From positions 24,552,001-24,616,000 of the forward strand of contig OZ281494.1 in assembly GCA_965637545.1 (NCBI GenBank): 64,000 nucleotides of DNA. Direction: 5' to 3'. Of this stretch, positions 1 to 64,000 are shown in pieces. The stretch comes from Phallusia mammillata. Its lineage: Eukaryota. The notes under the pieces were generated by a model. The model was not told the origin of the DNA. It did not search any database and saw only the letters and a list, made by a program, of their open reading frames with translations. Each line of letters begins with the position of its first letter. Positions within the stretch are counted from its first letter, which is position 1. A program made the position numbers and the translations under genes.

Positions 1-74
1 CATTTCTTCGGGCAGTAATTTCACGCTTGTCTGGCGGGGGTAATTAGTGAACGGTATTTGCGTTGCACAAGTAA

Positions 75-760
75 TTAAGACCATAACACCCCGTGGAATG
101 TAAATACTGCACCACGTGTGGTACATTCCATGTGCACAGAAAACCTAGGGATTTTGTGGAATGATAGTCGCTCATTGTATGTTGCCAGTATGAAAGATTT
201 GCTGCTACTCATGAAAGCTTTTAAGCCTGTTTTTTTGGTGGTTAGTTTATCTGGTAGTGTATTCCAAACTGCGGTGCACTTGTATTTTATTGTATTTTGG
301 GCCCGACTTGATGAAACTTGTGGAACAAAAAATTTTTGTGTAGTAGCTCCTCTTGTTGCATGTTGATGTATTGCTGATGTGAAATTGAAAAAGTTGTCAA
401 AAGTCGAAGGGAGTCTTTTGTTTATAAACTGAAAAGCAAATTTTGCCAATTCCATGTTGTGCATATCTTGTAATTTTAGAATGTTAGTTTTTTTGTATAA
501 CCTGTTGGTTGAGGTCCGAAGAGGGCTTTTGGTTATGATATTTAAAATTCTATTTTGCATGATTGAAAGTGGATGTATGTTTTTTTTGTTGGCAAAACCC
601 CAAGACAGTAATCCATAAAGAAGGTGTGGATGAACCAAGGAGAAGTAAAGACATCAGAGCGTCGATAACTGCACATAATGTCTGAGTTTGGAGAAAACTC
701 CTGCAACTGAAGCAATTTTATTTTTAACAAAGTGGATATGTTGAGCCCAAGACATTTTGT
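75..760 (-). mobile_element. 5'-truncated non-LTR retrotransposon (LINE, CR1/L2-like clade) fragment encoding the C-terminal part of the RT ORF; probably in an intron of the SBP2L gene
   Basis: The minus-strand frame reads FLDDKMSWAQHIHFVKNKIASVAGVFSKLRHYVQLSTL*CLYFSLVHPHLLYGLLSWG...LYKKTNILKLQDM...HQHATRG...AVWNTLP, the typical post-RT region of invertebrate LINEs. It has one in-frame TGA just upstream of the tracked ORF, and similarity is lost upstream of about 760. Confidence 0.85.
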
Positions 761-1200
761 CATCAAGAAAATGTATAAATTTATTTTAAAATTGTTTTAG
801 TTTGTTTTGAGTCCAATCTAACATGTTAATAAAGTTGCTGTTTAGAAGCAGTGCAATGGCACATGATAAATCTCATTTATAAAATTTTATGGTACATGCC
901 TTGCCTGGGCTGGTGAATCATGTTAGGATTTACAAACTTATTTCTAAAAACACTAGAACTATTATATATATCACTTACCTTAAGCATTGCTCTAACTGTA
1001 TATCATTACTTTTGATTTATTTAATTTCTATGCCTTGCAAATACTTGGTGCTACAGTTACTGTAACAAAAACCATGTCAACCATAAAATTAACTTGAAAA
1101 GAGGCTTTTGAAATGAAAAGACTTTTGAAAAAAAATAATTGTCTCTACTTGTTATGTCTTAACCTGTACTATAAATTACAAACAAACTGTGGTTTTACAG

Positions 1201-4200
1201 CGCCTGGTGGGGATGGAATACCGTTGCTATTTAACAATGTTGTTCATCAATCTGTGCCCAACCATATGTCCACTGCAAATTCTACGCCAAAGCACAGGGT
1301 AGGTTTAAAAGCTCAACTAAGCTGGCTCCACAATAGTGTACAAAAAGCACCCTTATTTTAACTTTTCGGCAATATAAATTGATACAGTACAACTGTTTGT
1401 TCCCAAATAGATGTATAAATAACTTAAGCCATACAGTTGAAAATGTTAAAGGAAATTTGTGCATGTAATTGAAATTTAATCTTAGAATATTGAAAAGTCT
1501 TCAAAACGATTATCTCGTAAAAATGTTGCCACCCAAAATGAATCCATGACAGCGAATGAAAATAACTTCTCTGCTGATGTTCAAATGGTGGACAGCTGCC
1601 AACAAACTGGTAAGTTAAAATTTATATTCAAGTAAAATTGTAAAAGTGACCTTACTTGGTGGGAGATATTATTTTATTTTGTACTGTTATGTTCCTCAAA
1701 GGATTTTACTGTTTATTAGATTTTCCGGTAGCAATAGCTAGCAAATCGCTGACTGAACGTCCAAGCCCTCTAAAGAAAACTCGAAATCGACGTCATCGTT
1801 CGAGTATGCTCGTAAACAGCGATGATCGTGAATCATCAAGCGACCACGCTGATGCAGATATTGACAGTGATTCAGGATACTACAGGTTAGCAGCTTATAA
1901 AAAATTGCAAACAACTGTAGGAAAATTACTTACATTGTATTAAGCTGGTTTGTCAAGCCAAATATTTGTGCATGTACAGTTTTCTCTGCTTGGTTTGCAG
2001 ACATATTTAAGTGTGAATTAAAATGTTGTTGAATGTAATCAAGAACATTTGACTGCAATGTGTGAGAGTGTATGTGTCTGTTATGTAGCATTTTATCAAC
2101 GTAAAATTGTATTTGTCACTGTGCTTGCTTTTTCCTCATCAAGTGTTTTAAACAGTTTTTAGTGTTAATGTTTGTGTTTTATTTTTAGCCCTAAGCATCG
2201 AATGGTGCAAAAGCGCAGTGGAGGCACAAGTACATCAGAATTAACAAGTGGATTTCATCAAAACAGACTGGTATGTGAATGGTGCAGATGTTAATTAATG
2301 TCTCTATCTGGGTAATAAACATTAACAAAGAATTCATTTAGCACACAAGAGCTCGATTTAACTTAGTTAACCCACCGACATATGCGAGCTTTTTTGTGCA
2401 GGTTACCTGAAATTACATGTTTCACAAAATACACCTTGTAATCAAATTGTTAAAAAACTACTAGTACTGCTATGTAGCTTGTATGAGACAAATTCACTTT
2501 GCTCAGACTGGGGGTAACACAACTCCGGTATCTCGTGTGGTTTACCTCGCTCCATCACCTGCCCTCTACCAAGTACAAGCCCCACTATCTCAACAAGTGA
2601 TGTCAGGAATGTTGTCACCCCACCCAACCCCACCCCCGTCTTTATTGCTGACACCCCCTGGAACCCCACTTTTAAGTAAGTACAGCTTCTTTGTTTAAGT
2701 AAAATAGTATTTTTAGGTTGCCACTGATAAATGTGGATAATTAACAAATGAACATTTTTCTGAAGTCAAAACAGATGGCTATTTCTATACATTATTGTGA
2801 TATTTTATTTGAGGTAAAATGCTAAGCGGCATTTTCATTTTTTTTTAATAAATCAAAAGTGTAGCTTTTTTAAAATATAGTAATGCTGTCAAGTTTGTCA
2901 TGCAAACTCCAACTAATGCTGCACCTTAATAACTTCGAAGCTCTCAACAAACAAATTGTCTGTGTTTTTTCCACAGGTCAAAGTCCAGTGATAAGCCGAC
3001 CCCCACCAGGGTTTCCCCCTCCCCCCAACTACCTCAAACCCCAGGTGAGTCTCCTATAGTACCACAACCCCCTGACAGTATGAAAAAAATAGTTTAGACA
3101 TTTTTGTTTAGGGTAGCATTGCCTAACAAACAGCATATTTGACTTGAAATGGCATGTTTTTTTTGTTTTTTTTAATTTGCATTTTGGTGGTTACAAAACA
3201 TTCCCAATTCTAAAAGTTCTGCAAAAAATTGTGGTGCCAAAGAAACATTTTTCATGTTATTATTCTCATGCAAAAATATAGTGAAGCATTTTTTAGTGAT
3301 TATCAATATTATTAGCACAAATTTCCATTTGAACTAGTGTTTTAAAATTTTCTAGTGGTCTGGTCCCCTTTTTCTCAACAATCACCCCCAGTTTGCTGGT
3401 ACCAACTTAAACCCTCATATGGTTCCAACAAACCAGTTCTACCCTGGCAACAACCCTCAGTTTTCCCAGCGAGGACGAAATCGCCGTCCAAACTACAGCC
3501 CCAAACATCGATGGCAGGCACCACAACAATTTCCAACCAACTCAGTTCCCACCTCTCAGTTCTCTGGCTCAGATAATTCCTATGATAAGAGGAAACAGGA
3601 TAGGCGAAAAGTGACAATGCAAGAATTGTTTCATGACCACCGAGCATTTGCTAATGGAGTTTCAATTCCAACTCAAGACACCAATTCAGGAATTTTGTTG
3701 TCTGTAAGTTTGTTTTCCTTGGTCTATTTTTGTGTATTTTTTGTCACTTAAAAATGGATTAGGTATGGTGGTGTTTGACAAAAGTGTTTCTACCCACCTG
3801 GAAAAGTTCTAAACTTTATGGCACTTTAAGGATAACCCAATTGTTAACGTAATAGTTCTGTATTTTAATTTATTACTGTGACTTTAACTATTTATAGAAT
3901 GAGTGACATAGTAGAAAAATTCTTAATAGGAAATGTTAAAAAAGCAGGATTTTATCATTTCAACAAAAAAACTTATTTCACGAAATGCAATTATGAAAAC
4001 CCATGGTTGAATAATAACCTAAACATCTAAGACAACACCAAAAAGTTGTAAGGACCAACAAAAGCTGATTCATATAAAAAAATCCAATGCACTGTTTCAC
4101 ACTGTTGTGTGGTCTTATTACATGGATTCACTACATATTGACATTACCTGCATGCAAATTCAACCTTTTTACAGAAACATGCTATGCATAGGAACGCTAT

Positions 4201-7200
4201 ATTTAGATCTGTTCATACTTATATATCCCCTCTTCTAAAGGAAACACATACATAAACTTTATTTCCAAAATTTCCTAATTTGTTTTTTTGAAGTATTAAA
4301 TGTTTGGCCAATTTCAACATTATGTAGCCTGCAATCGTATTTTGAAATTGTGTTGCAGTTGACCTCCCAAAGTTTGGGTCAAGTCTTTAAATTTAATGTC
4401 ACTTCCAGGTTTTTTTAAGGTTTGGTTTGGGTGACCGCTAAGTAGTTTTAAGAGACCACAAGTGTTTCATTTAAATACCAAAAAATAGCCATATTTGCTT
4501 AAACGAATTATTTATTAGGCTACTGGCAAATTTTGGGAAACCGCTGGAGAAATTTGAAAAAACACCTTAAAAAAAACACTGGTCACTTCATGCAAAAGTT
4601 ATAGTTATTGTCAAAATAACCTTCTTAGACCACTGTTTTCCGACTGGTGGTCTATAAAAAGAAACAAAAACAACAACAAATGGGCCGCAGACAAATGAGG
4701 AAATGATAGACATGAACAATCAAGTCTGTCTTGCACGAAACAAAAGTTACAATTTTATTTCGCCAGCTTTATTTTTTCCGCACTGTTCAGGTTCTTTTTG
4801 TGTAACAATTCCCAATAATCCTTTTTGACTGGCCAAACAATTATTTCCTTGTTGTGAAAGCAGGTTTGGTGACGAAACACATTTGCACCTAACATTTTAA
4901 AGGTTTTTTTGTCTGATATTTGTACTTTTTGTGCACTTGTTAATAAACTAGCCTACTACGTTCAACAGCAAGTTTTGAACAAAACACAAAATCTTTTTTC
5001 ACTTTATGCCACAAAAGTAAAAAGGTTGACAAACAGGGTGTTAGACATAGTATGGTTAAGATTTAACCATTAGAAATACAAAATATGACATCACAATGTA
5101 CCAAACTGTTACAAATTTTTTGCATCCACCGCATAAACTTGGCACCCAATGAAAAAAGTCTGGGCACCCCTGCTCTTGGGCTATGCTTACTTCACAGTCT
5201 TTGAGGCATGACATAAAAGATACCAGTTCTTTTTTCACTGCGTCTTGCATGGTTAAACGCTTTCAGTTCCAATTTGCTGTGCTGCGTAACATTTGAGTTG
5301 CTGTTTTTAAATTTAGGTGAAATAATGTTAAAATTGGTCAATAATATTTTAGTAATATGAAACCTTAAAAAAGCAACAAAAACAATAAAAGTAGCCATTA
5401 AATGCATAGTGCAAACTGCAACTCTAACAAATAAATGTGTTTGCTACCTTTCCTATGTCAAATTTATGAACTGATGGGTGTAAGTTATAAACACTGGCTT
5501 ACTTTTCAAAAAATAATTAGTTTTTCAAAACAACTTGTATTTTTACTACAACAACTCACATATTTTACTACTTTTACTTAGGACACCCAGGAATTTCCAG
5601 GATTGGGGTCACCCTCTATGATCAACCAATCGATGTTGGTTGGCAGTCAGCTCTCCTACAGTGATGCTGTACTTGGAAAAACTATCATACACCAGTCTGT
5701 AAGTATTTGTCTAGTGCAGTGGTTCCCAACCTTTCTACACTGTGGGACCGGTAAAATTGTAAAAAAAATCCACGGACCGGCAACGAAAGATTGTAGTGAA
5801 TGCAACAGATATTTGTAAGCTTTTTGTTCACCAAAGTTGTCGCTGCGCAACATAATGCAAGATTTAGTCATAGCCTATGTATTTAGGGCGTAAAATTACA
5901 ACCAAACGGCAATCAAGTCAACTCAAACAACAAAACGTCAATCCATTTACATACAAAATCAATGCTATCTCAAAAGCGAAGAATAACTTCGTTTTACAAA
6001 AAAATGTTGAATGCTAGCCACAGTTTATGACAAAGCAATCATAAACGTCACAAAAGCTTTATTAAACAATTTGCGGGTATCAACGATGAAGAGCTACCCC
6101 AGTTTTACAGCCAGGCGTAAAATAAGTTTTGCAGGTACCAACAACTTTGCAATAGGCCTACTTATTATTCTATTTTAAAAAGTAGCTTGGCATAAAGTAA
6201 GATAATTTGCGGACCGGCAAAATATTTACGTGGACCGGCACCAGTCCGCGGATGGGCGGTTGGGAACCACTGGTCTAGTGTATTTGCTTTGTTATATGTC
6301 TTGCTGGTTGGCTGACTGGTTGTTTTGTGGTTTTTCAAAATGTTGCCGGTAATGGCTGTATGTGTAAACTGACTGAAGAGATGTTTTCAAGTCAACAATA
6401 TATTTCTATTTACTTAGTAAGTTGGGTCTATTATTAAGAGCTTGGAAGTAAAAATATGCTTAGACACAGGACTAGTGTGTTGCTGTCTCTCATGCATCTC
6501 TTAGGATTTAGAATATGTATATTGGCATTTTGAAAAGCTACCATTCTAGTTTATCATTTATGTTTAAGAATATCTTATTTACAATTTTATGTTTATATAG
6601 AAAGGCTTATTTTACTTCACGTTGTGGCACTTAACAAGCCAAAATTGAAATTTAAGCATTTTCAATCCTATTTGCTTTACTGCTATTTAAGGCACAATGT
6701 AGCAAAAGATAAATGCAGACATTGGTTGGTGTCATTGAACTTATAGCACACCGTGATTCATGTTTAGACTATGTGTCTGACACATGTTACCAATCTGGAG
6801 TATAAAAATATGCATTCCCACTCAAAGTTTAATTTGTAGTAGGAAGTTTATTATGTGCCTTATCTGCAGATTAAAAAATAACTTCCCAATATTATGGTAA
6901 ACTGAAGCTTTCGGTGCTGAGGTAGCCATTAAATAGCCGAAATCGATATTAATTACAATACATTGCAAAATGAAAAACACAGATTGATTCAAGTGCACTG
7001 AAAGCTTCAGTTTACTAAGTTATGATTATTCGTAACTTGAATCATCTGTATTGAGTGCACGTTGGTTCAGGACGATTTCTGTAAAAGCACAGTTTTATAT
7101 TCACAATATTATGTATTACTTAAACGGCATGGTACTATGTAATTGTGAATGATAGAAATCAGAGAAACATCTACTCCCAAAATGTTTTTGTTTCAGTGAT

Positions 7201-10200
7201 CTGGTAGTCCTTTTGCAGTGTTTAATAGTCACCTAATATGTTTTTATTTTAGCCACAGACAGTACAACTTACTGCAAGAAACTCTGCATCTCCTGATGAT
7301 GGATCTGTGCAAGAAAAATTGCAGGCACAAAAGAATCGAAAGCGCCAGAAGAAGGCTGAACGAGCATCGAAAGCAGCAGATGAAGAATATGCAGAAATTA
7401 GTGAAGAACAAGAAAATATTAAGGTTGATGCTGGTTTGGTCATTACGATAACTAAATCATTATCTACCTCTTTCTAAAATTACTGTAAAACGATTTTTTC
7501 TTTTAAGGCTGATTTTGTTTTATTGTGTAGTAAAGATTAGTGACTTTATGGGCCTAGTGTTTTTTGTGTGAAATTCCTTCTTTTACTTGTTTTTCACATT
7601 TACAACATTACAACTTTCCTCAGTCCCCAAGACGTTTGTTCCTTTTTATCACGGCCAAACCCCTACGATATTCTTCACCATTGGGGCAAACCCCAATAAG
7701 TTACACGAACCCCTGAATTAGCTTGCCTTGGGGTTCGAGCGAACACAGGTTAAGAACCACTGGTTTAGTTTGTAACTTACTTCTTTCTAGGTTTATATAT
7801 AGTGTTTACCAGAGAGAGTGTATCTATTCTCAAAAGCTTTGACTGTAGTATATGTTTAATACCACAATTATTTCCCATTTGTCGATTAGAAGCTTTTAAT
7901 TTTTTTTATAGAAAGCATTAAAAAAGACAGCAGCGAATCGGAATCGCAACAAACCCAGCAAGTTTGACCTTGGAGAGATTCTCAGTCAACAGTTAAAGTC
8001 AAAGACAATGTCAGGGAAAATTGAAATGTCTGGAGCTAATATGAAGGATGGATCATCACTTTTAAATCTCAAGTAAATGTTTTGTCAGACATTGATCTAA
8101 AAGGCAATTACAAGAAGTTTACTCAGTGTTACGAGAATGCAACACATTCGAAAATAAATTTTATAAATGCAAAACTTTATTGCTTATATTTTGTGTTGTT
8201 TAGGCAACTAAGGTATGGTGCTTGTCAAACTCAAGTAAGCACACTATGCAATTAAAATTTTGATTAAAAATGTGTTTCTTTGCTCTACAAGAACTTAGGC
8301 ATATTTGTTATGTTTTACAGACTAAGGAGTACTTTGGCAATGCCAGTGAATCCTCTTGACTCTACTGCACCAATGGTTAAAAGAGGAAAAGAAAGGGAAA
8401 ATCCAAAACCCAAGAAACCAAGTGCCTTAAAAAAGGTAAACTGGTGTTGTAACTTTTCGTTTACTATACACCTTGTTGACTTGGCTATTTACCAGGAATG
8501 CTGTGGCAAGTAGTCATTGATAAAAAAGGAAGAATATTCTAGGAATGAGCAATTTAGAATAGCGAATCTGGAGATTCAATTTCTGAATGGTGCAAATCCA
8601 AAAGACAATTTTAACTGTATTATAGGTTTATGTACTGTTTGAAAACTTTATTGCTTTACTTGTTCACATGTTTTCATTCAATAACAATTGAAATACTTAC
8701 GAAAACAGTCCTAAAGTTAAACAGGCAAAGGGTAAGTACAATATCCAGCAAATATTACTGTGTATTCAAACAACTTATAGTCATGGCAACAAAATGCTAC
8801 AAACCTGTTCTAGCTTGAATAACTAAATTGTTTAAAAAAAAACTGTTGCAATTCAGTTTAGTTACACACAAACAAGTTAAGTTACCACATGGTAAAACAG
8901 GGTGTGTACTTGCCTATTCTACATTATTTAAATACATACTGAAGTCCCTTTAAAACTCGTAAACCTAAGTAACAATGGAATTGTCTGTAGGTGATCTTGA
9001 AAGAGCGCGAGGAAAAGAAAGAACATCGATTGAGTCAGTTGACCACTCGTGACCTTCCAGACACTGACGTACCTCCGTATCCTCCAGCAATCCTTGACAC
9101 TCTGAAATGTAAGTCAATTTTGATTTTTTACACATTTGTGACATTTACATAACTATTTTCAAAAATTTTTAGTAAATGAATGTATTAAATGTAGAGCCAT
9201 TTGCGGCAATTTGGGAAGCTTTAAAACAGTCACAGTTTGTCACATTATTTTGATTTCCTTTATATAATACAGCTTTATGCATTTATTTTTATATGTCATT
9301 GATAAAACAAACTGTTAATACTCGTCAGTAACTAGGCATTTCCACGCCTAATATCATTGATCAGGTACTCAAACGTTTGTAGTTTTTTCTTGGAAACAAA
9401 TATTTCTCTTCACCTTTTACCAAGTAACTGTTCACATCCCCTTGTGTTGTTGTTTTGTTATGGTGATCTATAAATGGCTGCTGACAGTTTGTGGTCTGTC
9501 TGGAGTTGGATTTCAGCATGTGACTCTATTGGGTTTCAAGCTATGTTGTCTGAAATATTGAAGTACACAGGTTGTGGAAAACACACACTGTAAAAAAATG
9601 ATGTAATCTTTATTCTTGTGGCATGTTTACTTTACAGCAAATTTTCAACTTTCATGAATCTGCTTGTATTGTTTGGTATAATTCACTAGCAAATAAAATT
9701 GTTGCAAAGTTTTTTAATTGGATATTCTCCACTCCAACTGGTGTAATTCAATCAAAATTTCCCAAAGAGCTTTTACGAATTGTATAAGAAAACATTTAGC
9801 ATATTTTATTTGGAAGTGAATCAATTGGTGCTGCTTACCCCTCCAAGTTTTCACCTACATGCCTTGTAAAACTATTCAACAACTTTCCATGTAATAAAAC
9901 ATAGAACTCATTGTACGTTAATTCATTGCATATTATTTGAAACTACGTAAGCAAAATGACAGTAGTTCTTTACCTCTGGACAGAACCTGATGGCTCTTGT
10001 TAATCCCTTTGTCAAAATAAATGACCACAAACTAGGACATCACAGGCGGAAAATTTCATATTTTCCATTTTTGGGTATTTACCTCTAGGTCAAGAACCAC
10101 TGCTTAAGAACATGTGATATAGAAAGTAAGGAAAACAACCCCACTAATCATTGGTTCGTTTGTTTATTTTTTCTAGCAGCACAGTCACATGAAGAAGAAA

Positions 10201-13200
10201 TAGATCATTCTGTAATAGAAAACATTGGTTCATCTGTTCCACAAATACACAGCAGAAGATACAGAGAGTAAGTTAATTATCTCATTTATGAGGATGTGCT
10301 TTTTATCATGTTACTAAAATTGTACTTATCAGACACTTATATTTTTTAATACTCCTGATGTACACCACTGCTTTGCAATGACATCAGATAGTATTTTTGA
10401 TTAACGCTTTTTTAGATATTGTTCTCAAGTTTTGGACAAGAGAATTGATGAGACTTGCACAATCATATTACAAAAGCTTGTTCAGTTTCAAGACAGGTAT
10501 GTAGCTCTGGCAACTGTTAAAATGAAACAGTTTTTGATTCAGCTTTAAAGTCTCTTACAATATCAAAACTTATAATAGAGCAGAATAGGTTTTTTGCCTT
10601 TCTTTATTTAAGTACACAGACAATTCATCTTTTAATTGTGTCAGTTTGATTTAATTTTACTAAATGTACCATACTAAAGCACTTACTTGACGTATCTTGC
10701 ATTATTTCAGCTATGATGTATTTTTAGATACCACTTTTAAAGCTTTGTCAAAGACAATTTTTTTTTTTTTGAGCTTAAATCATTTTTACACTTAGTCAAT
10801 TTTCATGTTGTACCCTGAACAAAACCGCAGCTCAGGAATAGCAAGTCATTGACTTTTCTTGCCATCAGGTTATATCAGAAAGATCCCATGAAAGCAAAGA
10901 TGAGAAGAAGATTGGTGATGGGAATCCGGGAAGTAACGAAACATCTCAAGCTGAAGAAGTTGAAATGTGTGATAGTGTCCCCTAATCTGGAGAAGATACA
11001 ATCGAAAGGTGTCAATTTAAAAAAATTATTACATTTTTTATCAGCAAAAGATAGAGGTTCTGGTCCTACATAAACTATGTATTGTTTTAACAGCCGCATT
11101 TTAAAAAATGTGGTCATTACATCTGCATGTGATTTTGGTAAAAAGTTGGTAAAACTAATCATAAAAAATATTAAATATTTAATCGCGCAATCACTTTGAA
11201 TTACAGATATTCCATTTAGGACTTGTATGTATATAATATTATGCAGTACTGTAAACAAATACCAGAGTACGGATTTCATATCAATATAAGGCGCATTGTA
11301 TTTGTTGAAAGTCGAGTCACTTTGTCACATAAGTGTTTGTATCTTTTTTGCTTGTTTTTAATTCAAGTTTAACACGCCTCCAAATAACTTGAGTTTCAAT
11401 GCCCTTATATGGTCAAACTCCTAATGTTGCCGTTTTTCAGGTGGACTGGACGATGCGCTGCAACAGATCTTAGACATGTGTGAGAGTCAGAACGTGACAT
11501 ATGTGTTTGCACTTGGTCGTAAAGCTATGGGTCGGGCTGTGTCGAAACTTGTCCCTGTCAGTATTGTGGGAATATTCGATTACAGTGGCGCAGAGGTAAG
11601 CATTGTTTCTTGTCTTCACTTTGATCAAAAAGAAACAACTTGTTTTGCTTTTACGTCCAATACCGATTATTGGTAGTTAAGTGGACTGAGAATTATAGGC
11701 CGATATTTTATTTGCAGTAAAATACCAACATTTATAACTTAAAACTGCTGAATTGCAACGTTTCTTCAAACTTCAGTTGACTGTATGAGTACCAAAAAAT
11801 TGTAAGTCTAAAGTCGTGCTCTGGTATACATATAAACCAGGGCTCTTCAACCGGGATCCCACAGAACCCTGGGGTTCCGTACAACCCTTTCGGGAGTTCC
11901 GCGAACTTTAAGGGTCGCACAGGGGTCCGCAGAGCTTTTGTGTATCAATTCGAACATGAATGATTCATAAAATCATTGCTGCGAACAGCATTGCTCGCTT
12001 GTACAATCTAGTTAACCTTGGTTACACCATTGATCAATGGTGACGTAATAATCAAAGTCTTGATACTCTCTGTCTGAATTGCGAGATAAATGTGCAAATG
12101 ACCAACCTAAATAACATGACAATGCGTTTCAGTAAATCGTTTAATTTAATTAAAGTCAACATTTGTTATGTGCTTGGGGTGTGTCACGTAAAAATGTATG
12201 TTTTTGTGATCTAGCCTACTTGAGTAACATTCATTCAAAATAATTTTATGGGGGGTTCCGCAAGGTTTGACAAAACACCTTGGGGGTTCCGTGTCACTAA
12301 AAAGGTTGAAGAGCACTGATATAAACTATAAACGAACGTAACCGTGGAAAATAGAACTACCCAAATCCACGTCAGACCATCAAAGCTGGACGTTTTGTCG
12401 TGAAACCAATCGGTGACAGAGCAATGCTTACAAAAGAGACATGGTTGCGTCAAGCAAAAACATCCCAGTTACATACATGTTGTTTCTCAGCTGTTATTGA
12501 CAACACCAATTATTCGGTCCATCCCTACCTTTTTGTATCTCCGAAATGTTCTTTATTATATCAATTTGACAAACCTCTTCTGAAAGTTGTTACGTTGATA
12601 GCAGGCTGCGGTGTTTATAAATCTACTCATGGACGTTTCTGTCACGCTTGGATATTTTCTCCAAAACCACTTTTATTTTGCTTAGGACCAATACAAAGAG
12701 ATGTGCTCGTTGGTAATCGAAGCACAACAAAAATACAAGGAAATGGTTTCAATTTATCAACAAGAAGTGATTGATGCCACAAACACAACTCCAGTAAGTA
12801 AAGTGTTAACTTAAAAACACATCAAATTGCGGTCCTTATGCAACGTATAACTGTAACTAGATGTGCTATATATATACGTGTAACTAAATATGCAACTATA
12901 TTCGTATAGCAATATCTGCAACGTATAACTTACTCGTAACTATGATTTGGTGGTTTTTGATGTTATTTGCTTTTTCGATCATAAAAAGTTCAAGCACTAT
13001 CCTCTTATCATGGTTGGAACAAGGTTTGGTTGCTGGGCCTAACGAACATCATATACTCTGACCATGAAATAGGCTAGTTTTTGCCAAACAAAAACACACT
13101 TTTTCCGTTTGTGGAAGCAAAATATGCTTGCGTTGAATATGGACAACTTCATAATATGGCGACATAGTTAATCATTAAATAGGGTGTAGCGTGTATAACT

Positions 13201-14588
13201 TGCAACTATATAGCCACCTTTCTATTTAAGTTTAACTTACAATGTTTGTAGTATGTGCAACGTTTTTTTTAACAGAAATTAGACTACGATTACCTTACAA
13301 CATTTTTTTACATAGACAACAACTGCGGTGACAACGGGAGGAACATCAAAACGTTTTCCCCATATGGGACATTCCCGCAATCCGTCCGCAGCGAGCTGTG
13401 TGTCATTCGCAAGTTTTATCTCAGAACCTATTTCGGAAATGAACGAAGGTACGATTATGGTTTAGTTGTGGACTAAACATATGTTTTTTGCAAGCGGTAT
13501 GGCTTTCAGTAATGCATGCGTACTAAATACTTCAGTTTTGGATAAGGGTTTTCTGGTAATACTGTACATTTCTCAAAACTGCTTTGTTATCACCTCCCCT
13601 AACGGCTTTGGTTATTACCCACCCGGTATGTTGTGATACTGGCTACTGCAGTTTGCTAAACGTCAAATTAGAATTTTTATTACAAATGTCTGCTAAGCAC
13701 ATTACAACTTTCGTACTGTAGTCATGTCTTTTTTAAGCAGATTTGCTTTAAGTTGTGACGATATACAAAAACATTGCTAAGTAGGTAATCCTGTCTAACT
13801 GACTTAAATCATAATGTAGCTATGTTTGAACTGTTTGCAAATGTTCTTTACCGAAACGTTTGGAACAATTTAGTTTTTTGGAAATAAAGCAATATGGCGA
13901 CTTTTGTACTTGTTGGCTGCCATAACATCCCGAGCCCCGGGATAAAGTGTTTCACACACGGCTAAACAAGCTGATAAAATAATATAAAATTGTAGGCAGC
14001 AATTGGCGAGCGATGATGGATGCCCAGGAGGAGCAAACCACCCTCTCTCCTCCTCCAGAAGTGGAGTCAGATGAGGAGCCAACTTCATCCAAGATGAGCA
14101 CAGGAGGAGTTGCTAACACCAACCAACATGAAGATCTATGCAGAAAAGATTCCGGAAGTACAGTAGTGGAATGTAAAGATGCGCAACATCCAGAAGAAAC
14201 TGATGAACTTCCGGAAGACCTGGAAATCGTGCATGATCTATCCTCAAGTTTATCTTCAATCCATGAAGAAGCAAGCACCTCTGCATCCAAAAATCTGGAC
14301 AAGTCATTTTCTAACAGCAGCACAGTTGTTGTGCTTCCCAGAGCTGAAGTACCTCCCATAGGAGCACAGTCGGATGATTTATGTGCTGAAAAACCAATCG
14401 ACGAGGCATCAGAAGTCCAGAATCGCATCCAGATGTGGTTGGAGAATGCCTCGCGTTCAGTGCAGGACATGAATCTGGATCTCACACCTCCCGAAGAGGA
14501 AAACGGGCCAGAGGAGATTTCTTCTCCAGAGGAAGATTTGATCAAAGATGAACCTCAGGAGAAAGGAGATGAAATTGAAGAGCAATAA
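1201..14588 (+). CDS. SECISBP2L: SECIS-binding protein 2 family, SBP2L-type (partial, 5' exons outside the window). Exons 1201-1298, 1486-1609, 1732-1885, 2189-2270, 2507-2675, 2977-3044, 3356-3703, 5582-5698, 7253-7423, 7912-8072, 8321-8435, 8991-9108, 10177-10267, 10416-10496, 10869-11008, 11441-11595, 12686-12793, 13316-13448, 13996-14588
   Basis: All introns are GT-AG with consistent phases. Motifs: DSDSGYYSPKH; SID region NPLDSTAPMVKRGKERENPKPKKPSALKKVILKERE; IHSRRYREYCSQVLD; L7Ae RNA-binding domain KAKMRRRLVMGIREVTKHLKLKKLKCVIVSPNLEKIQSKGGLDDAL...FALGRKAMGRAVSKLVPVSIVGIFDYSGAE; HSRNPSAASCVSFASFISEPISE; acidic tail ending at TAA 14586-14588. Confidence 0.93.
4531..5172. mobile_element. 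Decayed hAT-MITE remnants (isolated TIR-like ends)
   Basis: Right-end-like TIRs TTTGGGAAACCGCTG (about 4532-4546) and CTGGGCACCCCTG (5160-5172), with no clean matching left end or TSD. Confidence 0.35.
5717..6272. mobile_element. hAT (Buster-like) MITE, 556 bp
   Basis: TIRs CAGTGGTTCCCAACC / GGTTGGGAACCACTG, with a perfect 8-bp TSD GTCTAGTG at 5709-5716 and 6273-6280. Confidence 0.92.
7621..7782. mobile_element. One-ended hAT MITE remnant
   Basis: Right end GGGGTTCGAGCGAACACAGGTTAAGAACCACTG resembles the right end of the 39407-40302 element. No left TIR was found and the left boundary is approximate. Confidence 0.55.
9960..10102. mobile_element. Degenerate short hAT MITE, 143 bp
   Basis: CAGTAGTTCTTTACCT / AGGTCAAGAACCACTG (14 of 16 inverted match); the TSD is not preserved. 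Confidence 0.55.
11838..12318. mobile_element. hAT (Buster-like) MITE, 481 bp
   Basis: TIRs CAGGGCTCTTCAACC / GGTTGAAGAGCACTG, with a perfect TSD ATATAAAC at 11830-11837 and 12319-12326. Confidence 0.92.
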
Positions 14589-14854
14589 CAATCCTAACGA
14601 GAACAAAAACATTTTTTCATTTTTGTTTATAATTATTTTGATGTGAATATACACTTTGTAAATGTGGCTCTTTACTAGGGGCTGAAAATGTGACGTTTTT
14701 GCAGCATCAACAAATTAAGAAAGCTTTGTTAAATTTCCTATTAGTTTTTTTACGTTATGTGAGTTAAAACCATGATACAAACCTTAAAGTGGAACTTAAT
14801 TATTTTTATAATTTAACCATAAAAACAGTGCAACAGATGCAGCCAAGCTTGCAA

Positions 14855-15442
14855 TGACGTCACTTGAAAAACGTCATTAATTAATGACGTTACAAGAATC
14901 GTGAAAAAGACAATTATTTTGTGTTTTTTCTGGGGATGGCTTTGCCGTCACGTAAACGGCCGAGCGCAGGCGATGACGCCATAAACTGACCGTATGACGT
15001 CACAGAGGGAAAGCTTAAGAGAGTTTGGTGTGATAAGGCCTGCTGGCTATCCCGACTGAAGGAACTTTGTGTGTACTTTCTTGTCTTCAGTTGACAAAAC
15101 CTTTATTCGCGTTATCGTTTGTGTCCATTTTTCCGTAGTTCAAAGTTCGAAGACACCAGTATTTTGGCGACCACTCGTGTGTTGTTTTTGTCGCCACTGA
15201 AAACCCAGTATTTACCCTAAAATACGACAATTTACCTCTTATTTGTTATAATAAGCCGTGTGTGTATCGCAATGTCAACAAATTTGCGTTTCCCCAATAT
15301 CTTACATGAACTGGCCTCTGTCCTAACATAATACATAGTTGAGACCAACTTGCAAGCAGTCTATCAAAATTTTCGATTGCCTATAATCTCGCTTTTGGGT
15401 TTTTCCCTATGCACACGTCACACCCATGTAACAATGACGTCA
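14855..15442. promoter_or_regulatory. Cluster of CRE/ATF (bZIP) motifs; candidate promoter or enhancer between SBP2L and AIP
   Basis: Three perfect TGACGTCA palindromes (14855, 14995, 15435) plus several TGACG half-sites and variants (about 14870 on the minus strand, 14885, 14946, 14974) in locally CpG-richer sequence. Confidence 0.5.
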
Positions 15443-17194
15443 TAAGAGCTGAATTCAATGTTTTGCCTATGCAAGTGAAAAGTGCCGTCCAGCATGTAAG
15501 GAGGCGTGTTGGTTTATAAGTAATTGACCTGAGTTCAAAGGCACATATGCCCTAATTATTACTTTTGCGTTTGTATATGTTTTGCCTAATCCTGTACATT
15601 ATGATAGACGTTTTTTTTTTGAACAATAATTTTCTTGTAGTTTGAGACTCGTTTGAGAACTACTGCGTTTTGTTTCTAATTCCGCGTTGACAAAACACCA
15701 AAGCAAAGTTTTTCGTAATTTAACGTTTTTTGGGGGGTAGACAGATTTACAGTAAATTTATTTTTCCTGTACCTCTTATGACTTTCATTTGACAGAGTTA
15801 TCATATAAACGTGTAGATACTTGCCAATGGAATTATTCAACCTAAAATTGGTTTGGGGTAATTTTGGTTACCATAGCTGCAATATATTTTCATTTGCATT
15901 TGTGTGAATTTTCTACAGTCTACAATTAATCGTCTTGTTTTCAGCAATTGTTAGATGTTTTTGCAGCAAAATGGGGCCATGTAATCTTGAAAGGCCTGGA
16001 ATTGTTTTTGATGTAATACAGAATTTAATCTTTCTTGTTTTTGTGGCCAATGCAAAACTGACAAATGTTTTTGTGCAGAAAAAACTCTATTTCGTTTTTT
16101 TTTAACTGGAATATTTGGAAATTTATTCACCTATCACTTGATCTCTCGCATTTTGTCTTCAAACGGGTTGCCCTAAATGGAAAAACAACAACATAGCATA
16201 GATATGAAAAGTTTCAGACTTACCACCATATCACACTGTGAATGTTGTTTGTTTAATTTGACATTAATAATATCAGACCTAGTACAAGTCTGCTCGTTGA
16301 TGGCGTGTATCTATATCACAGTTTGTTTAATAATTTCACCAAAAATGTGTTTTCGACTGTTTGTAACAAAATTGATTTGCAAAATGTTATAACAGTAAAA
16401 TTTGTGTTTCAATTGCGGCCAAAAATGTGTTTCTCAGACATGTAAATTCGCCAAAACTGCAGTCAGAAATCTCCTTTAACCTTAACCGTTGTTTTATATC
16501 TCCGTTTGGAAAATGTACAGAGAAATTTTTGCTTTATCATGTGTCAATACATTATGATTTGACCTCTTGATGATACAGTTACATCATAGATTGTGTCCTA
16601 TGTTTGTTGGGAATATAAATCAACTTAAACCAAAAATTTAAGGGAAACAATTAAAATAAATTATAGATCGAAAAGCTTATGTCCCCCTGAACTGTACTAA
16701 TTGCTCAAAACCCATTTAGTGCGTGCCAAATTGCCCAATAATACCACAGTACGTCGTGATACTGTTAGTACGATTGGAACATGTGTATCTATAGACTTGT
16801 ATAGTTTGTGCTATTAGGTGGTAAGCAGATATCGCAGGGTTGTTGAAAGTTTAAGGAAAGTAGAACAAGTGATGTTTGGTTCTGTTTTTTGTTGTAGGTG
16901 AGCGGGCAACTTAAGCTCTGGTCCGATGAATCGTTTTTACTTTGTTTTTTTTTCTGCTTCGAAGTCGTGTTTGGCCACGTTACTGTTTTTTCTAGAATTT
17001 GGGCGTAAAATCTGTATTCGAAAACAATTTTCAAAAAACACATTTTGTGTCCGGAATTTAAGCGTCTTTTAGCCTAACCAGCAGAAGTTTTCATTTTTTT
17101 CCTGAGGGACTTAAATATTTACGTTTAATCGTTGTCTGTTCTGTTTTTGATACATAATGATTCATACAAAACTACTTATCAGCATGGATTTAAG

Positions 17195-17543
17195 CAGTGG
17201 TTCTCAACCTTTCGTGGACCGTGGCCCTATAGGTAACTTTTGCACCTCGTGGGCCCCCTTCAAGTAACCCTGTAGGACTTGTGACCCCCTTAAAAATGTA
17301 AATGACAATTTCATGTTGGAATTCGGTACTAATTTCGACTTTAAACAGGTCGAATAGAATAAACAAGAATCCGTAATCGTTAAAACCTCAATATAGACAA
17401 ATAGTATGTGAAATAGTCGATTAAATTAGGGAATAAAGGAATTGGATTTTAGTGGGTGTTTCTGGTGAATCTACACCCGTGCCCCCCTGGAACACAGCTC
17501 GTGGCCCGCCTGGGGGGCCATGGGTTCTGGTTGAGAACCACTG
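17195..17543. mobile_element. hAT (Buster-like) MITE, 349 bp
   Basis: TIRs CAGTGGTTCTCAACC / GGTTGAGAACCACTG; TSD GATTTAAG / GATTAAAG (1 mismatch). Confidence 0.9.
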
Positions 17544-17783
17544 GATTAAAGGCTATTTGGTGATTTTTTCGCCTTGAAAACTAACAATACTCTGTTAAAA
17601 AGGAACGGATCCTGTGAAACTTCTATTTTTTAACTTACTAAGAAACAAAACTGGGCTTTTTGTCTCTGTGATAGTAACGCTATTTTGTTAAAAATGGGAC
17701 TGTTTGAGTTGGTAACAAGTAACAACATGCGATAGAAAGCATTATGGTGAATGTTTGGTGTCGCCTAAGATATTTATCTAAAC

Positions 17784-18081
17784 CAGGGGTGGGCAACCCG
17801 CGGGCCGCATAAGCTTGTGCGGCCCGCAGAAACGCTTGGATTTCAAAAGTACTGGCAAACGAGTCCAATTATTACATATTTTTGAGCCGATTAATGCGCC
17901 TGGTGCTAGTTTTCTGCGATCTGGCAAAATGTGGCTAGAATCAAATACGAATTATACTTGTAGTTAAGCATATTTGGTAAGAAACAAAGCAAAATCACTT
18001 TGTGTGATGCACTTGTGCGGCCCTCGATCCAATTTTAACATTTATAATTGGCCCTACAGTAACAAAGGTTGCCCACCCCTG
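17784..18081. mobile_element. hAT (Buster-like) MITE, 298 bp
   Basis: Perfect TIRs CAGGGGTGGGCAACC / GGTTGCCCACCCCTG, with a perfect TSD ATCTAAAC at 17776-17783 and 18082-18089. Confidence 0.93.
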
Positions 18082-18463
18082 ATCTAAACCGTCCAGAATT
18101 TAATTGCTCAAGCAGATATGGTGACCCTACTCTAGGACAAGTTGCTGACTGGAAATGCTCACTTTAAAAATACTTCTCTTCAATAAGCATGCAAAGAGTT
18201 ACAGAAACTGGTTGCAAGTTAACCAAAACTGCCAAAGATAATAGTCCCAGGGGTTGTTATAAAAATAAATTTAAAATAATATTTCTATGATTCATTTGTT
18301 ACGTGAGGGGGAGGTGAGTTTGTTTTTGTGCGGCGGTGAAGTTGGAAAAGAAAAATAGGGTGTAATGTTTTTGATTGTTATTTGTTTCTAATTTAATGCA
18401 ATGTCTCCATTTAGCTAAAACCGACTTTATCTTTTTAGTTATTTGTCATTATATTAACTGAGA

Positions 18464-21400
18464 ATGGTCGTCATGACTGAAACCATTGGAAAGCACAAAA
18501 TTAAAAAGACGATTGTGGAACAAGGCAATGGAAAAAAGCCAAAGTTTGATACTGGAGCCAAAGCAACTTTTCACTTCAGAACAATTGACCCTGCAGCAGA
18601 GGTACGAGCGTACTTATTTTTAAAGCAATGCATTCACATCCATTGGTCCAAAAAGTGGTTGCACTCGCGCTTGCTGTTTTTAAAACACACCTGATATCGT
18701 TTTTTCATTCACTGTAAAGTATATGTTGGGGTTGTAGTAGAAACGCCCGGTACTGGCAATATTGTCAGTATCAGTATCCAATAGTACCAGTCATTGAAGT
18801 ATACTTTACTGCTGCTTAATGTCCTTGTTTTATAGATAAATATAACCAATCTGTTCGGTTTCATTTGTGGAAAAGCATTTTTTTATTTTATGTATAGTAT
18901 TGTCATAAATTTCAATACATATCATGATTAGAAAACTTGTCAACAATACAAAACAACATGTTTGGCTTAGATGATACAAAAGCAACCCTGGCACTTTCAG
19001 ACTCATGGAAAGCTTCTTGTGTACTTTCTTAGCGTAACATTGGCTTATTTTAAATTTGCAGAAGAAATCAAGTGTAATAGATGACTCAAGGACATTCAAG
19101 AAACCTTTTGAACTTTTAATTGGACGAAGTTTTAAACTGGAATGTTGGGAGGAGTGTGTTAAGTCGATGTCACCAGGGGAAATTGCCTTGTTTTCTTGCC
19201 CGCTGAAATGTGTTGTTGACTACCCTGTGATATCAAGAAGTTTAAGAGACCTGCACCATGGTATGGCTTTAGAATGGTTTATTGGTATTGTTGTGTTTGT
19301 TACTAGTTGTCCTATTTGTACATTAAACAAAATGTGTTGAATTTACTGCTCTACTTAAGCACAACAGAGGTTACAATGTTCAAAATTCCCTGCATGGAAG
19401 CCAAATGCAATCTTTGTTTTTTTGTAAAATGTTTGGCTACCTTTGTTAACATATACCCTTCCTCTGTATTAATGAGAATTATTGTACTACCTCATCGGCT
19501 GTATAAACACTTCCATTGCTTCCAGCAATTACAAATTTAAGGTTTAGCACAATTGATTGCTCTTTCGGACTGCCCCGAGGCTGGTTACAAACCATAACAA
19601 GATTTGGTTATCAACAGGTCATGACCATACCTCTCACTCATGTGGACTTCATGCTTTAGAAAATGGCCTTGGATATCCTGACCTCAATGAACTCCAGAAA
19701 AACATGCGACCTCTTGATTTTGAGTTTGAATTATTAAAAGTATAGCAAACAATGTTACATTTTTATGAAACGTTTTCAATAACATATTTCTTGGATAAAT
19801 TAAAATTTGTGTGAAGGTATGAAACTGTAATCATTTCTGTACATAGATTTAGAAATTTTAGTTACAACCAAAATGGTTAAGAAATTGCCTTTTTTAAGAC
19901 AGGAAAGGTCAAATCTAAATTAATAAATAAAGTACTAAAATGTATAATTTTGTTTGTAGGTTGAAGAAGTTGATACTTATGAAAAGGAACTATGGCAAAT
20001 GAATCCTGAAGAAATGTTGGCCAATGTTCCAAGGTAACATTCTGATGGTGTGTTTTTACTAGTGGTTCAAAGTAGGGGTAGTTTACTATTTTGTTTTTTG
20101 CAGATACCACGAGGAAGGAAATAAGTTGTTTAAAGAAGGAAAAATTTTGGAAGCCGAGAAAAAGTATGCAAATGGTATTGGCTGTTTAAAACATCTTCAA
20201 ATCAAGGTAAAAAAGAGAGATACACTTAATCCACTTACAACATATGTCAATTTTCCACAGTATGTCAGCTGTTCAGAGATTAACAGTCATAGTGATTTTA
20301 CAATAGTGATTAACATATGTTGTGTTCCGGATTAGACTGAGGCAGTTATTATGTGTGCTCTGTAACTGGTTAAAAAGCCATTGAATTTTGGTTTTGCAAG
20401 CTTGGTCTACTTTTATAATACTTGCAATGCGAAAATACAAAATAGACTTTTTTGTTTCGCGTTTTTAATGTGTTTTCTATGTCATGATGTGCACTGTCAA
20501 ACCAAAGCCAAAAAGAACTGGTTTAACATTTGTGTATTGTCACAGGAGCGTCCTGGTACAGAAACCTGGGTTGATCTGGACAACCAACAAATCCCGCTTC
20601 TATTAAACTTTGCTCAGTGCAAGTTAAACCAAGGAGAATACCAAGTGTGCATCACGCATTGCACAGAAGTACTGGAGAAAATTGATGGCGCTGTAAGTAT
20701 TTGGCAGCTCATATTTATAAACAAGGGTTACCCCAGTAATGCTGTTCTGGGATCTTACTATATGTTAAATCATAAAAATTGTGCACAAAAGGAAAACATC
20801 CATTGTAATACATGTAACTGCCTGCGAAGTCATTTTTAAATCTGTGGTGAATCATTGTATCATCAAGCCTGTCTCCCAAGCATGACAAGGAAAAAAATCT
20901 TGCCTCTAGTGGGATTTGAACCCTTGATTAGGAGGTTTAGTGGTGAACCCACTGAAACGTCTTCAATTGGCCTGGCGTACTATGATTTATGAATCAGTAC
21001 ATGATGTTTGGTGGTCTACATCAGGGTTTCTCAAACTGTGGGTTGCGACCCAAACTGGGATCGAGAAATATAATTTTGGGGTTGCGAAACATCATGCGTA
21101 TATTATGTCATTGCCACAATAAATGGAATACATGCGTAAAATTTATTGTTTAAACATCATTCATGTGTATAGGCTATGCCCATCACAAAGGTTTTTTTAT
21201 TCTAAAATGGGGTCACAGAGCAACAAAGTTTAAGGAGCCCTGTCCAACATGAACGCTTTAGGGCTAATCCCAGAATGTATTCATCTCTGTGGTGTTAAAT
21301 TATAAAAAAAACTTTTCAAAAATGTGTACAATAGAATAATTTACAATGTAATTTTAGCTACAATTTGACTAAATTCTATTCCCTACCCATTTTTGCAACC

Positions 21401-21620
21401 ATTTTTATAGGACAATGTGAAGGCTTTGTTTAAACGGGGCAAAGCTTATGCATTTGGAATGGATGAAAAAGAATGTAGACAGGATTTTGAGCGAGCACTG
21501 CAACTTGACCCAACAATAAAATCAGCTGTTGAAAAAGAATTACGTGAGCTGGCTGTCCGACAAAAACAAAGAGATGCTGAATTATCGAAACATCTAAAAG
21601 GGATGTTTTCTGGATTTTAG
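18464..21620 (+). CDS. AIP: AH receptor-interacting protein (AIP/AIPL1 family; FKBP-type domain plus TPRs), 330 aa. Exons 18464-18601, 19062-19260, 19618-19739, 19960-20033, 20104-20206, 20546-20692, 21411-21620
   Basis: The spliced ORF is 993 nt with consistent phases. Motifs KATFHFRT, VIDDSR..KPFELLIGRSFKLECWE, LGYPDLNEL, YHEEGNKLFKEG, IPLLLNFAQCKL and DNVKALFKRGKA...LQLDP match the AIP family. Confidence 0.93.
20850..20975 (-). mobile_element. Decayed tRNA-derived SINE head
   Basis: GGGATTTGAACCC at 20911-20923 is the reverse complement of a Pol III B box; the A box is not clear. Confidence 0.35.
21022..21242. mobile_element. Degenerate hAT MITE in the last AIP intron
   Basis: CAGGGTTTCTCAAACT / AGTTTAAGGAGCCCTG imperfect TIRs; flanks GTCTACAT / TCCAACAT are only a partial TSD. 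Confidence 0.65.
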
Positions 21621-23179
21621 AGCATCATTATTTTTGTCAGCTCCCAACACAAGACTGCCACTTTCAATGTGATTTTTGACTTGTTTGTGTTATTCTGTCC
21701 ACATTTTTTTAAACAAAAATCCATTTTGTTGAACTCCTGCAGTTTTCAATTTGATATTTCTGTTTTTATTTTATTGTACCTGAGAAAAAAAGGACATGTT
21801 TTTGGATGTACTTTAAGGTTTTTAATAAATTTCGAACTGTATTTTTTTAAATTCTTTAATCCTTTTTGTTGCTGTTACATTGCATTTTATGATTTAAATC
21901 AGCGTTTAGTTGCCAAAAGTTTAAACACCGTACAGTTTAATACCTAATGCTAAAAGGAAAACATTTTTTCTCTAGTTGTAAAATAATCGTTTCTTGTTGG
22001 AAGTCTTCTCACATTTATATACTTTACCATTATTGTCCCACAATAGTCAAAATGCAATAATACCATTTTCCCTGCAGTAATTACTTTTTGCTGCCCAAAC
22101 ATTGTCCATGACTTAATGACAGGCAAAAGCACAGGTATCCAATGAGGAGAAAAAATAGGGCATGTTTTTTACCAAATCATTGTTACTTACTGATGTGTGC
22201 TATATGGATTTAATCCCTATTGCCAGCATTCATTTGTTGACATAGCTTCTTTTTTACACAAACATACTACAGATTTTTTATTAGGGCACATGTTAAGCCA
22301 ATACATCTTCTGTAATGGTTTGGCCTCCTTGGCTTTATCCCTATTGCCAGCATTAGTTTGTTGACTTGGTTACTTTTTATAAACAAAATTGCAGATTTTT
22401 TATGTGCTTGGCCCAATTCACTGGTCTGAGTATCTGGTGTCCATGATTGTTGCTTTATTTTGTAATACATGATGCCTGATTTTGCCACCATTTATGTATT
22501 TCCATTCAAACCCAAAAGTTGACCGAATACACTGATTGACTGTAGCTTTTAAAGCTCGCTGATTACTACTGTTTGTTTGAAACCATTTGCACATATGGTG
22601 CAACTTTAAGACTAGTTAGCCATATGGCAAACTCAAACTAAGACTTGATTGGCTTTGATGTTTGGGTTTTAAAAACTTATTAGTTTGTGTTGCTTGTGTG
22701 TTAAATGCTACTTTAGAGCTAGTTCAAATCTGGTTGTTACTTTAAAAGTTTTTTTTCCGTTTTATGTTAACATTTTTTACTTTAGCACTTGTGACAAAAA
22801 TGCAGTATTTAAAAAATGCCTGGGCATTTAGGTCCAACTTTCATTAAAAAACAATAATTACCAGCTCTTTGACATATCAACATTTTTGTTATTTTTTGTT
22901 GGATTGTTGTATTGTTATCATGCACAAACTGTAGCAACGTGTTCCTAGGGGTGACTATGCTGTTATGTGTTTCGTAATACATCACCTTTATACGTGTTTA
23001 TGAAAAAGCAGCAGCCAAGCGTTGTAAACGCTTTATTGCAAACTGTGCAGGAATTAAAAGTATTTCATTTGGTCACTCGTCCGAAGTGAAGGTTAAACAA
23101 AGTTAATGAATTTCTTTATCCTATGTGGGTGATCAACTCCGGAATGCGTCTGTTAAATCGTTTTTAATTTGATTATTAC

Positions 23180-23335
23180 GAGGCATAGGTTTGGTGATTT
23201 CCGTTTGTTTCAACCCATCACGTTCCAGCAATCCTCAGTTTCTCGCACAATGAAGCACAAGTGGTCGAGACAGGATTGGCACCCACAACCTTGTGAACAC
23301 ATGGCGATTGCGCTAACCACTCAGCCACCAAGGCG
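23180..23335 (-). mobile_element. tRNA-derived SINE, same family as 61657-61828
   Basis: The minus strand reads GGTGGCTGAGTGGTTAGCG (A box) ... CACAAGGTTGTGGGTGCCAATCC (degenerate B box) ... CACTTGTG. Confidence 0.7.
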
Positions 23336-24184
23336 AGTTCGATTCCATAAACTCAAAAAGAATACGAACTAGTTAAGACGCTTACTAATGGGTGAACTGT
23401 GAGTGTTACATGACCAGCTATCGTGCTGCCGACGAGTGAGATTTAAACCTAAAAGATGCTGAAAGTTTTAAAAACTGGAAATGTTTAAATCGAACGTTTT
23501 TATCTAATTTCAAAAGCGAAAGCACAATACCCTTTCCGCTTAGAAAACAACAACATTGAAAAAGACAATTCGATTGATAATTTACAAACTATAATACAGG
23601 GTGGCACTTAAAGTTGGTAACGGTACATAGTAAAGCGAGAAGCGCAAAAAACGTTAAATAGAAAGATACAAACAACATTGAATCGGGTTATTATGATGCA
23701 TAGGCCTATATGCATCCACGAGGGCTACGAAAATAATATTACATGTTTGCAACAAAAGTTTTGCCCACCAAAAATTGGCTATTGTTGATTACCTGGAAAG
23801 AAAAAAGACATTGAGCTGAAATACCTTATTTTTTCGTGGTAAAAAAGTTCTTAATATGTCAGATTTGTATCGCATTTAACGATTATGTAAGGTACAAACA
23901 AATGTCCCAGCCAAAAACTTCAATGTATGTGGGAATGAAAAAATATGAAAAAAACAAAAAAGTGTGATTGGTTTACGATGTTTATATTTTGACCTGCGCA
24001 TGTACAATGGTTGTTCTAGAAAACGATTTGTAATATTTCTTTCTTCGAAGCACGTTTAAATAGGAAAATTCATTTTCAGGGCGCTAGTTTTCCCGCGCTT
24101 TTTTACAGCAAGTATTTCGTTTTGTACATTTTGAATGTAATATTCTTTCCGGTCTCTGAAAGGCGTTTTGCACGATTGAAGAAA

Positions 24185-25115
24185 TCAATCTAGTAGCCAA
24201 CAACAGAGCAAAGCTGCACAACACGCCATTAGGAAGCATTCTGCGTCGTCGTGTTTTTTCTGCTTGTGTCTGTGATCTTCCACCACAACTGTAGAAAACA
24301 AAAAGTAGTGAATATGATACTCTTTAAGAGAGGTTTTTAAAATTAAGCTAGTTGTCTTTTAGATTAGTTTGTAGACACAGAGTTGTAGTTGGGCCGACTT
24401 TTCGGGCCAGATTTGGTTTAGACTTACGAGCTTCACTATAAACTCGGCCACATTTGGGTCGAAACAGTTTCAGGTCTAATTCGGGCTTAATTTATAAAGT
24501 TCGGGTTCGGGTCGGGCTTGTACATTCGGGTTTGGACCGTATGTTCGACCCTGTTTACAACTCTGGAATGACAGCTAACGAAGGATGTCGCTAATTCCAG
24601 TCCACTACTATAGCAAGATTTGCCATGTATGTCGCTATTAAAGGGTAATATACGTGACCGGGGCACGATTTAAACAACCAACTCACCAAACAGCCATTAG
24701 CCGTTGAAAGGTTGCCACGTAAACACCTTTGTTTAACCCAACGTTTCTAAACAGCCCATTAAAAGGGAAGTCTTTGCTTCTTACCGACTTGTTGTGGATT
24801 TCCATGCCTTTGCTGTTGCGATATATGTTGTCCCTGGGGTGGGTAACCCCCTTGCTGGGGTGGGTACGTAGCTTGAGGGGGGTACCCTCCCTGTTGAGGT
24901 GGGTACCCTGCTGGTTGAGGGGGATAAGGCTGTTGGGGTGGATAAGCCCCCGGTTGTCCTTGATAGTAGGGTGCCTGTTGGTACCCAGGTTGGGGAGGAT
25001 ACGGCTGTTGTTGCATGCCCGCTTGCTGCATAGGGGGCTGAGGGGGATAAGCGGGATTAGTCGGTGGTGGGTGAATGGGGTCGTTGGCGGAATACGGCGG
25101 TGGAGCAGACGCCAT
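24185..25115 (-). CDS. CYSTM1: Cysteine-rich transmembrane module protein (CYSTM1-like), 144 aa. Exons 25115-24785 and 24288-24185
   Basis: Exon 1 is Pro/Gln/Tyr-rich (MASAPPPYS...YPPQ repeats) and ends at a phase-1 GTAAG donor. Exon 2, after TTTTCTACAG, reads VVVEDHRHKQKKHDDAECFLMACCAALLCCWLLD*, a canonical C-terminal CYSTM module that is absent from the ORF track. Confidence 0.9.
24378..24565. mobile_element. Short MITE with CAGAGTTGTA TIRs and internal TTCGGG repeats, in the CYSTM1 intron
   Basis: CAGAGTTGTA / TACAACTCTG perfect 10-bp inverted ends; flanks TGTAGACA / GAATGACA share only the last 4 nt; repeated TCGGG/CCGA motifs inside. Confidence 0.65.
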
Positions 25116-28100
25116 TTTTTTGTTTTGATTTTGATTGCAAATATATAAAGAAAAAAACTAAAAACGTCTTACGCCTGAAAGAAAAATAAAGTTGAGTAAT
25201 AACACGAAACTGTAATTGGCGACTAGTCCGGCTGCCGAACGTTTCCTTGTCACAAAACTTACACGACTCTATTATTGCGTAAGGCTTGTTTGTTAACAAC
25301 TTCTAACAGCAGATCGTATACCGAAGTCGCTCACCTTACCAACCTTTGCTCACCAGAAACGAAGTTAACTTCAATTTAGGTTTTTTTCGCCACAGTTGAA
25401 ATACTTTTTCAACAATTTTATGAGGGGTTCGACAATAATATACACTCACTGAAGTAAGGTTTCAAATGGAGTTTACACCGATACGAACTAAACTGTTTTA
25501 TAAAAACAATCATCAAACGCAGCTCTCAATACACAGCTTTTGCTTTGTGTGACAGCACCATCTTACAGTGGGTAGGCTCATACAAAGCACTGCTTTCGCC
25601 GTAAACGTTCAAGACTCTTATACATAACAAAGCAATGCTGTGAACACATAAGAGCACTAACGGCTGAATATTTCGCTAAAAACTGTGTTGCTATTCGTTC
25701 CTTGGGTATAATAAGCTTCACTTAAAGCCGTAACACATTAGCTAAGTGTGAAATCCGCTAACTCGGGCAACATTTTTGCTTTGAGAAATCGTGTATAATT
25801 CTGTTTAAAAAAAAAGACATCTACCACTACTCAGCAATAGACTCGCAGCTAATCATTAACTAAAAAGCTTTGCCAATTACAAATATGAGTAAAACGTCAT
25901 AAATAGCTTTTTGCTGATGAATTATGTAGGCTACGTTTACACTGCGCACAGCACGTTAAAGATTAATGTTTTTGGTGACCACCAGTCTATATCTCACATA
26001 GCTTACTGTGCCAACAACACAAAATCGTACATTTCGTATTTCCCTACTAGGGTTTATTACAGATTTGCGAATTGAGTTCCCAGCAGTCAACAAACAGGAA
26101 GGCTATAATTTTGGTTACGCTGGTTTAAGTCTTGTTTACAACACAAAGTTTGTCACACAGGGCCTGCGTTTTCCATGGGCTACTGCACAACAAAACAGCA
26201 TGTTTCTTTTGTCTATTAACCCAATTGTTATTACGTGTGGATCGAAACCCTACAATGAACGTTTGACGCTTTTTAGCAAAGTCATTGTGGTAAAACGTAG
26301 ACATGGAAAATACGTGTTTTCGAAATATTTTTTTAACGGGGTGAGAAACAACCACTGATCATTTTGTATGTACAAACGCTCGTTCCTCAATGTTCAAAAG
26401 TAAACAAACGTAGGCTATAACAAATGCCTAAACGAACGTAAGCTATAACAAAACTTTTATCCACCCAATAAAAATCATATACCTTATAAACGTAACAAGT
26501 AGAAAATCCAGTTTACATGTTGATGCGTAAAAGATGAACTAAAATACCTACTTCTTGAGCATTTTAAGTACATACCGTCTCTGCACATTTACTTGCAGCC
26601 ACATGTTGACACAGGAAACAACGCAAAAGCAATTTGTACAAGCAAACCACGCCTATTTCCAATACAGCTCGTGTTGGATTACATTCACCAACAGATAGGC
26701 TTTCTGTGAATAACACACGCAAAACTAATATAAGTTTAACTCTGGCTGGTACTGTCTGTCTTTTTTACAACAACGAGCATCCTTTGTTTTTTAGAACTAT
26801 TTTTCAAGTCTACATGTTTACTTCGTTTCCAAAAAAAGATGAGAAACGCAACGTCCTTACCTAATACAACATTATTTCTAAACAGCAAGCTCCATAAACT
26901 AAAGCAAGTATTTTGCACGAGCGAGAACTGCAACAGTATAGCCTGGACGAAGCAAGTCTCAGCTAATTCCGACTAAGCCCGCGGCGCTGCGGTTGATTAC
27001 AGCAGCCATGACGTCATATCACGTGCGTGTGACGCAGGACTCATGACTGCTGTTGTCAGGCGTTGTATGTAAGGGCTGGTTTTAACTCTATAAAAAGTCC
27101 CGAATTCATGACATGCAGTTATATAAATCAATGTATAAAGACGTAAATTATAGTTACAGTTATTTCTGGCGTTCGGTTAAAGTTCGTCCTTTCAAAGCCT
27201 CAAACTCAAGGTTATAATCACACGTCACCAGATGCCTGTTAAAAGACCAATTCCTAATACGTGGATGTATTGCATTTTTTTAAGATTGCCAGTTCCTATA
27301 GGCACAACAAACGCCTGAAGTCCTCTTTGGTTTAATCGTTCGTGTTACATACATAAAACATTACATACATAAGCTTAAAACACAGTAATACCCATTAGAT
27401 TACATGCTAGAAAATGTCATAGTACATTCCCGTTGATTGATAATAAAAACACTGCCAACATGCTAGTTATGCCGTATTTCTATCATAGCAAAATAACATG
27501 TATAATACTGACTTTAAAATTCAATTGACGTCTCAATATTCCTACCCTTCGCAATAGGAATAGTTAAATAGCCTACTGTCCGTTACGATCAATATACAGC
27601 TAACTCTCCTTTCGGAAACATGGCAACCAAGCCCCTGTTGACACAATCTATTGAAAGCCCAACAGTGTCCCTGTGCTCTACTGTGCTATGTAGAAGCTTC
27701 TCTGTCAGTGGAACTAGTTGCTCGCGAAATTGTTGAAAGGAGAAAAGTTCCAGTTTTGGATGTTTTCGGAATAATGCAAATATGCATAGAAATTGTCTGA
27801 CAAAAAGTAACATATTTTGTGTTATAATTTATTGCAATTACTTATGAATACGTAAATATTTGCAAGCGAATGCAATTCAAAAATAAGGAATCTCCCAGAA
27901 TAAAAAAATTAAAAACATTTCACTACAGGGCGGTAGAGAAACTGGTAAAGATACTGCATTGCTTTATGGATCGAAGTTGGTTGGTTCACAAAAATTTAAC
28001 GTTAACTACAATACTTCACGACAAAATCATAAGATTTATCCGCCTTGTGGCTAATCGAAAACTTGTTTGTAACCAACATTGATTAAATGCAACAACTTTT

Positions 28101-28633
28101 TATGTGAAGGTAAGTGTAAAAAGGAGTCCGTTGCGAGTTAAGTTTGTTTTAGATGTAGAATGGGCGGATGGATACTAATGTCGTCCATATCCATCCACCA
28201 ATACTGTCATTCTGGTCCAAGCTCACTTAACAGTAGGTCCTCCGCATAAGTGACGTGCAAACAAGCATGTTACCGTTGTTTACATGTTACCCAGGGGTTG
28301 CACTGGGGCTTTGCAACCCCCACTACTCCCAGGTTTTTGCTAACTGGGGAAAATGAATATGTGAGATGTATAAGTACATCATGATATGTTCTGTTTGAGA
28401 ATAAGTGTTTCAGATGTTTATTGGAAGGTAGCTGTATAGGATTCTATCATTTTATAATATAGTTTATCACTAATTAATGCCCTTTTAGGACATAAGTTAT
28501 TTCGGCTAAAGAATCTGCTGACAATTAAGGACTTTTACAAACTAAACCATCATGCATATTTTTACTTTCTATCTATCATGTCACAACATTAACTATTTTT
28601 GTCTGCAGAGTCAGCACCCATCCTGATTCCAGG

Positions 28634-48454
<19,821 letters not shown>

Positions 48455-49009
48455 GCTTGGTGAAATTGAAAAAATGAGACATTTTTTTGCATTTGGACCA
48501 AATAGGCTACTGCTTTTTTTTCTTTGATGTTGGCCATAGCTAGCCTCAAACACGAAAGGCTTGCATAAGTTGGAAAAAGGAGTCTACTGCAACAGCTTAA
48601 AAACGCGTTGTTACAAATTTATACCCGTTAAAACTCGTTTGCACTTTGTGATATTTGAAAATGGATTAAAATCTGATTATTAATGGATTGTTGGTTTATG
48701 ATCATCGTGTTTATGTTGGTTTACTTATGGTTTGCATCCAGTTTTTTTTCCAGCTTGTTTTTGTTTACACTGTGTTTTTTAGAACGAATCGTTCCCCTTT
48801 TTGTTTCAAATACAACTTAAACGCGAAGTTGACACAATTGTTGTTCAGCTTTTTGTGGTGTTTCACGTACAAATCAACGACCGAGACGCCGCTGGTTAGA
48901 AGTTAAATGCTACAATCAGAAGCATGGTAACTAAACAGTCCGTGCTTAAACGGCCCCCGTAAATAGTTATTGTGCCACACCAAACAACCACATTTAGATT
49001 CCAAAACTT

Positions 49010-49275
49010 GTGGGTGCGTCTCACTTTTGACCCATTAAATACTTAATACCTGAACCCGCAGTATGCTTTATCTACCTGTTAGTTAATATGAGTATCAATG
49101 TACGCCAGGTCTGTTGGAGGCGTTATCTATTCGGTATGACAAATGTGTGCCAAGCGTTCCCACATGCCGAGGCATAGTCCAGAACAGTGGTTCTTATTTT
49201 TTGCGGTGGAATTCGAACCGACGACAAAAGTCACTCCGGGACTAACGCTCTACCAACTGAGCTAAATAGGTTCAG
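49010..49275 (-). mobile_element. tRNA-derived SINE between the 3' ends of ZNF236 and CEP95
   Basis: The minus strand has A box TAGCTCAGTTGGTAGAGCG (49264-49246) and B box GGTTCGAATTCC (49219-49208) but no acceptor stem. The tail boundary is approximate. Confidence 0.75.
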
Positions 49276-49566
49276 TGGTAAGCCGCCTAAAGTCAAATCA
49301 CAAGCACTGTTGCCTACGCCGTATGCTGCACATGTAGCCTAAGCTTTGTAGTGGGGGGTCGCCCTCGCCGTATGTATTTTAAGCTTATCTTTATTGGTCC
49401 AAGCTAGCATGTATAAAATCTGGTGCAAATATAAAAACAGACGCACATAATAACCAGCGAATTTGGCACTACACTACACACATTAAAAAACACAGTTTTC
49501 TTTTTCCAGTCTTGGTCTTTTCAGTATTGAAAATGTTGGTAAGAGTTTTAATGGAAGTAAATTTGA

Positions 49567-52500
49567 TCACATGGATTTTGCCAGAGAAGAGTCAAACTTT
49601 GCATGGTAAGTTGCAAGTTGAAGTTGTCTTCGAATTCGATCCGCTTCCATCTCTCGGAAGTAAACATCTTCATCATCTCGGGTGATCCTCTCCTGAAGAT
49701 TGGAAATCTCACGCTCCATCTTCTGTCGCAAACCACTCTTCATCTTGCGAAGAAGCTGAATAATGATTCGTTGTTGTTAATTATCTTGGAAATAGGCTTA
49801 TCCAATTAGAGATAAGTAGCTTGAGAGAATAAAAATCTTTAGAAAAGATGGTTAGAAATGTCCAAATAGTTGAACACCATCAACCCAAAAATGAGAAAAC
49901 AATATGGGTGAGTTATAATTTGTAAATAAACAACCATATTTTACAAGTTTGAAAAACCCTAAGGCTATAACCTTTCCTTTTTTCGATTTTTGGGGGTCAA
50001 AACGAAAAATCCGTTTTTCAGTGGTTTTTTGCGGGAACATTATAGTTGCAAACCAGTTTTGACCGGTTTCTGCCTCCTACCGAGACACCAAACCAGTTTA
50101 AACCAGTGCATTGGGCCACGACCCCCCATTTATAGCGCTTCCAAAATTTGGTCCTGACCATGCCACTGATTTCAACACATGATAAATGGTAAAAAAACAT
50201 GCTCATTCCAGTCACCTCAGTCTGAGCTTTATCCCGCACACGGAGTTGATTTTTCTCACTGTCCAGAGTTTCGGCGAGTATTGCAAACTGATCCTTGTAG
50301 TAATTCTCCAAGGAAGCAATCTCGTTCCTCTGTCTCGTTTGCTGAATTTCCCGCTTATCTCTCGCGTATTTGCGAAGCTCGCGTAGTCGGGATCGCTGGA
50401 TGTCAAGACCTTCCTCGAACAGATTGCGGAAAAGCTTAAGACGGAAAAAGAGTTTAGATGTCTTGCACAAAATATGAATAAGATCGCATGTTCTTTGTAA
50501 TATGTACTTTGGTTTACATTTTTTTTTTTTTTTTTTTTTTTCATATGGTAAGTGTTAAATAGAGAATACATATTCAGAGATACATGTCGACGACACATTT
50601 GCAGTTTGCAGTCGTTAAGTTCCATTTCTTTTCCTGCATGTAGTTGTTATACTAAGCAGCGTTCTACAAGCAAAATCCTATTTCGTCTCCAGCCAAAATG
50701 ATAATTTAATGGAAACAAAATATTCAGTCTTAAAGTCTGCCTAAAAGGGAGCAAATCCTTACTTTTTCTTCCTTTGTTCTTCGCTTCAGCATACGCGCTC
50801 GCATCTGTAGTTGATAGTCTCTGTAATATCTACGAACTCGGGCCGATTGTTGGCGTCTATCCTTCACAGAGCGTTGGGCCTCGCGACGTCCAGCTTGTCG
50901 CTCTTTAGATTCCCGAACTCTCTGTGTGTGTTCATGTTCACGCCGCATAATGTCGGTAAGCAAGTGATGCCGATGGTGGGCTTCTTGCATCTGCAAAGTA
51001 AGAAATATGTTGGATTGATCGGGAATAATTTTTTTTTAAAATTTTAAAAACTAGCGGGTCATTAACAAAACAATTGGTTTAGTGGAGCACCCTAAAAGTG
51101 AACAAAAAATAGATGAGTGATTCACGAAATTGTTAGTGATTTTTCAAGCTTTTATTTACACACTAGAAAAAATCTCAAAATTAGTCGATTTACAATTTTT
51201 TCTGACTGGAATAAGATTGTTATCCAGTTGTCCTGGTCTCTTTGAAGCGTTAGGAAAGCTTCTGGTCGCTCAGTGACGCAGAATCAATGTAGCAAAAATG
51301 ATAGTAAAGGCATTCTCTGATTCGCAACAGGTTTTGCCCAAATTACTACTGCTTTGATTCCATAATCCTTAAAGTACCAACTTTCAACACTTTTACACCT
51401 TTCCTTGGTGCAATACTGAAAACTACCAACTTGACCACATTTCCAGGACACACTTGCCTGCTTCTCTGTGTGTTTTCTTGCTTTTTGATGTTGAGATTCC
51501 CGCGATGTTAAAACCTCAATCTGGCGGAATTGTTTCTTCCAAGCATTATTCACAGTGTGAGATGAAAGTTCTAATCCTGGAAACTCTGAGATCAGAAGAG
51601 GAAGGAGATCATGCTCTCCGATTTCAAGATCACCTCTGATCTTTCTTTCCGGTGGAATTGGATGACTCCTTGGTGTCTTTTTCACTGAAGATTAGCGTCA
51701 AGTTATATTAAAGCCAAAACATACATATTAATATAAACTAGATCGTAAATGCTTTAACTTGAGGTATTCGATTTGCGACGGTCATCTAAAATGTTTTTTT
51801 TAATAAATGGTTGTATTTGTTCATATGCTCTCATTCAGTACCACCTGACAACTTTTTCCATCATCACGTACCACCTCAACCAGTGGTGCCCAACCTTTTA
51901 GTAGTCATGTGCTCCTTTTATGAATTAAGTTTGCGGAACCCCAACTTAATTTACCCTAAGTCTTTTTATGTTTCATGTTTCTTGCATTATACGTTATTCC
52001 GCATTTGGGGTATTTTAATTCACCTTCACAGTAGTTTAATTTCAATGAAGTTTCTGTATTGTGGCAGTCAACGCAATAAATCGATAAAGTCTATTGTCCA
52101 TATGATGTCACAATAGAGAAAACAATCACAAAAAGTAATTGTTCTTGGTCCAACTAAGATGCGATAAACAGTTTACACTTGTATGGAGGATTGGTAAAGC
52201 GGTTAAGAAACTGAAAAATATTTTTTGTTTGATAATGATACTAAACACATTTGCCTCCATGACCCCTGAAACCATCTCATGGACAACTTGGGGGTCCGCG
52301 AACCCTTGGGTGGGTGACCTAAACCCTGTTGAAATGGATAGACCAAGAAATAGGCCCATTTTCTCGACCTAGCTGGCATATTTAGCAATTTCAAAAGACT
52401 GTCCAAAATATGAGTTTCACCCAAACCAGGACTGATCAATTGGGTCAGTTGAGTTGCAATTTTGGACTGGACTCAAATTAGGTATCACAGAAAGCTACTC

Positions 52501-55500
52501 GCGTAGCACCTAAAACGTTCCAGCGACCTAGTACCACAGTTTGAGAATCACTGCTCTAATTATACATTTGAAGTTTAAATTGGATGTTTCATTCTTGTAA
52601 ATGCTCAATGTAGTGAGTGAATACGGAATGCGGAGAAAGATGCATCAACATCAATCAGTTGTTTTACAGACAGAATGTCAACATTGTTTTAGCATAGATC
52701 AAACTACAAATGTGTATGAAAGATTATCAAAACTTACCAATTGGTGTTTGCCAGCTTTTCCACTTTGCAGCTGTTGCCAAATCCTTCTTGGCACCTGATT
52801 TTTGTGGTGCTTTTCTCTGCCTTTGTTTCATCTTTGCATTAAAATCTCTCTCAGTTTTTCGAGCCTTTCTGGCCAATGGTCGAATTTTCTCTCTCTCAGC
52901 TTCTTGCACTTCATCAAGATGATCATGATAACTTGCTGATAAAACCTGTTAATAACACAAAATTATTGCAATTACATTTTGGTAAGTTTTAATGTAACTT
53001 TTCCCATTTATTTTCAACACATTTATTTTTGACCAAATACAAGTTCAATTTTCGCAGCCAATTTTTTTCCAGCATTATATTTTATATTTGAAAAAAGGAT
53101 TCCTATTCCATGCTAATTGGCAGTGTTAATATTGTAATTTTGCCAACAAATTATGATATAGACTGCTAAAACAATGTTGCTTGACTTTTTGCTCAGGGAA
53201 ACAAGTCTGGGTGGTAAATGTTTTTGGATTATCCAAAAAATTTTATGACATTTATTTGACACATTTGGAATGACAGACATTGCTCTAACATGCTACAAAT
53301 GCTGACAATTTAATTTGTATTGCTGCGTAAAAGCACGGCAATAATTTCTAAAGCTGGGGTTAATCATTTGAACAAAAAATCAGTTTCGGGCAAAAAATTT
53401 ACTAGTTTTGTGTGCGTGTCATTTTCATGAACAACGATTCATACATGTTATCCTACATCTTTCTATCACCTTGTTTTTTAGATCTTGTAACTGTTTTTCC
53501 CGCTGCAAGACTTGACGAAATTCCTTTAATTCTTTTGCAGTTTTTGTTGATATTGTATCTTCAAAGCGAACATTTCTTTGCAGCGACTTTGGCCGAGTTG
53601 AATCCCGCAAAACTTCAGAATCTAAACAACAATAAAAATGTATTGATCAGGTTTAAATTAGGCATTGATTATTTTTATTTAAATAGTATATTTTTATTGT
53701 CATGAGATAAAGTTGAAGAATTTTTAAATTTGGGAAACATTTAAATTAAACTGCAGAAAGTATACTCCTCCATTTTAAAAAACTGGTATGTGTAAACTGT
53801 AAAGTGCAGTTAATGTTTATTATAAGCAAAAAATATCATAAAAGTTTCACCTGAATGCACAACTGAGGGTCTACTTCTTTCCTCTATTCCGGTGTCTCGT
53901 GAATCACTGAAATACAAACACGTTAAACGATGCTTGGGCCACACACAGGAACTACATTTAGAATTGCCATTGGTAACCATACCTTAACGTACTGTCAGCC
54001 TGGGGTGTTGCAAAATATTTTTCTCGAATTTTTCGTGACTCATCAACAGTCTTCTGTAGGTTGTTTAAAAGTTTTACCCAATCACGCTGTTGTTGAGGTG
54101 CTTCTGTTGATCCAGGATGTCTAATAATCAACACATAACCATGCAAATATTAATAGTTACGAAACCTCTTTGATTCAAAAATACAACTTGTGGGCTGCTG
54201 TAAAAAGTGTGTTTCACAAATATAACATTTTTTTTCCTTTTGTGGTGTTATAGTTTCTAGTTCAAAATTCCATGATATTATGCTTGGGATAAACAAAATG
54301 CACCTTCTGTTAACTTGTCCTCTATCAGTATCTTCAAAAGAATTATCAATAGAAGGAGGTTGATAGATTTGTTCTGTCATAAGGTCAGGTTTTGGGATGC
54401 CGTCTGGCTCATCGACACCGGATGATGATGCTGAGCTACTTTGTGATTTCTGTAAAACAAAAGTAATTTAAATGCAATCGTACTATCCACATAACCTTGT
54501 GCTAAAAGCTACCAAAATCGAAGTATGTACCTCAATTTAAAATGTAGGTTTGTGAAAAGATTGTTGTATCAAATTTCACTACATACAATCCTATACCCTA
54601 GTCATACAGTTACTTGTTTCAATTATTTGGGTTGTGAAGACACTTTCTAATTTTCTATCATATATTCATTTACCTGGGTCAAATTGGGTTGGGGTCTGCC
54701 TTCCATCACAACAGATGAGGGGGTTGAAGATTGAACGTCATTGCTTGTGACATCACTAACACTCATTGCAGATCCTTTGTCCGAATCATCAATGATAATG
54801 CTTGGTTCTGAAACTGGCACTTTGTATGTTGACTTCAAATCAGTCTCTTTCTTTGTTGTATGTGGTTCTAAATCCACTTTGTATGTTTCTTTTAGGGGTT
54901 TTGTTTCATGTGTAGATCTTAAAGATACTGGATCATTGTTACTTGACAAGTCTATCTGTTTCACTTCAGTTTCAGCCAGTCGTAGCAGGGATTCTGTTCG
55001 GTCAGCGGAAGCATCCCCTCTAAGGGTGTCATTGAAGTCTGTTAACTCCAAAGTATGTTCTGATATTGAGCCAGAGGATTTTAACTCCTGCCAATCGACA
55101 TCTGGTGACAAGGATTTTTGCATTGGCACAAAGTGTTGGTCATCGACATCTGTCAATTGTTCAACTCTATCCTTTTGTGCCTTGTCATCCAATGCTATAA
55201 GATCAGCAGTGTTTGTTGACGAGTCAAGAAAAGTGTCACTAAAACAGGAAAGTGTTTTTTTTAAATGTAGCTATTATTATCACTGATGTATAATCAAATT
55301 CAATACACAGTCAATTTTAAAATTATTGTCATTTTATTGAACGTTTTTTAAGGACTTGAATTTACCGTATTTTTCAAATTTTGAAACTTTTACCTGTCAT
55401 ATTTCCTCTCTCTGCCTCCCCATGTATGTGAAAGTTGCTTTTCACTGAACACTTCTGAATCCACATCTCCTTCATCTAACAATGTAAAAACATTAAAAAC

Positions 55501-57652
55501 TGATCCAGTGAACACCATCTCATCAATGTTAATAGTATTATTTAGGTCTATTAACAATCCTATACCAGTTTTCTAAAAAGATGTATGTTTAAAAAAAGAC
55601 ATGATATTTAGTTTCTGTAATGTTGAGAAAGACAAGAGGCAATATTTAAAACAGAATTAGCACATCCAACTTATTTAGTAATGTTAGATTTTACCTCTAT
55701 TTAAATGAGTTTCACTAGGATTTAATTTTTATCAATCAAGGAATGAAGTAAAGTCTTTCAGATGCTTCACTAAACTTTACTATAAAAATCCCTAAATTTA
55801 ATACAAGCTTCCATATCTATCATTGCAAGTTGTCATAGTTTTATTGTAGTTTACCTCCGCTATCTAAATCGTTGCTGATCTGGTCCAACATGAATTCGAA
55901 AAGACCATCCAATATTTCCAGCAAGTTGTAAATAGATGTTGGGTCACCAGCAACAACATACTGAGGTGAGATGTGAGATAAATCAACATGAAGATAGTCA
56001 TCTGCTAGGGTATCCACTACACATGATATGTTGTGATACTGGGCGTCGAGAGATGTACAGTCAGCTAAAACACCTTCAAAAATATTTGTTTTTGAGTTTA
56101 GTTCATTTGCTTGGTGAAAGAAATCATAGCGACACAATAGCACTAAAACAATCACCAAGCTGGAAACAGTTGCACAGCGTTAAAACATTATGGAGCACTA
56201 AACAACAAGTGTAGAATTCCTCTATTTCTCGACTTTTTTGGTTCTCGAGAAACGAGAAATTAAAACTTCATTTCTCGAGAATCTCAAGATTCTCGAAATT
56301 TTTATTTAGGCCGATTTTCTTACAAAAACTGTACAGATCTAATGCAACCAAGCGTGACTACTGCCTGGAAAGGTGAAAGTTTAGTGGCAATGCACATTAA
56401 AAATCGCTGTTTCGGGAGCAAAAGATAAAGTAACGTGCCCAGTGCGCCCTAGGGGCGAGTTGCAACAAAAAATAAACATAAAAAGAGGTGTCGCATTTAC
56501 TCTTTGTTTAAGATACATGACGTAATTTCTCGACGAGAATTTCTCGAGAAGGAACTCTAAACAAGAGCACATTAGTGGATGATAGCTGAACAAGCTGCAG
56601 CTACAACGCAAGCAAATATAAATACATTTAAATAATCAACTTTGAAAAGAATGTTATAATTTACTTTTTTGGAAATTATAAAATAAAGCCTAAGTGACTT
56701 TGACCAAATGAGTTTCCAACATTAATGCCAGTGACTGGCAATTTTATTGCGATTGAACCACAAAAAACAAATGTAGGTTTAACTCACCAACAGGCAATTC
56801 TCCCATCACAGCATTGTATATTGTGAGAATGAAATCACTAGTGCATTGTGAAGCAAGGTCAACTTTGATGTTCAAGTCACACTTTACTGACATAGCATTT
56901 GCCAATCGAACAACATCTGAACAAAGTTAATTTTTAGGAGTTTTTCAGCACCTCTGCATACATTGCATTATTGAAAGAAATGTTTGAATGTTAGGGAATT
57001 CAGGGTTTTTGACATACAATCTGCAATGTACGGTTGTGGGGTCAATTCACGATGTGTGTTAAACAAATTAGAGCTGATTTGCTGACTTATTGATTTACCT
57101 TCAAACAAATACAGTTTGACTTTGAGCGAGTGTGCCGGATGGGACAACTAAGGTTTTGTCTCCGGACGACGGGACAACCGGACAACTAAGGTTTTGTCTC
57201 CAAAGTATTAACAAAAATATGTCTTTAAACCTACCATGTTCGGTAATAAACTCCATTATTTGTTTAAATTTTGCTTCCTGGCGACTTTTGTTCCTTTTCT
57301 TAATGCAGGTTTATGTTACTCACCAGAAGAAACAAAAATTCTACCTTTTTACCATTTAAAACTAACCGCTTTGGTTTGTTTACAAACGACGTAAGGGGAT
57401 TTTTCCTCATAAAAATGTTAAAACAAAGTATTATTTACGAAAGGGAAATATATGTTAAAAATCTGTTGTATGTATTTTTTTTTTTAAATTTATAGTTCAT
57501 TGTGAATTCCTTTTTTGGTTTGCACTTTTAATAAAAATATTGTTTCCCTTGAAAATTTGCGCCCGGACTTTGGTCATTGCTGTGACGAAAATGTGTTTTT
57601 CGTGATTTATTTTGTTTAGTGTGTTCTCACTTCCCTCTGCAAATCTCACCAT
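49567..57652 (-). CDS. CEP95: Centrosomal protein of 95 kDa (CEP95/CCDC45), multi-exon; first 22-nt coding exon (57652-57631) tentative
   Basis: N-terminal DVVRLANAMSVKC...HNISCVVDTLADDYLHVDLSHISPQYVVAGDPTSIYNLLEILDGLFEF; middle LLPLLISEFPGL...AWKKQFRQIE; C-terminal coiled coil RRYYRDYQLQMRARMLKRRTKEEKLFRNLFEEGLDIQRSRLRELRKYA...ENYYKDQFAILAE...RDDEDVYFREMEADR; TGA at 49569-49567. Confidence 0.9.
51881..52552. mobile_element. Composite or decayed hAT MITE(s) in a CEP95 intron
   Basis: Left end CAGTGGTGCCCAACC and right end AGTTTGAGAATCACTG are both hAT-like, but they match each other poorly and the flanks ACCTCAAC / CTCTAATT are not a TSD. Confidence 0.5.
56212..56559. mobile_element. hAT-type MITE with TAG...CTA ends and repeated TTCTCGAGAA palindromes, 348 bp
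   Basis: TAGAATTCC / GGAACTCTA ends; TSD AACAAGTG / AACAAGAG (1 mismatch); numerous TTCTCGA/CGAGAA sub-terminal motifs at both ends. Confidence 0.8.
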
Positions 57653-57994
57653 GAAAAAATGTTTAATTGTGTTTAGTTTGTGTCCCCCAAAAAATATTCT
57701 AGCAATTTACCACAATCACATTTGTTTCGCATCAGCAGTACAAACGAAAGTGTACGTTTACTACGCAACATGTACTCAAATGCAATTCATGCTGCCAGTG
57801 GCAAGGCACCACCATGGCGCGTTTTATTTAGTAATATTGACATGGTTTTACTAATTTTAGTTTAGATGAGAGAAACTGCAGCCGTGTCGAGTTTTATATA
57901 ATCTGGGTAAATAGTCAACTTTTTGAATTTAACGAAATGCAATTGCTTTTCAGCAAAATTCAGTTTCATTTTTAGAAAGAACAATTGTGGCAAC
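57653..57994. promoter_or_regulatory. Probable bidirectional promoter shared by CEP95 (-) and RPTOR (+)
   Basis: Only about 340 bp separate the divergent start codons. The call depends on the tentative CEP95 first exon; even from the confident second exon (about 56920) the gap is about 1.1 kb. Confidence 0.6.
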
Positions 57995-60900
57995 ATGGAA
58001 AAGCCTAAGGTTAAAATCACTGAAGACACAAATCCTGATGATGAAAGTGAGATAAGTATTCCAAATGATACTCCAACACCCATTGCATTTCAGGAAAAAC
58101 AGCATTATGAAAAAATTGTTGGAAGAAGCGAAATGACACAAACTTGGAGAATGAAAGAAAGGGTTGGTCTAAATTTTCACACACAAATTTACCTTATTTA
58201 TTTAATTTAAGCAAATGTGCATTTTTTAGTTGTTAAAACTATGGTCAAGATCCAAATGTTTAATCTTCGTCAGTGATATCTAATCTGCAAGTAAAGTACA
58301 TAACAAATGCGTAAAAAATAAGATAAATACTTTTTAATACAAATAAATATTTTTTTAATAGAATTTGTTGTTTAGTTTAAATTTTTTTAAACAAAATTAC
58401 CTTGATAAAACATTTTTAATCTTTGCACTCTAACTTTTTATTATGTACTGATTATTTACAGCAAACAGAAAATTTTATTGTAAAGGTTAATTGGTGTAAC
58501 TTACATACAGATGAAAACAGTGAGTGTTGCTCTCGTTCTTTGTTTAAATGTTGGTGTCGACCCTCCAGATGTGGTTAAAACTTCTCCTTGTGCAAGAAAA
58601 GAATGCTGGATAGGTCGGTTAAGTTGCTATTGCTCCATTGTTTTCTCAACTAAACATGACACTAAAACCATTTTAAACATTTGTCACAAACAAAATTTTG
58701 CAAGAAAAATCTCTGTGTACATGTATGAATAAATGACAATTTTGTTGATATAACTATTTTTAGATCCATTGAGCCACAGCCCACAAAAATAAAGTAATTT
58801 TGTTGATATAACTATTTTTAGATCCATTGAGCCACAGCCCACAAAAGGCATTGGATTCAATTGGGAACAGTTTGCAAAAGCAATATGAACGCTGGCAGCC
58901 AAGGGTTAGTAAGATGTTTTTAATAGATTTTTCATGAAAAATTTCCAAATTCATACAATCAATTTTTATTTTCTGCTTTGCTTCTGTAAGCTAACACGAA
59001 AAAAAGTAAACAGGTTGACAGTAGCTTTGAATAATTGCACAGGTCAAGACACTGAGAATGTCATTTTTCTTTGGATATGTCTTTATAGCTAATGGTGTTT
59101 TAAATTAAGTTATGCCACCGTGGAGGCTTCAAATTTTAATTGAAGTGTGGTCAGTAAATACAGAGCAAACAAGTCTAATTATTTATTTTTTCTGAGCAGA
59201 TTGACATATCTGTTTCTGTAACCTAACAGTATGGATAGAATCTCTTGCAAACATTTTTTCGATGGCAACTTATTCAAAACTAAAAACTTCTGTAAAGATT
59301 CCACACCCCTGTTCTGAAGAATAGTCTTAGAAAAGCAGTTCTAATGTTAAAACTATTGTTATTCTCATTGATTTGCTAACATATGTTTTGTTTTTAGGCA
59401 AGATACAAGCAGAGTCTTGATCCAACAGTAGAAGACATAAAGCGACTTTGCACATCCCTTAGGCGTAATGCTAAAGAGGAAAGAGTTTTGTGTCACTATA
59501 ATGGACATGGAGTTCCAAGACCTACTACGAATGGAGAAATTTGGGTGTTTAACAAGGTAACTAAAATTTAAAAGTATTTATAAAAAAATTTTTGTTTATT
59601 TGAACAAATTTTAAAGCAGCAATTTTTTTTACTATTATTCAGTGTTTAATATACATAACAATATGAGATGTTAGTAACAGGAGTAATTAGGCAAAAATGT
59701 GTTTTCCTAGAAAACAAACATTATAAATTTCTGAAATTTTCTCGGTGCAACCCTGATAACAGCACTTAGTTAACCATTGCCTACTGCTACAATGTATTTT
59801 ATGACTTGTTGTTGCAGTTATATAGTGACCTAGATTGCATTTAAACAATTCTACCGTTTTTTTAAACACTCTCTATTGTGTGTTTGATGTTTGTATTAGT
59901 ATGTTTATGAAAACATTGCAAAAAAATGCCTAAAGTGTGTCAAGTAACTTTATGTTAAAAGCTAAGAATTTTTTTTGTGTACTTTAGGAGGGGATCTGGT
60001 AACACTGGACCACACAAAATCATTGATTATTAAGTGTTTTGTAATAATGAGTTTAAGTTTACTAATGTAACAATTAAATTGAAACATGTCACTTTCATTT
60101 TTATGAACAATTGGCTTGTGATCTACATGCAAATTTAATACAATAAGTTTGTGCATGCAGTTAGAAATGGAGGAAGTGCTAAAACGACTGTAGGCATTAA
60201 GTCATCAGACATTCCATGAACAATCCCAAAATGCCTGCTCTGATTCACCATTGTTTATCTTTTGGCTAAAGTTCAGCCAAAAATGTACACTAACGTACAA
60301 ACCACTGTTAACAATATTTATTTTGTTACAGACCTACACACAGTACATTCCTTTGTCAATATATGACCTGCAATCTTGGATGGGCAGCCCTTCAATCTTT
60401 GTGTATGATTGTTCATGTGCAGGTCTCATAGTTAGTTCGTTCAAATCGTTTGCTGATCAACGACAACAAGACATGAAGGTAGAAGTGTTGCTCAAAATAA
60501 CTGCCATTCAACATAATATACTTGTCAAGTAGTTAAATGTATGTTTATTTTGCAATCCAGGTCAACTTTTAGTATTTTTCAACACCGAAATAAAAAACTT
60601 TTTGAAATAATACTGAAAAAAGCTTGATTTTGCTTCAAAGTTATACATATAGATTTTGTCACCCACTTTAAGGGTAAAACTTGCATTTATAACCTGCAGA
60701 TGAATGGAGGGCGCTTATCACCGGGGGCAACAATGTGTGATGTTCGGAACTGCATACAATTGGCTGCCTGTTCAGCAACTCAGCTTCTTCCAATGAACCC
60801 AGAACTTCCAGCTGATCTTTTCACAGCTTGTCTCACCACACCAATAAAGATCGCCCTCCAGTGGTTCTGTCACCAGCGGCAAGATTCTCTTTCTCCTGGC

Positions 60901-63900
60901 GTGACACTTGACCTAATTGAAAAGTATGTAAAGTTTTTATTTAAATAACTTCTTGGTTAAATTAATTGTTTAATTAAACTAAATTGGCTAGAGTTATGAG
61001 TAGAAATAAATGAGCTTTTGCTGGCAGGCATAATGTATAAACGAGTATTGCTCTTCCAGCAGTTTTTACTACAATATTCGCCGTTCAACGCCCCATACAC
61101 AAACTTCGATTTGAAATGTTTACAGCAAATTTGTGGTTTAAAATTTAGAAAACTAAATCGAAATTTTATAATATTTTGGCAGAATATTTTATGATTTACA
61201 CAACATTTTTGAATGATTTGAACAATAAGCTGGTTTTAAACACTTATTGTTAATTTGACCTTTGTCGTGTTTTATGTGTTGTTACATGTTATCTCCCATG
61301 TCATCACTTTAATTTATATTATACAGCACAAAATTTAATTTCTGCAATTTTACTGTGCCCTTCCTTTTAGAATTCCAGGTCGATTAAATGATAGAAGAAC
61401 TCCACTTGGTGAATTAAACTGGATATTTACTGCCATTACTGACACAATTGCCTGGAATACATTGCCAAGAGGTACTACTCATTACATCTCCTATGAAATT
61501 GCCATTACTATTCTTGAACATTAAAATATTTTTTTTGCTGTTGTTACCAAACAATTTTTATTGCTTGGTCTTACACTATGAGTAATTATGTATCTGATGT
61601 TGAATGAAGATATTGGTGTTCAAAATGTGTGTATAGGTTTCTCCTTCTAAAATTTTGCCAAGATTGTTGAGTGGTTAGTCGTTAGAGTAATCATCTTGTG
61701 CTCACAAGGTTGCTGGTTCTAATCCCATCTTAACTACTTGTGTCTCTAATAACAAAAAAACTAAGTGACATTGGTCCGCCGCAAAGGAACCTAATGTCGC
61801 CCACTACTAAATGCTATAAAAGAAAAAACAATTAATTTTAACAGTAAAATGTTTTTGTGTGTTTGTAGAGTTGTTTCAAAAACTGTTTCGTCAAGATTTG
61901 CTTGTTGCAAGTTTATTCCGTAATTTCTTGCTTGCTGAAAGAATCATGAGATCATATAAATGCACGCCTGTTTCTCAACCAGCTTTGCCACCTACTTTCA
62001 GGTAAACTTTATTTCCCGTATTTTTTAACATTTTGTTCTCTTGTAATGAATATTTTGCAGTCAATGTTAAGTTTTAAGGTTAACCTTTATGCACTAGCGT
62101 GAAATATATTAACTGCATGTAAACTTTAAGGTGGTTGTACAAACTGTGCAGTTGCTTAAAAGTGAATTGAATCGATACAAACTTACCCATGCCAGCAAAG
62201 TATTTTGAGGTTTAAGTCATGAAATATTCATGTTTCATTTTCAGGCACCCAATGTGGGTGGCCTGGGACCATGCAGTTGAAGTTTGTTTATCTCAACTAC
62301 CTCTTATGCTTGCCGAAGAATCAACCTACGTTTTCAAGGTGTGTGATACAGATTTAACATACTACTAACTTTTAGATCTATTAGGACTAAGGAAAAATTG
62401 GACTGGGTTTTGATATCATTTTGATAATTAATTTTCCAACCAGTAACCTAGTGGGACATGGGTTTTCACTTTTCAGGGTGTCTGTAAATGCCATAAAAGC
62501 ATTTTACACTTAATCTGGTCAATGCAATAAACATTGGTCCCACTGTGCTGGACCATTTAAAGATGCTATTGTTTGCTTTTTTGCAGAACTTTTACGACAA
62601 AACACTCTAAACTTTATTGCTCAAAATTTCTTATCTGAAAGGACACCACATTTTTTGCTATGTATATCCAAACTTGCACTTTTTTTATTTATCCTTAAAA
62701 TTTTTAGAACTCTCCTTTCTTTGCTCAACATCTTACAGCTTTTCAAGTTTGGCTGTCACTTGGTGTGGAGGGACGTGACCCACCTGAGCAACTTCCTATT
62801 GTGTTACAGGTACACACTTTTCAACTCATTACTTTACTCGAATATTTACTAAAATAAAAGTTTTTGTGACCAAACTTGTTTGTTTTTGATGTTTATCGAG
62901 GTTTTGCCATCTCAAATGGCTTTGTTTTGCCATCTCAAAACAGTAAATTGGTTCAATTTTTAATACAATATTGATTGTAACCTCTTTTCATCAAAAACAG
63001 GTTCTGTTAAGTCAAGTTCATCGACTTCGTGCCCTTGACCTTCTTGGACGTTTTCTTGACCTTGGCCCATGGGCTGTGAGTCTGGCCCTCTCAGTTGGAA
63101 TTTTTCCATATGTGTTAAAACTCCTGCAAAGTCTAGCAAAGGAATTGCGACCATTGCTGGTGTTTATATGGGCCAAAATACTTGCTGTTGACAGCGTAAG
63201 TGTTTTTTTAATTTATTGTTATGTTTTTTGTTTTTTTGAAACTGAAAAGACCTTTGTGTAACCTCTAATCCTTAATCTCAACTTTTAATTTTGCATAACA
63301 TCCATTTTATCTGTTTTTTTTGCCAAACCTTTGTTTTTTCATAGACATGTCAAGGTGACCTTGTGAAAGATGGTGGTCACCAATATTTTCTTCGCGCTTT
63401 GCAAGACCCACAAATGTCAGCATCACATAGGACAATGGCAGCATTTGTATTAGCCGAGGTTGTCAATGGCAACTCAGCAGGCCAAGAAGCTTGTCTCACT
63501 CGAAATATTGTGTCTATCTGTCTGGGACAACTTGATGATGAAACAATAGTTACAAACCCAAAGTTGAAACAATGGGTGGCAATTTGTTTAGGTAGGTGCT
63601 TATTTTTTGTCTGAAATTGGTGTAGTAAATCACTTACAAGAATATTAAATTGTGCATCTGTTATATTTTCTGGAAATCTTTGTGAACTGTTTTGGACGGA
63701 AAATTTGAACTGAGCTATGTACTGTGTTCAATAGCATTGGTGAAGGGTTTTCATGTTTGGAAGTAACCCTTTAGAGCTGCGATTTAAATAAAAATATATT
63801 TTGAAAGTCATTTTTATTGCAGGTCGAGTTTGGACAAATTATGATGAGGCTCGATGGAGAGGAGTAAGAGATCAAGCTCATGAGCGATTGTATGAGTTAC

Positions 63901-63920
63901 TTAATGACCCACAACCTGAG
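57995..63920 (+). CDS. RPTOR: Regulatory-associated protein of mTOR (Raptor), N-terminal part; the gene continues beyond the window
   Basis: Spliced frame ...TWRMKER|[34 protein letters not shown]|[19 protein letters not shown]|[43 protein letters not shown]...[17 protein letters not shown]...[28 protein letters not shown]...[44 protein letters not shown]: the RNC domain and first HEAT repeats. Confidence 0.97.
58739..58846 (+). repeat. 58-bp-period tandem duplication spanning a RPTOR intron/exon junction
   Basis: ATTTTGTTGATATAACTATTTTTAGATCCATTGAGCCACAGCCCACAAAA occurs identically at about 58739 and about 58797. Confidence 0.97.
61657..61828 (+). mobile_element. tRNA-derived SINE in a RPTOR intron
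   Basis: TTGAGTGGTTAG (A-box-like) ... CACAAGGTTGCTGGTTCTAATCCC (B-box-like) ... A-rich tail ATAAAAGAAAAAA; shares blocks with 23180-23335. Confidence 0.72.
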
Positions 63921-64000
63921 GTAAATTATTATTGCATTTTAGAAATTCTCATGTTCACTTGTTGCAGTAAAGGACGAAATTTGTCAATTAAGCCCATTTC

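What the first reader, a model, noticed from the sequence alone, without database searches (positions are those of the whole stretch)
58739..58850. Duplicated RPTOR 3' splice site creates an identical decoy acceptor that leads straight to a stop codon
Seen: about 50 bp covering the polypyrimidine tract, the AG and the first 25 nt of RPTOR coding exon 3 are present twice, 58 bp apart. The upstream AG (58762-58763) has the same context as the functional AG (58820-58821). Using it gives D-P-L-S-H-S-P-Q-K then TAA (58790-58792), truncating Raptor after about 100 aa. A GT follows at 58794, but the 28-nt gap to the next AG is probably too short to splice. Known: 3' splice-site selection tends to favour the first suitable AG after the branch point, premature stops trigger NMD, and Raptor is the essential TORC1 scaffold. 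Inference: this is either a built-in unproductive-splicing dial on TORC1 dosage, a recent hypomorphic allele, or an assembly artefact.
Basis: partly seen in the sequence, partly recalled or inferred. Interest (0 to 1): 0.7.

Follow-up and report, generated by a model that had tools for sequence, protein, structure and literature searches.

The report
Duplicated splice acceptor in sea-squirt Raptor
A 58-base tandem duplication has copied the end of an intron and the start of an exon in the sea squirt Phallusia mammillata's essential Raptor gene; it is real and present in every sample examined, but the assembled messenger RNA uses the downstream copy, so the extra copy is removed with the intron and the protein is normal.

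Summary
A perfect 51-nt direct repeat (58738-58788 and 58796-58846), with a 7-nt spacer ATAAAGT, duplicates the polypyrimidine tract, the AG and the first 25 nt of Raptor coding exon 3. Using the upstream AG would read DPLSHSPQK and then stop.

It is not an assembly artefact. Contigs from three DNA runs of three studies, with different flanking SNPs, each hold a piece that bridges the spacer. That piece has the same depth as the flanks, and the repeat contig has about twice that depth, so the duplication looks homozygous in all three.

A spliced 4.1-kb RNA contig and the public P. mammillata Raptor protein both use the downstream, productive acceptor (58613 to 58822). No transcript using the decoy was seen.

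Clavelina and Ciona have a single acceptor at the orthologous intron, so the duplication arose in the Phallusia lineage. The copies are identical, so it is young.

Best reading: a near-neutral boundary duplication absorbed into the intron, a natural version of the classic duplicated-3'-splice-site constructs. Low-level decoy use cleared by NMD was not measurable here, because only contigs were available. A regulated TORC1 dial is unsupported.

The scan's first readers noted other duplicated acceptors elsewhere in this genome; I did not check those.

The parts
57995..58162 (+). Raptor coding exon 1 (ATG at 57995). An upstream 5'UTR exon is spliced onto 57976.
   Evidence: Read from the sequence. 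56 of 56 residues match P0154. RNA contig joint 58162 to 58511, and a loose end before 57975 that matches 57877-57906.
58511..58613 (+). Raptor coding exon 2. It ends with 1 nt of a split codon; the donor is GTCGGT.
   Evidence: Translation. 34 of 34 residues match P0154. RNA contig.
58614..58821 (+). Intron 2 as actually spliced: 208 nt, of which 58 nt are the duplication. It would be 150 nt without the duplication.
   Evidence: X6 joint 58610 to 58819, 'skips 208, GT..AG (cut +3)', which equals 58613 to 58822.
58738..58788 (+). Repeat copy 1, the decoy: 26 nt of intron end (including TTGAT and ATAAC branch-like motifs, the pyrimidine tract and AG1 at 58762-58763) plus the first 25 nt of exon 3.
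   Evidence: 100% identity. The 51-nt contig has about twice the flank depth in X1, X3 and X4.
58789..58795 (+). 7-nt spacer ATAAAGT (filler at the duplication joint). It supplies the TAA stop (58790-58792) and a GT (58794-58795). Together with the start of copy 2 it forms a GTAAT branch-like motif 25 nt before AG2.
   Evidence: No template for it was found within about 1 kb on either side. It is bridged by a 67-nt contig, 58759-58825, in X1, X3 and X4.
58796..58846 (+). Repeat copy 2, the functional one: intron end with AG2 at 58820-58821 plus the first 25 nt of exon 3.
   Evidence: The acceptor is used in RNA contig X6 and in the public protein P0154.
58822..58904 (+). Raptor coding exon 3 (83 nt). 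The donor is GTTAGT at 58905.
   Evidence: 27 of 27 residues match P0154. X6 joint 58904 to 59398.
59398..59556 (+). Raptor coding exon 4 (Raptor_N domain).
   Evidence: Pfam PF14538 at E = 3e-24..

Best explanation
This is a young tandem duplication in the Phallusia lineage: 51 nt copied, plus 7 nt of filler. It spans the intron 2 / exon 3 boundary of the Phallusia mammillata Raptor gene. It is at very high frequency or fixed. It is tolerated because the spliceosome pairs the exon 2 donor (58613|58614) with the downstream acceptor (AG2, 58820-58821). The upstream copy and the spacer are therefore removed as part of a 208-nt intron, and the normal protein is made.

Shown: the duplication exists in reads of three independent samples at full dosage. 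The assembled mRNA and the public protein carry the productive junction. Two other ascidian genera have one acceptor.

Inferred: both copies are identical from -26 to +25, so the choice must come from what lies beyond that. AG2 is followed by the rest of the exon and by the real donor 83 nt away. AG1 is followed after 25 nt by U-rich intron-like sequence. Exon-bound factors and U1 at the downstream donor would therefore stabilise U2AF/U2 on copy 2, and a branch point downstream of AG1 would be used (candidates: GTAAT at the spacer joint, TTGAT and ATAAC in copy 2). Any transcript that does use AG1 has a stop 30 nt into the exon, with many junctions downstream, and would be an NMD substrate. 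The filler at the joint points to an end-joining type repair event as the origin.
For: The repeat is perfect: 2 x 51 nt with spacing 58.

DNA runs X1, X3 and X4 (three studies). Each has a contig that ends 30 nt into copy 1, a 51-nt repeat contig, a 67-nt contig (58759-58825) bridging the spacer, and a contig starting 30 nt before the end of copy 2. This is exactly the k=31 graph expected if the duplication is present.
- Depths for spacer / flanks / repeat: X1 110 / 97-104 / 220; X3 9.7 / 6.5-11.3 / 21.8; X4 9.4 / 8.1-8.2 / 17.9.
- X1 gives an internal dosage control. A heterozygous indel in intron 1 splits into contigs of depth 59 and 50.
- X3 and X4 differ from the reference at 16 and 20 SNP positions in 1651 nt, and differ from each other, so these are separate haplotypes.

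X6: one 4146-nt contig spliced at three GT..AG introns, joining 58613 to 58822 with no extra letters. No X6 contig lies on the spacer.

the public P. mammillata Raptor protein (CAB3265778.1) reads [17 protein letters not shown] across the junction and matches the window exons at 612 of 613 residues.

Searches (Clavelina lepadiformis; Ciona intestinalis): the exon structure is the same and there is one acceptor.

Literature: in beta-globin constructs with a duplicated 3' splice site, whose upstream copy keeps 14, 55 or 205 nt of exon, splicing went exclusively to the distal site (PMC5389562).
Against: All runs were available only as contigs. Contigs drop rare variants and cannot quantify isoforms, so decoy use of up to roughly a tenth of transcripts, or more before NMD, would be invisible.

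The genotype of the RNA sample is not known directly.

Human transcriptome data say that in short introns the upstream of two equally strong 3' splice sites is usually preferred (PMC9225289). This argues that AG1 should compete.

The TGAC motif 28 nt before AG1 lies outside the repeat. If it is the ancestral branch point, AG1 is the more complete site.

The inference of homozygosity in X3 and X4 rests on contig depths of only about 6-11.

Only three samples were looked at.
Confidence: 0.72

Rival explanations
1. Leaky decoy, a constitutive hypomorph. AG1 captures an appreciable fraction of pre-mRNAs, or double occupancy of the two acceptors slows removal of intron 2. The products are destroyed by NMD, so the duplication lowers Raptor output without being a regulated device.
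For: The two acceptors are identical from -26 to +25, and each has branch-like motifs of its own. Short-intron architecture favours the upstream 3' splice site in human data. Concurrent occupancy of duplicated 3' splice sites inhibits splicing in vitro. The stop lies 30 nt into the exon with many junctions downstream, which fits the NMD rule (sequence).
Against: No decoy-junction or spacer-containing contig appears in RNA run X6, where the mRNA contig has depth 24. The truncated 99-aa product is not in the protein collection. Apparent fixation in an essential gene argues that any cost is small.
Confidence: 0.2
2. Regulated unproductive splicing. The decoy acceptor is a selected switch that tunes Raptor/TORC1 dosage through AS-NMD.
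For: Only the anatomy supports this: a poison acceptor in an essential dosage-sensitive scaffold gene, apparently at high frequency.
Against: It is not shared with Clavelina or Ciona. The copies are still 100% identical, so it is young, and nothing indicates conservation. No alternative isoform has been observed. No regulatory element distinguishes the copies, and the fold of the region is unremarkable (z = -1.5).
Confidence: 0.05
3. An assembly or polishing artefact, or a private variant of the sequenced animal.
For: Before the read check: a perfect short tandem duplication in an essential gene is the sort of thing assemblers can create.
Against: The spacer-bridging 67-nt contigs are assembled independently from the reads of X1, X3 and X4 (three studies, different SNP backgrounds), at full depth.
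Confidence: 0.01

Closest known systems
Artificial pre-mRNAs with a duplicated 3' splice site (Reed & Maniatis 1986 beta-globin constructs, re-examined in PMC5389562)
   Same: There are two identical branch/pyrimidine/AG units in tandem, and the upstream one keeps only a short piece of the exon (here 25 nt; 14, 55 or 205 nt in the constructs). The distal, exon-adjacent site is the one used in the product.
   Different: This is a natural germline allele in an essential gene of a wild animal, apparently fixed, in a 150/208-nt intron. Use of the upstream site has not been quantified here, and the splicing machinery is ascidian, not human.
Intron creation or extension by tandem duplication (Rogers model; Hellsten et al. 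2011, PMC3265369)
   Same: A short intragenic tandem duplication copies splice signals, and the redundant copy is removed by splicing, which leaves the protein unchanged. Such an allele can spread nearly neutrally.
   Different: No new intron is born. An existing intron is lengthened by 58 nt because the duplication spans its 3' boundary, and only the acceptor, not an AGGT pair, is duplicated.
Alternative 3' splice sites coupled to NMD (regulated unproductive splicing; poison acceptors or exons)
   Same: Using the upstream AG adds 58 nt, shifts the frame and gives a stop after 9 codons, far upstream of the last junction.
   Different: Known regulated cases are conserved and their alternative isoform is detectable. 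Here the feature is lineage-specific and young, and the alternative junction has not been seen.
Tandem acceptors of the NAGNAG / wobble type
   Same: There are two AGs that compete for one donor.
   Different: Those lie 3-9 nt apart and are chosen at the second catalytic step from one branch point. These lie 58 nt apart, each has its own pyrimidine tract, and the choice is made at initial recognition (PMC9225289 draws this distinction).

Membership tests
Raptor / RPTOR orthologue | Raptor N-terminal caspase-like domain, and collinear match to known Raptor proteins | tested here: met
   PF14538 at E = 3e-24 on exon 4. The 13 exons match P. mammillata Raptor at 612 of 613 residues and are collinear with the Clavelina, Ciona and Styela Raptor proteins. 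The HEAT and WD40 parts lie beyond the window.
Tandem duplication of a 3' splice site, absorbed into the intron | Two copies of pyrimidine tract + AG + exon start in direct tandem | tested here: met
   51 nt at 100% identity, spacing 58.
Tandem duplication of a 3' splice site, absorbed into the intron | The duplication is present in the organism's DNA, not only in the assembly | tested here: met
   Spacer-bridging contigs at flank depth in X1, X3 and X4.
Tandem duplication of a 3' splice site, absorbed into the intron | The mature mRNA uses the exon-adjacent (downstream) acceptor, so the coding sequence is unchanged | tested here: met
   X6 contig joint 58613 to 58822. Public protein P0154 reads through the productive junction.
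Tandem duplication of a 3' splice site, absorbed into the intron | The ancestral state has a single acceptor | tested here: met
   Clavelina L001 4047-4213 and Ciona L002 have one acceptor and no repeat there. No closer relative was available.
Regulated unproductive splicing (AS-NMD) | The alternative, PTC-containing junction is detectable in RNA | tested here: inconclusive
   It was not seen in the X6 contigs or in the protein collection. However, contigs drop rare forms and NMD would deplete it. Raw reads were not available.
Regulated unproductive splicing (AS-NMD) | The PTC is placed so as to trigger NMD | tested here: met
   TAA at 58790-58792 lies 30 nt into the extended exon, with at least 10 junctions downstream inside the window alone. 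That NMD follows is inferred from the general rule and was not tested in ascidians.
Regulated unproductive splicing (AS-NMD) | Evolutionary conservation of the poison site | tested here: not met
   It is absent in Clavelina and Ciona. The identical copies imply a recent origin.
Regulated unproductive splicing (AS-NMD) | Use of the site changes with condition or feeds back on the pathway | not testable with these tools
   This needs RNA-seq or RT-PCR under changed nutrient or TOR conditions.

The most novel reading that the evidence does not exclude
The duplicated acceptor is a newly fixed, functioning poison splice site. A condition-dependent share of Raptor pre-mRNA is routed to AG1 and destroyed by NMD, which would give Phallusia a lineage-specific post-transcriptional brake on TORC1 that arose in a single mutational step.
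Probability: 0.05. Interest if true: 0.7.

Novelty: new member of a known kind. Interest (0 to 1): 0.27.

Why it matters
This is a clean natural counterpart of the textbook duplicated-3'-splice-site experiment. Two acceptors are identical over 51 nt in a short intron of an essential gene, and the distal one wins in the assembled mRNA. It shows how a duplication that looks like a loss-of-function lesion in annotation can be harmless, because splicing removes it, and how introns can grow by boundary duplication. For variant interpretation and gene prediction it is a caution against calling such alleles null. For splicing mechanics it offers a ready test of how exon context competes with proximity in an intron-definition-sized intron. 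It says nothing new about TORC1 biology unless decoy use turns out to be substantial.

Tried and rejected
- RNA structure that might hide AG1: the fold of 58690-58950 has z = -1.5, with 20 of 200 shuffles as good. The 20-nt inverted repeat that brackets the region is AT-rich and not convincing.
- Templated origin of the 7-nt spacer: no junction-spanning 8-mer or longer recurs between 57700 and 59900 on either strand.
- Missing branch point as the reason AG1 is skipped: rejected. AG1 has ATGAC (-28), TTGAT (-16) and ATAAC (-11). AG2 has GTAAT (-25), TTGAT and ATAAC. The other Raptor introns place such motifs at -19 to -28.
- Micro-exon reading (AG1 ...
- Exact look-up of the predicted 99-aa truncated product (P0154:1-99): not in the collection. 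Its absence means little.
- Aligning the intron ends across the three genera: there is no usable conservation.
- TRF did not report the 1.9-copy repeat.
- Literature phrase searches for natural duplicated acceptors gave almost nothing. One search on the Phallusia genome was uninformative.
- No closer relative than Clavelina or Ciona could be fetched, so the date of the duplication rests on copy identity alone.

Full report
**Observation.** The window holds the 5' part of a Raptor gene on the + strand.
- Coding exon 1 is 57995-58162, exon 2 is 58511-58613, exon 3 is 58822-58904 and exon 4 is 59398-59556. Nine further exons run to 63920.
- Exon 4 hits Pfam Raptor_N at E = 3e-24.
- The repeat finder reports two copies of a 51-nt stretch at 100% identity, 58738-58788 and 58796-58846, 58 nt apart. 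They are separated by ATAAAGT (58789-58795).
- Each copy holds 26 nt of intron end (AATTTTGTTGATATAACTATTTTTAG) and the first 25 nt of exon 3.
- Exon 2 ends with one base of a split codon. Splicing to the upstream AG (58762-58763) therefore reads D-P-L-S-H-S-P-Q-K and then TAA at 58790-58792. The insertion is 58 nt, so it would also shift the frame.
- In the whole 64-kb window this is the only perfect local duplication of 30 nt or more that is not part of a satellite.

**Organism.** Earlier notes of the scan called this a sea squirt, and one named Phallusia mammillata. I tested this. A profile-free search with one exon found a Clavelina lepadiformis Raptor. A word search with that protein then found the public P. 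mammillata Raptor, CAB3265778.1. The 13 window exons, translated one by one, match it at 612 of 613 residues and in order. The genome is P. mammillata.

**Is the duplication real?** All public runs were available as Logan contigs only. I laid X1 (0.99 of the words, probably the assembly's own animal), X3 and X4 (DNA, two other studies) and X6 (RNA-like) on 57950-59600.
- A perfect repeat longer than k = 31 must break a de Bruijn assembly in a predictable way. All three DNA runs show exactly that pattern: a contig ending at 58767, a 51-nt contig for the repeat, a 67-nt contig 58759-58825 that bridges the spacer, and a contig starting at 58817.
- The bridging contig can exist only if reads contain the duplication joint.
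- Its depth equals that of the flanks, and the repeat contig has about twice that depth:

| Run | Spacer contig | Flanks | Repeat contig |
|---|---|---|---|
| X1 | 110 | 97-104 | 220 |
| X3 | 9.7 | 6.5 and 11.3 | 21.8 |
| X4 | 9.4 | 8.1-8.2 | 17.9 |

- X1 supplies its own dosage control. A heterozygous indel of about 296 bp in intron 1 splits into contigs of depth 59 and 50.
- A heterozygous duplication would give a spacer at half the flank depth and a repeat at 1.5 times the flank depth. That is not what is seen.
- X3 and X4 differ from the reference at 16 and 20 SNP positions in 1651 nt (about 1.0% and 1.2%), and they differ from each other. The duplication therefore sits on several haplotypes.
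- The tool warns that contig depth is not a copy number. These short, specific unitigs are the most favourable case for reading depth, but for X3 and X4 the depths are low.
- Conclusion: this is not an artefact and not a private allele. It is at high frequency and possibly fixed. If these are six independent chromosomes, the allele frequency is above about 0.6 at 95% confidence.

**Which acceptor is used?**
- X6 gives one 4146-nt contig spliced at three GT..AG introns. It joins 58162 to 58511, 58613 to 58822 and 58904 to 59398, with contiguous record coordinates and no extra 58 nt.
- No X6 contig lies on the spacer or on copy 1.
- The public protein reads ...[17 protein letters not shown]... 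across the junction.
- The predicted truncated product, which equals residues 1-99 of that protein, is not in the protein collection.
- So the steady-state mRNA uses the downstream, productive AG. Because contigs drop rare variants and NMD would deplete decoy-spliced RNA, minor use of AG1 is not excluded.

**Age and origin.**
- The orthologous intron was fetched from Clavelina lepadiformis (L001, intron 4047-4213) and from Ciona intestinalis (L002).
- Both keep the same exon 2 / exon 3 structure, and both have a single acceptor with no local repeat there.
- The duplication therefore arose on the Phallusia side. No closer relative could be fetched.
- There are zero differences in 51 nt. Copy 1 is presumably unconstrained, and about 20 sites of copy 2 are free. 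This bounds the age at about 4% neutral divergence per lineage (95%). The within-species pairwise difference measured here is about 1%.
- The 7-nt filler has no template within about 1 kb on either side. It does not fit a simple slippage duplication. This points to an end-joining type repair of staggered breaks. That is an inference.

**Mechanism.**
- The two acceptors are identical from -26 to +25, so any splice-site score is the same for both.
- Both have branch-like motifs. AG1 has ATGAC (-28), TTGAT (-16) and ATAAC (-11). AG2 has GTAAT (-25, created by the spacer joint), TTGAT and ATAAC. Other Raptor introns place CTAAC, TTAAC or GTAAC at -19 to -28.
- Local RNA folding is unremarkable (z = -1.5).
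- The copies differ in what follows +25. AG2 has the rest of the exon and its donor 83 nt away. AG1 has U-rich intron-like sequence.
- The first AG after the branch point is normally taken. Use of AG2 therefore implies a branch point downstream of AG1, that is, U2AF/U2 assembling on copy 2.
- The most economical cause is exon context: factors bound to the exon and U1 at the downstream donor.
- This matches the classic duplicated beta-globin 3'-splice-site constructs, in which the upstream copy keeps 14, 55 or 205 nt of exon. There, exon length beside the proximal site was reported to matter, and a later study found splicing exclusively to the distal site, with double occupancy inhibiting splicing (PMC5389562).
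- It runs against the statistical rule from human transcriptomes that, in short introns, the upstream of two equally strong 3' splice sites is preferred (PMC9225289). That is why leaky decoy use remains a live rival.

**Comparison and novelty.**
- The phenomenon is known in principle: a tandem duplication copies splice signals and is then removed by splicing (Rogers model; Hellsten et al. 2011, PMC3265369).
- Here it lengthens an existing intron instead of creating one.
- As AS-NMD it fails the conservation test, and its isoform has not been seen.
- I file it as a new natural member of a known kind.

The vertebrate and primate Raptor proteins listed were not fetched or used.

Noticed in passing
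L002:1563-1712 (Ciona intestinalis Raptor, the same intron as window 58614-58821): In Ciona the orthologous intron begins with 7.5 perfect tandem copies of a 20-nt unit, GTGGGTGTTGTGATGTCATA. Its first copy starts exactly at the donor site, so the 5' splice-site hexamer GTGGGT is reiterated seven times inside the intron (99% matches). This is a donor-side counterpart of the Phallusia acceptor duplication, in the very same intron. The annotated protein uses the first, exon-adjacent donor.
   Followed up: partly
window 58171-58466 (Raptor intron 1): Run X1, probably the sequenced animal, is heterozygous for an indel of about 296 bp. A 74-nt contig (depth 50) joins 58170 to 58467 with 14 other letters between, beside the reference form (depth 59).
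   Followed up: partly
window 58281: X3 and X4 each carry an 11-nt insertion behind 58281 (AATCTGCATGA and AATCTGCGTGA) that the reference lacks. This is an indel polymorphism in intron 1, and the reference is the odd one out.
   Followed up: no
window 58693-58712 and 58925-58944: A 20-nt inverted repeat (90% complementary) lies in intron 2 and intron 3 and brackets both acceptor copies and exon 3. It is AT-rich, and the fold of the region is not significant.
   Followed up: partly
window 57877-57975: The RNA contig shows a 5'UTR exon ending near 57906 that is spliced to 57976, 19 nt before the ATG. 'Coding exon 3' is therefore the fourth exon of the transcript.
   Followed up: no
   Followed up: no
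other pieces of this genome (earlier notes s1-361554, s1-353711, s1-408654): First readers flagged further duplicated or decoy splice acceptors in this genome (Beclin-1 exon 8, a MITE target-site duplication, a hammerhead retro-insertion). If these are real, acceptor duplication absorbed by splicing may be recurrent in Phallusia.
   Followed up: no
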